Source of the DNA: Candidatus Aldehydirespiratoraceae bacterium | GTDB taxonomy: Bacteria; Actinomycetota; Acidimicrobiia; Acidimicrobiales; Aldehydirespiratoraceae | Direction of reading: 5' to 3' | NCBI GenBank assembly: GCA_965198365.1 | Contig: OZ240617.1 | Location: forward strand, 195,938-259,937 | Length of the DNA: 64,000 bases | Part shown: one piece after another, positions 1 through 64,000 of the stretch | Layout of the letters: every line of letters starts with the position of its first letter | Numbering within the stretch: position 1 is the stretch's first letter | Made by a program: the position numbers and the translations under genes | The notes under the pieces: generated by a model | What the model was told of the DNA's origin: nothing | Databases searched by the model: none | Seen by the model: the letters and a program-made list of their open reading frames with translations, nothing else

Positions 1-42
1 CTGATAAGGGTGAGGTCGCAGGTTCGACTCCTGCTAGCCCCA
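1..42 (+). tRNA. tRNA-Ile (anticodon GAT), 3' portion only; the window opens inside the anticodon loop
   Basis: Sequence reads CTGATAA GGGTG AGGTC GCAGG TTCGACT CCTGC TAGCCCC A. That gives an anticodon loop CT-GAT-AA, a short variable loop, a 5-bp T stem with a TTCGAnT loop, a 7-nt acceptor strand and discriminator A. The stretch CTGATAAGGGTGAGGTC is the same as in classical bacterial tRNA-Ile(GAU). CCA is not encoded. Confidence 0.8.
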
Positions 43-229
43 CGTTCAGCGCCGCAAATCCACGGGAGGAACTGATGGGTAGGAGTGGCCTATTCACACT
101 CATACGAAGAGCTCTCGTTGCGATCGGGGCAGGAGTTGCAGTAGCGGCCGCGATCAGAGTGCGAGGAAGCGGTGGCTCGCCACCCCAAAAAGGAGGCTGG
201 CGGGAGCTTCGAGGCGACGACCTTCGCTG

Positions 230-1222
230 ATGTCGCACATCGTGGTGTTCGGGGCGGGAGCAACAGGTACACGGATCGCGCAGCAACTTCTGGCCAGCGG
301 TCAAGCGACCAACGTCGAAGTACGCGACGCCCGTCGAGAACGCTCGCGACAACTCGTCCACACCCTCGGCCGGGCATCGGAACTCGGCCACGGCTACCAC
401 CTTGATTCCTCGGTCGACTTGGCCGTCGTTGCCACCCCGGCCGCGGGTCAGGCAAACCTAGCCCGCCGTGCGGTTCACCACGGCGTTCCGGTCGTAACCA
501 CATCGAATCATCTGTCGGAAGTACGACGTTTGCTGGCTCTGCATCAAGAAGCGCTGCACAACCGGGTCCCGGTCGTTGTTGGTGCCACCTTCATGCCGGG
601 ATTCACCTGCCTGATAGCCCGCCACGGCGCATCAGAGTTTGACCAAGTTGATGAGATCCACGTCGCCAAAGTCGGCACTGGTGGACCCTCATGTGCGCGG
701 CAACACCATCAAGCCCTGTCGTCGGTGGGACTGGATTGGCGCGACGGGCGTTGGACCTCCCGTGCTCCAGGGTCAGGTCGGGAACTCGCATACTTCCCGG
801 ATCCCATCGGCGGACGCGACTGCTACCGGGGAGCGCTGCCCGATGCGTTGCTGCTGGTCCCCGAATTCCAAGGGGTGCAACGAGTGACCGCCCGAATGGC
901 CGCAACCCGCAGAGATCGTTTGACTTCGCCGCTGCCGATGCTGCGCCCACCACACGCCGAGGGCGGCCTCGGAGCAGTGCGTGTTGAACTACGAGGCAGA
1001 GTCGGCATCGAACGTCGGGTGAGCGTGTTCGGTGCCGTGGAGCGTCCGGCTTCAGCAGCGGCTGTAGTAGCAGTCAGCACCAGCCTCGCCGTGCTCAGAG
1101 GAGATTTTCCTGCCGGCGCATACGGCTTGGCAGGGTCAGCCGATCCGCTGCCGCTGTTGAACGACATTGCCGATCGAGGCGTTCGCCCGCTCCGCTTCGA
1201 AGGCGTATCCATGTACTACTAA
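230..1222 (+). CDS. saccharopine dehydrogenase-like NAD(P)-binding protein
   Basis: 330-aa ORF. N-terminal Rossmann motif VVFGAGATGTRIA. Length and layout are typical of the saccharopine dehydrogenase family. Confidence 0.6.
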   Translation: MSHIVVFGAGATGTRIAQQLLASGQATNVEVRDARRERSRQLVHTLGRASELGHGYHLDSSVDLAVVATPAAGQANLARRAVHHGVPVVTTSNHLSEVRRLLALHQEALHNRVPVVVGATFMPGFTCLIARHGASEFDQVDEIHVAKVGTGGPSCARQHHQALSSVGLDWRDGRWTSRAPGSGRELAYFPDPIGGRDCYRGALPDALLLVPEFQGVQRVTARMAATRRDRLTSPLPMLRPPHAEGGLGAVRVELRGRVGIERRVSVFGAVERPASAAAVVAVSTSLAVLRGDFPAGAYGLAGSADPLPLLNDIADRGVRPLRFEGVSMYY

Positions 1223-1240
1223 CCGGCTTAAAGTAGGGCT

Positions 1241-1891
1241 GTGCATTTCAGGTTGATGATGGCGTTCGCTTTGTTGGTGAGCGCGTGTGGAGGGTCGGGG
1301 TCATCCACAGAACCCGAGCCTGTCGACCCGGCACCGGTCGACACGGTTGCTGCAGAGGCTCCCGAGGCATGTCCAGACGCCGTAAATGCGGCACCTGAGA
1401 AGCTGCCTGTCGGCGAGGTGCGAGAACTGTCCGACAATGGTGCTGTGCATGTGGTGTGTGCCAGCTTCGATCACGCACCCCCAGCCAGCGGAGATCACTT
1501 CTGGGCCTGGCAGAACTGTGGCATCTATACCCAGCCCATTCAGAACCAGACCGCCGTGCATTCCCTTGAACACGGTGCCGTCTGGGTGGCGTATCAACCG
1601 GACCTCGATGCGTCTTTGATCCAAGCGATGACCGAGCGCCTCAAATCGGAGAAGTTTGCGTTGATGGCGCCATACCCCGGCCTGCAGAACCCGATCGTTC
1701 TCACTGCTTGGACACGACAACTCGCAGTCGACGACTGGTCGGACCCAGCAATCGAAGAGTTCCTCGACACCTACTTTGGGAGGTACTCCCCGGTTGCACC
1801 CGAGGCGGGCGCATCTTGTGGCCAAGCCGTTGGCTCCGCCCCCACCGCCCCGAACTTGAATTATCAAGAGATTCTTGAGCAAGTGAGCTGA
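1241..1891 (+). CDS. DUF3105-like secreted lipoprotein
   Basis: Signal peptide with lipobox LLVSAC. Conserved HSLEHGAVWVAY core typical of actinobacterial DUF3105 proteins. Confidence 0.55.
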   Translation: MHFRLMMAFALLVSACGGSGSSTEPEPVDPAPVDTVAAEAPEACPDAVNAAPEKLPVGEVRELSDNGAVHVVCASFDHAPPASGDHFWAWQNCGIYTQPIQNQTAVHSLEHGAVWVAYQPDLDASLIQAMTERLKSEKFALMAPYPGLQNPIVLTAWTRQLAVDDWSDPAIEEFLDTYFGRYSPVAPEAGASCGQAVGSAPTAPNLNYQEILEQVS

Positions 1892-1897
1892 ACCGGC

Positions 1898-2719
1898 TCA
1901 CTGAAAAAGGGCCAGCAGCTCCTGGTGGATCCGATTGTTGGAGGCTATGGCTGACCCGGAAAGCCAGACATCGGGACCAGTCCGACCGTCGAAGGTGCTG
2001 AAACTCCCGCCGGCCTCAGTGACGATGACAGCGATAGGCGCTAGATCCCAAGGGAATGCCTCCGGATCGATCATCGCTTCAACGCGGCCCGTAGCCACAA
2101 GGGCATAGCCGGAAGCATCACCCCAAGTTCGCAACTTGACGGGACTGTCGAGCAGCGCCGGCAACAGAGCATCGGGCCAGTACCCGAACCCGCTCGTGCA
2201 CACGAAAGCCCCCTCGAGACCTTCGCGGTCGTTGACCCGGCACGGGTCACCGTTGAAGAACGCTCCAAGTCCACGCCCAGCCCAAATCGTCTCACCCAAT
2301 GCAGGCAGGTTGATCACACCCACAGCGGGACCGTGCTCATCGACAAGGGCCAACAGGTTGGCAAAAAGCGGCACGCCCCTCATAAAGGCCTTGGTGCCGT
2401 CGATGGGGTCGATCACCCAAGTTCTGCCTGATGTCCCGGAAGTGTCGGGATGCTCCTCGCCGAGCACGGAGTCATCGGGGAAAGCCGCGTTGAGCCGCTC
2501 ACGGACCAACGTCTCAGCAGCGAGATCGGCAGCGGTCACCGGTGAGCCGTCGTGCTTGTGGTCGACCGAGAGAGCACTCCCGCCATACCACTCAAGAGTG
2601 AGCTCCCCGGCCTCCCGGGCTATTTCAACACAGAAGTCGACGTCTGCTTGGTTGGCTCTTGGTTGGTTGGCTCTTGGTTGGTTGGCTCTTGGTTGGTTGG
2701 CTTTGTCTGGCCGAGTCAC
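1898..2719 (-). CDS. hisN: inositol monophosphatase family protein / histidinol-phosphatase HisN-like
   Basis: IMPase motifs EEHP and WVIDPIDGTKAFMRGVPLFA, plus a C-terminal WD..A motif. GTG start. The N-terminus carries an (ANQPR) repeat. Confidence 0.7.
   Translation of the reverse strand: MTRPDKANQPRANQPRANQPRANQADVDFCVEIAREAGELTLEWYGGSALSVDHKHDGSPVTAADLAAETLVRERLNAAFPDDSVLGEEHPDTSGTSGRTWVIDPIDGTKAFMRGVPLFANLLALVDEHGPAVGVINLPALGETIWAGRGLGAFFNGDPCRVNDREGLEGAFVCTSGFGYWPDALLPALLDSPVKLRTWGDASGYALVATGRVEAMIDPEAFPWDLAPIAVIVTEAGGSFSTFDGRTGPDVWLSGSAIASNNRIHQELLALFQ
2647..2702. repeat. 15-bp tandem repeat CTTGGTTGGTTGGCT, 3 full copies plus 1 partial
   Basis: Read directly from the sequence. On the minus strand it encodes ANQPR ANQPR ANQPR ANQ at the N-terminus of the HisN-like ORF. 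Confidence 0.9.
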
Positions 2720-2833
2720 CCTTAGAAGCTAGTTGCTCAAGTGGCATCAGCGGTGTGGAAACTACCGAATTATTATATAGTTTCATTAAGTTTCAAGTAA
2801 TAATCTACTCCACAAGGGGAGCGAGACGAGACG

Positions 2834-3220
2834 ATGCCCAACCACGAGGTAGATGAGGCAGCACGCCTGTTGGCTATCGCAGACCGATACTTCGCCCAAG
2901 CTTCGGCCGCCCGTGCGCTCGCCGCGGCCATCGATCAGCGCCGCATCTCCCTCACAACCAGGCTGGACCCGTGTGTTCATCGGCATCTCCCCGAAGTGTG
3001 GTCGTCCAACGCCGCGGAAGTCAGTCGCATGAGGCTCACCAGAATGATCGCCCGCGACGTTTGGGTCGCATGTGAGCAACTACTCGAAACCCGGATAGCC
3101 CTGATCCGAAATGCTGAGGAAGCTGATGCGCAAGCCTTCGTTCTTCAGAGCCGCGCGGCCGAGATCAATTTGGAGACGGCGACCCAGGACAGCAAAACCT
3201 CTCCCGACAAGCTGGTCTAG
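2834..3220 (+). CDS. hypothetical protein
   Basis: 128-aa ORF preceded by GGGGAG. No recognisable motifs. Confidence 0.35.
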   Translation: MPNHEVDEAARLLAIADRYFAQASAARALAAAIDQRRISLTTRLDPCVHRHLPEVWSSNAAEVSRMRLTRMIARDVWVACEQLLETRIALIRNAEEADAQAFVLQSRAAEINLETATQDSKTSPDKLV

Positions 3221-3284
3221 CTAATAAAACAATTGGTTTTCAGGGATTCGTACGTAGTCTGCGCTAGCAACGAAAGGGTCGACA

Positions 3285-4700
3285 GTGCAACAACTCAGTG
3301 CTCAAGACGCAAGTTTTCTACATCTCGAATCACAACGGACACCGATGCACATCGGGTCGGTCGCGATTTACGACCAAGGCAGCGTTGCGGGCGGAGTAGT
3401 TACCTTCAAGTCCATCCTGACGATGATGGAACAACGCCTCGGCATGGCGCGGTCGTTCACCGAGAGGCTCGTTCATGTGCCGATGAAAGTTGATTACCCG
3501 TATTGGGTGTCCGACCCCGACTTCGACCTCGAATATCACGTACGCCACATAGCGCTTCCCAAGCCAGGAGACTGGCGCCAACTATGGATTCAAGTCGCTC
3601 GCCTCGTTTCACGCCCACTCGACTTGGAACGCCCGCTGTGGGAATTCACCGTCGTTGAAGGACTCGACAATCTCGACGGCATACCAACTGGTGCCTACGC
3701 CATCGTCTCCAAGATCCATCACTGCGCCGTCGACGGTGTATCGGGTCAAGAAATCACCGCGGCAATCCACGATCTCGAACCCGACACTGCCTTGACCGAC
3801 CCGCCTCTGGTGCGCACCGACAACGTGCCCACCGGGGTTGAACTACTCGGACGAGCCGCAGTCAACAGCATTCGTCAGCCATTGCGAGTTCCGAGCCTCA
3901 TCAGGGAGACCGTTCCTGCCCTGGGACGCCTGGCACAGGTGGCCAGCAAAGACGATGTCCACCTGCCCGCAGTACCGGGGCGGGTACCGGTGACTCGATT
4001 CAACCAAAAAGTATCCCCACATCGAGTGATCTCAGGCAAGCGCTTCGACCTCGACGACATCAAAGCGATCAAGAACACAGTGCAGGGCGCAACCATCAAC
4101 GACGCGGTCCTCACCATTTGCGCCGGAGGTATTCGGCGCTACCTCGAACACCACGGCGAACTGCCCGAAGAGAGCCTGACCGCTATGGCCCCGATCTCGG
4201 TGCGCGCCGAAAGCGAACAAAGCGACGCCGGCAACCACGTTGCAGCCATGGTCGTGCGACTGCGCACCGACATTGCCGACGATGTGGAACGGCTGTCAGC
4301 CATCCGCGAGGCTTCAAAAGAATCAAAGGAGCTCACCAACTCGGTGGGTGCTCGGCTGATGACCGACTACACCCAGTTCATTCCCGCGGCGACCGCGGCT
4401 TTGGCCAGTCGCCTGGCAACCCGCCTGGCAGTCAACACCACCCGGCCAGTCGTGAACTGCACGATCAGCAACGTGCCCGGCCCCCAGATTCCGTTGTATG
4501 CGGCATCGGCCCGGTTGATCGACATGTACGGATTCGGTCCACTAGTCGACGGCTTGGCGCTTTTCATTCCGGTACTCAGCTACTGCGGCGGAATCACCAT
4601 CGGCGTTACTTCATGCCGCGAGATCATGCCGGACCCGGAGCGGTTCATGCTGTGCATCGAAGAATCCTTCGAGGAACTCAAAGCCGGCGTGTCGGCCTGA
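3285..4700 (+). CDS. wax ester synthase / diacylglycerol acyltransferase (WS/DGAT)
   Basis: 471 aa. Catalytic HHxxxDG motif (HHCAVDGVSG). N-terminal MQQLSAQDASFLHLE and C-terminal NVPGP motifs are typical of the WS/DGAT family. Confidence 0.85.
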   Translation: MQQLSAQDASFLHLESQRTPMHIGSVAIYDQGSVAGGVVTFKSILTMMEQRLGMARSFTERLVHVPMKVDYPYWVSDPDFDLEYHVRHIALPKPGDWRQLWIQVARLVSRPLDLERPLWEFTVVEGLDNLDGIPTGAYAIVSKIHHCAVDGVSGQEITAAIHDLEPDTALTDPPLVRTDNVPTGVELLGRAAVNSIRQPLRVPSLIRETVPALGRLAQVASKDDVHLPAVPGRVPVTRFNQKVSPHRVISGKRFDLDDIKAIKNTVQGATINDAVLTICAGGIRRYLEHHGELPEESLTAMAPISVRAESEQSDAGNHVAAMVVRLRTDIADDVERLSAIREASKESKELTNSVGARLMTDYTQFIPAATAALASRLATRLAVNTTRPVVNCTISNVPGPQIPLYAASARLIDMYGFGPLVDGLALFIPVLSYCGGITIGVTSCREIMPDPERFMLCIEESFEELKAGVSA

Positions 4701-4728
4701 GCCATCAGAGCGTCAGGTCAGGTCAGCC

Positions 4729-5511
4729 TCAAGCCGCGTGTTGAGACGGGTCGTAGACCTCTGCGTTCGGGAACAACCCCCGTAGCGCGGCAGGTGGCTT
4801 GAACGGCTGCCATTGCGAACCCTCTTGAGCCAAGCGATCCGCAACCACCACAATTGCTGCGGGGTTGTGACCAAGCCCGCAGTGGCTACCACGCACCTCG
4901 ACGTTCTCGGTATGGGGAAAGTCACGGTTCAGGCAGTGATCCCACTTCACGATGCCGTCGCCGCGGGTATAGATCGAAGTAGCCGAAACCGGGATCGGCT
5001 CCCTGGCCCAACTGGGTATGCGAGGCATCATCACCCGGTCCGAATGGAACTCTTTGAAAGAATTGAACGCCGCGCTGACATTCGAGTCCTGCTCGCCGAC
5101 GATCTGGAACGGACTGCCGAGCGTGATCACCTGGCGGATGGCCGACGGAGCCAGCCGAGCCATCTCACGGGCGTAGAGGCCACCGAGGCTCCAACCCACA
5201 ATGTCGATCGGCCTGTCTTCGGCGCTGTGGTCTTCAAGGAGTTGCATCAAGCCGTCGAGAATCTCATCGGTGGGTCCGATGTTGCGGCCGAGCCCCCAGC
5301 CGTGGGCGTCATGGCCCAAAGCGCGAAGCAACACCCTCATCGGTTTGGTGCTCGGATCGTCGCCCAAGAATCCAGGAAGCACCAACACTGGACGCCCGAC
5401 GCCGCGAGGCAACACCCGGGACAACACAGGCGCAATAGCTACGAAGGTCCCCAGCTCTGCCAGAGCTCGAACCTCCAACATGACTCGCAGCGAATCAAGC
5501 CGAGTGCGCAC
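4729..5511 (-). CDS. alpha/beta hydrolase (lipase/esterase-like)
   Basis: Nucleophile elbow GWSLGG. Has a PVLVLPGF oxyanion region. Confidence 0.65.
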   Translation of the reverse strand: MRTRLDSLRVMLEVRALAELGTFVAIAPVLSRVLPRGVGRPVLVLPGFLGDDPSTKPMRVLLRALGHDAHGWGLGRNIGPTDEILDGLMQLLEDHSAEDRPIDIVGWSLGGLYAREMARLAPSAIRQVITLGSPFQIVGEQDSNVSAAFNSFKEFHSDRVMMPRIPSWAREPIPVSATSIYTRGDGIVKWDHCLNRDFPHTENVEVRGSHCGLGHNPAAIVVVADRLAQEGSQWQPFKPPAALRGLFPNAEVYDPSQHAA

Positions 5512-5593
5512 AAAGCCAATCGTGGCATCTTCAAGTTAGTTCAGCAAGTATTTATCTAATATTTATGCACGTTTCAATAAATCACACTGGCTT

Positions 5594-6364
5594 TTAATCG
5601 ATTCCGTCGAAATTGGGTGGACGCTTCTCAGCGAACGCGGTCATCGCCTCAATGTTGGCAGGAGAACCCATCAGCACCGCGAACTCGCCGTTTTCTCGGG
5701 CGTGAGCCTCATGCAGAGCGGCCCGGATGGGTTCAACAATGGTGCGTTTGGAAGCAACCAGAGAACTGATCGGCTTGGCAGCCAGAATCTGGGCGTGCGA
5801 CATGGCTGTGGCCAGCAACTCGTCGGGTTCACAAACCTTGAAAGCCAAACCCATCTCAAGGCACTCGCCGGCCGTTATCCACTCAGAACTCAGTAAAACC
5901 CAACTCGCATTCTGTCGCCCGATCAGCGCGGGGAAGCTGCCGCTGCTTGCCAGTTCGGGGGCAACGCCGAGCATCGTGAACGGGCACTTGAGTCGGGCCG
6001 TAGACGACATGAACACAAGATCAGCCAAGCCCAGGATTGTGGCGCCGAACCCGAGACCCATACCGTTGACAGCCAGGATCAGCGGCTTCGGGAAATCAAT
6101 CAGGATTCTGGTGACACCCGGGAACCCGTGAATCGCCTCAACGCGCTCACCCATCGCCATCCGACCCATCTCGATGACGTCCTGGCCGGCCGAGAAAGAA
6201 TCTCCGGAGCCGGTGATGACAACCACAGCCACATCCGCAGCTTGTTCGGCTTCGTTCAACGCCTCTGCGAGACCGTCCCACATGGCTGCGTTCATGGCGT
6301 TCTTAGCTTCGGACCGCATCAAAGTTATGGTGCGAACCCGGTGGTCGTCGGTGATCTCAATCAT
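5594..6364 (-). CDS. enoyl-CoA hydratase/isomerase (crotonase) family protein
   Basis: 256 aa. Motifs are crotonase-like: VVVITGSGDSFSAGQD and LILAVNGMGLGFG. Confidence 0.8.
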   Translation of the reverse strand: MIEITDDHRVRTITLMRSEAKNAMNAAMWDGLAEALNEAEQAADVAVVVITGSGDSFSAGQDVIEMGRMAMGERVEAIHGFPGVTRILIDFPKPLILAVNGMGLGFGATILGLADLVFMSSTARLKCPFTMLGVAPELASSGSFPALIGRQNASWVLLSSEWITAGECLEMGLAFKVCEPDELLATAMSHAQILAAKPISSLVASKRTIVEPIRAALHEAHARENGEFAVLMGSPANIEAMTAFAEKRPPNFDGID

Positions 6365-6484
6365 GTTGCCCCCGTGCTAGTGAGGAGATTTGCTGATAGC
6401 GAGAGTAGGCGCGTGCTGCTGTATGAGTGTCATCATGTGGCTGGTTCAACAACAACGCAATCAAACCGCCGAAGGGAGAAGACG

Positions 6485-8239
6485 ATGGCGCAACATGATC
6501 TGATCATCAGAGGCGGCACTGTTGTGGACGGCACGGGTAGCGCGAAACGCACCGCAGACGTTGCCGTGAACGGTGGCGTGATCAGCGAGGTAGGCCGGGT
6601 CAGCGGATCGACTCGCCGCGAGATCGACGCAGACGGAGCGCTGGTCGCCCCCGGCTTCGTCGACATCCACGCCCACTACGACGGGCAAGCCACCTGGGAT
6701 GAACGCATGCAACCGTCGAGTTGGCATGGCGTCACAACCGTTGTGTTCGGCAACTGCGGGGTTGGTTTCGCACCGGTGCACGACCAAGACCACAACAAGC
6801 TCGTGGAACTGATGGAAGGCGTCGAGGACATCCCCGGAGCGGCTCTGCACGAAGGACTGCAGTGGGGATGGAACTCCTTCGGCGAATATCTCGGCGCGCT
6901 CGAGGGCTCCAAAGACATGAACATCGCTGCACAAGTGCCTCACGGTGCTCTGCGCCTGCATGTCATGGGGGAGCGCGGCGCCAACCGAGAAGACGCCACC
7001 GACCAGGACATCGCCACGATGGGTCAGCTCGCCGCGGAGGGTATCGCAGCAGGCGGCCTGGGGTTCACCACCAGCCGCACCTCAAACCACAAGACGTCAA
7101 CCGGAGACTTCACGCCGACACTCACAGCCGCAGCCCAAGAGCTGATCGGAATCGCCGAAACAGTTGGTAAAGCCGACACAGGGGTGTTCCAACTCGTGAG
7201 TGACTTCACCGACCGCGACGCCGAGTTCCAGATGTTCCGCGACATGTGCGCAGTGTCTGGGCGCCCGCTCTCGTTCACCATCGTGGAGAGTCCACGCTCA
7301 GCCGGATTCCACCAAGACCTCCTCAGCCGAATCGAAGCTGCTCGCGCAGATGGCCTCGAGATCACAGGACAATGCCCGGTTCGGCCCATCGGCATCCTCC
7401 TGGGCTTCGAATGCACGCTCAATCCGTTCATGCGCAACCCGGTCTGGCAAGAGGTTGCCGACATGGCGCCCGCTGGGCGAGTCGCCGCCCTGCAAGACCC
7501 CGACCGCCGCCAGCGCCTGCTCCAAGCCAGCAGCGGTGTCGAACGCAACCTCGTCGGTGGGCGCATCATCGAGGACTTCCACAACATGTTCGAGATGGGT
7601 GAATGGCCCTACTACGAACCCCCACCCGACCAAACCGTGGCCCGCCGCGCCGAAGCCAGCGGCATGAGCACCGCCGAGTTCGCCCTCGATCTGCTGTTGA
7701 AGAACGGCGGTACCAACATGCTGTGGTTACCCTTCACCAACTACGGATTCATGAACCTCAACGGCACGCGGGAGTTGCTCACCCACCCCTACACGGTGCC
7801 GGCGCTGGGCGACGGCGGTGCCCACGTTGGGACGATCTGTGACGGTTCGTTCCCAACCACACTGCTACAGCACTGGGGTCGGGACCGGCCCAACAACAAG
7901 ATCAGCCTGGAGTTTCTAGTGCAACGCCAAGCCCGTGACACAGCCCGCACCGTCGGGCTATTTGACCGGGGAGTCGTCGCTGAGGGGTACCGAGCCGACA
8001 TCAACGTCATTGACTTCGACAACCTGCGAGTGCGAGGCCCAGAGCTGGCCTATGACCTACCCGCCGGTGGTCGTCGATTGTTGCAACGAGCAGACGGTTA
8101 CCTGCACACCATCGTCAGCGGCGAAGAAACCTACGCCTCGGGTGAAGCCACCGGTGCTCTGCCCGGCCGTTTGGTACGTGGCGCGCAGCCGACACCAGCA
8201 ATGGCTCAACCGGCAACGACGAACGGAAGCGGGCGGTGA
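6485..8239 (+). CDS. N-acyl-D-amino-acid deacylase (D-aminoacylase) family amidohydrolase
   Basis: Start chosen at ATG 6485 (MAQHDLIIRGGTVVDGTG), preceded by GAAGGGAGAAG. Metal-binding HAHYDG motif. The longer ORF-track version (from 6128) overlaps the crotonase gene on the opposite strand. Confidence 0.8.
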   Translation: MAQHDLIIRGGTVVDGTGSAKRTADVAVNGGVISEVGRVSGSTRREIDADGALVAPGFVDIHAHYDGQATWDERMQPSSWHGVTTVVFGNCGVGFAPVHDQDHNKLVELMEGVEDIPGAALHEGLQWGWNSFGEYLGALEGSKDMNIAAQVPHGALRLHVMGERGANREDATDQDIATMGQLAAEGIAAGGLGFTTSRTSNHKTSTGDFTPTLTAAAQELIGIAETVGKADTGVFQLVSDFTDRDAEFQMFRDMCAVSGRPLSFTIVESPRSAGFHQDLLSRIEAARADGLEITGQCPVRPIGILLGFECTLNPFMRNPVWQEVADMAPAGRVAALQDPDRRQRLLQASSGVERNLVGGRIIEDFHNMFEMGEWPYYEPPPDQTVARRAEASGMSTAEFALDLLLKNGGTNMLWLPFTNYGFMNLNGTRELLTHPYTVPALGDGGAHVGTICDGSFPTTLLQHWGRDRPNNKISLEFLVQRQARDTARTVGLFDRGVVAEGYRADINVIDFDNLRVRGPELAYDLPAGGRRLLQRADGYLHTIVSGEETYASGEATGALPGRLVRGAQPTPAMAQPATTNGSGR

Positions 8240-9282
8240 GTGCCGTAGAAGCCGTTGAAGGCACAGCAGTTCGACCGCTCGAAACTCACGCAAGCTGGAC
8301 AGCGGCCGATGTTGCCGACAGCTGTGCCTGGACCCATCGGCTGAACGAAGACGAAATCGCCGAACTCGAAGCTGCGCTGGCCATTGCACGCAGCCACACC
8401 CACGAAGTGCTGGACGTCGACAAAGACCGTTTCCCGTTGCCCACGCTCGCCCCGGTGCTGGCACAGCTCGCGGACGAATTGATCAACGGACGTGGATTCT
8501 GTCGAATATCGGCACTACCCGTCGAAAGGATCGGGTACGAAAACGCTTCCTGGATGTACTGGGGGATCGGCCTTCACCTTGGTGTGCCCTGGCCCCAAAA
8601 CGTGAAAGGTCACCTGCTCGGAGATGTCAAAGACCAACAGAAATCAGTCAACGACCCCACGGCGAGAGGCAACGAACTAGGGGGTGTCGCTCAACCGTTT
8701 CACTCCGACGGTTCCGACCTGATCGGGCTGTTGTGCCTCGATCCCGGCGTGTCGGGCGGAGAAAGCCTGGTGGCCAACGCCGTTGCCGCTCACAATCTCC
8801 TGGTTGAAACCGACCCAGAACTAGCCGGGGTGCTCTACGACGCGCTTCCCTACGACTTCCGTGGTGAGCAAAGCAAAGGAAGCGACCCGTTCTATCGGGT
8901 GCCGGTGTTCACCGAGCACGGCGACCGGCTGTTCGTACGCTATATCCGGCCCTACATCGAGGCCTCGCAACGCCACCCGGACGCCCCACGACTGAGCCAT
9001 AGACAACGCGCCGCGATGGACGCCTACGACGCCCTCATCTACGACCCCAATAATCGAGTCGAAATGATCTTTGCGCCCGGCGACATGCAATTCGTCAACA
9101 ACTACCACGTGCTCCACGGCCGTAACGCCTACCAAGACGATTTGGCCACAGGCCGGGTGCGCTGGCTGAAACGTTTGTGGCTCGCCACCGAGATCCTCGG
9201 CCCGCAAGATCGCCCCCAGCGTTATCAATCCGCCGGCGCAACCCAGCACTGGTCAACCCGCCGCACCCGCGCCGGAGCGTGA
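8236..9282 (+). CDS. TauD/TfdA family Fe(II)/2-oxoglutarate dioxygenase
   Basis: HSDGSD (HxD) and NNYHVLHGR motifs. The start overlaps the upstream stop (GTGA), which suggests translational coupling. Confidence 0.75.
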   Translation: MSAVEAVEGTAVRPLETHASWTAADVADSCAWTHRLNEDEIAELEAALAIARSHTHEVLDVDKDRFPLPTLAPVLAQLADELINGRGFCRISALPVERIGYENASWMYWGIGLHLGVPWPQNVKGHLLGDVKDQQKSVNDPTARGNELGGVAQPFHSDGSDLIGLLCLDPGVSGGESLVANAVAAHNLLVETDPELAGVLYDALPYDFRGEQSKGSDPFYRVPVFTEHGDRLFVRYIRPYIEASQRHPDAPRLSHRQRAAMDAYDALIYDPNNRVEMIFAPGDMQFVNNYHVLHGRNAYQDDLATGRVRWLKRLWLATEILGPQDRPQRYQSAGATQHWSTRRTRAGA

Positions 9283-9361
9283 AGAACCCGCTGAACCACG
9301 CCACAACAACTAGCCGCGCGGATGTGTCTTGGGGCTTGCAGCGCAGTATGTTACGGACTTC

Positions 9362-10219
9362 ATGAGATACGCAGCTCCCACTACTGTGGATGAGGCTCTT
9401 GAACTGTTGCGCAGCGATCCCGACTCTCGGGTGTTCGCGGGTGCAACCGACCTCATCCCCCAAATCCGAGCCGGTCGCCCCGAGCCATCGGTACTAGTCG
9501 ACCTGAAACGCATAGAGCGACTCGTTGCAGTCAGTCACAACAACGGCACCTGGACTGTCGGTGCGGCCACGCCCACATCGGCACTCACCGCCAACGCCGA
9601 ATTCAGCTCCATGTTCCCGGGCCTCTCCGAAGCAAGCGGTTTGATCGGCTCTGACCAGATCCAGAACCGGTCAAGCTGGGGCGGCAACCTCTGCAACGCT
9701 TCACCCGCAGCAGATTCCGTGCCAGCGCTGATCGTCAACGACGCCACCGCCGTGATCGCCGGCGTCTCGGGCGAACGGACAGCCAATGTGGCCGATGTCG
9801 TAACCGGGCCAGGGCAGACATCGCTCGCCGATGGGGAGTTTGTCATCGAGTTCCTGCTTGACGACCCGCCCGCCAACAGCGGCGATGCCTACCTGAGGCT
9901 GATTCCCCGCACCGAAATGGACATCGCCGTAGTCGGCGCTGCGGTGCAACTGACCATGGACGGCGACAGTGTCGCATCAGCGAAAGTTGCTCTCGGCGCG
10001 GTGGCCCCGACCTTCGTGCGAGTGGCAGACGCTGAAGCTGCCCTTGTCGGCTCCAGCTTGGACGACGGCACCCTCGGAGCAGTCGCTGCCGCGGCCTCGG
10101 CTGCATGCGACCCCATCGACGACAAACGAGGCACGATCCAATACCGCAGGCAAGTAGCGGGCGTGCTGGCCAAAAGAGCCGCCGTGATAGCCGCACAACG
10201 AGCAAAAGGAGCGAGCTGA
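9362..10219 (+). CDS. molybdenum hydroxylase FAD-binding medium subunit (CoxM/CutM-like)
   Basis: Start at ATG 9362 (MRYAAPTTVDEAL). Has the FAGATDL motif and a C-terminal CO-dehydrogenase flavoprotein domain (IDDKRGTIQYRRQ). Confidence 0.8.
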   Translation: MRYAAPTTVDEALELLRSDPDSRVFAGATDLIPQIRAGRPEPSVLVDLKRIERLVAVSHNNGTWTVGAATPTSALTANAEFSSMFPGLSEASGLIGSDQIQNRSSWGGNLCNASPAADSVPALIVNDATAVIAGVSGERTANVADVVTGPGQTSLADGEFVIEFLLDDPPANSGDAYLRLIPRTEMDIAVVGAAVQLTMDGDSVASAKVALGAVAPTFVRVADAEAALVGSSLDDGTLGAVAAAASAACDPIDDKRGTIQYRRQVAGVLAKRAAVIAAQRAKGAS

Positions 10220-10701
10220 TGCCACGAACCCACGTGAACTGCACAGTCAACGGCGACGAAGTGGATTTCCTGTCGGCAGATGAGACCTCCCTTCTCAACG
10301 CTCTGCGTGACGAGTTGGGCCTCACCGGCGTAAAGGAGGGTTGCGGAACCGGCGACTGTGGTGCCTGCACAATCCTGGTTGACGGCAAGGTCAACTGCGC
10401 ATGTCTGATGTTCGCTCCCGAAGCCGAAGGGTCTGCGATCATCACTGTTGAAGGCATCGCCCAAGGCGACCAACTGCACCCGGTGCAACAGACCTTCCTC
10501 GAAGGAGCTGCTCTGCAATGCGGCGTTTGCACCCCAGGATTCATCGTGGCTGCCAAAGCGCTGCTTGACGAGAACTCCGACCCCACCGAAACCGAAATCC
10601 GCTACGCCCTAGCCGGCAACCTCTGCCGCTGCACCGGCTACGACAAAATCATCCGAGCCGTGCAAGAAGCGGCTGTTCAGGTAAATGGAGCCTCCAAGTG
10701 A
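10219..10701 (+). CDS. (2Fe-2S)-binding small subunit (CoxS/CutS-like)
   Basis: The ATGA overlap couples it to the upstream gene. Cysteine motifs CGTGDCGAC, CGVCTPG and CRCTGY are present. Confidence 0.85.
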   Translation: MPRTHVNCTVNGDEVDFLSADETSLLNALRDELGLTGVKEGCGTGDCGACTILVDGKVNCACLMFAPEAEGSAIITVEGIAQGDQLHPVQQTFLEGAALQCGVCTPGFIVAAKALLDENSDPTETEIRYALAGNLCRCTGYDKIIRAVQEAAVQVNGASK

Positions 10702-12929
10702 CTGTCACCGAGAACCCCCGAACCTACAAATACGTCGGCACCCGACCGGTGCGTCACGACGGACTCGACAAAGTAACCGGCAAAGCCCGGTTCGCTGCCG
10801 ACCTCGACATGACCGGGCAGCTCCGCGCCGCCCTAGTGCGCTCACCACACGCGCACGCCCGGATCGTCTCGATCGACACCAGCAAAGCCGAAGCGATGCC
10901 GGGAGTGAAGGCGGTAGTGACCGGTGCTGATTTTGCTGATCTCGACCCCACTCACCCCGAATTCGACATGGCAGTGAACCTGATGGCACGCGACGAGGTC
11001 CTGTACAACGGCCATGTTGTTGCCGCGGTGGCCGCGGTTACGACCGCCCAAGCCGCCGCTGCCGCTGACGCAGTCGAAGTCGACTACGACCCGCTGCCCG
11101 CAGTCCTGACCATCGACGAAGCCATCGCCGAAGGCGCTCCGATCGCCAACCCCACCACCCGCACCCTGTTCTCGGGCGACACCGAACCATCGAACCTGGC
11201 GTCAGTCAACGAATTCGGCCGCGGCGACGTGGAAGCCGGTTTCGCAGCAGCCGACATCATCCTCGAACGAGAATTCCGGACTGTGGCAGTGCACCAGGGG
11301 TATATCGAGCCCCACGCTTGCGTGGTCGACTGCGGCCAAGACGGCAAAGCCACGATATGGGCCTCCTCGCAGGGCCATTTCGCGGTGCGATCCAAGACCG
11401 CCGCGGCGCTTGGTTGGAGCACCGACCGGATCAAAGTCATCCCCGCCGAAATCGGTGGCGGGTTCGGCGGCAAGACCACCATCTATCTCGAACCAGTCGC
11501 GGTGTTGCTGTCACAGAAAGCCGCCCGCCCGGTGAAGCTGGTGATGTCACGCGAAGAAGTGCTACGGGCAACCGGCCCGGCACCCGCCACCAAGATCAAC
11601 GCGAAGATCGGTGCCACCGCGGACGGCGAAATCACCACCCTGCAATCCACGATGTACTTCGACAACGGGTCCACCAAAGGATTCAGCGCGCTCACCGGGG
11701 CGATGTCGGTCGCTTCCTACAAGCTGCCCAACCTTGAGCTACATGCCATCGGTACTATCACCAACACGGCACGCTCAGCCGCTTATCGGGCACCCTCGGC
11801 TCCCCAAGCAGCATTCGCCGTCGAAACGTTGATTGACGAACTCGCACAGCGCCTCAATATGGACCCGATCGTCATCCGCCTGCAGAACGCGGTAGTCGAA
11901 GGCGACGCCACCGCAATGGGTATGCCGCACCCCAAGATCGGTTTCGTTGAGACCCTCGAAGCGATCAAGAACTCTGACCACTACAACTCACCGGTTCCAG
12001 AAGGCGCCGGGCGAGGCGTGGCAACCGGTTTCTGGTTCAACATCGGGGAACAATCGTCAGCGACAGTCAACCTCAACGAAGACGGCACCGCCACAGTGAT
12101 CACCGGGAGCCCCGACATCGGCGGCAGCCGCGCTTCTATGGCGCTGATGGCAGCCGAAGAACTCGGCCTCGCCGTCGATCGCATAACCCCGATCATTGCC
12201 GACACCGAATCGGTTGGTTTCACCGATATCACCGAAGGCAGCCGCGCCACGTTCGCCACCGGCATGGCAGTGGTCAACGCCTGCCGTGACCTCATCGGAC
12301 AGTTGAAGCAACGAGCTGCCACCATCAAGAGCGTGGACGTCGAACAGGTCGAATGGGTCGACGGCGCGGCGGTCATTGAAGGGCAGGATCCGCTAACAAT
12401 CCCGGAGATCACCGCAATGGCCAAGAACACCGGTGGCCCGCTCACCGCTACCGCTTCGCTCAACGCGGCGGGGGCGGGCCCGTCGTTTGCGGTCCATGTC
12501 GCCGACGTAGCCGTTGACGAAGAAACCGGGGAAACCACAGTCCTGCGTTACACCGCCGCTCAAGACGCCGGCACTGCCATCCACCCCTCCTATGTGGAAG
12601 GTCAGATACAGGGTGGGTCGGTGCAAGGAATCGGCTGGGCGCTCAACGAGGAATACATCTACGACTCCAACGGAGTCATGGAAAACGCCAGCTTCCTCGA
12701 CTATCGGATGCCCGTGGCTTCTGATCTACCGATGATCGACGCGATCATCGTGGAGGTTCCCAACCCGAGCCACCCCTACGGCGTGCGCGGCGTCGGGGAA
12801 ACAGGCATCGTGCCCCCGATCCCAACCATCGCCAACGCCATCGCTGCAGCAACAGACGTGCGTATGACCTCGCTGCCGATGTCGCCTCCGAGGCTGCTGG
12901 CCGCGATCAACGAGAACGCCGGTAGCTAG
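10698..12929 (+). CDS. molybdopterin-binding large subunit of an aldehyde oxidase/xanthine dehydrogenase family enzyme
   Basis: 743 aa. The start overlaps the upstream stop. It has the typical a/b hammerhead domain and GGGFGGK motif. Confidence 0.85.
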   Translation: MTVTENPRTYKYVGTRPVRHDGLDKVTGKARFAADLDMTGQLRAALVRSPHAHARIVSIDTSKAEAMPGVKAVVTGADFADLDPTHPEFDMAVNLMARDEVLYNGHVVAAVAAVTTAQAAAAADAVEVDYDPLPAVLTIDEAIAEGAPIANPTTRTLFSGDTEPSNLASVNEFGRGDVEAGFAAADIILEREFRTVAVHQGYIEPHACVVDCGQDGKATIWASSQGHFAVRSKTAAALGWSTDRIKVIPAEIGGGFGGKTTIYLEPVAVLLSQKAARPVKLVMSREEVLRATGPAPATKINAKIGATADGEITTLQSTMYFDNGSTKGFSALTGAMSVASYKLPNLELHAIGTITNTARSAAYRAPSAPQAAFAVETLIDELAQRLNMDPIVIRLQNAVVEGDATAMGMPHPKIGFVETLEAIKNSDHYNSPVPEGAGRGVATGFWFNIGEQSSATVNLNEDGTATVITGSPDIGGSRASMALMAAEELGLAVDRITPIIADTESVGFTDITEGSRATFATGMAVVNACRDLIGQLKQRAATIKSVDVEQVEWVDGAAVIEGQDPLTIPEITAMAKNTGGPLTATASLNAAGAGPSFAVHVADVAVDEETGETTVLRYTAAQDAGTAIHPSYVEGQIQGGSVQGIGWALNEEYIYDSNGVMENASFLDYRMPVASDLPMIDAIIVEVPNPSHPYGVRGVGETGIVPPIPTIANAIAAATDVRMTSLPMSPPRLLAAINENAGS

Positions 12930-12934
12930 AACTA

Positions 12935-13180
12935 GTGGCCACTGTCCATCTTCAAGCCGATCATCGTCGCTTCACCGGCGGTGAAAAAGTCTTGCAGGTG
13001 GACGGCAACACGGTTGGCGAGCTGATTACAGAACTTGAGCGCCTTTACCCGGGCCTTGGGCCGTTGTTGACTGACGGTGCCAGCGTGGCCATCAACGGCG
13101 AACTGATCCCCAACGGGATCTTCGAGAAGGTCGATTCCTCCACCGAGGTCTACTTCGTAGCGCCTATATCGGGCGGTTGA
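12935..13180 (+). CDS. MoaD/ThiS family ubiquitin-like sulfur-carrier protein
   Basis: 81 aa ending in ...APISGG (C-terminal Gly-Gly). Beta-grasp-size protein lying 5 nt after the large-subunit gene. Confidence 0.65.
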   Translation: MATVHLQADHRRFTGGEKVLQVDGNTVGELITELERLYPGLGPLLTDGASVAINGELIPNGIFEKVDSSTEVYFVAPISGG

Positions 13181-13248
13181 CGTCAGCTGTTTGGGGCTGT
13201 TGTGGCGGCGGGGTTATAGTCGGCTGACCGTCTAATAAAGGGAGACCA

Positions 13249-13725
13249 ATGGCTCGCTTCCACGAGTTCGAAATGCTTTCGCTGGAAGGTGACCAAGTGG
13301 CGTTTTCGACGTTTGCCGACGCGGCTTGCCTGGTTGTCAACGTCGCTTCCGCTTGAGGCCTCACACGCCAGTACGCAGGTCTGCGTACGCTCCACAACGG
13401 AGACCACGGAGTCCAGGTGCTGGGCTTTCCGTGCAACCAGTTCGGTGGCCAGGAACCGGGCAGCGCTGAAGAGATCCGGGCTTTTGTCAACGACAACTAC
13501 AACATCAACTTTCCGATGTTCGCCAAGATCAACGTCAACGGTGATGACGCCGCCGATCTCTACAACTGGCTCAAGCGCGAGCACCCAGGCGACGATGCCT
13601 CGTCGGACATCCAATGGAATTTCGAAAAGTTCCTGGTCGACTCCGACGGACAGGTGGTTGCTCGCTTCCCACCCGAAGTCACCCCCGAAGAAATCACCGA
13701 ACAACTGCCCGCTCTGCTGAAATAA
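13249..13725 (+). CDS. glutathione peroxidase with in-frame TGA (13354-13356) at the catalytic position; probable selenocysteine
   Basis: ATG 13249 with AAGGGAG RBS. The product reads MARFHEFEMLSLEGDQVAFSTFADAACLVVNVASA-TGA-GLTRQYAGLRTLHNGDHGVQVLGFPCNQFGGQEPG...WNFEKFLV. The TGA replaces the peroxidatic Cys/Sec of the NVAS-x-[C/U]-G-x-T motif. The downstream ORF-track piece (13417..13725) is in the same frame. Confidence 0.75.
13371..13388 (+). promoter_or_regulatory. candidate bacterial SECIS apical hairpin
   Basis: Perfect hairpin GTACGCA-GGTC-TGCGTAC starting 14 nt after the TGA. Its core GCAGGTCTGC is identical to the apical stem-loop of the E. coli fdhF SECIS minihelix (GGUUGCAGGUCUGCACC). 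Confidence 0.65.
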
Positions 13726-13736
13726 AGGCACTCACT

Positions 13737-14213
13737 ATGACCCCCCAAGACCTCGTTGAGATCGAACAGATCAAACAACTCAAATACAAGTACGTCCGCC
13801 TGCTCGACCAACACTTGTTTGAAGAGATGCGTTCTGTGCTCACCGACGATGTGACCGTTCGCTACAGCGACGGCAAGTATTCGTACGATGGCGTCGATGC
13901 GGTGATCGGCTTCCTAACGGAATCGATGGGTTCAGAGAGCTTCCTGTCGAGCCACTCCTGCCATCATCCCGAAATCACCCTCAACGGCGACGGCACAGCC
14001 ACCGGGATCTGGAAACTCGAAGACCAGGTGGTCATCGGTGAACACGACCTGACGTTGCGCGGCGCGGCCTTCTACTACGACGAGTATGTGAAGACCGCTG
14101 CCGGTTGGCGGATCAAGACCACCGGTTACCGCCGGATCTTCGAAGAAATGCATCCCCGCTCCGCCATCGAAGGACTCAACCTCGTAGCCACCTGGTTCGG
14201 CGGCGAAACCTGA
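13737..14213 (+). CDS. SnoaL-like / NTF2 family protein
   Basis: Start at ATG 13737 (MTPQDLVEIEQIKQLKYKYVRLLD), the typical SnoaL_4 N-terminal helix. About 158 aa. Confidence 0.6.
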   Translation: MTPQDLVEIEQIKQLKYKYVRLLDQHLFEEMRSVLTDDVTVRYSDGKYSYDGVDAVIGFLTESMGSESFLSSHSCHHPEITLNGDGTATGIWKLEDQVVIGEHDLTLRGAAFYYDEYVKTAAGWRIKTTGYRRIFEEMHPRSAIEGLNLVATWFGGET

Positions 14214-14225
14214 GCGTCTCGAAGA

Positions 14226-15002
14226 TTAGGTGTGGCGGGGGCCGCCGCGGTCGCCGGGCCAACGGCTACCTCCGATGACGTCGGCGTGGGGCCAGAAGGC
14301 GATCGGGTCTAGAGGACCCGCGTTGGTGATGTCGCGTGCTTTGGCTTGATGGGTGACCAACTGGGACGACACCATCTCCTTGATCGGCAGGTAACGCGCT
14401 ACTGGATCCCATGGTGAGTCGAGGAGTTTCAGATCACCGTCGATCTCCTCCACATGGATCTGCTCGAAGCGAGTGGCCACGTCGACCACATGGGGTGGGA
14501 AGTCGTATTGCTTCTCGGCTCCGCCGATGGCACGGGAATACTTGGTCCACCACTCGTGCTCAACGAATTCGCCCTCAACCGGGGCTCCCACACCAATCAC
14601 CTCACCGGAGAACTCAATGAAGGTGTAGCCCTGATGGACCGTCCGAGCACCGACATGGTCACCGAGGCGGAAGAACTCGATGTCGCAGAGAAACTTGGGC
14701 TGACCGTTGAGCTCACCGCTGATGAACACTGCAGCCTCCTGATCAATCCCCATACCGAGGTTGTAAGCCCCCTCGACACCGTTGAAAGAAGCCGGAACCT
14801 TCACGCTGACACCGAACTCGGGTTCACCGAGAATAGGCACACAATAAATCCCTATCTGCACGACGGGATCAAGCGGAGTGAGCCCGGGCGGCAGCAGCGG
14901 GGCGACATTGGCCTCGTCGGTGGTGTACTTGACGACGAGCTTGGGCCAGCCGGCTACCTCACCCGGACGGCTCATCGGCACAGTGTTTTCTAGCGTGGTC
15001 AT
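14226..15002 (-). CDS. acetoacetate decarboxylase-like family protein (tentative)
   Basis: 258-aa ORF with good coding character. The family assignment comes from overall resemblance only. Confidence 0.45.
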   Translation of the reverse strand: MTTLENTVPMSRPGEVAGWPKLVVKYTTDEANVAPLLPPGLTPLDPVVQIGIYCVPILGEPEFGVSVKVPASFNGVEGAYNLGMGIDQEAAVFISGELNGQPKFLCDIEFFRLGDHVGARTVHQGYTFIEFSGEVIGVGAPVEGEFVEHEWWTKYSRAIGGAEKQYDFPPHVVDVATRFEQIHVEEIDGDLKLLDSPWDPVARYLPIKEMVSSQLVTHQAKARDITNAGPLDPIAFWPHADVIGGSRWPGDRGGPRHT

Positions 15003-15101
15003 TAGCAGTCCTCCGTTGGACTCAGATTGGGAAGGGCGATCAACACTGATCTACAATGCCCGGGTTCGGGTAGAAAGCTCAAATCGTAAAGGAGCACACC
15101 C

Positions 15102-16391
15102 ATGCCGAATCCCCTCGAAGGCGTTGACCAAAGCAACGCTCCATACATCATCGTGTCGTCGGACACCCATGCTGGGTTGTTCGTTGAGGACTACCGCGAG
15201 TACCTCGAATCATCCGTGCACGCCGAGTTCGACGAGTGGTTGGTGACGCGCCACCAGCAGCGGGCGATGGTCGAAGAACTCAACGGCGAATACGTTGAGC
15301 AGTGGGAGCGGGAGAACGAAGTCGGTCTCAAGGGCGCTTACGACCCCGAGATCCGCGACAAAACCCTTGATGCAGACGGCGTGGCCGGGGAGATCATCTT
15401 CGCCGACGGCGACGCAGTGACCGGAATGGAAGCGCCACCTTTCGGGGCGGGGTTGCAGGCCGGGATGATCACCGACCCGAGGCTTGCTTGGGCCGGAGCC
15501 CGAGCTCACAACCGTTGGCTCGAAGAGTTCTGTGCCACCAACCCTCCCCGTCGTGCCGGCGTAGCGCTCGTGCCGATCACCCACGGAGTTGCCGAGTCGG
15601 TCAAGGAGATCGAGTCGTTGGCAGGGAAACCGGGGGTCAAGGGAATCATGATCCCCACGATGTGGCACGACAACGCTTCCTACGGTCACGAAAGTTACGA
15701 CCCGGTATGGGCCGCGTGTGCAGAAGCTGGGCTGGTAGTTCACACCCACTCCGGTGAGGCCGACTCCGGGTCTTACAACGACAACATGGCCCAATACATG
15801 CTGGAAGTGGCGTTCTGGACCCACCGACCGCTGTGGCAACTGCTGCTTTCGGGCAAGTTCGACAAGTTCCCGAACCTCAGATACGCGCCGGTTGAATGCG
15901 GCTCCTGGTGGCTCGGCGACCTGCTCTTCAAGACCGATGCGGTCTTCGGCGGACGTAACTGGAAGGTCAAGAAGATGGCCTCCCGAACCAAGGGCCTGAT
16001 CCAGAAGCTGCCCTCCGAGTACATCGGGACCAACGTTTTCATCGGTGCGTCGACCATGAGCAAAGTCGAACTTCGCCGCCGTTACGTGAACGGTATTGAT
16101 GCGCTGATGTGGGGTACCGACTATCCCCATCCAGAGGGATCGTGGCCGCACACGCTGGAACGTCTCGAAACTGATTTCCAGGAGATCCCGGTGGAGGAGA
16201 CGCGGTTGCTGCTGGGCCTCAACGCGGTGCGCTGCTACGACCTCGACCTCGACGGTCTCACCAAGATCGCCGAAGACATCGGTCCAACGCCGTTGGAGCT
16301 GAACCAGGACCTCAGCCTGCGCACCTCGCCCACTGCCATCCGTGAGGCCCGATTCTGGTTCGAGGACTACAACATCGAATGGCCCGACTAG
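15102..16391 (+). CDS. amidohydrolase_2 (ACMSD-like) family metal-dependent hydrolase
   Basis: SSDTHAG near the N-terminus and WGTDYPHPEG near the C-terminus. AAAGGAG RBS. Confidence 0.7.
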   Translation: MPNPLEGVDQSNAPYIIVSSDTHAGLFVEDYREYLESSVHAEFDEWLVTRHQQRAMVEELNGEYVEQWERENEVGLKGAYDPEIRDKTLDADGVAGEIIFADGDAVTGMEAPPFGAGLQAGMITDPRLAWAGARAHNRWLEEFCATNPPRRAGVALVPITHGVAESVKEIESLAGKPGVKGIMIPTMWHDNASYGHESYDPVWAACAEAGLVVHTHSGEADSGSYNDNMAQYMLEVAFWTHRPLWQLLLSGKFDKFPNLRYAPVECGSWWLGDLLFKTDAVFGGRNWKVKKMASRTKGLIQKLPSEYIGTNVFIGASTMSKVELRRRYVNGIDALMWGTDYPHPEGSWPHTLERLETDFQEIPVEETRLLLGLNAVRCYDLDLDGLTKIAEDIGPTPLELNQDLSLRTSPTAIREARFWFEDYNIEWPD

Positions 16392-16418
16392 GCCTGTCAG
16401 CGGGTACCGCACCGGTTG

Positions 16419-16498
16419 GCGGAAGCGGAAATCGTATAATCAACGCAGCGGAATTGGTAGATTTTGTTTGCGGAAATTGTTGATTAATTTTGGCGGAA
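16419..16498. repeat. periodic GCGGAA(A/T)T motif array in an AT-rich leader
   Basis: GCGGAA occurs at 16419, 16425, 16448, 16470 and 16493. The last four are spaced 22-23 bp apart. The array lies directly upstream of the GTG start at 16515, and a TATAAT is present at 16435-16440. Confidence 0.7.
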
Positions 16499-16514
16499 AT
16501 AGTATATTCAAATT

Positions 16515-17807
16515 GTGACCGGCACTTTGCTCGTACCCGATGGCTACGTTTCTCGGGTTGTGGAGTCTGCGGTTCACCGAGCTCTCGCAGCGGCGCCGAT
16601 GGTGCTTTTGGAAGGGGCTAAAGGGTGCGGCAAAACATGGACTGGCCTGAGTTCGGCACGCTCCAAGATGATGCTGGACGCGGATGCCAACGACTTGGCC
16701 CTAGCCCACGCCTCTCCCCGTCCCGCGCTCTCCGAGGGGCCTGCGCCCAAGCTGGTGGACGAGTATCAGCGGGTTCCGGAGTTGTGGAACATCTTGAAGG
16801 GAGTCAGCGACGAAGACCGCAACCCTGGCCGTTTCATTCTCACCGGTTCTGCAGAGAAGGTCGACGACATTACCCGGCACTCTGGGGCTGGCCGCTTGAT
16901 ACGGGTCCGGATGCGGCCGATGTCGTTGTTGGAGACCGGTCACTCCAACGGGGGTGTGTCGTTGAGGTCATTGATGTCTGGCGAACCCGCGCAGTCAGGA
17001 CGCTCAGAGGAGATTTCTCTCGGAGCCTGGGCTGACATTGTCTGCACCGGTGGGTGGCCTCGTCACCTGGGCTTGGCCTCAGATCTCGCTCAGAGGCTCC
17101 TTGCCGCCTATTTGAATGAGACCATCAAAGCCGACATGCCTTTGGAGACCGGTGTGCGACGTTCCCCTGCAAAGGTGATGCGCTTGCTCCGCTCTTGCGC
17201 CCGCCACACGGCGACCGTCGCAACTCAAGCGTCGCTGGCCCGAGACACTGCAGGCGATGGACCTGCGGTGAACCGTCATACCGTTAGCAGCTATATCGAC
17301 GCCATGCATCGTTTGTGTGTGCTGGACGACCTCGAAGGATGGGCACCAGCGATGCGTTCCAAGTCGGTGTTGCGCCAATCTCCGAAGCGTCATATGACGG
17401 ACCCGTCGTTGGCTGCTGCCGCTCTAAGGGTAGGACCGGGCCACTTGCTCGAAGACCTCAGGACTTTGGGACTTCTGTTTGAATCGTTGGCCATACGGGA
17501 TCTGCGGGTGTACGCGGAGGCCCACGACATGTCGGTCTGGCACTATCACGACGACAAGCATCGGGAGTTGGACGCGGTAATCGAACATCTCGACGGACGG
17601 TGGATCGCACTCGAAATCAAACTCGGAGGAGTGCCCTCCAGGTTGGACGAGGCTGCGGCGGCGCTGTTGGCTGTCGCCCGGCAGGTGGTCAGACACTCGC
17701 GGCGAGACCCGCCGACCGCACACGTCATTCTCACCGCGTTCGGACGGCGCGCCTATCGACGTCCCGACGGGGTTGATGTGGTGCCGCTGTCGCAGCTGGG
17801 GCCGTAG
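16515..17807 (+). CDS. AAA-type ATP-binding protein with DUF4143-like C-terminal domain
   Basis: Walker A-like GAKGCGKTW, a DEYQ Walker B-like motif and a C-terminal DUF4143-like region. 430 aa. Confidence 0.6.
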   Translation: MTGTLLVPDGYVSRVVESAVHRALAAAPMVLLEGAKGCGKTWTGLSSARSKMMLDADANDLALAHASPRPALSEGPAPKLVDEYQRVPELWNILKGVSDEDRNPGRFILTGSAEKVDDITRHSGAGRLIRVRMRPMSLLETGHSNGGVSLRSLMSGEPAQSGRSEEISLGAWADIVCTGGWPRHLGLASDLAQRLLAAYLNETIKADMPLETGVRRSPAKVMRLLRSCARHTATVATQASLARDTAGDGPAVNRHTVSSYIDAMHRLCVLDDLEGWAPAMRSKSVLRQSPKRHMTDPSLAAAALRVGPGHLLEDLRTLGLLFESLAIRDLRVYAEAHDMSVWHYHDDKHRELDAVIEHLDGRWIALEIKLGGVPSRLDEAAAALLAVARQVVRHSRRDPPTAHVILTAFGRRAYRRPDGVDVVPLSQLGP

Positions 17808-17838
17808 GCCGCACGCGATCATTCGCCGGTTCCGCTGT

Positions 17839-18579
17839 TCAGCTGGTGATGGCTCCGCCGTTGAGGTTGATTGTCTGGCCGGTTATCCAACTGGACTCTT
17901 CGCTGGCGAGGTAAACGCAGACAGCTCCGACATCGGCGGAGGCGCCGAGGCGTTTGACGGGAATCCCGCGGGCGAGATGTTTGGTGAGGTCTCCACCGCC
18001 GTAGTTGTCCATCAAGCCGAGGGCAACGCTGTTTGCGGTAACCCCGAATGAGGCGTTCTCCAAGGCCAACGACCGCATGAACCCCAGCCCACCGCCCTTG
18101 CCTGCCGAGTAGGGCGCCACACCAATGTCGACACCGGACGAACCCGCCCCCGACGAGATGGTGATGATGCGCCCCCAGCCTGTGTCGACCATCGGGTTGA
18201 TCACCGCGTGCACGCAGTTGAGCACGCCGCGCAGGTTGACCTCGATGGGGCCGTCCCACTCGGCGGGCTCCATCTCCCGGAACGGTCTGGGGCGCATCTG
18301 TTCAGCCCCGCCGTTGCCGGCGTTGTTGACGAGAATGTGAACGGGCGGGTGGTTGGCGAGTTCGGTTTGGATCGCGTCGAGGTCGGTGACGTCGAATGCT
18401 GCGGCTGCTGCTGAACCGCCGGCCGCCGTCAGTTGATCGGCGACCGCTTCTGCTCGCTCCGGGAGAAGGTCGTTGACCAGCACGTGAGCGCCTTGGGTTG
18501 CCAGAGCCGCGGCGATACCTGCCCCCATGTTCTGCCCCGCCCCGGTCACCAAAGCGGTCTTGTTGGATAGATCAAACAT
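17839..18579 (-). CDS. SDR family oxidoreductase (FabG-like)
   Basis: TGAGQNMG cofactor motif, NNAG, and a catalytic YSAGK (YxxxK). Confidence 0.8.
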   Translation of the reverse strand: MFDLSNKTALVTGAGQNMGAGIAAALATQGAHVLVNDLLPERAEAVADQLTAAGGSAAAAAFDVTDLDAIQTELANHPPVHILVNNAGNGGAEQMRPRPFREMEPAEWDGPIEVNLRGVLNCVHAVINPMVDTGWGRIITISSGAGSSGVDIGVAPYSAGKGGGLGFMRSLALENASFGVTANSVALGLMDNYGGGDLTKHLARGIPVKRLGASADVGAVCVYLASEESSWITGQTINLNGGAITS

Positions 18580-18639
18580 CCACTTGACGCTAGCCGAGAC
18601 AAGTCTGCTTGCTGAAACCCCCGTGCGGCTCCCGCTGAG

Positions 18640-18740
18640 CCCGGCGACAGAACAGCGCGGCTCCGTTCGCCCGGCGACAGCACAGCGCCAGGCGACAGAA
18701 CAGCGCGGCTCCGGTTGCGCCCGGCGACAGCACAGCGCCC
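18640..18740. repeat. two tandem ~50-bp units, each holding two GGCGACAG(A/C)ACAGCGC cores
   Basis: Cores start at 18643, 18673, 18691 and 18723. The array lies between the SDR gene start and the glnS start. Confidence 0.8.
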
Positions 18741-18776
18741 GGCGTTAACACCGCAACACCGCGTAGCCTGAGGTGT

Positions 18777-20489
18777 GTGAAAGAAACCCCCACCGGTTCG
18801 ACCAGCAACTCGGGAACCGACTTCATACGGGAGATGCTCACCAGAGACGCCGACGACGGACCCTACAGAGGGCGCGTCCAGACCCGCTTCCCTCCAGAAC
18901 CCAACGGGTACCTGCACATCGGACACGCCAAATCGATCTCCCTCAACTTCGGTGTCGCTGAAGAGTTCGACGGTGTGTGCCGTTTGAGGTTCGACGACAC
19001 CAACCCGGAGACCGAGGACGCCAGCTTCATCGACGCGATCCGCCAAGACGTGGCGTGGCTGGGGTTCGAACCCGGCGAGTCTGCCTATGCGTCGGACTAT
19101 TTCGCACAGCTGGCCGCATGGGCCGAACAACTCATCCGCGACGGACTTGCCTACGTCGACGACCAGGACGCCGAGACGATCTCGGCAAACAGGGGCGGAT
19201 TCACCACGCCAGGTGTCAACAGCCCCAATCGGGACCGGACCGTTGAGGAAAACCTTGACCTCTTCGCCCGAATGCGCGCCGGCGAGTTCGCCGACGGCGA
19301 GAAAGTGCTGAGAGCCAAGATCGACATGGCCCACGACAACATGGCCATGCGGGACCCGGTCATGTACCGCATCCGCAACGCCCACCACTTCCGCACCGGC
19401 GACGAATGGAAGATCTATCCGACCTATGACTGGGCGCATGGGCAGAGCGATGCGGTTGAAGGAACGACGCATTCGCTGTGCACGCTCGAGTTCGACACGC
19501 ATCGGCCGTTGTACGACTGGTTCATCGAACACCTCGGGCTTGGCAACGACCATCCCCGCCAGACGGAGTTCGCCCGACTCAACCTCACCCACACCGTGAT
19601 GTCGAAACGCAAACTGTTGGAACTGGTTCGCGACGGTCATGTCGACGGCTGGGACGATCCCCGCATGCCCACGCTGCGGGGCCTGCGCCGACGGGGCTAC
19701 CCGCCCGAAGCGATCCGTGCGTTCTGTGCGCACATCGGTGTAGCCCGGGTCAACGGCACCCACGAGATAGAGCTGCTCGAATCGTTCGTGCGAACCCATC
19801 ACAACCGGCACGCCCTGCGGCGGATGGCCGTGCTCGATCCGGTCGAGTTGGTGATCGACAACTGGCCGGGGGGCTTGATCGATCAGCGTCCGGCTGTCAA
19901 CAATCCCGAAGACGAATCGGCCGGTACCCGCATGGTGCCGTTCAGCGGCAGATTATGGATCGAGCGCGGCGACTTCATGGTCGACCCGCCCAAGAAGTTC
20001 TTCAGGCTCGCGCCCGGTCGCGAGGTACGCCTGCGTGCGGGATACCTCATCACCTGCACCGATGTTGAGACCGACGCCGACGGTGAGGTGGTGCGTATTC
20101 ACTGCAGCTACGACCCTGAAACCGCTGGTGGGCAGGCTCCCGATGGCCGCAAGGTGAAAGCCACGATCCACTGGGTGTCGGCTGACCACGCGCTCGACGG
20201 CACGGTCATGCTCTATGACCGGCTCTTCACCGACCCCTTTCCCGGCGCCGACGGCGCCGACCCACTCGCTTCGCTGAACCCCACCTCGCGTGAAGTGCGC
20301 ACCGGCTGCAAACTCGAACCTGCCCTCGCCGACACCCCAGCAGGCCAGGTGGTGCAGTTCGAACGGCTCGGGTATTTTGCCCACGACCAGCAAGACCCGC
20401 TGACCTTCCACCGCACCGTCGGTCTGCGCGACGAATGGGCCAACCTGCAGAAGCGCCAAGCCCAACAAAGTCGGACTCGACGGCGCTGA
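18777..20489 (+). CDS. glnS: glutamine--tRNA ligase
   Basis: Class I signatures PEPNGYLHIGHAKS (HIGH) and VMSKRKL (KMSKS). 570 aa with a GlnRS-type C-terminal anticodon-binding region. Confidence 0.85.
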   Translation: MKETPTGSTSNSGTDFIREMLTRDADDGPYRGRVQTRFPPEPNGYLHIGHAKSISLNFGVAEEFDGVCRLRFDDTNPETEDASFIDAIRQDVAWLGFEPGESAYASDYFAQLAAWAEQLIRDGLAYVDDQDAETISANRGGFTTPGVNSPNRDRTVEENLDLFARMRAGEFADGEKVLRAKIDMAHDNMAMRDPVMYRIRNAHHFRTGDEWKIYPTYDWAHGQSDAVEGTTHSLCTLEFDTHRPLYDWFIEHLGLGNDHPRQTEFARLNLTHTVMSKRKLLELVRDGHVDGWDDPRMPTLRGLRRRGYPPEAIRAFCAHIGVARVNGTHEIELLESFVRTHHNRHALRRMAVLDPVELVIDNWPGGLIDQRPAVNNPEDESAGTRMVPFSGRLWIERGDFMVDPPKKFFRLAPGREVRLRAGYLITCTDVETDADGEVVRIHCSYDPETAGGQAPDGRKVKATIHWVSADHALDGTVMLYDRLFTDPFPGADGADPLASLNPTSREVRTGCKLEPALADTPAGQVVQFERLGYFAHDQQDPLTFHRTVGLRDEWANLQKRQAQQSRTRRR

Positions 20490-20706
20490 AACCGGCAGCG
20501 GCGGCCTTAGGGCGTTGGCGGGTAGGCGCTGGCCTGCGTAGACGCCCGAACCTTCGGCTATGGCTGCGGTCCCCTGACCTGCGGCTTTGCCGCCCACTTT
20601 TTGTGTCTGGGCAGGCTGAGCCGAAAATCTGCGCGTTCTACTACATCTAGTGTGGTTAATCGCGCAGATTTAGCTGTGACCACCAGGAGAATCGGTGGAT
20701 TCAGGG

Positions 20707-21663
20707 TTAGAGGGCGGTGAGGTTGTGGAGGTAGGGCCAGGCGGTTTCTGGGGGGATACCGCCGCACAGCGGTTGTAGGGAGAGAACGCCGTACTGGTCG
20801 CGGAGCTGGCGGGCATCGTCGATGGTGACGATCCTGTAGGCACCATTCTGGGCTCGGAGTTCAGCGACTGTAGTTGCGCTCGACAACGAAGCGGAGGCGA
20901 CCTCGCCCATCCACTCCTTGTACATGACCGCATCGTGAAGGAGATGAGGGCCAAGGGACTGCCAAGCCGCATCGGTGTCGTCGGACACAAACAAAGAAGT
21001 TGGGGAACCAACCGGCGGCGACATGCACATGCCAGGGGGATTGCCGGCCTTGACCGCAGCCTTGTCGTAAGCCGCTGCCAGGGCCGGGTCGCCGTGTTGA
21101 GGCAGCAACATCAAGCCGCGGCGAGCGGCCCGCCGTGCCGCGGCCACAGTGCCACCGCCGTAGGCGATCATCGGGCCGCCGACGGTCAACGGCTCGGGCG
21201 TGACATGCACGGTGCGACCACGCCAATCGAAACGTTCTCCGGCCAGGGCTCGCTTCAACACATCGAGGTGTTCGTCCATAAGCACACCACGCTTCGACGG
21301 ATCGACACCGAACATTGCGCATTCTTCGGCCCGGTAACCGAGGCCGACCGTGAAACTGACTCGGCCGCCGCTGAGATGGTCGAGCACGATCATGTCTTCG
21401 GCGAGCTTGACCGGGTCGTACATCAACGCCAACAGGGCCCCCACATTGAGCGGCAGCGAGGTTGTGCGCGCCGCAGCCGCTGAAGCCATGACGACCGGTG
21501 ACGGCAGGTAGCCGTCGCTGGCGCTGTGGTGCTCGGAGAACATCGCCATCATCGCCCCGTTGGCCTCTCCCCATTCGCACATATCGAGGGCGGCACCGTA
21601 GAGCTCGCCCATCGTGGCGTCGGATTGCGGCCCGAGTCGAAAATCGAATCGAAGAATGAACAT
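20707..21663 (-). CDS. LLM-class (luciferase-like) flavin/F420-dependent oxidoreductase
   Basis: 318 aa with the typical LLM layout (LDHLSGGRVSFTVGLGY). Confidence 0.7.
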   Translation of the reverse strand: MFILRFDFRLGPQSDATMGELYGAALDMCEWGEANGAMMAMFSEHHSASDGYLPSPVVMASAAAARTTSLPLNVGALLALMYDPVKLAEDMIVLDHLSGGRVSFTVGLGYRAEECAMFGVDPSKRGVLMDEHLDVLKRALAGERFDWRGRTVHVTPEPLTVGGPMIAYGGGTVAAARRAARRGLMLLPQHGDPALAAAYDKAAVKAGNPPGMCMSPPVGSPTSLFVSDDTDAAWQSLGPHLLHDAVMYKEWMGEVASASLSSATTVAELRAQNGAYRIVTIDDARQLRDQYGVLSLQPLCGGIPPETAWPYLHNLTAL

Positions 21664-21701
21664 GGCGTTCAGCTTTCCCCGTCGTGGCGGCCGAGTCGAA
21701 A

Positions 21702-22487
21702 TCAGCCCAGGATTTCCCGCAACACTGCAAAATCAGCGACCGCGGCCGCAAACAGCTTCTCGGGCTCGTTGTCAGTCTCGCTGAGCGTCCCGTCGACGAA
21801 CTCGAGGCTCCAGGTGCCGTTGAATCCCAGCTCGCCGAGCAGATCGACCGTTGCGGTGAACTCGTCTCGAATCTCAGCCAACGGTGGTGCCTTCAGGTTG
21901 AGGTGGTTGATGTGCACGTGACAGATGCGCTCGCCGTAGGCATCGAAGCGCGCTCGGAGCAGGTCGTGGCTGTCGTGGGTGTGAACCAGCGCACCCACCG
22001 CCTCAGGAGGTCCGCCGGCGGCCAACACTCTGGCTGCGGTTTCGGGATCATCCATCGCCGAACCGTCGTGGCATTCGCACACGGCCTGCACGCCCGGCAA
22101 CTCGCCGACCCAGCGGGCGAGCCGCTCGCCGTAGGCATCGAGCGATGCGGCGTCACGGGCGGCACCGGTGTTCCACTTGACCTTGCGGGCGCCGCTGCGA
22201 ACAGCCATTTCAGCGGCCTGTTGTCGGATTGTGTCGGACTCGTCGTCGAAGCTGCCGTAGGTGTTGTACACGGCCACCCCGAGTTCGTGCCCGAAGATCA
22301 TCTCCAACTCGGCTGGGTCGGCTTCGGTGGCGTGAGCTTCCCACAGTTCAATCCCGTTGAATCCGGTATCAAGGATTCGGTCGAGCCATTGGCTGGCCGC
22401 GATCGTGGCCCAGCGGTCTTGAGTGATCCCAAACCAACGGTTGGGTTCCAACGCGATCGTCGCAAGATATATCTGAGCAGTTGGCAT
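21702..22487 (-). CDS. sugar phosphate isomerase/epimerase (xylose isomerase-like TIM barrel)
   Basis: 261 aa with a TIM-barrel AP-endonuclease-2-like pattern (GFNGIELW, HVHINH). Confidence 0.65.
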   Translation of the reverse strand: MPTAQIYLATIALEPNRWFGITQDRWATIAASQWLDRILDTGFNGIELWEAHATEADPAELEMIFGHELGVAVYNTYGSFDDESDTIRQQAAEMAVRSGARKVKWNTGAARDAASLDAYGERLARWVGELPGVQAVCECHDGSAMDDPETAARVLAAGGPPEAVGALVHTHDSHDLLRARFDAYGERICHVHINHLNLKAPPLAEIRDEFTATVDLLGELGFNGTWSLEFVDGTLSETDNEPEKLFAAAVADFAVLREILG

Positions 22488-22492
22488 GTGCT

Positions 22493-22569
<77 letters not shown>

Positions 22570-22618
22570 AACAGCGGTTCAGTGTACGCCAACTTCGTGG
22601 AGGCCCGACAACCTTTAA

Positions 22619-23065
22619 TCAGGTCGGCGCACCAGTCATTGCAACCGGCTCGAGAACCACGACTGGAATCTCTCGATCAGTCTTGGACTCATAGGCGGCG
22701 TAATGCTTGAACTCGGAGACGGCCGCATTCCAGATCTCTCGTCGTTCGTCCCCTGAGGTGATCCGAGCGTTCATCTTCCTGGTGCCGTCTGCCGTACGCA
22801 CAGTGACCGCTGAGTTGTCGAGCAAATTCAGGAACCACGCCGGGTGGTTGTCGTTCCCACCAGCAGAGGCGATCAATGCCATCCGGTCGCCGTCCTGCCA
22901 CGGCGCAGTCAGCAAAACCGAACGGGGTAGACCGCTCTTGCGTCCGATGGTGGTGAGCTCAAGGACCGGCATCTTGGCCCCGGTCCAACCGATCTTCCCG
23001 CGGCTGACGGCTATTGCTGCGCCGTGAAAGCGATTCAAGGCTTTGAAGGCAAAATCGGAAGGCAT
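22619..23065 (-). CDS. deazaflavin (F420)-dependent nitroreductase family protein (Ddn/DUF385)
   Basis: Motifs LELTTIGRKSGLPRSVLL and GGNDNHPAWFLNL. Confidence 0.75.
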   Translation of the reverse strand: MPSDFAFKALNRFHGAAIAVSRGKIGWTGAKMPVLELTTIGRKSGLPRSVLLTAPWQDGDRMALIASAGGNDNHPAWFLNLLDNSAVTVRTADGTRKMNARITSGDERREIWNAAVSEFKHYAAYESKTDREIPVVVLEPVAMTGAPT

Positions 23066-23288
23066 GACAAGGGGTCTTTCAGTTGGCGGAATCTTAGTTG
23101 ATGACTTGCGGTTACGGAGAGACTGATCAAGTAGCGAGGGCGGTGATGGGGACGATGGAGATGCCGTCGGGATGTTCGTAGGCGTAGCCGGTGGCGGTGA
23201 TGATGATGAGGCGGGATGGCGTCCAAGTGCCTGTTTATGGGCACTTCACACGCCTATTTATGGAGCCTTTCGGCAGGCTGGATCTTAG

Positions 23289-24188
23289 TTGATGACTAGC
23301 GGTTACGATCGGGTTGTGTCGAACGTTCCCAGTCCATCCGTGGGCGGTCATGACGTGATATCCGCGGCACTGACGAGTACAGGGTTCAGGTACGCCGATA
23401 CCGGGGGTGATGGGCGGGTAGTGGTGCTGCTGCATGGGGTGTTGATGAGTGGCAGCTTGTGGGACGAGGTCGTTGATGGCCTGCGAGACCGATACCGCTG
23501 CATTGTCTTGGAACTCCCGTTCGGGGCGCATCGCACGCCGATGCCCGACGATGCTGCACTTGACCTGGAATCGATCGCGACCATGATCGCCGAAACCCTT
23601 GAAGAGCTTGACCTGCACGACGTCACGTTGGTGTGCAACGACTGGGGCGGTGCGCAACTCGTTGTCAGTCCCGGCGGGTCTGATCGCGTGGCACGGCTCG
23701 TGCTGGTCTCTTGCGAGGCGTTCGACAACTATCCGCCAGGTCTGCCCGGTCGACTGCTGTGTCTCAACGCAGCAATACCAGGCGGGACTTTCATGACTGC
23801 GCAGATGTTGCGACCTCGATGGCTTCGGCATCTCCCGTTGACGTTCGGTGGCCTGTCCAAAAAACGGGTACCGAACGACCTGTTCATGAGCTGGCTCGAC
23901 CCGTTGCTTCACAACAGCAAAGTTCGCCGCGATCTGAGTAAGTACCTTCGATCCGTGCCCAAAAAGCAGCAGTTACTTGAATGGGCTGAGCAGCAGCGGT
24001 CATTCTGGGGTCCGGTTCTCATCGTCTGGGCACGCGAGGACAAGTTGATGCCGCCCGCTCACGCTGAACGGCTGGCGGAGCATTTTGATGACTCTCAGCT
24101 GGTCTGGGTTGACGACAGCCGCACGCTGATCCCAATCGACCAACCAGCTGTCCTTACGGCCAGCCTCCGAACGTTCCTAGCCCAATAG
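23289..24188 (+). CDS. alpha/beta hydrolase (haloalkane dehalogenase-like fold)
   Basis: HG oxyanion motif (VVLLHGV) and a nucleophile elbow CNDWGG. 299 aa. Confidence 0.7.
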   Translation: MMTSGYDRVVSNVPSPSVGGHDVISAALTSTGFRYADTGGDGRVVVLLHGVLMSGSLWDEVVDGLRDRYRCIVLELPFGAHRTPMPDDAALDLESIATMIAETLEELDLHDVTLVCNDWGGAQLVVSPGGSDRVARLVLVSCEAFDNYPPGLPGRLLCLNAAIPGGTFMTAQMLRPRWLRHLPLTFGGLSKKRVPNDLFMSWLDPLLHNSKVRRDLSKYLRSVPKKQQLLEWAEQQRSFWGPVLIVWAREDKLMPPAHAERLAEHFDDSQLVWVDDSRTLIPIDQPAVLTASLRTFLAQ

Positions 24189-24224
24189 ACATGCTTAAAA
24201 GCGCTCCTATCCCGGAAGCGGTGC

Positions 24225-24602
24225 TCAGACGCGGTGATTGCCGAGGGTGGATCCGAGCCGTTTGATGTCGTCCGGATCGCTCGTGACGACAGTTGCTCCA
24301 AGTCGGTGAGCGCATACGGCCACATGCCCGTCGACAACGTCAGATGTCTCGGTCGCAGCTAGCAGAAGACCAACACTTCTGGCTTCGGCGTGGTCCATCG
24401 AGACGACATCGGTGTTGGGCATCCTCAGCAGAGCCCCGAGGCGGGCTTGGCGGCTGGGATTACGCCACGCCTGAGCTACACATCCCGCGGGAACGGTCAA
24501 GGTTCCTTTGGTTCGTCTCGCTTCGGAAACCAGATTTGCAACGAAGCGGTCCCCGCGCTCCAAGGCAATCAGAGCGCCGGTGTCCAACACGACGGCGTTC
24601 AT
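24225..24602 (-). CDS. vapC: PIN-domain toxin (VapC family)
   Basis: N-terminal VVLDTGALIAL. Overlaps the upstream antitoxin gene by 4 nt. Confidence 0.75.
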   Translation of the reverse strand: MNAVVLDTGALIALERGDRFVANLVSEARRTKGTLTVPAGCVAQAWRNPSRQARLGALLRMPNTDVVSMDHAEARSVGLLLAATETSDVVDGHVAVCAHRLGATVVTSDPDDIKRLGSTLGNHRV

Positions 24603-24859
24603 CGCGCAGCATCACCGGCCAACAGGCGACGGGCTTCTGCCCTCTCCTCGTCGGTAGGCGGTCCGCCTGTGGCCTCGAGCATCTCAGCGAGCATCGCGTC
24701 GAACGAAGTTTCGGCTGCGAGTTGACTGGCCACGGCGTGTTCGACGTAGGCCGAGACACTTCGTGCCTCGCCCGCCTCAACTGCCGACTTGACGCGCGCC
24801 AGCACATCGGCATCGATGGTGACTGCGATCTTGGCCTTCGGAACAGTCATACCAGTCAT
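24599..24859 (-). CDS. vapB: ribbon-helix-helix antitoxin (VapB/CopG-like)
   Basis: Reads MTGMTVPKAKIAVTIDADVLARVKSAV. Start chosen at the internal ATG 24859; the ORF-track start at 24934 is less likely. Confidence 0.65.
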   Translation of the reverse strand: MTGMTVPKAKIAVTIDADVLARVKSAVEAGEARSVSAYVEHAVASQLAAETSFDAMLAEMLEATGGPPTDEERAEARRLLAGDAAR

Positions 24860-24994
24860 CCTACCTCTATGGATCGAATTGCTGCAAGGTCGATCCCCAT
24901 GGCCACACCATAGTTCACTCGCCGTGACTCTCAACCATGATACTATGAAAATCTATGAAAATAGGTAAAGAGTTCGTCGGTACTGGTTGTCAAT

Positions 24995-25270
24995 GTGCAC
25001 GGTGATACACCGGGTGTTACACTCAAGCGCGTGCCAACTTCTCGACCTCGTCATCCAGTGACCGAAACGGACGACATCGCTGCGGTTCTTGACGAAGCGT
25101 CGCGGCGATGGTCAGGCACGCCCCGAGCCAAGCTCATTCGCCTCGTATTGCTGGATTGGGCTAGTGGAGGTCGTTCGCCGTCGGCGCGTGCTCAAGCGCG
25201 TGAGGATTTAACGGGTTCGCTTCCTGGTTCTTCGCACTTGTATCAACGTGCTGCAGACTGGCCCGAGTGA
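24995..25270 (+). CDS. putative antitoxin of the adjacent PIN toxin
   Basis: 91-aa ORF whose stop overlaps the PIN gene start (GTGA). No strong motif. Confidence 0.5.
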   Translation: MHGDTPGVTLKRVPTSRPRHPVTETDDIAAVLDEASRRWSGTPRAKLIRLVLLDWASGGRSPSARAQAREDLTGSLPGSSHLYQRAADWPE

Positions 25271-25653
25271 TTGTTGCCGACGCAAGCTGGGTCGTGGCGT
25301 TGCGTGATCCGAGTGATCGCCACCACCGTCGAGCGGTGGCTGTCAACTACGAGATCGGAAGCGAGAATTCGCTTCTGCACCCGGTGACCCTGGCTGAGTG
25401 CCTCGTTGCGCCTGCCCGACTAGGGGTCCTTGATGAAGCTTCCGCACGACTGCAAGCGGCATTCGACATCGACATCGTCGATCCCGGAGCTCCCTTGAGA
25501 TGGGCGAAGCTGCGAGCCGAGACCCCGCTGAGGCTTCCTGACGTCATCGTGCTTGACACCGCCTTGAACCGACATGCCCGAGCTGTTGCCACATTTGACG
25601 AGCAACTGCAGACCTGCTCAGCCGATTACGGTCTTGATGTCCTGGGAACTTGA
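25267..25653 (+). CDS. vapC: PIN-domain toxin (VapC family)
   Basis: N-terminal MIVADASWVVAL and a later acidic residue in LDTAL. 128 aa. Confidence 0.7.
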   Translation: MIVADASWVVALRDPSDRHHRRAVAVNYEIGSENSLLHPVTLAECLVAPARLGVLDEASARLQAAFDIDIVDPGAPLRWAKLRAETPLRLPDVIVLDTALNRHARAVATFDEQLQTCSADYGLDVLGT

Positions 25654-25755
25654 CCATCTTGATTCTGTGGGCACCGCAAGACCCGTGCTTCGGGAATGCG
25701 GAGTTACGATGACCGCCCGGACTCAAGGACCCAAGGACCCAGGCGGTGCAATCAC

Positions 25756-26502
25756 ATGGACCTCGCAATCGACGGCTTGATATTCGACCTGGACAACACG
25801 CTGTTCGACTTTGAGAACGCCTTCGCCGGAGTCGCCAACAGCTTCTACGAACAGCACCTCCAGACAACGACGGCAGTCAGCTGCGCTGATGCCGTGGCGA
25901 TGATGACTCGCTGGGACCACGACCTACACGCCACCACGCAATACGTACCCAACTTGAAGGAACGGCGATTCGCTCGTTGGTTGAGCGAATGGCCCGATAC
26001 TGGCCTGGACATCGCAGCGTTGAACCGATGGTACGACAACGCAATGGACCAGCAGATGCAACCCGACCCGGAGGTCAACAGTTTCCTTGGCTACCTCAAC
26101 CAACGAGCGGTGCCGTGGGGCATCGTCACCAACGGGCCGAGCGGGATGCAGCGCCACAAATGCCAAGCATTGGACCTAGACCAGATAGCGCCCTTCATCG
26201 TCATCTCGGAAGAGGTCGGCTACGCCAAACCCGACCACAGGATCTTCCGTGATGCCCTCGATGCGACCGGGCTTGACAGCCCTGAGCAGGTGGTGTTCGT
26301 CGGCGACAGCCCTGCAACCGACATAGACGGAGCCAAACGCTTCGGAATGAGAACCGCATGGGTTCGGCGAGGCCGACAGTTCCCCTCCGAATTGCCACCA
26401 CCCGATCACACGATCGATTCCGTCACCGAAATACGTCACCTGATCGACACCGAGCCAAACCCAGTCACAGCGGCGGAAGGGCCGACAATCCCCGCCCGCT
26501 AG
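25756..26502 (+). CDS. HAD family hydrolase
   Basis: Start at ATG 25756 (MDLAIDGLIFDLDNTLFDF), which includes the DxDxT motif I. Also has TNG (motif II) and GDSPATD (motif IV). Confidence 0.75.
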   Translation: MDLAIDGLIFDLDNTLFDFENAFAGVANSFYEQHLQTTTAVSCADAVAMMTRWDHDLHATTQYVPNLKERRFARWLSEWPDTGLDIAALNRWYDNAMDQQMQPDPEVNSFLGYLNQRAVPWGIVTNGPSGMQRHKCQALDLDQIAPFIVISEEVGYAKPDHRIFRDALDATGLDSPEQVVFVGDSPATDIDGAKRFGMRTAWVRRGRQFPSELPPPDHTIDSVTEIRHLIDTEPNPVTAAEGPTIPAR

Positions 26503-26567
26503 ACACACGATCGACCATCGCGTCACCTCGTCGATCACGGTCAGTTCGTCGTAGAGAGGTGATGCCG

Positions 26568-27521
26568 TCAATCGGTGATGCGGAAGTTGCTGATTTGGAT
26601 GTCGTCAACGCCGTAGTCCGCGAAGTTGTCGTCGGCCCGTCCCTTGATGAACTCGCGCCAACTGAACCGGCGGTAGTGAGGTTGTCCGGTAAGCAACACA
26701 TCGATCGGCGCGATCATGCAATCACGGGGAGGGTTCGAAAAGAACGGGATGCTGTAGCGGGATCTCTTAGTCATGGGAACGACCCGATGAACCGCCGCCT
26801 TGTAACGGTCATTGGTCCACACCTGCATAGTGTCGGCCAGGTTCACGACAATGGTCCCGGGCCGGGGTTCAATATCGATCCAGCCGTGCTTGACCGATTC
26901 TGCTTGGAGTCCGCCAGTGTCGTCTTGCAGCAACAGGGTGAGCACTCCAGGGTCCGTGTGATAGCCCAAAGCGGTTTCCCCGAGCGGGTTCAACCCTTCG
27001 CGCTCCGTCTCCGGGACAGGATCCCCGACCGGGTAGTAGTTGAGACGCACAGTACTGGTGGAACGCATGCTCGTGTGGCTCTGCGCCACCTCTTGGGGCA
27101 GCCCCAAAGTGTGATGCAACAAACCGAGAGTCCTCGACGCGAGCGCAGCGAAAGCATCGAAGAATTGCTCCATCGTCTCGCGGAAACCGTCTACTCCTTG
27201 TGGCCAACAGTTCGGGTTGTGCTCGAGGGGAATCTCAGGATCGATGAAGTCGAACACCTCCTTGTGGTCCCGTTTGCGTTTAGTGAGTTCACGGTCGAAC
27301 CAACCGAGCATCGAGTCGGGATTCCGGCGAATCGACTCCTTCACTCCTGGCGGTGAATCAAAGAACTGGCGTGTGGCACGCCAGGCCTGGTCGATCAGGT
27401 CGTCGAGGCCGTGGCCTTCGAGGAGAAAGAAGCCATGATCGGCGCACGCAGCCTCAAGCGCCTCAAGCGACGCCGCTGACGGCTCAGCAATGTCAATAGT
27501 CGGAACCAGATCCATCTCCAA
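26568..27521 (-). CDS. 2OG-Fe(II) oxygenase (isopenicillin N synthase family)
   Basis: HTDPGVLTLLLQD (HxD), a distal H in AAVHRV and an RYSIPFF motif. Confidence 0.8.
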   Translation of the reverse strand: MEMDLVPTIDIAEPSAASLEALEAACADHGFFLLEGHGLDDLIDQAWRATRQFFDSPPGVKESIRRNPDSMLGWFDRELTKRKRDHKEVFDFIDPEIPLEHNPNCWPQGVDGFRETMEQFFDAFAALASRTLGLLHHTLGLPQEVAQSHTSMRSTSTVRLNYYPVGDPVPETEREGLNPLGETALGYHTDPGVLTLLLQDDTGGLQAESVKHGWIDIEPRPGTIVVNLADTMQVWTNDRYKAAVHRVVPMTKRSRYSIPFFSNPPRDCMIAPIDVLLTGQPHYRRFSWREFIKGRADDNFADYGVDDIQISNFRITD

Positions 27522-27535
27522 TGAAGCTAGCCAAA

Positions 27536-28636
27536 TTATTCGAGAGCAGGATCTTCGCAGAAACTGGGAGCTCGCTGTGGGTCGAATATGCGGGGGCGTT
27601 GGATGAATCCTGTACCCGGGCGTTCGGTATGCAGGTAGGCGTCGATGGCATCGGCGGTGGCAGTGGCGGCCACTTGGATGTATTCGTCGGTGGTGAACAG
27701 CGCGGCTTCTGAGGGGTTCGAAAGGTAGCCGTACTCGACTAGGGCAGTTGGGACAGCCGGACGGACGATCATTCCGTAAGCGTCGCTACCTCTTGACGAC
27801 AGGACCCGCAGCACCCCTGCACTGGCCGATCGGCTCCATGAGATGTTGTCGAAAGTAGCGAGCGCAGCGGTGACCTCTTCGTACAACAGCCCACCGAGAC
27901 GAGCGGAATCGGCCCGAGCGAGGTCGCGTGAAGCAGACTGTATGAACACCTCGCTACCAGGGACGCTGCTGGTTGCCCAAGTTGGTGCGTTGTGGTGGAT
28001 CGAAACCAGTGCTTCGACTCCCAGATCGTCGGCGAGGAGGGCGCGAACCGACAGCAACGTCCCATAGCCACCGGTACGGGTGCTGACCGCGGAGATTCCG
28101 CGGCTGGTCAGTTCGTCGATGACGGCGCGGCCGAGTGTGAGGTTCAAGTCGCGTTCTATCAAACCATTGGGCCCTACTGCGCCGGTATCCACCGGTCCGC
28201 CGTGGCCTGGATCGATTACCACCTGGACATCGTTGATCGGCACACCTTTGGAAACTTCGGCAGTGTTTCCGCAGGGTGTCCTCACCAAGTAGCCCGAATC
28301 AGTACGTTCGAGAACCGCGACCGGGATACCCGTGGGCGTCACCAAACCGTCCGGAACACTGCTTTCGGGATCCTGGGCTGGGACCGTGACGGTGGTTTCG
28401 GGCACGGTGGTTTGAGGAACCGTGGTTTCGGGCGCTGTTGTTGTGGTGTCGTCGACTGTGGTTTGGGGTGTGACCGCGTCGGCTGCAGTTGTGGCCGTGG
28501 CAGGCGCGATGGTGTTTGACGCTTTGGTTGTGGAGTCGCCGTGAACGAGTTCGTCGCCGTCTCCCGCAGATGAGCAAGCGATCGCTACAACGGTCACAAC
28601 AACTAAGAGGATCAGAGCTCGACAGCGGTTTTTCAT
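27536..28636 (-). CDS. N-acetylmuramoyl-L-alanine amidase (Amidase_3), lipoprotein
   Basis: Lipobox VAIAC, a Thr/Pro-rich linker, and catalytic VVIDPGHGG ... SIHHNA. Confidence 0.8.
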   Translation of the reverse strand: MKNRCRALILLVVVTVVAIACSSAGDGDELVHGDSTTKASNTIAPATATTAADAVTPQTTVDDTTTTAPETTVPQTTVPETTVTVPAQDPESSVPDGLVTPTGIPVAVLERTDSGYLVRTPCGNTAEVSKGVPINDVQVVIDPGHGGPVDTGAVGPNGLIERDLNLTLGRAVIDELTSRGISAVSTRTGGYGTLLSVRALLADDLGVEALVSIHHNAPTWATSSVPGSEVFIQSASRDLARADSARLGGLLYEEVTAALATFDNISWSRSASAGVLRVLSSRGSDAYGMIVRPAVPTALVEYGYLSNPSEAALFTTDEYIQVAATATADAIDAYLHTERPGTGFIQRPRIFDPQRAPSFCEDPALE

Positions 28637-28778
28637 CGGATCACATCAGTTGCGCCGGTGTCGGCCACCTGTTACCGCTTTACGGCCAGCGACCACAGGC
28701 CCGACATCCTACCCTTTGAGGGGCCGTATCAGTTCGTATCGGTCCGGCCACCGGGGGTGCAGGCAAGCCGGGGTTCGC

Positions 28779-29975
28779 TCAGAATCCGACGAGGCGTTGG
28801 GCGTAGTACTGCCGACGACGCAGGATCTCTGAGCGCTCCTCGGGGGTGACCCGCCGAGTCGACTTCGGCACGTGCTTGTCGATGTCGTCGAACGGCACCA
28901 GGCGCATCTCCGGCTCAGGCCAGGCATCGGTGAGCAGCCACCGCCCGTTGAGCGGTCCCCATGTGTATCCGGCGGTGTCGAGCCAGTTGTAGACCCCGGG
29001 GTCCCAGTGGGAGATGACGCAGCGGAAGACGCCGTCGTCGTCCACCTCGGCTTGGTGCCCGTTGAGCGATGTTTGACGCCGCCACCAATCAAGCGACTCC
29101 CAGAACCAGCTGGCGACCTGGAACCCCCAGTAGTGGCAGTCGGGCGGGGCGACTTCGAGGATCACTGCCTCGTCGGGTTGGCACTGGAAGTTGCCCATGC
29201 CGTACGACAAGCCTCGGTGCCCTCCCCACTCGCTCAATCCGGGATCGAGGAACGGAGACGAGTTCGGTTCGGTGTCGAGGCACCAGTGCGCCATTTCGTC
29301 CATGAACCTGGCTCCGTGCTCAATCCAGCGCATCAGCAGTTCGTACTTCTCGATTGTCCGTTCGGGCGGCTCCGGCGGGGGAGGATACGTCGCTCCCACC
29401 CGCTCGATCGTCAGGTCGGCAGGAACTTCGGTCTCCCAGTCGTAGAAGAACTGGCGAATGCACAGCGACTGCGTGCCCGGTTGGCTCTGGAGCCAGTTGC
29501 CCTCGTGAGGCTGAGGGCTGACGATGATCTCGACTGAACCGTCGTCGGCAACCTCGAGTTGCTCGAAGTTGATGTTGGCGATGACCCGGTGGTTGGGTTG
29601 TTCGCAGAAGTGCGGAGCGTGGACTTGCACGTCGAACTGGTGGGCAGTTCCGCGCCGTCCATAGATCCGGTACGTGTCGGTGTCGTTGACTGCGGCGAAC
29701 TCGTAGTTCCCGTCGGGGTTGTCGATCCCCCATGACCAGGCTTGATCGGCCCAACGTTCGAACCAGGGGTACTCGGGGTCGTTGTTCTCCACCGCGAGGA
29801 TCGCGCCGGCGGTCAGGTAGCGGGTCAGGTATTTGATGCCGTGGGCCCGCATGAGGGAACCCGCAGCAGGGCCCCGATCGCCGTAGACGATGTCTGCCAT
29901 CCTCGCCCAGGTGTCAAGCACACGCTGGAAGAGTCGACTGTCCATGAGCTCGTTGATCGCCGGTGACTGGTTCAT
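28779..29975 (-). CDS. conserved hypothetical protein (possibly DUF1214-like)
   Basis: 398-aa ORF with strong coding character. The function call is weak. Confidence 0.5.
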   Translation of the reverse strand: MNQSPAINELMDSRLFQRVLDTWARMADIVYGDRGPAAGSLMRAHGIKYLTRYLTAGAILAVENNDPEYPWFERWADQAWSWGIDNPDGNYEFAAVNDTDTYRIYGRRGTAHQFDVQVHAPHFCEQPNHRVIANINFEQLEVADDGSVEIIVSPQPHEGNWLQSQPGTQSLCIRQFFYDWETEVPADLTIERVGATYPPPPEPPERTIEKYELLMRWIEHGARFMDEMAHWCLDTEPNSSPFLDPGLSEWGGHRGLSYGMGNFQCQPDEAVILEVAPPDCHYWGFQVASWFWESLDWWRRQTSLNGHQAEVDDDGVFRCVISHWDPGVYNWLDTAGYTWGPLNGRWLLTDAWPEPEMRLVPFDDIDKHVPKSTRRVTPEERSEILRRRQYYAQRLVGF

Positions 29976-30203
29976 GGGCCCTCGTTCTCCTAGATCCGCA
30001 TATCAGCGGACACGCTAACTTGACGCGTCTATCAACTCCTCAGGACACTAGAGGAGTTCGCCTTGCCAGAGTTCTTGGGACTCCGTAGCTCCCGGCAGTG
30101 ACAGCAACCGTTCAAACATCAACTTTAGACTGTCATGACAATCCAAAGCACCACTTTAGATTTTCGGCTTGTCGTTGGCCCAACGTCGTTGGGTCGTGTC
30201 CTG

Positions 30204-30332
30204 TCAGCGGCCCAGTTCCAGGCGGCCGTCGGCCAAGGCGGTTCTGCATGCTTCGATGACTTGCGCGGCCGGTCCGTCCGACGAGACAACGTGGGGCTCA
30301 AGATCTCCCAGGTCTGCCAACTGGGCGTACAT
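30204..30332 (-). pseudogene. remnant of a P-loop kinase domain, paralogous to 32619-32741
   Basis: Translates to MYAQLADLGDLEPHVVSSDGPAAQVIEACRTALADGRLELGR. The full-length gene has MYDQFTDLGEFEPHVVSSDAPAAQVIEECRAALVDGRLEVG (31/41 identical by eye). Only 42 codons are open, with a stop 12 codons upstream of the Met. Confidence 0.7.
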
Positions 30333-30396
30333 GGCTTCGGCCAACTGAAATCTCGCAATGTGACAATGTCATATTACTGGCGGGTGGGTGCCCGAG

Positions 30397-31566
30397 CTAT
30401 CGGCGGCGATCGCGTCTGTTGATGGCGGCGGAGGTCATCGCGTCTGAGAATTGGTAGAGCAGCGCGCCGACGACGGTGAGCATGATCACGTAGGTGGCTG
30501 AGAGCGCGCCGAGGTCGCTCTCGCGGCTGATTCCGAGTTCGGCGATGACGATTGAGAACTCCCCGTGCGCCACAAGGGCGGCACCGGTCCGCAGTCGCCC
30601 GGGTGTGCCGATGCCGGCGCGGCCGGCTGCGATCCAGCCAGTGGCGATCTTGGCTACGACGGAAACCACGGTGATTGCGGCCGCAACAGCGGCGACGCCC
30701 GGGATGAGGCCAGTGTCCACTTGCAGGCCGAAGAATACGAAGAACACTGCGGCGAAGAGGTTTCGCAGCGGCAGCAGCAGCCCTCGGGCAAGGGAGACGA
30801 TGTCCCCTGACAGCGCGACGCCCACGACGAAGGCCCCGACCGCGGTAGAAAGGTTGAGGCGTCCCGCGATGCCAGCGCCGAGCAGGCTGACGCCGAGCAG
30901 GGTCAACAACAGCGCTTCGCTGGATTGGCTCAAGGCGATGGCGCTGAGTCGGTCGCCGAGCGCGTAGGCGATGGCGAGGATTGCCAACACCGCGGCCAGC
31001 GAGACGGCGACCGTCACGACGGTGCTCGTCACCGAACCGCCGAACAGCACGCCCGACACGATCGGCAGGTACAGCACCATGGCGAGGTCCTCGATGACCA
31101 GCACGCTGAGTACGACCGGGGTCTCGTGGTTGCCGATCCGGTCGAGGTCGGCGACCAGTTTCGCCACGATACCCGACGACGAGATGTAGGTGATGCCGCC
31201 CAACAGCACGGCCACGATCGGATCGAACCCGAGCAGCAGGCCAGCGGCCAATCCCGGCGCGAAGTTGAGGGCGAGGTCTGTGAACCCGGCCAATGTGGAT
31301 CGGCGCACGTTGACGACCAATTCGTGTGGCGAGAACTCGAGTCCCAGCATCAGCAGCATCAAGATCACGCCGATCTCCGCGCCGACCTCGATGAAGTCCG
31401 CCGATGCCGGCAACTCCACCAGGCCGCCGTCGCCGAGAGCAAGCCCCGCCAGCAGGTACAACGGGAGCGCGGGCAGCCCAGCCCTGCGCGCCACACGGGC
31501 GATGACGGCCAAGCCCAGGACCACCGCCCCCAGTTCGATCAACAGGAGATCCCCGCCCGTGTGCAT
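30397..31566 (-). CDS. cation:proton antiporter (CPA2, KhtU/YhaU-like)
   Basis: 389 aa, polytopic membrane protein with Na_H_exchanger-type sequence. Confidence 0.8.
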   Translation of the reverse strand: MHTGGDLLLIELGAVVLGLAVIARVARRAGLPALPLYLLAGLALGDGGLVELPASADFIEVGAEIGVILMLLMLGLEFSPHELVVNVRRSTLAGFTDLALNFAPGLAAGLLLGFDPIVAVLLGGITYISSSGIVAKLVADLDRIGNHETPVVLSVLVIEDLAMVLYLPIVSGVLFGGSVTSTVVTVAVSLAAVLAILAIAYALGDRLSAIALSQSSEALLLTLLGVSLLGAGIAGRLNLSTAVGAFVVGVALSGDIVSLARGLLLPLRNLFAAVFFVFFGLQVDTGLIPGVAAVAAAITVVSVVAKIATGWIAAGRAGIGTPGRLRTGAALVAHGEFSIVIAELGISRESDLGALSATYVIMLTVVGALLYQFSDAMTSAAINRRDRRR

Positions 31567-31572
31567 GCTGGC

Positions 31573-32061
31573 TTAGCTGGATGGAGCGAGAAGCCTGGTG
31601 GCGGCCTTGACGGAAGACGGCACCCCCACCACCACCGCCGTGTCACCGGGTTCGAGACGGTCAGTTCCCCCCGGTATGGGAATCGAGCCCGAGTCGGTGA
31701 CCAGCGCAACAATGCCGGCACCCGTGCGTTTGCGCAGCGCAGCCTCCGTCAGGGTCAGCCCGGCCAGAGACGACTTCTCGTCGATCCTGATCCACGAGAT
31801 CACCAAGTCCTCAAGCCGGTGCACGGCATCGTCGAGATGCTCCAACACCGGGCTGCCGCCCAAGAGCTCACCGAGCGTGTGGCCCTCGTCCTCGCTGAGT
31901 TCCACACTCTCACAGGCCCGGTCGACGTCCTGCTCGTCATATACGACCAGATCACGCCGGCCGGACTGATGCACGACCACACCCACACAACGACCAGCGT
32001 TCGTCTGCAGGTCAAAGCGAACCCCCACGCCGGGCAGATCCGCCTCTGTTACCTTGCGCAT
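31573..32061 (-). CDS. TrkA-C domain antiporter regulatory subunit (KhtT/YhaT-like)
   Basis: 162 aa, lying 6 nt upstream of the antiporter gene. C-terminal TrkA-C pattern (LAGLTLTEAALRKRTGAGIVAL ... LEPGDTAVVVG). Confidence 0.7.
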   Translation of the reverse strand: MRKVTEADLPGVGVRFDLQTNAGRCVGVVVHQSGRRDLVVYDEQDVDRACESVELSEDEGHTLGELLGGSPVLEHLDDAVHRLEDLVISWIRIDEKSSLAGLTLTEAALRKRTGAGIVALVTDSGSIPIPGGTDRLEPGDTAVVVGVPSSVKAATRLLAPSS

Positions 32062-32210
32062 TGCTCACTCCTCCCGACAGCCATTGAGCGATACCGCACC
32101 GTATCACCGCCCGCACCGTCGGAACCGCTCGCACCGACCACCGGGACCGCTGACCGCACCGACCGCTGACCGCCGATTGAATGCGGCCAGCGGTGCCGTA
32201 CCATGGCTGG

Positions 32211-33146
32211 ATGCTTAGCGGCGGAGAAGTGGTGATCGTGTCGGGGCCGCCGGGTTCGGGGAAGACGACTGTGAGCGCTGCTCTCGCTTCGGGTTATGAG
32301 CGAGGTGTCCATCTGGAGTCGGACTGGTTCTTTCGTTTCATCCGGTCGGGGTTCGTTGCGCCATGGTTGCCGGATGCGCAGAGCCAGAACGAGGCGGTGA
32401 TGGAGGTTACCGCCGACGCTGCGGCAGCGTATGCCGATGCAGGCTACGCAGTCGTCTGGGACGGAATTGTCGGGCCGTGGTTCCTGGATCGGGTTGTTCG
32501 ACACCTTGGCGCCCGCAAGATCCGGGTGCAGTATCTCGTCCTGCGACCCAAGCGCGTCACGGCGTCACAACGGGTACGGGGGCGTGACGAAACGCTCGAG
32601 ACCACCGGTGCCGACGCCATGTACGACCAGTTCACCGACCTGGGCGAGTTCGAGCCGCATGTCGTCTCGTCGGACGCACCGGCCGCGCAGGTCATCGAGG
32701 AATGCAGAGCCGCTCTCGTCGATGGCCGTCTGGAAGTCGGACTCGACTCCGCGGCCGACGACCGTTGGCCGGTCTCGGTGAAGGCGGTGCTCGGCTGGGA
32801 CGACCAGGTCGTTGTCCTGCGGAACCGGCGCGGCGAATGGGAGTTGCCTGGCGGTCGTCTCGACTCCACCGATGACAGTCCACAGGATGCCCTTCGCCGT
32901 GAGATAGGCGAGGAACTCGGGCTAGCGGCTGTAGTGGGTCCGATGATCGACTCGTGGATCTATGACGTGGCAGGCAAGCGGGTCCTAATTCTCACCTACG
33001 CATGCAAAGCGAGCCGACCCGCTGTGCTGAGTCACAGTGACGAGCACACCGAGGTTGGAGTTCTCACCGCAGCCGAGCTTGCTAACGCCAATATCCCGAG
33101 CGGTTATCTCCAGTCCATCAACTCGGTGTTCGATCAGCAACGCTGA
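32211..33146 (+). CDS. fusion protein: P-loop kinase-like (AAA_33/zeta-toxin-like) N-domain + Nudix hydrolase C-domain
   Basis: Walker A GPPGSGKTT at the N-terminus. A Nudix box GGRLDSTDDSPQDALRREIGEELG is in the C-terminal half. Start taken at ATG 32211. Confidence 0.7.
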   Translation: MLSGGEVVIVSGPPGSGKTTVSAALASGYERGVHLESDWFFRFIRSGFVAPWLPDAQSQNEAVMEVTADAAAAYADAGYAVVWDGIVGPWFLDRVVRHLGARKIRVQYLVLRPKRVTASQRVRGRDETLETTGADAMYDQFTDLGEFEPHVVSSDAPAAQVIEECRAALVDGRLEVGLDSAADDRWPVSVKAVLGWDDQVVVLRNRRGEWELPGGRLDSTDDSPQDALRREIGEELGLAAVVGPMIDSWIYDVAGKRVLILTYACKASRPAVLSHSDEHTEVGVLTAAELANANIPSGYLQSINSVFDQQR

Positions 33147-33179
33147 CATCAGCCAGACACAGTCGCGACGTTGCCGAGA

Positions 33180-34364
33180 TCAGTCTGAGATTCCCGGCAG
33201 GGGTTGTTGGGGGAGCGTTTTGTAGGGGTCGTCGTGAGCTCTCGGTGGACGGACGGCTCGGATCTCCTGCCACAAGCTACGCAGCTTTTTGGACCCGAAG
33301 TAGGTGCGACCACGTCCCGCGCCTCTTGGTTCGAGGACTCCGGCATCTACCATGGCTTTCAGATCCCGACTCGCGGTGAGTTCGGAAATCGGGTCGCCAT
33401 CGGTCATCTCAACGATATGGGTGTAGATCGCCCGGCGAAGTCGGTGTCCTCGGGCGGCATCGGCCAGCGCACCGGTCACCCGGTTCGGCAGGCTGTGGCG
33501 GTCGACGAACTGGGAGATGCTGTCATAAAGGTGTTCGGTCTCGTGGATGCGCCTCTGCAATGTCCACGCTTGTTGATAGTGGGCTCTGAGCATGAACCGA
33601 ATCCACGGTCGGGCCGAATTCTCCGGGTGCCAACTGCCTTGGCCCACTTCAGACAACACTTCGTAGTAGGCGTCGGTGTTGCGACCCAAATACTCTTCCA
33701 CCGACGAGAAGATAGGGGAGACGATGCCCTCTCTTGAGAGCATCATCGTCTGCAACGCACGGGCCATGCGACCGTTTCCGTCTCGGAAAGGGTGGATCAT
33801 GGCCAGATTCAGATGTGACATTGCAGCCTGGAACATGACGGGCACAGACTCGTCGTGGTCGAGAGACTCGATGAGTTGGCCCATGAGTGGCGCGACGAAC
33901 TCGGAGTCGGGAGCGTCGTAGACATGTTCCCCGTTTTCGTCGGCGACCCAGACCGCCCTTTGCCTGTATCTCCCTGGTCGTGCCTTCAGATCGTGTTTCG
34001 TCATCATGAAATGGAGGGCTTTCAGGAGAGACTCATCTATTACGGTCTCGGTTTCGGCGAGCTGTAGCACATAGGTCAGGGCGTCTCGATAACCCGAAAC
34101 GGCTGCTCTTGTCTCTGCGGTTGCGTCGACGGGCTCCTCTCCCGCGATGGTGTCGAGTACATCATCGAGGGAGGCGCGATATCCCTCGATCCAGTTCGAG
34201 CCTCGGACGGCTCGAGCGAAGCTCATCCTCCGAAGGTTTCCGAACCATCGTCGTGGCTGGTAGGAGACATAGTGAGAGAGTTCCCGGCGCAGCCGTTCGA
34301 TCTCATTGATGACTAGGAGATCCGCGTCCTCCAGGGCTGGTGCGATGAAGATACCCAAAGACAT
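33180..34364 (-). CDS. Fic family protein with N-terminal inhibitory motif and C-terminal wHTH-like tail
   Basis: Fic motif HPFRDGNGRMARAL. SNWIEG matches the (S/T)xxxE(G/N) auto-inhibition motif. Confidence 0.85.
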   Translation of the reverse strand: MSLGIFIAPALEDADLLVINEIERLRRELSHYVSYQPRRWFGNLRRMSFARAVRGSNWIEGYRASLDDVLDTIAGEEPVDATAETRAAVSGYRDALTYVLQLAETETVIDESLLKALHFMMTKHDLKARPGRYRQRAVWVADENGEHVYDAPDSEFVAPLMGQLIESLDHDESVPVMFQAAMSHLNLAMIHPFRDGNGRMARALQTMMLSREGIVSPIFSSVEEYLGRNTDAYYEVLSEVGQGSWHPENSARPWIRFMLRAHYQQAWTLQRRIHETEHLYDSISQFVDRHSLPNRVTGALADAARGHRLRRAIYTHIVEMTDGDPISELTASRDLKAMVDAGVLEPRGAGRGRTYFGSKKLRSLWQEIRAVRPPRAHDDPYKTLPQQPLPGISD

Positions 34365-34469
34365 GAAGTTAAATATATCATATTATGATATGAAAAATAT
34401 ATCAAGATGTCTCAGACGTAGGACAGACAGAACATGTTGCTGGGCGGTCGTTGGCTCGACGGCCGGACA

Positions 34470-35105
34470 TCAGGCGCAACAGGTGTCTTCCAGGGACTCG
34501 GCCCGCCACACCGACACTGTCTCGTAGGCCGCCAGTGAGGCGATGAACAGCCCGGCAAGCGGGTCGGCCCACCACCATCCCAGAGTCGCGTGGGTGCCCA
34601 GGCCGATGAGCAGCCCGCCCGACATGAGCGCGCACAGCAACGTCTGGTTCGCCTCGGCCTCCACGGCCCGTGAACCCATCACCGGAGCCAGCCGGCGTTT
34701 GGCTCGGGCCAGCACCGGCATTACTGCCAGTGACAGGGCAGCCATCACGATCCCCACCAGCGATTCGTCGGGACGGTTGGCCAGCACCAGGTCTCGCCCC
34801 GCCGCGATGCCCACATAGAGGGCCAACGCGGCGAAGCTGAGCGCGATCAGTCGTTGGGCCCGTTTGTCGGCGTCCTGTTTGCAGCCGGTGCGGCGCTCCT
34901 GAGCCAGCCGCCAGGCCAGGATCAGCGCGGCCGACACTTCAATGCCGGAGTCCAGTCCGAAGCCGATCAGGCTCACCGACCCCGCTGCGACACCGGCGAC
35001 GATTGCGACCACCCCCTCGATGCTGTTCCAGCCGATGGTCGCGGCGGTGAGCCACTTCTGCCGAACGACGGCTTCGGCCCGGTCGGCAGGTGCAGTCAGC
35101 GCCAT
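34470..35105 (-). CDS. cation diffusion facilitator (CDF) family transporter, membrane domain only
   Basis: 211 aa, about 5-6 TM helices, with CDF-like DSGIE and HxxxD-type motifs. Confidence 0.6.
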   Translation of the reverse strand: MALTAPADRAEAVVRQKWLTAATIGWNSIEGVVAIVAGVAAGSVSLIGFGLDSGIEVSAALILAWRLAQERRTGCKQDADKRAQRLIALSFAALALYVGIAAGRDLVLANRPDESLVGIVMAALSLAVMPVLARAKRRLAPVMGSRAVEAEANQTLLCALMSGGLLIGLGTHATLGWWWADPLAGLFIASLAAYETVSVWRAESLEDTCCA

Positions 35106-35167
35106 GCAGCCGTCGCCTCGCCTTGCTGTCGGTCCATGCCCCTCAACATATATGGCCTCACCGACTG

Positions 35168-35590
35168 CTATCGCCCCGGTGCCACAGTGAGTCCGAGATG
35201 AGAGGCGGTGGCGATGAGATTCTGGTCGCCGCTGGCGAAGACTGTGTCCGCATCGGCGACTGTCTGCGCAGCGGCCAGGTGAACGGCGTCGTAGCCGCGT
35301 AGTTGGTGCTCTTCGGCCAAGTCGCCCGCAGATCGGACCAGTCGGTCGGTGATCCCGACGTGATCGACTTGGGCACTGAGGTCCTCAAGTAGCTCAACCG
35401 CAGAAGCAAGCCCTCGATGGGTCAGCCGCCCGAGTCGTTGAGCCCTAGCCAGCGCGGATCGGGCCTCGACGTGAAGAAGACGCACGCTGACGGCGCGTGT
35501 TGCTTCATTCCAGAGTCGCTCGCGGGAATCGGAGCTCGGCTCGCCGATGATCAGGGGAATGAACGCCGACGTATCGAAGTAGACGATCAC
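35168..35590 (-). CDS. vapC: PIN-domain toxin (VapC family)
   Basis: N-terminal MIVYFDTSAFIPL. 4-nt overlap with the upstream antitoxin gene. Confidence 0.75.
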   Translation of the reverse strand: MIVYFDTSAFIPLIIGEPSSDSRERLWNEATRAVSVRLLHVEARSALARAQRLGRLTHRGLASAVELLEDLSAQVDHVGITDRLVRSAGDLAEEHQLRGYDAVHLAAAQTVADADTVFASGDQNLIATASHLGLTVAPGR

Positions 35591-35844
35591 TGGCGCTGTT
35601 CGGCCACGAGGTCGCTCACTGTTCCCTTGCTCTTGACCTTGGAGTGGGACAGTCGTGTCTTCGCCGTCGGAGCCGAAATGACCAGCCCGTCGTCGATCAG
35701 CCGGTCGATGGTTCGGGCTTCATGAATGCCGACCAGAAGCGCCACTGCCTTCCCGTGATCGGTCACGGTGACCTCGGCCCCGGCTCGTACCGCGGTGAGG
35801 TAGCGACTCAAATTGTCCCTCAACTCTCGAACTCCAGCTTCCAT
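35587..35844 (-). CDS. Phd/YefM family antitoxin
   Basis: Reads MEAGVRELRDNLSRYLTAVRAGAEVTVTDHGKAVALLV. Start chosen at the internal ATG 35844. Confidence 0.7.
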   Translation of the reverse strand: MEAGVRELRDNLSRYLTAVRAGAEVTVTDHGKAVALLVGIHEARTIDRLIDDGLVISAPTAKTRLSHSKVKSKGTVSDLVAEQRQ

Positions 35845-35913
35845 AACAAAATTATAGCGCTTTTCCATTGGCTTTTCTAGCCATATTTTAGGTCGAGCTA
35901 CCGCGTGCGCCGT

Positions 35914-36342
35914 TCACGCTGTTGCAGTTTCCGCAGTGTTGTCGGTGGCGAGGAGATCGCCGACTTGGAGATCGACTTCTGTTGTCCCGTAGGTAGCGCT
36001 GATGCGGAGCCGCCCCCCGGTCGCCTCAATGAACCGGCAGAGAGTGGCCAAGTGAAGGTTGTCTCGTCGTTCGAGCTTGGAGACATCACCTTGGGTCATA
36101 CCGAGAGATTCCGCTATCTGGTTCTGGGTGAGTCCAATGGCGCGTCGAACCTCGGCAAGAGTGGCGTGCTTGGCTGCGAGCCGCTCTTCGATAGTGGCCA
36201 GTAGGGCATCGTGAGCGGCCTTCGCTGTTGCGTCGCCGAGGACCTGTTCGCGTGCCTGCGCCACGCGGCTAGCGGCGTCGGCGTACTCCGCAGGGGTATG
36301 TTCGGTGTCTACTGCGGGTTCAGGGATGATGGGCTTGGTCAT
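35914..36342 (-). CDS. XRE-family HTH protein (HigA-like antitoxin)
   Basis: Start at ATG 36342 (MTKPIIPEP). HTH segment LAEVRRAIGLTQNQIAESLGMTQGDVSKLERR. Confidence 0.7.
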   Translation of the reverse strand: MTKPIIPEPAVDTEHTPAEYADAASRVAQAREQVLGDATAKAAHDALLATIEERLAAKHATLAEVRRAIGLTQNQIAESLGMTQGDVSKLERRDNLHLATLCRFIEATGGRLRISATYGTTEVDLQVGDLLATDNTAETATA

Positions 36343-36473
36343 CGAGTCCTCCGTATGCGGGCGTGGTGGCCGGGATTGGACGTCTCCCAGCCGGGGATGA
36401 GTCGGTTTTCGATCTCGTTGACCCACCTCGGGTACCAGTAGTTGCCGAGCGTGGTCTTGTCCCCCATGAGCAT
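36339..36473 (-). pseudogene. short ORF resembling the C-terminus of a RelE/HigB-type toxin (probable 5'-truncated remnant)
   Basis: Encodes MLMGDKTTLGNYWYPRWVNEIENRLIPGWETSNPGHHARIRRTR (44 aa). Its stop overlaps the XRE start (ATGA). An in-frame stop lies just upstream, so no full-length toxin can be encoded. Confidence 0.4.
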
Positions 36474-36505
36474 CACGACAGCAAGAGTATGGTATCAAAT
36501 CAATA

Positions 36506-37240
36506 TTGAGTCGAATCTATTTTTTGATAGACCCGATACGCGTTCACAGAAGCACAGCTGCCTGGTCGATGACGGTACGTGCCGGATACGTTCCTGTCGC
36601 GCACCGCCGCCTCATAGCGCTAGCCGCCGCTGTGGGAGGTGGGCTGTCACACCGCTCGACGACACTGGCAGACATGACTGGTGCCGATGTTGCGGAAAGA
36701 GTACTCGAAGCCGCCGACGCGTCCGGGGTGCCGTTTTCGGGGCTGACGCGGATGTTGGTGCACCATGAGGTGTCGTTGGATGTGACGGCGCCACACTGGG
36801 CGGTTGACAGCGCGCTGTGCGCGGAGCGGCGCAGGGATATCGCTGTGGCGGTGGCCGTCGTGTGGCTTCCCGCAGGAGGCACCGTCCGCTGTATCCCCAC
36901 AGTTGAAACTGCTCATCTCGATTGGCTGAGTTACAGCTACCGTCGGCGCCTTGCAGGTGACCATCCGCGCCTACCGACGTCCAGACGTCTAAATTGTTGC
37001 GACATGGAAACTCCAACCGGGAATCCCGGCCGTCTCAGACCCGGTGAAGTCCGAGACGGTATCGAAAAGACGCTCGGAGCTGCTGCGGTCCCGATGTCTG
37101 TTCGGCAGATTCATGCGTCAGTCGAGGCCCGCCTAGGCAAGAGCGTCCCAGAGTCTTCGGTGCGCAGTTACCTCAACTTGAACTCTGGTCCGGACGGCCA
37201 GTTCGAAAGAGTGCGTCGTGGTGTCTACAAGCTCAGCTGA
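36506..37240 (+). CDS. hypothetical protein with C-terminal winged-helix (HARE-HTH-like) domain; true start uncertain (possibly ATG 37004)
   Basis: Only the last ~75 aa look protein-like (RLRPGEVRDGIEKTLGAAAVPMSVRQIHASVEARLGKSVPESSVRSYLNLNSGPDGQFERVRRGVYKLS). The end overlaps the methyltransferase start. Confidence 0.45.
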   Translation: MSRIYFLIDPIRVHRSTAAWSMTVRAGYVPVAHRRLIALAAAVGGGLSHRSTTLADMTGADVAERVLEAADASGVPFSGLTRMLVHHEVSLDVTAPHWAVDSALCAERRRDIAVAVAVVWLPAGGTVRCIPTVETAHLDWLSYSYRRRLAGDHPRLPTSRRLNCCDMETPTGNPGRLRPGEVRDGIEKTLGAAAVPMSVRQIHASVEARLGKSVPESSVRSYLNLNSGPDGQFERVRRGVYKLS

Positions 37241-38132
37241 GGCTCCCGTAGCAGCGTGGCTCCCGCTCGTGACGGTGGGTAAGGCTTCGCTGTATCTTGG
37301 CGACTGCCTCGATTGGCTCGCTGATCAGCCGCCACACTCAATCCACGGAGTGGTCACCGACCCTCCGTACGGGCTGGTGGAGTACACGCCGCAGCAGCAG
37401 CGCAAACTTCGCGCGGGCAAAGGAGGCGTGTGGCGAATTCCTCCTGCATTCGACGGACACCAGCGGTCCCCATTACCCCGATTCACAACGCTGAATGAAG
37501 CTGACCTGGATCGGTTGCGGTGCTTCTTCTCGTCTTGGGCGGCCGCGCTGATGCCCGTGCTCGTTCCTGGCGCACACGTGATGATGGCGTCCAACCCGCT
37601 CGTGTCACACATCGTCGCAGCGGCGGTGTGCGGCGAGGGTTTCGAGCGGCGTGGTGAGGTGGTGCGCCTGGTTATGACGATGCGCGGCGGCGATCGGCCC
37701 AAGAACGCCCATGAGGAGTTCAGTGACGTATCGGTGATGCCCCGCTCGAAGTGGGAGCCCTGGCTGCTGTTCCGCAAACCGGTCGAGGGCCGGGTTCAAG
37801 ACAACCTTCGAGCTTGGGGCACCGGCGGGCTTCGCCGCATCTCCGGCGACAAGCCCTTCGCCGACGTAATTGAGTCAGCGCCGACGCGATCCAGCGAACG
37901 GTGCCTCGCGCCGCACCCGAGCCTCAAGCCCCAAGCATTCCTGCGCCAGGTCGTGCGCGCTATCCTGCCCCTCGGGGAAGGTGTTGTGTTGGATCCCTTC
38001 GCTGGCTCGGGTTCTACGCTCGCGGCTGCTGAGCATCTCAGCTATCGCAGCGTTGGCGTGGAGTCCGACCCCGACTACGCGCGGCTTGCGGGTGAAGCAA
38101 TCCTCCGTCTGCGTGACTACGGGTCGAGATAG
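37218..38132 (+). CDS. beta-class DNA methyltransferase (N6-adenine or N4-cytosine; N6_N4_Mtase family)
   Basis: Motif IV TDPPYG lies near the N-terminus and motif I DPFAGSGST near the C-terminus. HPSLKP motif present. Confidence 0.85.
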   Translation: MVSTSSAEAPVAAWLPLVTVGKASLYLGDCLDWLADQPPHSIHGVVTDPPYGLVEYTPQQQRKLRAGKGGVWRIPPAFDGHQRSPLPRFTTLNEADLDRLRCFFSSWAAALMPVLVPGAHVMMASNPLVSHIVAAAVCGEGFERRGEVVRLVMTMRGGDRPKNAHEEFSDVSVMPRSKWEPWLLFRKPVEGRVQDNLRAWGTGGLRRISGDKPFADVIESAPTRSSERCLAPHPSLKPQAFLRQVVRAILPLGEGVVLDPFAGSGSTLAAAEHLSYRSVGVESDPDYARLAGEAILRLRDYGSR

Positions 38133-38719
38133 ACCCAATCGTCTCGCAGCTTCTTCACCCCAAGGCGGTCCAGAGTCGCGGTACGCGTCCCGAGTTCACC
38201 GCGTGGGTTCTTTCGGAAGTCGTCAGTAGTGACTTCGGCCAAGTAGATCTCGGTGAACCGCAACGGTGCTCGGGCTGTCGCCGGCTCAGTCACGTTGTCG
38301 ACTTGGTAGACGAATACACAGAACCATTGATCTCGCGCACCATGGGTGTCGACAGCACCACCCTTGCGTACCGTCGTCTTGATCTCAATGCCCTCTTCCC
38401 CTGACTTCACCGAGTCGTTCTCGTACAGCCCCCTCTTCACAAGATCGGGATGACCGTTGTGGTAGCGGTTCACGACTAGACCGCGCGAGTGTTTGGCTAG
38501 GCTCTCTGTGACAAGTTCTGACAAGACTCCCGAGAGAATCGCCCGCCGCAGCATGTTTTCCAACCGGTCTAGACCTCGCCCTACCAGTGAAGTGTTGACG
38601 TCGAAGAAGAAGTCGTAGACATCTTCCATCGTCGATTCGAAATCTCTCAGTCTGAGACTGTAGGGCAGCGAGCGGTTTTTGTTGAAGCGTCCGATCACGG
38701 TCTGCTTCTGAAGCGCCAT
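38117..38719 (-). CDS. putative type II restriction endonuclease (PD-(D/E)xK)
   Basis: Convergent with the methyltransferase gene and overlapping its 3' end by 16 nt. Candidate catalytic HPDLV ... EGIEIK (PD...ExK). Confidence 0.55.
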   Translation of the reverse strand: MALQKQTVIGRFNKNRSLPYSLRLRDFESTMEDVYDFFFDVNTSLVGRGLDRLENMLRRAILSGVLSELVTESLAKHSRGLVVNRYHNGHPDLVKRGLYENDSVKSGEEGIEIKTTVRKGGAVDTHGARDQWFCVFVYQVDNVTEPATARAPLRFTEIYLAEVTTDDFRKNPRGELGTRTATLDRLGVKKLRDDWVYLDP

Positions 38720-39059
38720 GGCCGCACGCTAGATGATTTGCTTCGCTGTGGCGCGGATTGGTTCAGGACTGGTTTCTCGCAATGAAGTCTCTGTCCGAAC
38801 AGCCGAAATCAGGGAAGTCACACGAGCGGGGTCTTAGTAATGTACGTGCTTTTGCCGCCGCCGTGGCCCCAACGACACCGCGGCGTCGCCCTAGCGGTCA
38901 ATGCACCGCAGAAACCGGTGCTGCCACCCAGCAGTGGGAACGGCTGCCCGAAGTACCGACCCTTCCCGATAGTCAGCCGGCGATGTAATCAGCAACCAGC
39001 CTTGTCGTCATCGCTCGCCACCAGCCGATTTCGGCGCGCAGGGTCGACGGGTACCCCAG

Positions 39060-39851
39060 TTGACCGTCCGCTGTCGCACCACGCAGCTAGCGACGGCGGG
39101 CACCTACTACTTCGGCGCATGCGTGGACTCGGTGTCTGGAGAGTCCGACACCAGCAACAACTGTAATGAGTATTCCCTTTCGCTGAAGGTAAAGGATCCC
39201 GGTCCGAACTTGACGCTGCTATTGGTACTAGCCGTCTATGAGGGCCTTGACGTGCCGGCCCCTGGGGGGTCGTTCAAACTGGAGACGAACGTGATCAACC
39301 ACGGCACCGAGGAGTCGGAGGAGACGACTCTTCGCTGGTACCAGTCGAGCAATACACAGATGGACACGGACTCGGACACCGAAGTGGGCACCAGCACCAT
39401 CGACGCGCTGTCAGCGGGGGCCTTCAGCTGGCCGTTGATTGACCTGACCGCCCCGTCGACATCGGGCACCTACTACTACTACGCGTGCGTGGACACCGTG
39501 ACCGATGAGTCCGTTACCACCGACAACTGTTCGTGGTATACGGAGATTGTCCCCGTGAACGTTCCGGCGACGAATGCCCCCACCATCAGCGGAACGGCGC
39601 AGGTGAGAAAGACCCTGACGGCAAGCACGACCGCTATCACCGACGCCGACGGGCTGACCAACGTGACCTACAGCTACCAGTGGCTGGCTGACGACACCGG
39701 GATCGCCGAAGCAACGAACTCCACTTACACGGTCCAGGCATCCGACGTCGGCAAGGCCATCAAGGTGCGGGTCACCTTCACCGACGATCTGGGCTCCTGG
39801 GAGTGGCTGACCAGCGAAGCTACGGCCGCTGTGGTAGTGGGCGGGTTGTAA
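39060..39851 (+). CDS. CARDB-like repeat protein, probably 5'-truncated (no signal peptide)
   Basis: Repeated GTYY(F/Y)(G/Y)ACVD(S/T)V..ES.T..NC modules. The C-terminal module (SGTAQVRKTLTASTTAITDADGLTNVTYSYQWLADD ... KVRVTFTDDLG) is of the same type seen in the giant proteins downstream. Confidence 0.55.
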   Translation: MTVRCRTTQLATAGTYYFGACVDSVSGESDTSNNCNEYSLSLKVKDPGPNLTLLLVLAVYEGLDVPAPGGSFKLETNVINHGTEESEETTLRWYQSSNTQMDTDSDTEVGTSTIDALSAGAFSWPLIDLTAPSTSGTYYYYACVDTVTDESVTTDNCSWYTEIVPVNVPATNAPTISGTAQVRKTLTASTTAITDADGLTNVTYSYQWLADDTGIAEATNSTYTVQASDVGKAIKVRVTFTDDLGSWEWLTSEATAAVVVGGL

Positions 39852-40090
39852 GGACCTCAATCAGGGGCGCTCGACGGTGTTGACGACACCACGTGCTGGA
39901 CCGCTTCCACCACCGCTCGGCCGCGGCCGCGTCGAACAGGTCCGGTGCCACCCCCCGACCGTGCGTGCTCGATCTGTGACCGGGCTTCGCTTCCTGGTCT
40001 GCTCCCTGGCCGTGCATACGAACCAGACCCTGAGGGTCAAGGCCACCGAGCATCTGCCCGGTCTCGTAGAGGTCGCAGAACCGTTGCGAG

Positions 40091-41257
40091 TCAGCCGGTT
40101 CCGTTGTTGTACCAGCCGCCGCCGATGAGGGTGCCGTTCACGTCGATGACCCACATGCGCATTGTCTCGGGGCCTGCGGCTGTGGCGGGGTTGTCCTCCG
40201 CGGTGATCCAGACACCGTCGGCGGTGGCGTTGCGCACTGCCGGCCCCAGCAGGTCCTCGACGTCGGTTCCGATGAGTGCGGGATCGAAGTGGGTGAGGAT
40301 CTCGCCGTCGGGGGCGGCGATGAACCCGGTGAAGTACCCGTCGAGGGTGTCGGTGCTGTTGTAGTACTCCACCGTCGGGATGAGGCCCGTGGAGATGCCC
40401 TGGGGGTCGTTGTAGAACTCCAGGATCGCTTCGAGGCCGCCTGTGCGGAAATGCTCGGCCGACTCCGAGATGAGCTGCGGCACGAACTGCTCGGTGTTGA
40501 TGTACCAGCCCGACGCGAACAGCAGCCCGTCATGGCGCACGACCCAGGCGTTCTTCAACTCGAACGCGCCCTCGTCGCCGAGAGTCCCGCCAGCGGGGTT
40601 CACATACACATAGGGCACCCAGCGGCCCGCCTCTGTGGCCGCCAGCATCTCAGGACCGAACCTGTAGCCGTTGGCGTCGGTGCCCACCCAGCCCTTGACG
40701 TCGAGGCCCCGCCGGTCGGGGTCGTAGTGGCCGATGACCTGGTCGTTCTCGTCGATGATGAACACGTACCACTGCCCGTCGATGCTCTCGGGGCGGTTGT
40801 AGTAGGCGACGGTGGCGTCGAGGCCCAAGGTCTCGTAGCGGCTGATGGCGCTGTCCACGAAGAACTTGGTGTACTCCGCGGGAGCGGACCTCGGCGGGAT
40901 CGACACCACCGCACCGCGCGCTATCCGCTCCGCCTCCTCAGCGGTGAGTCCCGACCCCTCGGCGGCCGCCAGCGCCGCCTCGATGACCTCCTCCACCTCG
41001 GCGCGGGACAGTCCCGTGTCGGGTTGGGGCAGCGCCGCCAGCGCCGCCTCGATGGCCTGTTCCGCCTCGGCGGCGGTGATCCCGGCCACCGGCTGCGGTG
41101 GTGCGGGAACAGCCTCCAACTCGGCGCGCACCATCTCTGCGACCTCGGGGCGGGACAACCCCGCTTCCCCGTCCCCGCCGCCGCATGCCACGGCCGCCAG
41201 GGGGACGAGGCAGGCCAGCGCCGCCAGGGTCCGCCGGATCGACTTCCGGTTCGTCAT
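40091..41257 (-). CDS. lipoprotein with two Cache/PAS-like extracytoplasmic modules
   Basis: Lipobox AAVAC. A helical Ala/Glu-rich linker with repeated LSRAEVEE/LSRPEVAE segments. Two YYN...DG.(W/Y).(V/T)(F/G)FI modules. Confidence 0.55.
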   Translation of the reverse strand: MTNRKSIRRTLAALACLVPLAAVACGGGDGEAGLSRPEVAEMVRAELEAVPAPPQPVAGITAAEAEQAIEAALAALPQPDTGLSRAEVEEVIEAALAAAEGSGLTAEEAERIARGAVVSIPPRSAPAEYTKFFVDSAISRYETLGLDATVAYYNRPESIDGQWYVFIIDENDQVIGHYDPDRRGLDVKGWVGTDANGYRFGPEMLAATEAGRWVPYVYVNPAGGTLGDEGAFELKNAWVVRHDGLLFASGWYINTEQFVPQLISESAEHFRTGGLEAILEFYNDPQGISTGLIPTVEYYNSTDTLDGYFTGFIAAPDGEILTHFDPALIGTDVEDLLGPAVRNATADGVWITAEDNPATAAGPETMRMWVIDVNGTLIGGGWYNNGTG

Positions 41258-41442
41258 GATCTTGATTCCTCCTGCTCAGATTTCGCGAGCCCGCCGATCG
41301 GGCTCGACCCACCGACTCGGGTCACACGGGACGGGACGCCGTGGGGCGTCTCGACGGGCTGTCGCGGGGCGTCAGCGACCATCGGGCACACCCGACGCCG
41401 CGAAGCCGTGGGAGCCGTGTCGGGATTCTCTTCGGCGGTCTC

Positions 41443-43041
41443 TCATAGGCCGACTATTTGACGCCAGTCAGCCCAGTCACAGTTCTGGGTTCGGTGCTCG
41501 ACGTCGATGGTGTATCCGTCCTCCCATCCTGAGTCTCCGGACTTCGGTATGTAGTTGTGGCCGTCGAGCAGGGTGACCTTGTAGTACCTGGCACGCCATT
41601 GCGCGCCGCACACGTTGTCCCGGGTCGTCGAGATGGAGAGTCCCCCGTTGTAATCCCTGTGCCCGAAGAACGTTGTCCCGGTGGTGGTCTCCGACACGAC
41701 CATCCCGCGTCCGTCGGCCTTGTCGGGGCCGCCGCCGAAGTAGTCGTACACGTCGAGTCTGTAGTTCACGGTCAAACCCGGGGGGTAGGACCCGGCGTGG
41801 TGGCGGGCAAGCCCGAATAGCAGGCCTTGTCCCTCGTCTGCGACCGCGGCGGCGTCGCTGATGCTGATCTCGATAGTCTGGTTCGTGGTCGAGAATTGCT
41901 TCGTCGCTGAGGTGACGGAGAAGTCGGGCGTCTCGTTGGTGGCTGTCCGGTTGTCGCCGGTCAGCGCGAACTGGATCTCGTAGGTCGTGCCGGCGGTCAG
42001 GCCGGTCAAGGCGACGGTGTGGCGGCTAGCAAACGTGAAGCGTTCGGAGGTGACCTCGCCGCCGCCGGTCAGGTTCGTGTACTTCGGGCTGGACCCCGTC
42101 GTCCAGGGGCTGTCGCCGACGGGCTGGTAGCGCCAGTGGAGTCTGGTCCTCGGTGTGGCCTCCCAGATGTTCAGGCTCACCTTCGCCTCGTTCATGAGGA
42201 CGCTGGAAGGGAAGATTCCCGTGATCACCCCGACTGGCTCGTCGTCCACCACGGTCACATCCACGCTGATGGCCTCCCCGTCGAAGCCGCCGCCGGTGGC
42301 GATGAAGTCGAGCGCCACCTTGTCGTTGTTCGCGTCCGCGTCCTGCGCGGCGCTGATCGAGCCGTTCTGGTGCGTCAACCAGTTCTCCGGCGTGAACACG
42401 AACCTTTCGGTGAAGTTGGACACGTCGGTGCCCGCGTCGCCGCTGACCGTCACCGTCACGTTCCCCGTCGGTTTCCCCGCGAACCCCCGGTCGGTGATTA
42501 TCGGTTTCAGCCTCACGCTGTATGACAGCGTCCCGCCCTCGTCCACCTTCATCGGATCCGGAATGACAAGCACACGCCCCGGGGGGTCATCTTCGACGGT
42601 CACCACATAGTTGGCGGACACCCCGCCATAGCCGCCATCGGCGGCACTGTGAATGAGCGTCACAACGTCGTCCCTCCTGTCCGCGTCGCTCGCGGCGGTG
42701 ACCGTCACCGTCTGAAACGTGTTGTAGTTCGACCTCGTGAACGTCAACGACTCTGTGCTCAAGGTCAGATCGGTGCCCTCGTGGCCGCTGATCGTCACCG
42801 TCACGTCCGCGGTCGGCTGCGTCGCCAGCTTCACCATGTAAGTCGCTTGGCTTTGCTCATCCATGGTCAACGCCGTCGGCGTGATTATCAGGTCGGCGGT
42901 CTGCGCCTGGGCCGGATGGCCGCCCGCGACGAGCAATGCCCCGATCAGCGTCGGCAGGACCGCCAGGGCGACGAACCGGCGGCGGACGCGTCCGCGCGTG
43001 GGACGGACGGGGATTCCAGGGGCGGATCCGGTAGTCGTCAT
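41443..43041 (-). CDS. secreted multi-beta-sandwich surface protein (Tat-type signal)
   Basis: Start taken at ATG 43041, preceded by GAGGAAG (43048-43054). Twin-arginine signal RGRVRRRFVALAV...AQA. Contains repeated VTVT(I/V)SG..GTD modules and an FN3-like module. Confidence 0.7.
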   Translation of the reverse strand: MTTTGSAPGIPVRPTRGRVRRRFVALAVLPTLIGALLVAGGHPAQAQTADLIITPTALTMDEQSQATYMVKLATQPTADVTVTISGHEGTDLTLSTESLTFTRSNYNTFQTVTVTAASDADRRDDVVTLIHSAADGGYGGVSANYVVTVEDDPPGRVLVIPDPMKVDEGGTLSYSVRLKPIITDRGFAGKPTGNVTVTVSGDAGTDVSNFTERFVFTPENWLTHQNGSISAAQDADANNDKVALDFIATGGGFDGEAISVDVTVVDDEPVGVITGIFPSSVLMNEAKVSLNIWEATPRTRLHWRYQPVGDSPWTTGSSPKYTNLTGGGEVTSERFTFASRHTVALTGLTAGTTYEIQFALTGDNRTATNETPDFSVTSATKQFSTTNQTIEISISDAAAVADEGQGLLFGLARHHAGSYPPGLTVNYRLDVYDYFGGGPDKADGRGMVVSETTTGTTFFGHRDYNGGLSISTTRDNVCGAQWRARYYKVTLLDGHNYIPKSGDSGWEDGYTIDVEHRTQNCDWADWRQIVGL

Positions 43042-43063
43042 GGCCGGCTTCCTCGGAATCTGC

Positions 43064-43076
43064 GGGGGGGGGGGGG
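43064..43076. repeat. homopolymer G13 (C13 on the coding strand of the 41443..43041 gene)
   Basis: Counted directly and cross-checked against the ORF-track translation APPPPQ. Lies 9 nt upstream of the RBS and 22 nt upstream of the ATG at 43041. Confidence 0.95.
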
Positions 43077-43350
43077 CAAGCCGCTTGGGGCAGGTTCTGA
43101 GGGCGGGCGTTCTCAAGGGCGGAACCGGCGCTGGTCATGGCGTGCCTCCTGGGCATCTAGAGGAAGGAAACGAACGATGCCGTCGCGGACGGCCGGGTGC
43201 GTCGGTGAAACACCGACTACAACGCACCCTATCGTATCAGACATGAAAGAAACATGGAATAGACATGAAAGAAGCATAAATCCCATACGTATAATATTCT
43301 GACGAGACGGACAGGGCAGCCTGTCCTCGATTTAGTCCGTTCTGTTTGCA

Positions 43351-44103
43351 ATGAAACTCCGTCTGCCTTCCTCACGTCTCGTTACGCGGTCGGTGCTGTT
43401 GATCGTGCTCGCCGGCGCCACTGCGTTCTTCCGTCTCGGCCTGACCGATGCCTCCGACAGCGTCACGGTGAGCCATGACGGGTTTCAGCTGACGTGTCCC
43501 GGGCTGATCGAGGAGGGCTCGACCCTGACGTGCATGCTCACGAACACCGCGGCCACCGAGGCGGACTGGCCGGTCGTCGGGATCCTGCACCGGTCGGACG
43601 ACTCGAACAGGGCGCTGGTCCGGGGCTCGCCCCTCGATGTCGAGTTGAGCGCTCCCACTCCCGAAGCCACTATCGAGGGTGGCGTGTGGTGGATCGGTCC
43701 CGACCTTGTCGGCTACTCGTTCTTCGACTGGTCGGGAACGGCGGCCGCGGCACCCGGCGCGACCACGACCACATCCGGCGCGACCACGACCACAACCGGC
43801 GCGACCACGACCACAACCGGCGGGGCCACGAATTCGCGCGACGTCGTCATCAGCATCGTGGATGACGACGATCATGAGAGCGAGGAGGTGTTCTACGTCT
43901 CCCTGGCGTCCGACGGCAGCAGGAACGTGGGAGTTCTGTACAACAACCGGCAGAGGGTCCGGGTCTCAGACGGCGACAGCGAGAGCAGCGACGCGTCCCT
44001 GAGCGACCTCCGCATCTTCGCCGGAGGGGGGGGGGGGGGTAGAGGAGAAGACGCTCACGTTCTCATCGACCGTTCTGTCGTACCAGGTCACGGTCGACTA
44101 TGA
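43351..44103 (+). CDS. N-terminal segment of the giant surface protein (signal/TM segment + Calx-beta-like module + start of a cadherin-like beta-sandwich domain); frame broken at the G14 tract
   Basis: N-terminal hydrophobic segment SVLLIVLAGATAFF. The module TCPGLIEEGSTLTCMLTNT...FDWSG...VFYVSLAS is repeated in the next ORF. The ORF runs through G14 and then stops 64 nt later. Confidence 0.75.
   Translation: MKLRLPSSRLVTRSVLLIVLAGATAFFRLGLTDASDSVTVSHDGFQLTCPGLIEEGSTLTCMLTNTAATEADWPVVGILHRSDDSNRALVRGSPLDVELSAPTPEATIEGGVWWIGPDLVGYSFFDWSGTAAAAPGATTTTSGATTTTTGATTTTTGGATNSRDVVISIVDDDDHESEEVFYVSLASDGSRNVGVLYNNRQRVRVSDGDSESSDASLSDLRIFAGGGGGGRGEDAHVLIDRSVVPGHGRL
44026..44039. repeat. homopolymer G14 at the junction of ORFs 43351..44103 and 44114..52282
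   Basis: Counted directly and checked against the translation FAGGGGGGR. The downstream frame is open from 44003, so G13 (or G16) would fuse both ORFs. Confidence 0.95.
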
Positions 44104-44113
44104 CGTCACAGAG

Positions 44114-52278
<8,165 letters not shown>

Positions 52279-52282
<4 letters not shown>

Positions 52283-52418
52283 CCGAGTCATACCCGCGCC
52301 CGACGGCGGGGGGCTGACCGAGTCATACCCGCGCCCGACGGCGGGGGACTGACCGTGTCATGCCCGCGCCCGACGGCTGGAGACTGACCGAGTCATACCC
52401 GCGCCCGACGGCGGGAGA
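52279..52418. repeat. 4 x 35-bp tandem repeat (CTGACCGAGTCATACCCGCGCCCGACGGCGGGGGG), starting on the stop codon of the giant gene
   Basis: Copies begin at 52279, 52314, 52349 and 52384, with a few substitutions. Each contains CCCGC-N8-GCGGG. The array lies between convergent genes. Confidence 0.9.
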
Positions 52419-52466
52419 ACGGGCGGCCCGCCGCTCAGGGGGCGGCGCCGGGGCCGGCGGCAGCGG

Positions 52467-54233
52467 TCACTGGTAGACCGGCTCCATGCCGGTGTAGAGG
52501 TCCTCGGGCTGGAAGATCCTGATGTAGTCCAGTTCGAGTCTGGTGCGGATGGTGTCGTAGCTGCTGGTGGCGAATCCCGATGCCCGCACTACGAGTTCCA
52601 TGGGCCGGTGGGCTATGGCGATGAGTTCCAGCAGCGAGTCGGTGTCGTCTGGATCCAAGTATGTGAAGTACTTGTCCCGGTCAGACCCGTAGTAAGTCAA
52701 CTTTTGTCTGCTGATCGTGTACTCGCCGGTAGTGGAGATCGATATCGGGCTGTAGTTGACTTCAACCTTGTTCTTGGGTCTAACTTCCAGGCTGTCATCA
52801 TGGCCGTCGATCTTCTGAAAGCTCCGATAGCCGCCCGGGGTCCACTCCAGGCCCATAGTCACAGTTATCTTTCCATCGCCGTAGCAGCCAGCATGGTTCA
52901 GCGCAATCTGAAATGATGTACCGGTACCACAATACACGTTCCGCCTTGATGAACTAGTCGGCACTAACGGGGCGTCGTATTTCTGCTTAGGACCATTGAT
53001 ATACGCATGCGAGATGGTCTTTCGGGACCAGGGGGTATGCTCGAAGATGTTTATTTCCATGCTGGCTAATCTGGCGATATCTTCGTAACTGTCCACGACC
53101 ACATTGTACTCGCCATGTAGGTTCTCCAAGCTTTTGACAGGGTTCCCGGCAGAGAAGGCATAGTTCTGGTAGAAACTGTTGAACGCCGTGTTGACGGTGA
53201 ACTTGACCTCGAGATATCCGTACTTGAAGGAGAACTTGCCGTAGGTCGACATTGATCCGCGACAGGAGTGAACCCTCGTCATGTAGTATCGGCCGTCTCG
53301 TATGTTCTGGCAGGGCTCGCCAAGGCTGTCCGTGTCGTTGCACGGGTTGGGATCGTGGTTCCAGAGGTCGCTGTTGAGAGTCGCCATACCGTTGTCCAGG
53401 CCTGCCTTGCATCCGTCCTCGATGGGCGTGCCGTCGAACTCCTCGGCAAAGACCAGGCTGTAGTTCTCCGTGGGCTGAACGAGGTTGGGCAGGCTGTCGC
53501 GCAGGCTCGACGGGGTCTCGGGCCGCTCGGACGGCGGGAGTTCGTCCATGAAGAGACATGTGAACCTGTCCCGGTCCGCATCGGGATAGTCGCCGCACTC
53601 TGAGGCCTGCTCCGACGGGCCGACCACAACGTCGCGATACACCATCAGATCGGAAGCGGAGTCCTCGGCCGAAATTTCTGCCGTTCTGACCGGATGCCCG
53701 TTGACGTAATAGTAGGGCCTGTCGTTGTCATAATCGTCCAAGAACACGTACAACAGGCCGCTGTCCTCTCGCACTCCGAGCAACATGTCAAGGCACACGG
53801 GCTCCTTGTTGCGCCCGCAGAATTGGTGCGTGTCTCCCGACACACCCTCGATCGCGAATGTCACACCGTCTGCATCGCCGTCCCGCGCCTGCACACTCAC
53901 CCTGCCGAAGTACCGGTGGCCGAGCACCAGATCATCATTGTGATCGTCCCAATCCGGACCTTGGAGCGTATTGACACCCCCGTCACAATTGGCGAAGTCG
54001 TGATCGCAGAACAGGAAGATCGTCGGATAGAGGGAGAACTCCCGAGACGTGAACGCCAGGGCGGGGCCGCCGGTGTCGATGGCAGCCACGACCGGGCCGA
54101 GGGTATCGTCCGGGCCGACAGCCCCGGAGGCACTCTCGCTGTCCGTCGCTACGGCACCGAACGTCGTGGCGGCCAGCAGCGCGACGCCCCCCGCCAAGCC
54201 CCCCGCCAGTCGTCGCAGTCGGGCGGAGCTCAT
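52467..54233 (-). CDS. secreted protein with C-terminal GH16-fold (concanavalin-like) domain; catalytic motif reads EINIFE
   Basis: Signal peptide. FAEEFDGTP...LNSDLW, GKFSFKYGYLEVKF and a terminal LDYIRIFQP all parallel the GH16 landmarks FxDEFDG, YGrxEaR and DYVRVY. The ExDxxE position is EINIFE (53040-53057). Confidence 0.65.
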   Translation of the reverse strand: MSSARLRRLAGGLAGGVALLAATTFGAVATDSESASGAVGPDDTLGPVVAAIDTGGPALAFTSREFSLYPTIFLFCDHDFANCDGGVNTLQGPDWDDHNDDLVLGHRYFGRVSVQARDGDADGVTFAIEGVSGDTHQFCGRNKEPVCLDMLLGVREDSGLLYVFLDDYDNDRPYYYVNGHPVRTAEISAEDSASDLMVYRDVVVGPSEQASECGDYPDADRDRFTCLFMDELPPSERPETPSSLRDSLPNLVQPTENYSLVFAEEFDGTPIEDGCKAGLDNGMATLNSDLWNHDPNPCNDTDSLGEPCQNIRDGRYYMTRVHSCRGSMSTYGKFSFKYGYLEVKFTVNTAFNSFYQNYAFSAGNPVKSLENLHGEYNVVVDSYEDIARLASMEINIFEHTPWSRKTISHAYINGPKQKYDAPLVPTSSSRRNVYCGTGTSFQIALNHAGCYGDGKITVTMGLEWTPGGYRSFQKIDGHDDSLEVRPKNKVEVNYSPISISTTGEYTISRQKLTYYGSDRDKYFTYLDPDDTDSLLELIAIAHRPMELVVRASGFATSSYDTIRTRLELDYIRIFQPEDLYTGMEPVYQ

Positions 54234-56002
54234 TGGTAGACGGGCTCCATGCCCGCGTAGCGGTCAACGGGCTGGAATACCCTGATGTAGTCAATCTTGA
54301 GTTTGGTCTGGATTCGGTCGCTGGATGGATTCCCATGAGCGTGAAGCTCAAACTCCAATGGGATGTGAGAGATTCCGATCTTCTCTAAGATCGAATCTGG
54401 ATCGCCGTCGGTTTGGAACTCAAAGAATTGCCCACGTTGGCTGTCATTTATGGCTCGCGCAGTGGAACTGAACGACACTTTTCCGTCCATCGAAACTGTG
54501 CTGGGATATCGTTCTATCGAGATCTTGTCCATGGGTACAACCTTAAGACTGTCGTGGACCCCGTCGACTTTGAAAAAGGTGCGATATCCTCGAGGCGTCC
54601 ACTCGATACCTCTTGTAATGGTCTCGGTAGGATTGCATTCAGCCGCTGGCAACGCTCTGTCGAAGAATGGATCTATGTTTGCTCGGTGATTACGGCATAA
54701 CTGGAGCCATTTGCTACTTCGCATCGGCTCGGTTGTCGTGAACGCCGAATCACCATACGGGTTGATCCATTGATGAGATACCGACCTGCGATGTGAGGGC
54801 AAGAACTCGAACAGATTGATGACAGTTCCGAGACGCTTAGTGATGGCTTCATAGCTGTCGATGGACACGTTGTAGCGGCGATACTTGTGCTTGAGAAGCA
54901 CGAGAGGATCGGCAATGGACAACGCCATATTCAGCCAACTAGCAGTGTTGTGGTCCTTCATATCAGCGGTGTACTTTACTTCAATGTATCCGTACTTGAA
55001 CCTTACTTTGCCGTCGGTGACTATCTCGGGAGAGCACCTGGTGGTGACTGTCATATAGTAGCTGCCGTCTTCGACGTTCGCGCAGGGCACGCCGTTACGG
55101 TCTACATTGTCGCAAGGGTTCGTGTCAAAGTTCCAGACGTCTCCGCTGAGGGTCACCATGCCGTCGTCAATACCGGGCTTGCATCCATCCTCCACCGGCG
55201 TCCCGTCGAATTCTTCCGCGAAGACCAGGCGATAATTTGCCTTGGGCTGGACGAGATTCGGCAACGCGTTGATCATGTCCACGGAAGCACTCGGAGGATC
55301 TGAAGGCAGTGCCTCCGCCAAGAACAGACACGTGTATCTGTCTGCGTTCCGGCTGGGATAATTGGCGCAATCAGGTGACCGTTCTGATGGTCCTACCGAC
55401 ACCTCACGATATACCTTCAGATCCTGATCAGGAACTTCAACGGACAGCTCAACTCTCTGTCTTGGAAAATCGTTGACATAGTGATGCCGATGGAATCCCC
55501 AATCGAGTCCGGGACCCTCCCGAACGATGTCGGTGGTGATGGAGGCCTCGTCAGCAAACAGGAACAGAGCGCCGCTGTCTCCAACTATGCCGACTTCAAC
55601 ATGGGCACACTGGGCTGGATCCCCGTCGCACCACTGATACATCGACTTGTCAGGCAGATCTTCGATCGCGTACCTGAGGCTGTCGACCTCGTTATCTCGC
55701 TCGCGAACCTCCACTCTGTCGAAATACCGGCCGCCGCCGATGTTGTGGTCGGTGTCGTTCCTGCCAGACCAGTCGGCGCCGCGGTAGAGAAACACCTGCG
55801 GCGGCAGGAAGAAGCGGCGGTCAGACGCGAAGCTCAAGGCAGGCTCCCCCTGTCCGATGACCGAAGCTGACGAGGATGCGGCCACCGAAGCGACATCGAG
55901 ACGCGCCACCACGCCTACTACCGTCGCAAGCACAGCGCCAACTGCCAGCAGTCTTGGAAGCCCAGCCACGAACGCCCTCCCTCGGCGAAGATCACAACCC
56001 AC
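54230..56002 (-). CDS. paralog of 52467..54233; GH16-fold domain with VINLFE at the catalytic motif position
   Basis: Same architecture and the same C-terminus (...GMEPVYQ). The stop overlaps the start of the downstream paralog. The motif position reads VINLFE (54806-54823). Confidence 0.65.
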   Translation of the reverse strand: MGCDLRRGRAFVAGLPRLLAVGAVLATVVGVVARLDVASVAASSSASVIGQGEPALSFASDRRFFLPPQVFLYRGADWSGRNDTDHNIGGGRYFDRVEVRERDNEVDSLRYAIEDLPDKSMYQWCDGDPAQCAHVEVGIVGDSGALFLFADEASITTDIVREGPGLDWGFHRHHYVNDFPRQRVELSVEVPDQDLKVYREVSVGPSERSPDCANYPSRNADRYTCLFLAEALPSDPPSASVDMINALPNLVQPKANYRLVFAEEFDGTPVEDGCKPGIDDGMVTLSGDVWNFDTNPCDNVDRNGVPCANVEDGSYYMTVTTRCSPEIVTDGKVRFKYGYIEVKYTADMKDHNTASWLNMALSIADPLVLLKHKYRRYNVSIDSYEAITKRLGTVINLFEFLPSHRRSVSHQWINPYGDSAFTTTEPMRSSKWLQLCRNHRANIDPFFDRALPAAECNPTETITRGIEWTPRGYRTFFKVDGVHDSLKVVPMDKISIERYPSTVSMDGKVSFSSTARAINDSQRGQFFEFQTDGDPDSILEKIGISHIPLEFELHAHGNPSSDRIQTKLKIDYIRVFQPVDRYAGMEPVYQ

Positions 56003-56287
56003 AACACAGACAAATGGATGAATGGATTCTAGGCCGGTTCAATGATGTGGATCAACGACTGAGTGCAGCAGCCTTTCCAGCCGGGCAGCCGGCGCCACTG
56101 AGGTGACCAGCAAGCCCCTCGGGGCTCAAATGCGTTGGCGCCCCCGTCTCTACTGGGTGTCTATGGGCCCGCTCCTTGCTGTATCTCGCGGTCCGGTCGA
56201 GCCCCAGCCCGCCGACTGACGAGCCATTTGGGCCATCAAATGTGCAACACCCCAGCGCTGCATTAATGAGCAAGTAGTGTGTAACTT

Positions 56288-56485
56288 ATGGCGATCTTGT
56301 ATAGTCCTGATCGACAGGGAGTGGTTTGGATGAGTCTGATGATTGGCACCATCGTCGCCCACAACGACCCCACCGCGATCGGAACCAGCATCACCGAACT
56401 CCTGGGGCCCGCCATCGTCGAAGCCCCCGAAACCGGCATGTGGGTCACTGCTAGCGCTCTAATAGAACGAACTTGGAGGAAATAA
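56288..56485 (+). pseudogene. fragment paralogous to the second Cache-like module of the 40091..41257 lipoprotein
   Basis: IVAHNDPTAIGTSITELLGPAIVEAPETGMWVTA compares with ILTHFDPALIGTDVEDLLGPAVRNATADGVWITA, about half identical by eye. Only 65 codons, with no signal peptide. Confidence 0.45.
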
Positions 56486-56486
56486 C

Positions 56487-57947
56487 ATGAGAGGAAATAA
56501 CATGAGAAGCAGAAAGACTCGGATTCTGGGTTTACTCTCAGCGGTGGTACTGATGGCTGTTGTAATATCAGCGACGTCGCTCACCGCGTCAGCAGTCAGC
56601 AATAGTGACTTTACGTTGCGGTGCAGGCCGGGGACGGACAATTCCGAAGCAGAGCCCACCTACGTCACCGAGGGGGATGACTTCGACCTTCAGGTGAAGT
56701 GGTTAAACCGACGAGGCACCACCGGAAAATGGCGTGTCTCATGGGATACCAATGATGACAATCCTGTGTCGGCTAGACATAGCGTCGACTATAATCGTAG
56801 ACACGATCAACAGCAGAGGAAGTCGGTCCTCTATTCCACCATCAACCACACTTTCCAGACGATCGAGGATGACCTGTTCGAGGGACCTGAGACCTTCGAA
56901 GCAGGGATGTATTGGGCGCGCAAGGAGGGCACCTCAAACTCAACGTCGCTGTACTGCGCTGTAGAAATCAGAGACGACGATCCACTAAAGGTGACCTATA
57001 CCAGGCTTCTCAATACGCCTAACCAGGGGTCCTCCTTCAAGGCAGGGGAAACTCTCAAGATAGGCACATATTTCAACGGGTCGGTCCAAGCCAGCGATGG
57101 CTCATACCTCGTATTGAAGTTTAAAGACGCAGACGACAACGTCCGATATAGGAGAGCCTACTACAGCGATAGCGCGACTAGATCCGTAGTAGGTAGAACT
57201 ACCTGGGCGGTCTTTACGTACACGGTGCAACCTGGCGACTTGAACTCATTAGACATCGCCGTGAATTCGGGATTCCGCGGTGACCCCATTTACGGTGTCT
57301 ACACCAACGGAACGGTCTCGGATGTACAGCCCCAAGAACAAGGTAACGTCGACCCATTAAAGGTGTGGGCCTCAGATGCGGTGGGTAACGGAGTTTTTGC
57401 CATCGACGGTTTGACCGGTCATCCCAGGATTACCGGCATAGAGGTCATCACTTCGCCCGAAGCGCCAGATGCCCCATGGGAAGTCGGAGAAGACAGCAGC
57501 TCTGGGGACTACGAAGGTAGCGAATATTTCGATAGCTGGCACGGCCAAACCTATCGGGCAGGTGACGAGATCGAATTCCGGGTGGCTTTCGATCACCCCG
57601 TAGCTGTTTCGGGGGATGTTGGGATCAGCCTTAGCTTGAACGGCTGGCGGGGCGCCAATTACAAGAACTCCTCCGGACACATACCTTTCACCGTCCACGC
57701 GAATTACAGGGGGAGAACATACTCCAGCCACTTGGTGTTCGGATACACGGTGAAGGCTTCCGATCTGGCCAGCGACGGGTTCAAAGTCCAGAATGGAGGA
57801 ATTTCCGACGATGGGCTCACAATATACGGATTCCACGGGTCGGGAAGGATCTTCAATACCTCTGGCAAAGCTGTGAACCCAGGTTTGCGGGCACGACGTC
57901 ATCCGATAGGGTGGACGGGCGTCCGTACGTCGAAAATATCTCGATAA
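56487..57947 (+). CDS. secreted repeat surface protein, N-terminal part (probably one gene with 57911..61096)
   Basis: Signal peptide MRSRKTRILGLLSAVVLMAVVISATSLTASA. Contains modules of the type P.I..I.(I/V)(T/I)S.P....Y..G(D/E).I...V.F, also present in the next ORF. Confidence 0.7.
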   Translation: MRGNNMRSRKTRILGLLSAVVLMAVVISATSLTASAVSNSDFTLRCRPGTDNSEAEPTYVTEGDDFDLQVKWLNRRGTTGKWRVSWDTNDDNPVSARHSVDYNRRHDQQQRKSVLYSTINHTFQTIEDDLFEGPETFEAGMYWARKEGTSNSTSLYCAVEIRDDDPLKVTYTRLLNTPNQGSSFKAGETLKIGTYFNGSVQASDGSYLVLKFKDADDNVRYRRAYYSDSATRSVVGRTTWAVFTYTVQPGDLNSLDIAVNSGFRGDPIYGVYTNGTVSDVQPQEQGNVDPLKVWASDAVGNGVFAIDGLTGHPRITGIEVITSPEAPDAPWEVGEDSSSGDYEGSEYFDSWHGQTYRAGDEIEFRVAFDHPVAVSGDVGISLSLNGWRGANYKNSSGHIPFTVHANYRGRTYSSHLVFGYTVKASDLASDGFKVQNGGISDDGLTIYGFHGSGRIFNTSGKAVNPGLRARRHPIGWTGVRTSKISR

Positions 57948-60900
57948 TCTCCACGCCAGCCGTGGACCAAACTTACACGGATGGCGAAACCATCAAGGTT
58001 GAGCTCGACTTCAGTGAGGAAGTCGATGTGGAGGGCGCTCCGCTGCTGCCTCTGGAGATGTACGACTCGGACAGCGACACCGATGGCTATCGGCTGTTGT
58101 CCTACGCATCGGGTACGGGAACCGACAAGGTGGTCTTGGCCTATCAGGTCCAAGAGGACGACTCAGATACCAACGGCGTCGCCACACGACTTAACGGATT
58201 TGACTTCAATATCGCCGGTGGAACTTTCAAGGCCAAGGGCACCGACGTGGAATTCGATTCCCGGTTCGTCGGCCTCGTGGATGACTCTGACCACAAGGTA
58301 GACGGTTCCATCGGTGCGCCGTATATCACCGACATTGACATCACTTCGCTCCCCGGAGAGGACGGCACCTACGGCATTGGTGACAAGATTGAGATAGAGG
58401 TTTCTTTCAACAAGGACTTCTCGGTTAGCTATCCCGATAATTCGGACGTGTCCGAGGATTCTTCAGCCGACTCGGGGCTAGAGAGTAGCTCGTCGGCCGT
58501 CGCCGATGAGACGGATCAACCGGTAGTGTTACAAACGTCGCCCACACTGGAAGTCCAGGTAGGAGAAAAGTTCATACGGTTCCCGTTGACGACCACCGAA
58601 GCCTCAAAGCTGACTTTTGCCTACAAGGTAGGCGTTGGAGACGAGGATCGTGACGGCATCTCCATCGGCGCGAACGTGCTGGCGTCCCATGACGCCACCA
58701 TCGCTGGCGACATTGGCAATGGAACCATCAGAGCCGCCGCCTTGGACCATGACGCTCTCACTGACGACAGAAGCCACAGGGTGGATGGCCGGCTCTTGGT
58801 GCCGGAGAATTCGCCGGCGGGGACCGTTGTGGGCGATCCCGACATTCTGAGTGCGCCCTATTCCATTAGCGGAGGCGATGCTGCGTTCTTCACCGTCGAT
58901 TCGGATACAGGCGAATTGTCGACGTCGGAGACGGCGGAGTCGCTGGACTACGAGACGAAGTCCACCTACTCCTTCCAATACACAGGCAACAGCATCTCCA
59001 GAACCATTACCGTCCACGTGACCGACGTGGACGAGGAAGGCTCCATCACTCTGAATGCCGACTCCCATAAGGCTGGGGACACACTGGTGCCCACGCTCAC
59101 CGACCCGGACGGCGGCGTGATGAATATCAGTTGGCAGTGGCAGGCCTCCCTGCATGGGGATCCTTGGACAAATCTCCCGTGGGGCAGGGCCAAGGACTTC
59201 CGCGTGGACGGTGATACCGCGACTGGCCTTCTGCGGGTCAAAGCGAATTACACCGACAACTTTGGCTCCGGCAAAGAGGTCTATTCGGCCCACTCTCGTG
59301 ACAGGGATATTCCGTACGCATGGGATACTGAGATCACCTCTAGCCCGGAATCGGGGAACACCTACGAACTAGGTGAAGTTATCGAGGTCTTGGTGCAGTA
59401 CACCGAGCACGTCCAAATCACGGGCACACCCGAGCTGGAATTGACCCTCGGCGACGAAACGGTGTCAGCCAGCTTCGACCGTGTTGAAAGAACTGGCAAT
59501 GTGTACTTCCAGTACACGGTGCAAAGGGCTGACTACGACAACAACGGTATTTCCGTTGCTGCGGACCCGCCGATTGACCTGAACGGCGGCGAGATTGTCG
59601 ACTTCGGAGGCAACGCAGCCAAGCGGGGAATAGCGACTCAGTTGAATGACCAGTCGGGGCACAAGGTGGATGCCAGGCTCTCGGTGCCGGAGAATTCGCC
59701 CAGGGGGACTCTCGTGGGCATTCCCGGCGATTTAACGGGGCCCTATTCCATTAGCGGGGAAGATGCTAAGTCTTTCTTCGTCGATTCCCTGACGGGCGAA
59801 TTGTCGACGGAGGAGTCGCTGGACTACGAGAGGCAGTCCTCCTACTCCTTCCAATGGACAGGCGGCAGCGAGTCCAAACACGTGACCGTCCTCGTGACCA
59901 ACGTGGACGAACCAGGCTCCATCTTTCTGAATGCCAGCTTCCATAACGATGGGGACACGCTGTTGCCCGTGCTCACCGACCCGGACGGCGGGGTCGGTGA
60001 GACGAGGATCAGCTGGCAGTGGCAGGCCTCCAATCAAGGGGGACCTTGGGTCGACATCCCGTCTGGCAGGAACAAGGGTTTCACCGTGGGCAGTGGTAAC
60101 GCGAATACCCTTCTGCGGGTCAAGGCGGTTTACACCGACAACCAAGGCCCCGACAAAGTGGCCTACTCTGAACCCTCTCGTGACCTGGTAGAACCGCAGA
60201 TATATGAAACTGTGATCACCTCTAGCCCGGAATCGGGGGACGTCTACGACATCGGTGAAGTCATCGAGGTCAAGGTGGAGTTCACCGAGCATGTCCAAGC
60301 CACAGGCCCGGTCAGTCTGGATTTGACCATCGGCGACAGCACGGTGGAAGCCATCTTGGACCGCGTTGAATCTGACGGCAGGGTGTACTTCGTGTACACG
60401 GTGCAAACGGGTGACTACGACGACAACGGTGTTTCCGTTGCTGCGGGCCCGTCGATTGACCTGAACGGCGGCCGGATTGCCGACTTCGGAGGCAACGAGG
60501 CCACGCTGGTATTGACAGCAACGGAGGCAATAGGCGACCACTCATTCCACAAGGTGGATGCCAGGCTGAAGTTGAGGGTGGATGAGAATTCGCCCGCGGG
60601 GACTCCTGTGGGCATCGCCAATCCACTCGGACTGGAAGGGCCCCATTCCATCAGCGGGGATGATGCTGCGTCCTTCAGCGTCGATTCCACAACGGGCCAA
60701 TTGTCGACGGTTGAGCTGCTGGACTATGAGACGAAGTCCTCCTACTCCTTGCAATGGACAGGCAACGGCGTGACCAATGACATCACCGTCCTCGTGGGCA
60801 ACGTGAACGAACCGGGCTCCGTCACTCTGAATGTCACCAGCCACGCGTCTGGGACGCAGCTGGTGCCCACGCTCACCGACCCGGACGGCGTTGCGTCGAT

Positions 60901-61096
60901 TGAAACTTGGCAGTGGGAGATCGCCTGGACACCGGGCGCTTGGTTCGACCTCCCGTACGGCACGGGGGTGAAGGACTTCACCGTGGACGGCGATGCCGCG
61001 CCAGGCCAGTTGCGGGTCAAAGTGTTGTACGTCGACAGCCTTGGCGAAGGGGTAACGCTGTATTCGAATGTCTCATCACCGGTGGGAGGCCTCTAG
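57911..61096 (+). CDS. repeat surface protein, C-terminal part: 3 x ~265-aa super-repeats (Ig-like module + cadherin-like module + PxxGxxLxPxLTDPDG module)
   Basis: No signal peptide of its own. Its frame is open well upstream of the GTG at 57911 and overlaps the end of the previous ORF. Repeated (H)(K/R)VD(G/A)RL..(P)ENSP and LTDPDGG..ISWQWQ blocks. Confidence 0.7.
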   Translation: MDGRPYVENISIISTPAVDQTYTDGETIKVELDFSEEVDVEGAPLLPLEMYDSDSDTDGYRLLSYASGTGTDKVVLAYQVQEDDSDTNGVATRLNGFDFNIAGGTFKAKGTDVEFDSRFVGLVDDSDHKVDGSIGAPYITDIDITSLPGEDGTYGIGDKIEIEVSFNKDFSVSYPDNSDVSEDSSADSGLESSSSAVADETDQPVVLQTSPTLEVQVGEKFIRFPLTTTEASKLTFAYKVGVGDEDRDGISIGANVLASHDATIAGDIGNGTIRAAALDHDALTDDRSHRVDGRLLVPENSPAGTVVGDPDILSAPYSISGGDAAFFTVDSDTGELSTSETAESLDYETKSTYSFQYTGNSISRTITVHVTDVDEEGSITLNADSHKAGDTLVPTLTDPDGGVMNISWQWQASLHGDPWTNLPWGRAKDFRVDGDTATGLLRVKANYTDNFGSGKEVYSAHSRDRDIPYAWDTEITSSPESGNTYELGEVIEVLVQYTEHVQITGTPELELTLGDETVSASFDRVERTGNVYFQYTVQRADYDNNGISVAADPPIDLNGGEIVDFGGNAAKRGIATQLNDQSGHKVDARLSVPENSPRGTLVGIPGDLTGPYSISGEDAKSFFVDSLTGELSTEESLDYERQSSYSFQWTGGSESKHVTVLVTNVDEPGSIFLNASFHNDGDTLLPVLTDPDGGVGETRISWQWQASNQGGPWVDIPSGRNKGFTVGSGNANTLLRVKAVYTDNQGPDKVAYSEPSRDLVEPQIYETVITSSPESGDVYDIGEVIEVKVEFTEHVQATGPVSLDLTIGDSTVEAILDRVESDGRVYFVYTVQTGDYDDNGVSVAAGPSIDLNGGRIADFGGNEATLVLTATEAIGDHSFHKVDARLKLRVDENSPAGTPVGIANPLGLEGPHSISGDDAASFSVDSTTGQLSTVELLDYETKSSYSLQWTGNGVTNDITVLVGNVNEPGSVTLNVTSHASGTQLVPTLTDPDGVASIETWQWEIAWTPGAWFDLPYGTGVKDFTVDGDAAPGQLRVKVLYVDSLGEGVTLYSNVSSPVGGL

Positions 61097-61130
61097 GCCC
61101 AAGGATCGGACAGCACACTAGGTCCGGACA

Positions 61131-61156
61131 GTGGCTCGGCACTCTGGCCGAGCCAC
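61131..61156 (+). terminator. stem-loop GTGGCTCGGC-ACTCTG-GCCGAGCCAC, 35 nt after the stop at 61096
   Basis: Perfect 10-bp GC-rich stem. No T tract follows, which is the I-shaped type common in high-GC Gram-positives. Confidence 0.55.
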
Positions 61157-61559
61157 CGTCGCGTGCGATCCTTGATCGCCACTACGACTACTTGTTCCGC
61201 ACAACGTCAGACGATGATTTGGCGCAGATAACAGACCTCACCCTGTCGTTGTCGATGAACGGCAAAGGCGCAGTAGGAACCTTGGCGACAAACAACGACC
61301 GGCCCGGCCCCCCCGACCCCGCCCGCTGAACCCGTCGCGGCGGGGTTCGGGTTTGGGGGGTTTGCGACCGGTTTACGACCGCTCGTGTTTTGGATGCTGG
61401 CGGCCTGCTGAACGGACTCGAAGGGTATTGGAGAACTCCTACGACACCTAACCCTCAACCCCAACCGCGACTACCAACCCCAAAACCCACCCTAAAAACC
61501 CCGCCCCGCGCAGGTTCACAAGTTTCCTATGTCTTGACACATCACAAAGCGGAGACGGT

Positions 61560-61648
61560 GGGATTCGAACCCACGAACGCCTTACGACGTTACTTCCTTA
61601 GCAGGGAAGCGCCTTCAACCTGGCTCGGCCACGTCTCCAGAGTTGTGA
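61560..61648 (-). tRNA. tRNA-Ser (anticodon GCT), class II with long variable arm; CCA not encoded
   Basis: Reverse complement reads GGAGACGTGGCCGAGCCAGGTTGAAGGCGCTTCCCTGCTAAGGAAGTAACGTCGTAAGGCGTTCGTGGGTTCGAATCCCACCGTCTCCG. Anticodon loop is CT-GCT-AA. Confidence 0.9.
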
Positions 61649-61976
61649 GGCTAGCGCACAGAAGAACAAGCACACCGCACGCTCCACGCGAGTCCTAAGG
61701 GTCGGGAGGCAGCTCCAAAGTGGCAATCATCAGCTTGGCTTACGAAACGGGCTCTGAGTGGTCAAGAACCCGAGCGCGGAATGTTAGCCACCAGACCTTG
61801 GCCCAGTTCAGAGGGGCAAATGCCAACCGCTCAGCGGCTATACCCCAGCGAACCTAGCGATGGCCTCAGTTATCTCGTCAGCTATCTCCGTGCTAGAGCG
61901 GTGGACTTGACCAGAAACTCGTTCCGACCCTGAGCCTACCTGACGCGACTTTGCGGCTGTATGTACTGTTCCATTG

Positions 61977-63947
61977 CTATACCCGGACTCGGAGGCGCAT
62001 GTCGACTCTCGGCGTAAGGGCTTCGAGCTGGGTCGCGTACGTTCGCAACACTTGGTCGTAGAGGTCGGGTGTGCGCTTGGACTCGACCGTGATAACCATC
62101 GCGTAACGGATCTTCGGAGCGTGTGAGGTGCCGTCATGGCCGCCAAGCCGAGCATTGTGGTGAATGTCGAATACGGGGCCACGGAGACTTGAGCCGCGCT
62201 TCGTGAGGGTCTGATGAAGCACTGTTTCCCACTTGTGCGCGTCAGCGCGCAGGTTCGCTCCGCCGACGAATGAGCGTTGACCGAAGAAGGAGGATGACTT
62301 GGGGTTCATCGAAGTCGGTGACGAGAACCTGGTGTTGTCTGGTCGAAAGACCACCTCCACCCCACTTCGTGTGTAGTTGGAAGGCTGCTCTGGCTCGACC
62401 GTTGTAGCGAAGACGAGTGTTGCGGTGATCGTCACCACCCCGACCAATGTTTCGGATGGCACCGGTAGCTGAGCGCGTAGGTACTTGGCGGGTGTCAAGT
62501 TCCCTTGGTAGACAACCCGGGCGACCCCGTCGCCGCACATTACGATCGGCTCAAGTTCTGTGCGGACTCGGCCCCAACCGTGTTGATGATGATCGTGGCC
62601 GTCATGCTGCTGGGCGGTATGTATGAGCAGTGCCTTGAGTGCAAGTGGATCCATCCGATCCCCGAACAGACTCCTTACTCCCAGTGCCGCACGAAGCGCT
62701 GAGGGAGAAGCGAAGCTCGTACCCTGCTCGGCAACGACGGACTCAGCGTCCCCAACCGTCAGGAACGGTTCTTCGAGAGTACCGCCGAACGCCAGCACAT
62801 CTGGTTTGACAATCCCTGGAGCCCTGCCTGGACCGAGCGCCGAATAGGTCGCTCTATCCCAGTCGTCGTTCTGCGAGGAAGCCGCTCCAACCGAGACCGC
62901 ATTGACCGAATCACTCGGCACTTGGATCCGCGCGTTGCCGCTCGGTCGATCGAACTCGCCGTTGTTCCCTACGGCGACGGTCGCGAGTGTGCGACCATCT
63001 GCGAGTTGGGTATCCAAAAACGCCGTCCATGAATGTACTTCGTCATCCTCGATGGGCAGGGAGGGGCCGATACTCAGATTGACGAACGAGTAGTCACGCT
63101 GGTTGAGGATCGATTCGATCCTTCGGATCACGTCGTACAGTTCGAACGGGTCTTTGCCGCTCTTGTCGTCGATGACGCGGAAGTGGTCTACATGCGCAAA
63201 GGGAACTGGGGCCTCCGAGTCGGGATCAACCGAACCGAACAAGAGCGCGGATGTAACGTTCAATCCGTGGTCAAGGTACTCGTCCGTCGGGTTTCCCAAG
63301 CCTGGAGCATCCCGTCCTGTCACCCACTTCCTGAGTGAAGAGTGGCGTCGAATTCCACCGTCGAAGACGGCGACACGCAGGTCAGGGTCAACGGGCTGAC
63401 CGTCTGGCAGGGAGACCTTGACCCCCGTGATCGCTCTCGGAATCGTGTTGATCGGCTCGAGGATTCGCAGGCGAGGCATCGGACGCACAACCCGCAGGAA
63501 CGAGAACTGGGCAAGGCTCGCAAGCTGGCTGGATGGCGCCTGAGTTGGAACGAAACACAGCCCACCGACAGCGAGTCGGCGGTCTAGATCGACATCGACG
63601 CCAAGCGTGAGCGCGAAAGCCTCGAAGGCTTCAAGAACAAAACCGTAGTGTGTGCGCCCAGCCGCGTGCAGCACGACCTCCAGTGAGATCTCATCGGGAA
63701 GCGTGGCTGGGAACGGTGATCGTTCTCTAGCAGACGGCATCCGGTACTGCTCGACTACGACTATGCCCTCCTCATCGCGTGCCAGCTTCTCGCTCTTGTC
63801 TTGCAGGTGTCTCGCCCAACTGCGCAGTTCGGCACGGGTCGATTCGAGAAAGAGTTCCGTAGTAGGGCGCAACTCAGTGCCTGGACGAGTCCTATACAGC
63901 CGATTCCCGTCTGGATCGCTCGTCTGGTGCATATTGAGTTCCGGCAT
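61977..63947 (-). CDS. S8 family (subtilisin-like) serine peptidase with a large N-terminal non-catalytic region
   Basis: Catalytic triad contexts VAVFDGGI (Asp), DHGLNVTSALLFGS (His) and GTSFASPSALRAAL (Ser). The frame stays open upstream of ATG 63947 to the window end, so the start is provisional. Confidence 0.75.
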   Translation of the reverse strand: MPELNMHQTSDPDGNRLYRTRPGTELRPTTELFLESTRAELRSWARHLQDKSEKLARDEEGIVVVEQYRMPSARERSPFPATLPDEISLEVVLHAAGRTHYGFVLEAFEAFALTLGVDVDLDRRLAVGGLCFVPTQAPSSQLASLAQFSFLRVVRPMPRLRILEPINTIPRAITGVKVSLPDGQPVDPDLRVAVFDGGIRRHSSLRKWVTGRDAPGLGNPTDEYLDHGLNVTSALLFGSVDPDSEAPVPFAHVDHFRVIDDKSGKDPFELYDVIRRIESILNQRDYSFVNLSIGPSLPIEDDEVHSWTAFLDTQLADGRTLATVAVGNNGEFDRPSGNARIQVPSDSVNAVSVGAASSQNDDWDRATYSALGPGRAPGIVKPDVLAFGGTLEEPFLTVGDAESVVAEQGTSFASPSALRAALGVRSLFGDRMDPLALKALLIHTAQQHDGHDHHQHGWGRVRTELEPIVMCGDGVARVVYQGNLTPAKYLRAQLPVPSETLVGVVTITATLVFATTVEPEQPSNYTRSGVEVVFRPDNTRFSSPTSMNPKSSSFFGQRSFVGGANLRADAHKWETVLHQTLTKRGSSLRGPVFDIHHNARLGGHDGTSHAPKIRYAMVITVESKRTPDLYDQVLRTYATQLEALTPRVDMRLRVRV

Positions 63948-64000
63948 GATTTGGCGCGGACGGCTGCCAACGAACTTGAAGCCCGCAGCTCTGAGTAGAC

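Follow-up and report, generated by a model that had tools for sequence, protein, structure and literature searches.

A glutathione peroxidase (GPx) gene in the window, i.e. the whole 64,000-nucleotide stretch of DNA analysed here, carries an in-frame TGA at the codon of its peroxidatic residue, and a hairpin closely related to the SECIS element of Escherichia coli fdhF lies directly downstream. We consider it highly probable (roughly 0.88) that this UGA is decoded as selenocysteine (Sec) by way of the downstream hairpin. A selenoprotein GPx with an fdhF-like SECIS had been proposed in a first-pass annotation of the sequence, and this reading is supported by the joint conservation of TGA and hairpin, by the freezing of synonymous sites within the hairpin and by purifying selection on the encoded protein.

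A TGA at the catalytic codon of a complete GPx gene

The elements of the locus are the following.

13238 to 13244, + strand: Shine-Dalgarno-like AAGGGAG, 4 nt 5' of the ATG, read directly from the sequence
13249 to 13725, + strand: complete coding sequence of the predicted Sec-GPx, 158 codons, with U as codon 36 and a TAA stop at 13723-13725
13354 to 13356, + strand: UGA, predicted to encode selenocysteine as the peroxidatic residue; aligns with the Cys codons of homologs
13371 to 13388, + strand: bacterial SECIS hairpin, with the 5' arm at 13371-13377, the loop GGUC at 13378-13381 and the 3' arm at 13382-13388
13417 to 13725, + strand: 102-aa fragment ORF with a GTG start, reported by the ORF listing instead of the whole gene

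Starting from the ATG at 13249-13251, the frame reaches the TGA between VVNVASA and GLT and is then open as far as the TAA. With Cys placed at the in-frame stop, the conceptual protein scored 126.1 bits against the Pfam profile PF00255 (GSHPx; cut-off 27) and covered profile positions 1-108 of 108. Frame, coordinates and ribosome-binding site likewise agree with the initial claim that a GPx of normal length, 158 codons, is obtained by reading through the TGA. The position of the start codon is shared by diverged TGA-form homologs, lying 35 codons 5' of the TGA in 10 out of 11 and 34 codons 5' of it in the eleventh.

Homologous DNA was collected by scans of one genome per species and of metagenomes, which yielded 160 further GPx loci, and syntenic look-ups were added to these. 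The catalytic codon is TGA in 26 distinct homologs and TGC or TGT in 137. The window TGA thus aligns with the Cys codons of the latter, at the peroxidatic Cys/Sec site to which it had first been assigned, and alignment to the Cys- and Sec-containing homologs pairs Sec with Cys. TGA-form homologs are 50-97% identical to the window gene and belong to Acidimicrobiia and Gammaproteobacteria, their sources being Ilumatobacteraceae, Acidimicrobiales, Acidimicrobiaceae MAGs, Gammaproteobacteria MAGs and metagenomes. Those recovered by the scans share about 50-64% protein identity with the window gene and have a frame that is uninterrupted both before and after the TGA. Codon 36 was also inspected in close relatives: both TGA and hairpin are kept in three independent, near-identical syntenic assemblies (L001-L003; 97% nucleotide identity; relatives at this level include ENA ERZ25073888 contig_3 and ERZ28763718 ctg125523) and in the more diverged syntenic orthologs L166, L168 and L169. 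The conserved gene order at the locus comprises xanthine-dehydrogenase-like FAD, 2Fe-2S and molybdopterin subunits, a ThiS-like gene, the GPx gene and a SnoaL-like gene. When the hairpin-encoded residues were masked, all 23 Sec forms, from both phyla, fell inside one clade of 27 in a neighbour-joining tree, which is a distance tree only; such a clade would be compatible with horizontal spread.

Automated annotation splits the gene, as had been anticipated. Beside the 102-aa ORF listed for the window, public gene calls in relatives consist of a 106-aa fragment or of a 35-aa plus 102-aa pair, and some 40 among the 120 top database matches are shortened GPx products of 101-124 aa. In the protein search, such fragment annotations of 101-124 aa, representing only the C-terminal 64-76% of the protein, belong to the closest relatives (74-94% identity); more distant relatives (50-60% identity) are full length. 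The gene and dozens of its relatives carry a wrong 'glutathione peroxidase' fragment annotation in public databases. Because Sec-GPx genes are mis-annotated in this way, both oxidative-stress capacity and selenium use are under-counted in abundant uncultured Acidimicrobiia and Gammaproteobacteria.

A downstream hairpin conserved as RNA

The hairpin, GTACGCA-GGTC-TGCGTAC, starts 14 nt after the TGA, has a perfect 7-bp stem and forms within the minimum-free-energy structure of the downstream region, the fold of which the first-pass annotation had suggested computing. We compared it with the bacterial SECIS (bSECIS) consensus of PMC13188914 (Fig. 2A), which sets an apical loop of 3-9 nt, an upper stem of 4-16 bp, a UGA-to-loop spacing of 16-37 nt and a minimum free energy of at most -7.5 kcal/mol. 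The 4-nt loop GGUC and the 7-bp stem are inside the loop and stem limits. The loop begins with the GG expected of a bSECIS, which is invariant in 25/25 aligned sequences; the spacing is 21 nt (13357-13377), the same in every TGA form; and the minimum free energy is -8.5 kcal/mol when the 18-nt hairpin is folded by itself and -13.2 kcal/mol for a 44-nt stretch. The window element thus agrees with the published bacterial SECIS consensus on all four counts.

Compared with shuffled sequences, the 18-nt hairpin alone gave z = -3.55 and the 57-nt region z = -1.13. Since the validated fdhF SECIS scored alike in the identical shuffle test (z = -1.40), the weak z of the wider region was not counted against function. 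Thermodynamics alone makes a weak argument, and the case against chance rests on comparative evidence. The Rfam SECIS families gave no match at the gathering threshold, nor at E<=10 on 13300-13450, the two matches obtained being chance matches only; given that Rfam models represent bacterial SECIS elements poorly (Actinomarina preprint, bioRxiv 10.64898/2026.04.03.716425), this null result is uninformative.

The likeness to fdhF had been proposed at the outset. The fdhF SECIS sequence behind it was confirmed: of 5426 complete E. coli genomes, 5419 contain the 44-mer TGACACGGCCCATCGGTTGCAGGTCTGCACCAATCGGTCGGTAA at 100% identity within their annotated fdhF gene. As had been noted, the core of the window hairpin is that of the fdhF apical stem-loop: GCAGGTCTGC is common to both, and the 10-nt apical core GCAGGUCUGC, a GGUC loop closed by a GCA/UGC stem, is identical. 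Each element lies just downstream of its UGA within the coding sequence, and the loops share the same reading-frame phase: GGU forms a codon in either case, at +8 in the window and at +7 in fdhF, i.e. one codon further from the UGA here, again as originally described. The loop accordingly lies 21 nt from the UGA in the window versus 18 nt in fdhF, within the general bSECIS range. Moreover, the 5' arm of fdhF contains an unpaired U, whereas the window stem consists of 7 uninterrupted base pairs without a bulged U. The bulged U below the apical stem is a SelB contact in E. coli. The host genes differ too, fdhF encoding a molybdopterin formate dehydrogenase and the window gene a GPx. Given the identical apical 10 nt, the missing bulged U and the 3 nt of extra spacing, we regard the window element as one that would work in the fdhF manner and not as a copy of the fdhF element.

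A second exact GCAGGTCTGC is present in the window at 25608-25617 on the minus strand. It was rejected as a SECIS, as it is antisense to a PIN-domain gene, abuts the TGA of that gene and has no coding frame. Its copy number is within shuffle expectation, and we treat it as a chance match.

Among the TGA forms, the hairpin is found at the identical offset in 26/26, and the 18-mer is identical in 22/26. Of the variants, L009 has one compensatory G:C to A:U change and a U-G wobble, L004 has one U-G wobble, and L092 and L169 each have a single mismatch in the lower stem. A TGA ortholog lacking the hairpin, named at the outset as a counter-case, did not occur among the 25 aligned sequences, all of which have the hairpin at the identical position. 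Base pairs form in 98.9% of the cells of this alignment, which includes one compensatory pair and two U-G wobbles. Because the hairpin is nearly invariant, covariation support is thin (one compensatory pair), and we relied instead on synonymous-site conservation.

The hairpin nucleotides double as the codons for Q-Y-A-G-L-R-T. At codons +5 to +10 relative to the TGA, third-position identity is 1.00 in TGA forms compared with 0.48-0.71 in Cys forms. Codon choice was then compared by Fisher tests at positions where TGA and Cys forms share the amino acid. Gly at +8 is encoded by GGT in 26/26 TGA forms versus 17/131 Cys forms (p = 1e-18), Ala at +7 by GCA in 25/25 versus 8/47 (p = 9e-13), and Leu at +9 by CTG in 26/26 versus 57/138 (p = 3e-9). 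Outside the hairpin, control codons show ordinary variation in TGA forms. The locus is a textbook dual-coding element, with six codons frozen at synonymous sites only where a UGA lies upstream.

Among the loci compared, the hairpin is absent from every Cys form outside the Sec clade. One locus, L165, has TGT at the catalytic codon and an intact hairpin, suggesting a recent conversion from Sec to Cys that left a fossil SECIS behind; PMC1794560 describes this phenomenon. Another, L084, has TGC and still encodes QYAGLRA, with the hairpin destroyed at synonymous positions; an L084-like sequence, CAATACGCGGGACTGCGC, likewise keeps the QYAGLR peptide with the hairpin broken synonymously. As the peptide persists in L084 without the hairpin, peptide constraint does not explain the nucleotide conservation, and it is the RNA that is conserved. 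A further locus (L164) combines CGA at the catalytic codon with an intact hairpin and is a single-contig oddity. Natural before/after controls exist in the form of fossil and eroded SECIS elements following Sec-to-Cys conversion.

Coding constraint across the UGA and its proposed decoding

Substitution rates were computed against the three more diverged syntenic orthologs, with dS of 0.4-1.0. For the N-terminal 35 codons and the C-terminal part, respectively, dN/dS was 0.019 and 0.15 with L169, 0.077 and 0.28 with L166, and 0.15 and 0.25 with L168. Relaxed constraint downstream of the TGA, the second counter-case named at the outset, is thus not seen; purifying selection acts on both sides (dN/dS 0.02-0.28). 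Upstream of the TGA, identities at the three codon positions are 0.70/0.77/0.55 in TGA forms and 0.70/0.76/0.52 in Cys forms.

These values bear on the possibility that the gene is a Cys-GPx pseudogene with a nonsense mutation, or that the TGA is a sequencing error, the hairpin then being coincidental. Such coincidence might seem to be favoured by the 57-nt region, which folds no better than its shuffles (z = -1.13), and by the second exact GCAGGTCTGC that has arisen by chance at 25608-25617 on the minus strand. However, the TGA is common to 26 distinct sequences from independent assemblies, selection is purifying on either side of it, the codon periodicity upstream is that of intact Cys forms, and synonymous freezing is confined to the hairpin codons and to the TGA forms. 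Taken together, the comparative data effectively refute a pseudogene or sequencing error.

TGA is also the commonest stop in the window, ending 19 of the 34 Pfam-supported genes, and it closes several of the TGA-form GPx homologs as well. Were UGA reassigned throughout the genome to a sense codon (Trp or Gly, as in translation tables 4 and 25), an apparent in-frame stop would likewise result, which is all that can be said for this reading, nothing specific being in its favour. It is refuted by this stop-codon usage, and Trp or Gly at the peroxidatic position would, in addition, inactivate the enzyme. Because TGA closes 19/34 window genes, recoding of the UGA in the GPx gene is site-specific, not genome-wide.

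If the UGA is read as Sec, Sec-tRNA(Sec) would be brought to codon 36 by the elongation factor SelB, which would in turn be anchored on the mRNA by the SECIS hairpin beginning 14 nt after the UGA (7-bp stem, GGUC loop); both SelB binding and actual selenium incorporation are what we infer here. The genes for this machinery, selA, selB, selD and tRNA-Sec, were not found within the 64-kb window. E. coli SelA, SelB and SelD used as tblastn queries had no match in the window plus 169 loci (1.07 Mb), and ARAGORN reported no tRNA-Sec in the window or in 13 TGA loci. Given the lack of any sel match over this range, the Sec machinery is not linked to the GPx gene. A search of the window for further ORFs that are interrupted by a TGA and have a SECIS-like hairpin returned 62 noisy candidates, 0 of them with coding support, and hence no second selenoprotein candidate in the window. 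Complete Sec machinery is reported in another order of Acidimicrobiia (bioRxiv 10.64898/2026.04.03.716425), so the Sec trait exists in this class.

Could the machinery have been lost recently from this genome, leaving the GPx gene as a non-functional relic that is not yet decayed or converted? The absence of Sec machinery from the window and from the 1.07 Mb of related loci searched would agree with such a loss, and the Sec-to-Cys conversion in the close relative L165 (TGT, fossil hairpin) implies that the trait, or the pressure for it, can be lost. A stranded gene would, however, be expected to show relaxed constraint or a rapid TGA-to-TGY fix, and neither is seen in this lineage: TGA and hairpin are kept in the three near-identical independent assemblies and also in L166, L168 and L169, at dN/dS well below 1. 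We therefore think such a relic improbable, and Sec decoding of a functional gene remains the preferred reading.

The active site and comparison with known systems

The predicted catalytic tetrad is U36/Q64/W123/N124, and its columns are invariant across 160 aligned sequences. A resolving Cys would be expected about 46 residues after the peroxidatic residue. At this position, V80 in the window protein, Cys is present in 134/137 Cys forms and in 0/23 Sec forms, the latter carrying Ala or Val; the three Cys forms without it have a Cys three residues earlier. From an alignment made by hand, we take V80 to correspond to Cys82 of yeast Gpx3. The protein scored below cut-off with both the NCBIfam BtuE equivalog NF007900 (155 bits, cut-off 270) and TIGR02540 (126 bits, cut-off 207). 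Its best matches among solved structures are small GPx4-type enzymes and yeast Hyr1, with E values of about 1e-36 to 1e-38 for the GPx4-type enzymes.

Thioredoxin recycles those Cys-GPx that have a resolving Cys, but typically not Sec-GPx (PMC10298544). The product of the window gene would be a small GPx4-like peroxidase in which the selenol of U36, activated by Q64/W123/N124, reduces hydroperoxides. The oxidised selenium would probably be recycled directly by an external thiol and not through an internal disulfide, and this thiol might be of low molecular weight or belong to a redoxin that attacks the selenenic acid. We infer such a 1-Sec cycle with an external thiol reductant because the Sec clade is without the resolving Cys. 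The loss of this residue suggests that Sec acquisition accompanies a change of catalytic cycle, which is biochemically testable.

The same loss helps to judge whether the UGA might be recoded, in a SECIS-dependent manner, to a residue other than Sec, for instance with a variant tRNA supplying Cys through a SelB-like factor. The comparative evidence allows for this in so far as it shows joint selection of UGA and hairpin only, not the residue inserted. Yet Cys could be had at no cost by a one-nucleotide change to TGY, as seen in L165; the absence of the resolving Cys from the Sec clade (0/23 versus 134/137) points to a different active-site chemistry; and the apical motif matches exactly the one in a SECIS known to direct Sec insertion. 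Insertion of another residue therefore seems to us quite unlikely beside insertion of Sec.

A broader scenario, which we offer tentatively and consider rather doubtful as a whole, is that the Sec clade swapped Cys for Sec and gave up the resolving Cys, so turning into a bacterial equivalent of the animal GPx4-type '1-Sec' peroxidases that would use an external thiol in place of an internal disulfide and thioredoxin. The gene might then have passed as a self-contained unit between Acidimicrobiia and Gammaproteobacteria, since the near-invariant E. coli-type minihelix embedded in it would suit diverse SelB proteins.

By sequence, the closest Cys homologs of the window GPx are the 2-Cys GPx thioredoxin peroxidases (E. 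coli BtuE and yeast Gpx3/Hyr1, PDB 3cmi), which have the same fold and tetrad at about 50% identity. They differ in having Cys for Sec and in keeping the resolving Cys (134/137), where the window GPx has V80. Animal GPx4-type enzymes (human GPX4; Schistosoma mansoni GPx, PDB 2v1m) share with it the small size, a peroxidatic Sec, the same tetrad and the lack of a resolving Cys, and PDB 2v1m, like the window GPx, has Val at that position. In animals, however, the SECIS is in the 3'-UTR and acts with SBP2/eEFSec, whereas the window SECIS is intra-coding, in the bacterial manner.

The first bacterial Sec-GPx with the UxxT motif came to light in Treponema denticola and among Sargasso Sea sequences (PMC1794560, PMC1088965), and current reviews list the family as 'predicted with high confidence' (PMC13188914, PMC9312934). 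The T. denticola Gpx (WP_010957027.1) and five Sargasso Sea GPx selenoproteins belong to the same PF00255 family and have U-x-x-T, which is U-G-L-T in the window; compared by description, they also have an in-frame UGA followed by a small stem-loop with a G in the apical loop. The host differs, being a spirochaete for T. denticola Gpx and an uncultured member of Acidimicrobiia here. Among the named matches of the GlnRS encoded in the window, all relatives are uncultured Acidimicrobiales, Acidimicrobiaceae or Actinomycetota, none above 81% identity. Since both Sec-GPx and SECIS elements are firmly documented in bacteria, the find opens no new category. The selenoprotein reading of the first-pass annotation stands, and its emphasis on novelty has to be lowered, Sec-GPx being a recognised bacterial family (PMC1088965, PMC1794560, PMC13188914). 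In the literature on this family, we did not find a clade-wide loss of the resolving Cys stated for bacterial Sec-GPx. What is modestly new is this loss throughout the clade, together with the near-invariance of an fdhF-like minihelix across two phyla and the scale on which these genes are mis-annotated.

Catalytic and resolving positions in Sec and Cys forms

The second cysteine of 2-Cys, thioredoxin-recycled glutathione peroxidases (GPx), the resolving Cys, aligns with codon 80 of the window Sec-GPx (13486-13488). Among 160 aligned GPx sequences, this column held Cys in 134 of the 137 forms with a Cys codon at the catalytic position (Cys forms) and in none of the 23 forms with TGA there (Sec forms), which carried Ala (18) or Val (5). 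The apparent loss of the 2-Cys mechanism correlates with Sec gain among the aligned GPx.

Two homologous loci combined a catalytic Cys codon with what look like traces of a Sec ancestry. In L165 (ENA ERZ27313181 k141_150515, 3464-3510), which encodes a close relative with 73% amino acid identity, the catalytic codon was TGT and the SECIS hairpin was still intact (GTACGCAGGTCTGCGTGC); this hairpin looks like a fossil SECIS left by a recent Sec-to-Cys conversion. L084 (4153-4200) is a Cys form placed within the Sec clade. It retained the QYAGLRA peptide, and its hairpin was broken through synonymous positions (CAATACGCGGGACTGCGCGCG). By its sequence, L084 looks like an older conversion of the same kind, and with the peptide retained and the hairpin destroyed it serves as a natural control.

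A further homolog, L164 (ENA ERZ23499074 scaffold_14248, 1589-1635; protein P0001), had a perfect SECIS hairpin, but its catalytic codon was CGA (Arg), which differs from TGA by a single nucleotide. This form is known from one 2.3-kb contig only and could reflect an error in sequencing or assembly, or else an allele that is dead. Tandem GPx genes approximately 470 nt apart were observed in L042, an Ilumatobacteraceae MAG (JBEBGL010000007.1): the first (3106) is a Cys form with a Cys that precedes the usual resolving position by three residues, and the second (3573) is a Sec form with a SECIS hairpin.

Gene order and public records of the Sec-GPx

Gene order was conserved between the window (9329-14213) and four homologous loci (L001, L166, L168 and L169).

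Gene block around the Sec-GPx, window 9329-14213, in order
First part: xanthine-dehydrogenase/CO-dehydrogenase-like FAD, 2Fe-2S and molybdopterin subunits
Rest: 81-aa ThiS-family protein, Sec-GPx, SnoaL_4 protein

The Sec clade is systematically mis-annotated in public protein databases. Approximately 40 of the best 120 protein-database matches were 'glutathione peroxidase' fragments of 101-124 aa beginning directly past the TGA or past the hairpin, and some public records also called a separate 35-aa ORF. NCBIfam held no Sec-GPx-specific model.

Composition and other genes of the window

GC content reached 0.65-0.72 between 40000 and 52300, compared with approximately 0.60 elsewhere; this region is possibly a compositionally distinct island. 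It contains a 2722-aa ORF (GC3 0.90) with cadherin-like, bacterial Ig, sulfatase, Spondin_N, fibronectin type III and, weakly, SLH domains, whose product is probably a giant surface protein. Four large ORFs (486-590 aa) in 41443-43116 and 52467-57947 had no Pfam match, three of them lying within or adjoining a low-GC stretch (0.55-0.57, 54-58 kb). Two PIN-domain toxin modules were also present, at 24995-25653 (+) and 35168-35868 (-); in the first, the 91-aa ORF ahead of the PIN gene had no Pfam match.

Other features of the window
22619-23065 (-): F420H2-dependent quinone reductase family protein (PF04075)
25267-25653 (+): PIN-domain gene, first toxin module
35168-35590 (-): PIN-domain gene, second toxin module
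35587-35868 (-): Phd/YefM antitoxin, ahead of the second PIN gene
41443-43116 (-): large ORF without Pfam match
44114-52282: 2722-aa ORF
52467-54233 (-): large ORF without Pfam match
54230-56002 (-): large ORF without Pfam match
56487-57947 (+): large ORF without Pfam match

The PF04075 gene is consistent with F420 metabolism of the actinobacterial type in the source organism.

Follow-up and report, generated by a model that had tools for sequence, protein, structure and literature searches.

A small number of cultivable pathogens supply the textbook examples of contingency loci. In Neisseria, a poly-G run in pilC and CTCTT repeats in the opa genes lie in the signal-peptide coding region. The contingency tracts of Campylobacter jejuni and Helicobacter pylori are usually 8–13 nt long and stand in AT-rich genomes. 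A different arrangement is known for the poly-C of Bordetella fim, for Neisseria porA and opc, and for the poly-G of Treponema pallidum tpr, whose tracts affect transcription from positions between promoter elements or upstream of them. Homopolymers of at least 9 nt also cause slippage of RNA polymerase in bacteria.

In Gardnerella piotii, the sialidase gene nanH3 carries a poly-C of 8–14 nt about 100 nt into the ORF, beside the signal-peptide region. Only one frame class of this tract gives the full protein, and annotations often start downstream, so that the signal peptide is lost (bioRxiv 10.1101/2020.09.16.300947). Our literature search returned no report of homopolymer contingency loci or phase variation in sponge symbionts or in Acidimicrobiia.

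Here we analyze two long G/C homopolymers in a 64,000-nt stretch of DNA, referred to below as the window. According to our analysis, one of them, in the 5' region of a gene for a secreted protein, is probably a contingency tract acting on translation. The GlnRS encoded in the window (18777–20489) is 91% identical to that of the MAG Acidimicrobiaceae bacterium COS4_bin_1, with the next matches in Acidimicrobiales, and the WS/DGAT and luciferase-like genes of the window fit an actinobacterium. The sequencing runs that hold the window sequence include sponge metatranscriptomes.

The locus and its two tracts

The homologous loci used for comparison (L001–L006 and L087) were taken from ENA assemblies. 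The features of the window to which the text refers are as follows.

43064..43076, minus strand: tract 1, a poly-C hypermutable element (C13 on the gene strand, G13 on the plus strand)
43136..43138, minus strand: ATG1, an upstream start codon conserved in the alignment of five loci, with the tract 62 nt downstream of it
43145..43150, minus strand: SD1, AGGAGG, 6 nt upstream of ATG1 (AGGAGG-N6-ATG), 100% conserved in the five loci
43048..43054, minus strand: SD2, GAGGAAG, 9 nt downstream of the tract
43039..43041, minus strand: ATG2, an internal start that shares the frame of the mature protein in the lineage of the window and L006 alone
42904..43041, minus strand: signal peptide counted from ATG2, with n-region, RRRF (42973–42984), hydrophobic core and AQA/QT cleavage motif, recognized by eye
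41443..43041, minus strand: gene of the secreted all-beta protein, 532 aa from ATG2 and 564–568 aa from ATG1 at tract lengths divisible by 3
42857..43138, minus strand: out-of-frame ORF of 93 aa from ATG1 in the C13 state, overlapping ATG2 and the signal-peptide coding region
43165..43217, minus strand: conserved 5' leader with two predicted hairpins and an anti-SD1 segment (folding; one compensatory pair)
43226..43231, minus strand: candidate −10 hexamer TAGGGT, aligned with TGcTAGAGT of L001–L003
44026..44039, plus strand: tract 2, G14, at codon 226 of the giant gene, breaking the frame as assembled
43351..52282, plus strand: gene of the giant surface protein, which has fn3, cadherin-like, Spondin_N, sulfatase, Big_9 and SLH domains and, in the in-frame state, about 2976 aa

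By eye, the signal peptide of the secreted protein reads VRRRFVALAV, followed by a hydrophobic core and AQA-Q. The Tat signal proposed in the initial annotation is thus Tat-like by eye only, and no Tat-signal model of Pfam or NCBIfam (S/T-R-R-x-F-L-K motif with a hydrophobic region after it) matched the protein. The AlphaFold model, based on an alignment of 7 sequences, had a mean pLDDT of 55.9, and only the two N-terminal beta-sandwich domains were confident. A PDB sequence search returned nothing significant, exact look-ups gave no record for the proteins of the window or for P0001, and no relative was found among the GTDB genomes scanned with the protein or the JGI metagenomes scanned with the protein alignment. 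Relatives of the secreted protein are mostly ENA metagenome contigs; the few named matches include sponge-associated bacteria.

Apart from the two tracts, no homopolymer in the 64 kb window, which has a GC content of 62%, exceeds 7 nt, the length of the next-longest run. The counts of G/C runs in the window drop about 4.4-fold with each extra base, and extrapolation of this trend gives 6.8e-4 expected runs of at least 13 nt per window. Therefore, a G13 and a G14 lying 950 nt apart cannot be ascribed to chance, and tract 1 is a simple-sequence repeat far above the base-composition expectation. The initial annotation had pointed out tract 1 and had paired it with tract 2, and it is borne out in both respects; the tract is real and non-random. 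Its coordinates and gene geometry proved exact, with GAGGAAG (43054..43048) starting 9 nt past the tract and the ATG at 43041. The scattering of long G/C homopolymers, which it had named as a sign against its own reading, is not seen in the window, where these two stand alone. In the seven related Acidimicrobiia loci (about 57 kb), all runs of at least 8 nt fall in the secreted-protein gene itself. A tract at the homologous site was found in four independent ENA assemblies, in unitigs of the runs X1–X3 and in one metatranscriptome contig.

In the assembled window, the G14 of tract 2 divides the giant gene into two ORFs (43351..44103 and 44114..52282). The gene is in frame at tract 2 lengths of 7, 10, 13, 16 and 19, which give proteins of 2974–2978 aa. 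Locus L006, with G7, has an uninterrupted giant ORF, and the runs X1 and X2 have G20, which is off phase like G14. Relative to ATG1 and to the ATG of the giant gene, both genes of the window are off phase and both genes of L006 in phase, a comparison of two genomes only. The initial annotation had assumed that the two homopolymers flank one divergent control region. This part of its reading is not supported: each tract lies within the coding sequence of its own gene and acts there, and therefore the tracts do not flank a shared control region.

Conservation of the upstream start and reading frames

In the alignment, the sequence cccAGGAGGcacgccATG upstream of the tract site is invariant in the window, L006, L001, L002 and L003. 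ATG1 and SD1 do not vary among the five loci, whereas indels abound between ATG1 and the tract. In L001, ATG1 is the annotated in-frame start, and the protein (P0002) begins with MTSTGSAPENPVGRDAQTPALRACPKRLDPPPPADSEE, continuing to RRRARRRF; the protein of L003 (P0004) also starts in frame at ATG1. The protein of L006 (P0121), a locus with 96.7% nucleotide identity to the window, begins with MTSAGSALENARPQNLPQAACPPPPPPPPQIPRKPAMTTTGSAPG, and its C24 is read as eight prolines (PPPPPPPP) before RRRF. The products from ATG1 are 566 aa in L006 and 562 aa in L001. Since ATG1 is the annotated start in relatives, the tract is coding sequence, and it specifies polyproline in the n-region of the signal peptide, after ATG1 and ahead of the twin arginines. 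From the conservation of ATG1 we infer that it is the start used. Given such use, the repeat lies inside an ORF, and its length modulo 3 would decide between a full-length and a truncated product. The states of the two starts in the compared loci are listed below.

Window: C13; ATG1 out of frame; ATG2 in frame
L006: C24; ATG1 in frame; ATG2 in frame
L001: C13; ATG1 in frame; ATG2 out of frame
L002: C14; ATG1 out of frame; ATG2 absent
L003: tract lost; ATG1 in frame; ATG2 out of frame

The strain encoding P0001 shares the state of the window, with ATG1 out of frame and ATG2 in frame. The different phase of L001 is due to an indel of 1 nt that lies past the tract (cgtCCCacg versus cgtCCacg), and in this locus the reading frame requires a tract length that leaves a remainder of 1 on division by 3. 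Locus L002 looks like a plain OFF allele, because with C14 and without ATG2 it is out of frame and its called protein has no signal peptide.

For the window lineage, the consequences of each length class follow from frame arithmetic. At tract lengths of 12, 15 and so on up to 24, ATG1 is in frame and the product has 564–568 aa. Lengths of 13, 16 and so on leave an ORF of 93–97 aa from ATG1, which at C13 has 93 aa and crosses ATG2 in another frame. Lengths of 14, 17 and so on leave an ORF of 33–37 aa; at C14 it has 33 aa and ends on the TGA of ccATGAcg, overlapping ATG2, because ATG2 sits within ATGA. The SD2–ATG2 segment is conserved at the nucleotide level, even in the lineages that read it in another frame.

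These frames bear on two statements of the initial annotation. It had placed the tract in the leader or promoter and outside the protein; in-frame starts at ATG1, upstream of the tract, in L001, L003 and L006 speak against this, while for the C13 state the description comes close, since the tract then lies in what is in effect a translated leader of ATG2. It had also dismissed the longer ORF from the program-made list as an artifact, rightly with respect to its start, since TTG-43116 is not a real start, but the frame through the tract was discarded along with it, even though a conserved AGGAGG-N6-ATG lies upstream.

A homologue with 33% identity from another assembly (L088) has an ATG, 24 nt, a G11, 4 nt, a further ATG and then the signal peptide, and this layout hints that the arrangement of two starts and a tract recurs. 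The run of ten prolines in P0026 was considered as a further case and set aside, as it is encoded by mixed CCN codons and is not a homopolymer.

Variation in tract length

Tract 1 has kept its position in lineages with identities of 97%, about 81% and about 75–79% to the window. Its length differs among close strains with conserved flanks: C13 in the window and C24 in L006; C13 in L001 and C14 in L002; C10 in L005 and C13 in L087. The tract has been lost through a short deletion in L003, and the entire 5' end of the gene is gone in L004. The invariance among relatives that the initial annotation had named as evidence against its proposal is thus not observed, as lengths range from 10 to 24. 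Its suggestion that tract length modulates expression is very probably right, because the length is variable among relatives, but the promoter or leader route that it proposed does not agree with a tract that is coding.

Within-sample lengths were taken from assembled Logan unitigs with flanks identical to the window. For sample S1, the unitigs of run X1 contained G13 (depth 15), G15 (depth 10) and G16 (depth 8), together with words joining the flank to at least 16 G (depth 19), and run X2 of the same sample gave a G14 unitig (depth 53). For tract 2, the runs X1 and X2 gave one exact-flank contig, with G20. This single length may be regarded as an internal control of sorts, as stutter would be expected to be at least as strong in the longer tract 2. 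According to these data, the length of tract 1 is likely mixed within the population, which falls short of proof, because the two runs of S1 disagree in the dominant length and the construction of unitigs can hide minor variants; the mixture seen at the unitig level is also not cleanly separable from slippage during library preparation or sequencing.

The assemblies look like HiFi/metaMDBG products, in which one-base errors in long homopolymers are plausible, and therefore states of 13 versus 14 alone mean little. The gaps between assemblies are robust in this respect: 13 versus 24 in tract 1 and 14 versus 7 versus 20 in tract 2 are too large for homopolymer miscalls.

Transcription and folding of the leader

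The gene body of the window strain is partly covered by zero-mismatch contigs from sponge metatranscriptomes. In a tract-less strain similar to L003, an RNA contig extends from 42781 to 43151, beyond ATG1 and into SD1, and in a strain similar to L005 another RNA contig crosses the G10 tract and 147 nt upstream of it. In the intergenic region, no RNA contigs were found over 43172–43315. ATG1 follows the candidate −10 after about 90 nt and the tract after about 150 nt; a transcript initiated from this −10 would start about 80 nt ahead of ATG1 and about 150 nt ahead of the tract. A role of the tract as a promoter spacer is argued against by the RNA contigs of related strains, which extend over the tract site and further upstream. 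Judged from this RNA and from the candidate −10, the tract appears to lie neither between −35 and −10 elements nor upstream of the transcription start. A scan for consensus sigma-70 promoters and terminators found nothing, although such a consensus may say little for an actinobacterium, and no Rfam family matched in 42800–43500.

When the leader was folded with C5–C24, the tract formed a loop and SD2 was mostly paired at all lengths. The predicted unpaired probability of SD2 was 0.11–0.18 for C12–C24 and hardly depended on length; tuning through leader structure is therefore not supported either. SD1 is predicted to pair with an upstream GUUUCCU. We also considered a G-quadruplex or i-motif, and nothing beyond base composition supports either.

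Discussion

Based on these comparisons, we propose that tract 1 is a contingency tract of the translational type, which varies by slipped-strand mispairing in the 5' coding region of the gene for a secreted beta-sandwich protein, and that ATG2 possibly provides a basal or short-form output in the window lineage. We consider this reading probable as a whole. A switch of expression by slippage is the most likely explanation because close strains differ in length (13 versus 24). Translation would normally begin at ATG1 (43138) with its strong AGGAGG, and the ribosome would read the poly-C as polyproline and continue into the RRRF signal peptide. Replication slippage would alter the length of the tract, and the length modulo 3 would set the frame. 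The C13 of the window would then represent an "ATG1-off" state with a 93-aa ORF, in which only ATG2 (43041) can yield the protein, and in the window lineage ATG2 with its GAGGAAG might still supply a short form or a low level of product. In L001 and L002, which have no in-frame ATG2, the same tract would be a plain ON/OFF switch. We infer that the length changes are reversible and affect the protein level, and that they may confer a selective benefit.

The alternatives differ in what they make of the tract itself. The view that in the window lineage ATG2 is the real start, with the tract in an untranslated leader or promoter where changes in length would adjust transcription, or initiation at ATG2, by way of promoter spacing, leader structure or the distance to SD2, was that of the initial annotation. 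It draws on the usable GAGGAAG of ATG2, on its in-frame position in the window, P0001 and L006, on the choice of ATG2 by gene callers in two of three close strains, and on the nucleotide-level conservation of the SD2–ATG2 segment despite the other frame. Indeed, ATG2 might be the working start in the window lineage, as ATG1 is out of frame in two of the three close strains (the window and P0001), both with an in-frame ATG2. We nevertheless find this view unlikely, because SD1 and ATG1 are invariant, ATG1 is the sole productive start in L001, L002 and L003, and the C24 of L006 is read through in frame; furthermore, the position of the best −10 candidate, the upstream extent of the RNA contigs of related strains and the nearly constant predicted accessibility of SD2 all point away from it. 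Under an account by decay, the tract would be a neutral mutational hotspot in a dispensable gene, with no selected reversible switching and with out-of-frame states as steps toward pseudogenes. Indels are common in the sequence flanking the tract, L003 has lost the tract and L004 the 5' end, and the lineage of L004, L005 and L087 has a 5' end that is broken regardless of the tract; the variation in this lineage may reflect gene decay rather than adaptive switching. We nevertheless consider decay unlikely as the explanation: an uninterrupted homopolymer of 10–24 nt has been kept across 75–81% identity, where interruption or shortening would be expected without selection, the window has an intact gene body matched by RNA without mismatches, and the tract of the adjacent giant gene has both in-frame and out-of-frame alleles.

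Slippage at the level of RNA would make the tract a dimmer and not a heritable switch in the DNA: polymerase stutter on a run of 13–24 nt would give mRNAs of mixed length, and with them some in-frame product, from each DNA allele. The slippage of bacterial RNA polymerase on runs of at least 9 nt and the persistence and transcription of the gene in spite of common out-of-frame DNA alleles are in its favor. We regard it as very unlikely to be the dominant mechanism, since the sole RNA contig across a tract has G10, equal to the DNA of that lineage, and the large DNA length gaps between strains are left unexplained; it is compatible with a translational contingency tract and does not exclude one. 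Finally, tract 1 could be a sequencing or assembly artifact, such as a poly-G artifact or a homopolymer miscall. Every platform makes errors in long homopolymers, and tract 2 is G14 as assembled and G20 in the runs X1 and X2. Nevertheless, an artifact is extremely improbable, because at least five independent assemblies have a tract at this point of the gene, as do DNA unitigs and one RNA contig, it has true homologous sequence on both sides, and such tracts are limited to two genes rather than scattered.

A more elaborate version of the contingency-tract reading, which we offer as a speculative one, would have the tract select among the outputs of a conserved two-start, three-frame switch rather than a binary one. 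The tract would lie between two conserved SD–ATG modules, as the loop of a predicted stem. In frame 0, a long preprotein with a polyproline n-region would be made by slow, EF-P-dependent translation. In frame +1, the 93-aa ORF would pass over ATG2 and so occlude it. In frame +2, the 33-aa upstream ORF would end in the ATGA that overlaps ATG2, and reinitiation coupled to termination there could produce the short form. On this reading, 5' homopolymer selectors would have originated more than once in the genes of sponge symbionts for secreted adhesin-like proteins, with the G11 of L088 and the tract of the giant gene as examples, and uncultivated symbionts would possess a stochastic surface repertoire against host phagocytosis or phage.

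If tract 1 is, as we think probable, a translational contingency tract, uncultivated and host-restricted symbionts would vary adhesin-like, "eukaryote-like" surface proteins with cadherin, fn3 and sulfatase domains stochastically. This bears on the escape of symbionts from feeding by sponge cells or from phage attack. The locus also matters for annotation. Gene callers begin the secreted-protein gene at ATG2 or omit the signal peptide, and they split the giant gene in two because of homopolymer tracts. Split genes and "pseudogenes" in assembled symbiont genomes may instead be off-phase alleles.

Comparison with known systems

Tract 1 resembles nanH3 of Gardnerella in its actinobacterial host, in the extracellular protein, in the poly-C near the signal peptide, in the single frame class that would yield the full protein and in the same annotation artifacts. 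It differs in that the tract precedes the twin arginines and the hydrophobic core and lies inside the n-region, whereas in nanH3 it follows the signal peptide. In addition, the tract is followed here after 23 nt by a second SD–ATG, which one lineage has in frame, and the host is an uncultivated sponge symbiont with a putative switch.

With pilC and opa of Neisseria, the locus shares a repeat in the signal-peptide coding part, which here too would set the frame by slipped-strand mispairing. Those genes belong to another phylum and to pathogens, they have no second in-frame start, and the tracts described here reach lengths of up to 24 nt. The poly-G/C genes of Campylobacter and Helicobacter are similar in having intragenic G/C homopolymers in genes for surface structures, several tracts per genome and, as is likely here, populations of mixed length. 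Their G/C tracts, however, are conspicuous for another reason, because their genomes are AT-rich, whereas the genomes studied here have a GC content of 62–70%. Bordetella fim, porA/opc and tpr likewise have a G/C homopolymer near the 5' end of a surface-protein gene, but here a conserved start codon precedes the tract, and relatives transcribe the tract site.

Overall, the proposed mechanism itself is known; what is new is its setting in a sponge-associated bacterium of the Acidimicrobiia, with an unusual layout of two starts.

Composition and Length Variation in the Giant Gene

The surface-protein gene block is compositionally distinct, with a GC content of 65–72% over both tract-bearing genes vs. 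55–61% downstream at 52–64 kb (window positions 40000–52000 compared with the flanks). In the homologous loci L001–L003 from ENA assemblies, the giant gene does not adjoin the secreted-protein gene. Two features of the giant gene vary in length:

44026–44039, plus strand: G14 tract in the giant cadherin/sulfatase/SLH gene (43351..52282), codon 226
43757–43820, plus strand: in-frame tandem repeat of 21 nt, ccggcgcgaccacgaccacaa, three copies, within the giant gene

The G14 tract breaks the giant gene of the window into two ORFs, and tract lengths of 7, 10, 13, 16, and 19 give a product of 2974–2978 aa. Strain L006 (~97% identical to the window) carries G7 at this position, in frame; in the sequencing runs X1 and X2 the tract is G20 with exact flanks. 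The 21-nt repeat, which codes for GATTTT(S/T), gives the giant gene a second length polymorphism, one that preserves the frame: L006 has one copy vs. three in the window, and a contig of run X3 lacks 42 nt at the site.

Divergent Intergenic Region and 5′ Leader

The region between the two genes and the leader of the secreted-protein gene contain the following elements:

43240–43251 and 43262–43273: direct repeat GACATGAAAGAA, two copies 22 nt apart, in the divergent intergenic region
43290–43295: perfect TATAAT, 55 nt upstream of the ATG of the giant gene
43165–43217, minus strand: conserved 5′ leader of the secreted-protein gene, with two hairpins

The intergenic region holding the GACATGAAAGAA repeats is relatively AT-rich, and the repeats and TATAAT may represent regulator sites common to both promoters. 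The leader (43165–43217) had no match in Rfam. One of its hairpins, GUCGGUG-UUU-CACCGAC, differs from L001–L003 by a compensatory change; in those loci the hairpin motif recurs two or three times upstream. The leader segment GUUUCCU is predicted to pair with the first Shine-Dalgarno sequence, SD1 (AGGAGG).

Variants of the Secreted-Protein Gene

The segment spanning the second Shine-Dalgarno sequence and start codon (SD2-ATG2), gattccgaggaRgccRgccATGacgactaccggatccgcccc, is near-invariant across lineages (window regions 43042–43063 and 43077–43135 vs. L001 and L003), while its reading frame differs by lineage, QIPRKPAMTTTGSAP in one vs. ADSEEASHDDYRIRP in the other. The segment also resembles the SD1-ATG1 module, as a duplicate that has diverged would.

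In one sponge sample (runs X1, X2, and X4), the 5′ region (42990–43111) is present in several structural variants. One, L003-like and present in RNA, has lost 42 nt (43068 to 43111), including most of the poly-C tract; another has a 118-nt replacement (42990 to 43109). Their coexistence indicates that one sponge host houses several lineages of the secreted-protein gene.

In the more distant lineage (L004, L005, and L087), this gene contains additional short G/C runs:

L005 4020–4027: G8, causing a frameshift; L004 has G7 there
L087 4549–4556: C8, in-frame, in the secreted-protein gene

L004 has lost the 5′ end of the gene, and in L005 and L087 this end is broken; together with the G8 frameshift of L005, this suggests recurrent inactivation in the distant lineage.

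Comparison With a Distant Homologue

The distant homologue P0086, from a separate assembly (locus L088), has 33% identity:

L088 1501–1545: ATG, 24 nt, G11, cagc, ATG, then signal peptide

Its G11 directly precedes the signal-peptide start, an arrangement like the poly-C layout of the window.

What the first reader, a model, noticed from the sequence alone, without database searches (positions are those of the whole stretch)
43351..52282. A ~2,976-aa surface-protein gene is interrupted only by a G14 homopolymer (44026-44039): candidate slipped-strand ON/OFF switch
- **Frame relationship.** ORF 43351..44103 (frame 1) and ORF 44114..52282 (frame 2) overlap in open frames between 44003 and 44103, and the only feature in that overlap is a run of 14 G. 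With 13 G the two ORFs fuse.
- **Fused product.** It reads ...ASLSDLRIFAGGGGGVEEKTLTFSSTVLSYQVTVDYDVTEVTLIPTVAHGRATVTVDGVPAESG...TAEDGTSQTYTVAVSRG.
- **Domain argument.** That stretch is one uninterrupted cadherin-like beta-sandwich domain, of the same type seen intact later at SSDATLSALALTGSTLYPSFASGTTSYKAS...TKTYTIRVTRA. The domain therefore spans the break.
- **Repeated module.** The Calx-beta-like module in the short ORF (TCPGLIEEGSTLTCMLTNT...FDWSG...VFYVSLAS) recurs right after the break (SCPSQVVEGNTLTCTLTNT...FDWSG...VFFVALTAS).
- **Signal sequence.** Only the short ORF has a signal/TM segment.
- **Interpretation.** A G14 tract is very unlikely by chance even in GC-rich DNA and is a classic contingency-locus feature. 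That mechanism is well known in Neisseria, Haemophilus and Campylobacter but is rarely described in Actinomycetota.
Basis: partly seen in the sequence, partly recalled or inferred. Interest (0 to 1): 0.8.

Follow-up and report, generated by a model that had tools for sequence, protein, structure and literature searches.

The report
Variable poly-G switch in symbiont adhesin gene
A run of 14 G's splits a 9-kb surface-protein gene of a sponge-symbiont actinobacterium, and because the same run is 7, 10, 11, 13 or 20 G's long in close relatives (in frame in some, out of frame in others), it looks like a real slippage-driven ON/OFF switch, a well-known mechanism not so far described in this kind of bacterium.

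Summary
**Observation:** confirmed in every detail.
- G14 lies at 44026-44039.
- It is the only thing separating ORF 43351..44103 from ORF 44114..52282.
- Removing one G gives a 2,976-aa protein with a signal peptide, cadherin-like, FN3, spondin and sulfatase domains and an SLH-like tail.
- A cadherin-like domain spans the break.

**New comparative evidence:** the window belongs to a sponge-symbiotic Acidimicrobiia lineage, related to Ca. Poriferisodalis. Six related genomes carry the tract at the same site with different lengths.

| State | Tract lengths |
|---|---|
| In frame | G7, G10, G13 |
| Out of frame (+1) | G11, G14 (window), about G20 (inferred from a protein), G6AG7 (3x contig) |

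- A strain 96-98% identical across the shared parts of the locus has G7 with identical flanks.
- The ORFs downstream of the break are intact in the window and in the G11 genome.
- A second tract, G13 at 43064-43076, lies in the leader of the divergent secreted-protein gene. It is 24 nt long in that same strain.
- Further 12-16-nt tracts sit in other surface-protein genes of relatives.

**Verdict:** a true hypervariable contingency-type locus, not a plain pseudogene.

**Open points:** no read data were available. I therefore cannot say whether G14 is the true majority allele here or a +1 consensus miscall of G13, and switching within a population is not shown.

**Novelty:** a new member of a known kind.

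The parts
43351..52282 (+). Whole surface-protein gene. It reads through as 2,976 aa if the tract is G13, G10 or G7. Order of parts: signal peptide, module 1, cadherin-like domain, module 2, 2 FN3, cadherin-like, Spondin_N, cadherin, sulfatase (CTPSR motif), SWM repeat, many cadherin/Big_9 repeats, poly-Gly linkers, 2 SLH-like repeats.
   Evidence: orthologues called as single genes of 2358 aa (L015) and 2328 aa (L014)
43351..44103 (+). Upstream ORF, the OFF-state product of 250 aa: signal peptide, first module, a 7-aa Thr-rich repeat, the first strand of the cadherin-like domain, then a 20-aa out-of-frame tail.
   Evidence: the same truncated product is called in two other genomes (P0277 270 aa, P0278 241 aa)
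44026..44039 (+). G14 homopolymer, the proposed slippage site. The gene is in frame when n = 1 mod 3. With n = 0 mod 3 a TAG follows immediately. With n = 2 mod 3, as here, the stop is at 44101-44103.
   Evidence: allele series in alignment A2
44114..52282 (+). Downstream ORF of 2722 aa from a GTG, with the frame open from 44003. It has no internal stops and no signal peptide of its own.
43064..43076 (+). Second tract: G13 on the + strand, C13 on the strand of the divergent gene. It lies 22 nt upstream of that gene's ATG, with a GAGGAAG Shine-Dalgarno-like motif in between. It is 24 nt long in strain L015, with all 140 aligned flanking positions identical.
41443..43041 (-). Divergent gene for a 532-aa secreted protein with Ig-like/FN3-like domains, whose leader holds the second tract. 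In L015 the C24 tract puts an upstream ATG in frame and the gene is called as 566 aa.
43754..43831 (+). In-frame 21-nt tandem repeat, 3.7 copies, encoding (G/S)ATTTT(T/S) units. The linker it encodes is 17 to 38 aa long in the different genomes.
46680..48627 (+). Sulfatase module. It is absent from the orthologous gene of strain L015 and lies in a separate neighbouring gene in L014, so it marks module shuffling rather than the switch itself.
51635..51926 (+). Poly-Gly linkers of 28, 9 and 7 Gly, encoded by alternating GGC/GGT (2 GGG among 44 codons). This is an internal control: poly-Gly as such does not need a homopolymer.

Best explanation
**What it is.** The G tract at 44026-44039 is a real, hypermutable simple-sequence repeat inside the 5' part of a giant cell-surface protein gene. 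The organism is a sponge-symbiotic member of the Acidimicrobiia, related to Ca. Poriferisodalis.

**How it works (inferred).**
- During replication the nascent and template strands misalign in the run, adding or removing G's.
- Lengths with n = 1 mod 3 (7, 10, 13...) read through. They give a secreted protein of about 2,300-3,000 aa with an SLH-like tail, displaying cadherin, FN3, spondin and sulfatase domains.
- Other lengths stop translation after the signal peptide and first module. Everything downstream is then neither made with a signal peptide nor exported.
- The window carries the OFF length, G14.
- The state is heritable but reversible, so the population would be a mix of displaying and non-displaying cells.

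**Second tract.** The tract at 43064-43076, in the leader or promoter of the divergent secreted-protein gene, probably tunes that gene in a similar way.

**Shown:** the tract, the frame logic, the domain spanning the break, tract-length differences that flip the frame between close strains, and intact downstream ORFs in the two OFF alleles whose DNA could be read at adequate coverage.

**Inferred:** the slippage mechanism, reversibility, heterogeneity within a population, and any benefit such as escape from host phagocytes, phages or host recognition.
For: 1. **Allele series at the orthologous site.**

| Source | Tract | State |
|---|---|---|
| L015 | GGA+G7 | in frame, gene called as 2358 aa |
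| L014 | G10 | in frame, 2328 aa |
| L002 (Ca. Poriferisodalis sp. chromosome) | G13 | in frame, open for at least 1479 aa |
| L016 | G11 | out of frame, 241 aa + 2283 aa |
| window | G14 | out of frame |
| P0277 genome | about G20, inferred from the protein | out of frame, 270 aa |
| L001 (3x contig) | G6AG7 | out of frame |

2. **Size of the differences.** Differences of 3 to 13 nt cannot be +/-1 consensus errors. Window and L015 have no other difference in the 114-nt alignment around the tract. The tract accounts for the only gap in a 2.9-kb alignment with 98 substitutions.
3. **Repeated switching.** ON and OFF states are interleaved on a shallow tree: window OFF and L015 ON at dS 0.045; L016 OFF and L014 ON at dS about 0.11. 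This needs at least two independent switches.
4. **No decay behind the break.** The downstream ORFs are intact in the window (2722 aa) and in L016 (2283 aa). dN/dS is the same for ON-ON and OFF-OFF pairs, 0.5-0.6.
5. **Nucleotide-level signal.** The Gly run here uses GGA GGG GGG GGG GGG. The 44 linker Gly codons of the same gene use GGC/GGT, and GGG makes up 54 of the 316 Gly codons in the gene.
6. **Distribution of runs.** In 258 kb of window plus loci, background runs stop at 7. Outliers of 9-24 nt occur only in or next to genes for secreted or surface proteins.
7. **Other tracts.** The upstream tract is 13 nt in the window and 24 nt in L015. L008 has a G13 right after the ATG and before the signal peptide. 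L014 has a G16 after a signal peptide. L018 has a G13 splitting a signal-peptide ORF from a sulfatase ORF, plus a C12.
Against: - No read-level data were available, so heterogeneity within a population, reversibility and switching rate are not shown.
- All four OFF alleles are ON+1 (n = 2 mod 3). This is expected by chance about 1 time in 16, but a systematic +1 over-call of long G runs by the assembly pipeline would also produce it.
- The related contigs look like long-read metagenome assemblies (an inference from their names and Mb-size circular contigs). Long homopolymers are the weakest point of such assemblies.
- dN/dS of 0.5-0.8 shows only weak constraint on the gene.
- The window also carries a second frameshifted surface-protein gene that is not at a long tract (C4 to C3 near 57897). 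This strain, or its assembly, therefore has other inactivating indels.
- With dS about 0.5 to L002, retention of four GGG codons by chance is unlikely but not negligible.
Confidence: 0.65

Rival explanations
1. Consensus miscall in this assembly. The tract is a real variable repeat, but in the window's strain the true majority length is G13, so the gene is intact and ON. The extra G comes from homopolymer-length error in reads or polishing.
For: - Homopolymers of 14 are the classic weak point of sequencing and polishing (general knowledge).
- G13 is exactly the in-frame length seen in L002.
- All OFF alleles are ON+1, as a systematic over-call would give.
- The downstream ORF is perfectly intact.
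Against: - L016 has an out-of-frame G11 in a circular contig labelled 28x. The same assembly (ERZ25067264) gives in-frame G7 and G10 for two other strains, so no uniform bias is evident.
- Three independent genomes have the truncated ORF.
- This rival concerns only the state of one genome. It does not remove the between-strain length variation.
Confidence: 0.25
2. Plain pseudogene. The gene was inactivated by a frameshift that happens to lie in a G run, and it is decaying, with no switching function.
For: - The window has another frameshifted surface-protein gene: 56487..57947 and 57911..61096, against 1537 aa in relatives.
- dN/dS is high, 0.5-0.8.
- The L001 copy has further stops.
Against: - 8.2 kb of downstream ORF has no stop or second frameshift.
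- In-frame alleles in L015, L014 and L002 are called as, or read as, long intact genes.
- OFF and ON alleles show the same dN/dS.
- The tract is kept at one site across dS about 0.5, against the gene's codon preference.
- L001 is a 3x contig, so its extra stops are unreliable.
Confidence: 0.07
3. Recoding at the RNA or ribosome level. RNA polymerase slippage, or ribosomal +1 slippage on the G run, restores the frame in a fraction of molecules. 'OFF' alleles are then leaky and make both the 250-aa and the full-length protein.
For: - Long homopolymers are known to cause transcriptional slippage in bacteria, mainly shown for A/T runs (general knowledge).
- All OFF alleles share the same +1 phase.
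Against: - The out-of-frame arrangement is not conserved: three relatives are simply in frame. Recoding is therefore not required for expression.
- No stimulatory structure or slippery-site context was tested.
- Slippage on G/C runs is less documented than on A/T runs.
Confidence: 0.08

Closest known systems
Intragenic poly-G/poly-C contingency loci of Neisseria, Haemophilus, Campylobacter and Helicobacter (for example hmbR/hpuAB, pgtA, Cj1295; PMC3786947, PMC2193922, PMC3068675, PMC8355987)
   Same: - A long G run lies inside the 5' part of a surface-associated gene.
- The reading frame depends on tract length.
- Strains differ in length and in ON/OFF state.
- The downstream ORF stays intact.
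   Different: - The organism is an uncultured, sponge-symbiotic member of the Acidimicrobiia, not a proteobacterial pathogen.
- The tract lies 0.68 kb into a 9-kb multi-domain gene, in the first loop of a cadherin-like domain.
- Switching itself has not been observed here.
Homopolymer-tract phase variation in Mycobacterium tuberculosis complex (glpK 7C and others; PMC10334774, bioRxiv 10.1101/717272)
   Same: - Same phylum, Actinomycetota.
- Frameshifting indels in G/C homopolymers give reversible gene silencing.
   Different: - From my own knowledge, the M. tuberculosis tracts are short, about 7-9 nt. Here the lengths seen range from 7 to 24 nt.
- The targets here are giant surface proteins with SLH-like tails and eukaryote-like domains.
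Promoter or leader homopolymer tracts, such as Bordetella pertussis homopolymeric tracts (PMC1891110) and the Neisseria nspA poly-A tract (PMC6389960)
   Same: The second tract (C13 on the gene's strand, 22 nt upstream of the ATG at 43041) is an intergenic homopolymer next to a secreted-protein gene. Its length differs by 11 nt between near-identical strains.
   Different: - The promoter geometry is unknown; a sigma-70-type scan found nothing.
- The tract could equally lie in a 5' UTR or in an N-terminal extension, as in the 566-aa call in L015.
Programmed frameshifting or transcriptional slippage genes (dnaX, IS3/IS630 transposases, Shigella mxiE)
   Same: A homopolymer lies at the junction of two overlapping frames.
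   Different: Those systems keep the two-frame arrangement in all relatives. Here the relatives are in frame.

Membership tests
SSR-mediated phase-variable (contingency) locus | A long simple-sequence repeat within the ORF or promoter, far above chance expectation | tested here: met
   G14 at 44026-44039. A G13 pattern is expected 0.00 times in shuffles. The background maximum run is 7 in 258 kb.
SSR-mediated phase-variable (contingency) locus | Unit gain or loss toggles the reading frame between a full-length and a truncated product | tested here: met
   G13 gives 2,976 aa and G14 gives 250 aa. n = 0 mod 3 meets a TAG directly after the tract.
SSR-mediated phase-variable (contingency) locus | Tract length and ON/OFF state differ between closely related strains while the flanks are conserved | tested here: met
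   Lengths of 7, 10, 11, 13, 14 and about 20. Alignment A2. dS is 0.045-0.11 among four of the genomes.
SSR-mediated phase-variable (contingency) locus | The coding sequence downstream of the break is kept intact in OFF alleles | tested here: met
   Window 2722 aa and L016 2283 aa without stops. dN/dS is the same as for ON alleles. The downstream DNA of the P0277 genome could not be retrieved.
SSR-mediated phase-variable (contingency) locus | Length heterogeneity within one population, with a high and reversible switching rate | not testable with these tools
   There is no access to reads or cultures. Exact-product look-ups found only one contig per allele.
SSR-mediated phase-variable (contingency) locus | Several such loci per genome, concentrated in surface or host-interaction genes | tested here: inconclusive
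   Tracts of 12-24 nt were found at 5 further sites, all in or beside secreted or surface-protein genes. However, the loci were fetched around such genes and no whole genome could be scanned.
Programmed frameshift / transcriptional-slippage gene | The two-frame arrangement is conserved in orthologues | tested here: not met
   The orthologues in L015, L014 and L002 are in a single frame.
Decaying pseudogene | Additional stops or frameshifts, relaxed constraint relative to intact orthologues, no intact relatives | tested here: not met
   There is no further lesion in 8.2 kb. Intact orthologues exist. dN/dS is equal for ON and OFF alleles.
SLH-anchored cell-surface protein | An N-terminal signal peptide plus SLH repeats that reach the Pfam PF00395 threshold | tested here: inconclusive
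   The only strongly hydrophobic segment is N-terminal. SLH scores 20.3 bits against a cutoff of 20.8. Homologues carry precomputed PF00395 hits. Two ...ITVGC..PLRYCPDRPVTRAEMASFL repeats are visible.

The most novel reading that the evidence does not exclude
Sponge-symbiotic Acidimicrobiia (Ca. Poriferisodalis and relatives) run a multi-locus set of phase-variable genes based on long poly-G/C tracts. These tracts stochastically switch their giant surface proteins and secreted enzymes, which carry eukaryote-like cadherin, FN3, spondin and sulfatase domains. A mutualist population inside one host would then be a mosaic of surface types. This would be a bet-hedging strategy against host phagocytes, phages or host recognition, in a lineage where nothing of the kind has been described.
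Probability: 0.45. Interest if true: 0.75.

Novelty: new member of a known kind. Interest (0 to 1): 0.6.

Why it matters
- **Link to sponge symbiosis.** Proteins with eukaryote-like domains (cadherin, FN3, Calx-beta) are enriched in sponge-associated Actinobacteriota. How these symbionts avoid being eaten by the host is stated to be unknown (PMC11706023).
- **What a switch would imply.** If such proteins are under stochastic ON/OFF control, the symbiont population is phenotypically mixed. A 'pseudogene' call in a MAG at these genes would then be a snapshot of a switch state, not gene loss.
- **Practical warning.** Automated annotation splits or truncates these genes at the tracts. Several called products here lack their signal peptide for that reason.
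- **Reach of the mechanism.** It extends simple-repeat phase variation beyond pathogens and beyond Mycobacterium within the Actinomycetota.
- **Ease of testing.** The idea can be tested directly with metagenome reads that already exist.

Tried and rejected
- **Look-ups that returned nothing.** Exact-product look-ups for the window's own proteins, and for P0150, P0271 and P0277, gave no contig. The DNA of the 4.15-Mb strain could therefore not be read, and its tract length (about 20) is inferred from the protein only.
- **Metagenome scan.** It found one distant relative with no tract.
- **Cluster look-ups of the giant products.** They added no further strains. The homologue searches returned no protein above about 1,250 aa, so the giant orthologues were reached only through their neighbours.
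- **Promoter and terminator scan of 42900-43450.** It found nothing, so the role of the upstream tract (promoter spacer, 5' UTR or N-terminal extension) is unresolved.
- **Sequencing artefact (spurious poly-G).** Rejected: the tracts are internal to Mb-size contigs, they have conserved coding flanks in several assemblies, and they translate as Gly codons in frame.
- **Obligatory recoding.** Rejected: the relatives are in frame.
- **dN/dS as a test for relaxed selection in OFF lineages.** It gave no contrast, 0.5-0.8 everywhere.
- **Literature.** Searches for Poriferisodalis, and for phase variation in sponge symbionts, found nothing relevant.

Full report
**1.

The window has 62% G+C. It contains a run of 14 G at 44026-44039.
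The second frame is open from 44003.
- Removing one G gives a 2,976-aa ORF with no internal stop, reading ...LRIFAGGGGGVEEKTLTF....
- Pfam places a Cadherin-like beta-sandwich domain (PF12733) on fused residues 218-313, across the junction.
- Downstream come two FN3 domains, a second cadherin-like domain, Spondin_N, a sulfatase with the CTPSR motif, an SWM repeat, many Cadherin/Big_9 repeats, poly-Gly linkers, and two SLH-like repeats that fall just under the Pfam cutoff.
- The N-terminal module recurs after the break at 33% identity, E 4e-12.
- The only strongly hydrophobic windows of the fused protein lie at about residues 9-33.
- A G13 pattern is expected 0.00 times in shuffles. The window's only runs of 8 or more bases are this tract and a G13 at 43064-43076.

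**2. Where the window comes from**

- Homologues of the fused N-terminus are continuous across the junction. They cover 92-99% of it at 45-51% identity and come from Acidimicrobiia MAGs.
- The genome scan found the closest species representative in a Ca. Poriferisodalis sp. chromosome at 83% amino-acid identity. Weaker hits are in other sponge-associated Acidimicrobiales. The taxonomy is given.
- The domain types of this protein (cadherin, fn3, Calx-beta) are the eukaryote-like domain classes reported as enriched in sponge-associated Actinobacteriota (PMC11706023).

**3. The same site in relatives**

This is the main new evidence. The orthologous site could be read in five other genomes and inferred in a sixth.

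| Source | Identity | Tract | State |
|---|---|---|---|
| L015 | ENA ERZ25067264 ctg836520_21x_l; 96-98% nt identity to the window over the shared parts of the locus | GGA+G7 | in frame, called as one 2358-aa gene |
| L014 | ctg836639_51x_c, circular 4.17 Mb | G10 | in frame, 2328 aa |
| L002 | NZ_OZ240249.1 | G13 | in frame, open to the locus end (at least 1479 aa) |
| L016 | ctg836652_28x_c, circular 4.59 Mb | G11 | out of frame, 241 aa + 2283 aa |
| P0277 | 270-aa product on a 4.15-Mb contig; ends ...FAGGGGGGGGRGEDAH | about G20 (inferred) | out of frame |
| L001 | 3x contig | G6AG7 | out of frame; further stops downstream |

- Alignment A2 shows the series.
- Window and L015 have no other difference in the 114-nt alignment around a 7-nt length change.
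- The tract accounts for the only gap in a 2.9-kb alignment that holds 98 substitutions.
- In every genome the in-frame rule is n = 1 mod 3.

**4. What this excludes**

- Differences of 3-13 nt are not +/-1 consensus errors, so the tract is a real length-variable repeat.
- ON and OFF states are interleaved on a shallow tree, which needs at least two independent switches:
  - dS window-L015 is 0.045, -L016 0.083, -L014 0.108 and -L002 0.53.
  - The states along the same series (window, L015, L016, L014, L002) are OFF, ON, OFF, ON, ON.
- The downstream ORFs of the window and of L016 carry no secondary lesions.
- dN/dS is 0.5-0.8 in all pairs, with no excess in OFF lineages.
- A plain decaying pseudogene is therefore unlikely.
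- Obligatory recoding is excluded, because three relatives are simply in frame.

**5. Signal at the nucleotide level**

- The five Gly codons at the tract are GGA GGG GGG GGG GGG.
- The 44 Gly codons of the C-terminal linkers in the same gene are GGC/GGT, with only two GGG.
- GGG accounts for 54 of the 316 Gly codons in the gene.
- Poly-Gly as such does not need a homopolymer in this organism, so this homopolymer is either selected for or at least not purged.

**6. It is not alone**

- **Second tract in the window.** The G13 at 43064-43076 is C13 on the strand of the divergent gene 41443..43041, a 532-aa secreted protein. It lies 22 nt upstream of that gene's ATG, with GAGGAAG in between.
  - In L015 the tract is 24 nt long, with all 140 aligned flanking positions identical.
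  - There it puts an upstream ATG in frame, giving a 566-aa call.
- **Tracts in other loci.**
  - L008 (a second Ca. Poriferisodalis chromosome): a G13 directly after the ATG and before the signal peptide of a divergent secreted protein.
  - L014: a G16 just after a putative signal peptide of its sulfatase-SWM-SLH gene. The orthologous position in L019 has an interrupted, non-homopolymer sequence.
  - L018, from another sample: a G13 that splits a 364-aa signal-peptide ORF from the sulfatase ORF. G14 or G11 would fuse them into about 1,326 aa. It also has a C12 near the 5' end.
- **Census.** Across 258 kb of window plus fetched loci, the background run length stops at 7. All outliers of 9-24 nt lie in or beside genes for secreted or surface proteins.
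- **Caveat.** The loci were fetched around such genes, so this is suggestive rather than an unbiased census.

**7. What remains open**

- I had no reads. I cannot tell whether G14 is the true majority allele in the window's strain or a +1 miscall of G13.
- All four OFF alleles are ON+1. This is about a 1-in-16 chance event, but a systematic over-call would also produce it.
- Against a uniform bias: one assembly (ERZ25067264) yields in-frame G7 and G10 and out-of-frame G11 for three co-occurring strains, at labelled coverages of 21x, 51x and 28x.
- Heterogeneity within a population, reversibility, switching rate and any fitness benefit are all inferred.
- The window's strain also has a frameshift in another surface-protein gene that is not at a long tract: AACCCAGG against AACCCCAGG in L017. 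This splits a 1537-aa gene into 56487..57947 and 57911..61096. It shows that either the strain or its assembly carries other indels.

**8. Comparison with known systems**

- The anatomy and the comparative pattern match intragenic poly-G contingency loci of Neisseria, Haemophilus, Campylobacter and Helicobacter (papers listed).
- Within the same phylum they match homopolymer phase variation in Mycobacterium tuberculosis (PMC10334774).
- The features I could test are met: tract, frame toggling, polymorphism between strains, intact OFF alleles.
- Population heterogeneity and reversibility are not testable here.
- I found no report for Poriferisodalis, Acidimicrobiia or sponge symbionts.
- I therefore rate it a new member of a known kind.

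**9. Verdict**

| Statement | Probability |
|---|---|
| The locus is a true hypervariable switch-type repeat | about 0.65 |
| This particular G14 is an assembly +1 error (compatible with the line above) | about 0.25 |
| Plain pseudogene | under 0.1 |

Interest is moderate to high (0.6). The mechanism is ordinary. The lineage, the targets (giant surface proteins with eukaryote-like domains in a mutualist) and the apparent multi-locus pattern are new, and they can be tested directly with existing reads.

Noticed in passing
window 43064-43076: A second long homopolymer: G13 on the + strand, C13 on the strand of the divergent secreted-protein gene, 22 nt upstream of its ATG at 43041. In the closely related strain L015 it is 24 nt long, with identical flanks.
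   Followed up: yes
window 56487-61096 (junction near 57897): Another surface-protein gene is split in the window, into 486 aa and 1061 aa. It is one 1537-aa gene in two related strains. The window has AACCCAGG where L017 has AACCCCAGG (C4 to C3). This is either a real inactivation or an assembly indel.
   Followed up: partly
window 46680-48627: The sulfatase module of the giant gene is missing from the orthologous gene of strain L015. In L014 it sits in a separate neighbouring gene (L014 10288-12265). Modules are therefore shuffled between strains, presumably by recombination between the repeated cadherin domains.
   Followed up: partly
window 43754-43831: An in-frame 21-nt tandem repeat encodes (G/S)ATTTT(T/S) units. 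The linker is 17 aa in L015, 24 aa in L016 and L002, 31 aa in the window and L014, and 38 aa in L001.
   Followed up: partly
window 52279-52400: A 35-nt tandem repeat of 3.5 copies (CTGACCGAGTCATACCCGCGCCCGACGGCGGGGGA) starts at the stop codon of the giant gene. An exact search for a 16-nt core of the unit hits three times in the window and once in strain L015. Its function is unknown.
   Followed up: partly
L018 3019-3030 and 3983-3995: In a related symbiont from another sample, a G13 separates a 364-aa ORF with a signal peptide from the sulfatase-SWM-SLH ORF. G14 or G11 would fuse them into about 1,326 aa. A C12 lies near the 5' end of the same gene.
   Followed up: partly
L014 9982-9997; L008 2700-2712: L014 has a G16 just after a putative signal peptide of its sulfatase gene; the gene caller started the gene after the tract and so lost the signal peptide. 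L008 has a G13 directly after the ATG of a divergent secreted protein (MHGGGGVERPRSRSRVVAIAALAVAA...).
   Followed up: partly
window 43230-43300: Upstream of the giant gene there is an AT-rich stretch with a direct repeat (GACATGAAAGAA.CAT, twice) and a perfect TATAAT at 43290-43295. This may be the promoter and a regulator-binding site. The consensus promoter scan did not call it.
   Followed up: no
L015 and L017 (flanks of the locus in the related strain): Several toxin-antitoxin pairs (PIN/PhdYeFM, HTH_37) lie near the locus in the related strain. In L014, transposase genes flank the orthologous locus. The region looks like a variable, island-like part of the genome.
   Followed up: no
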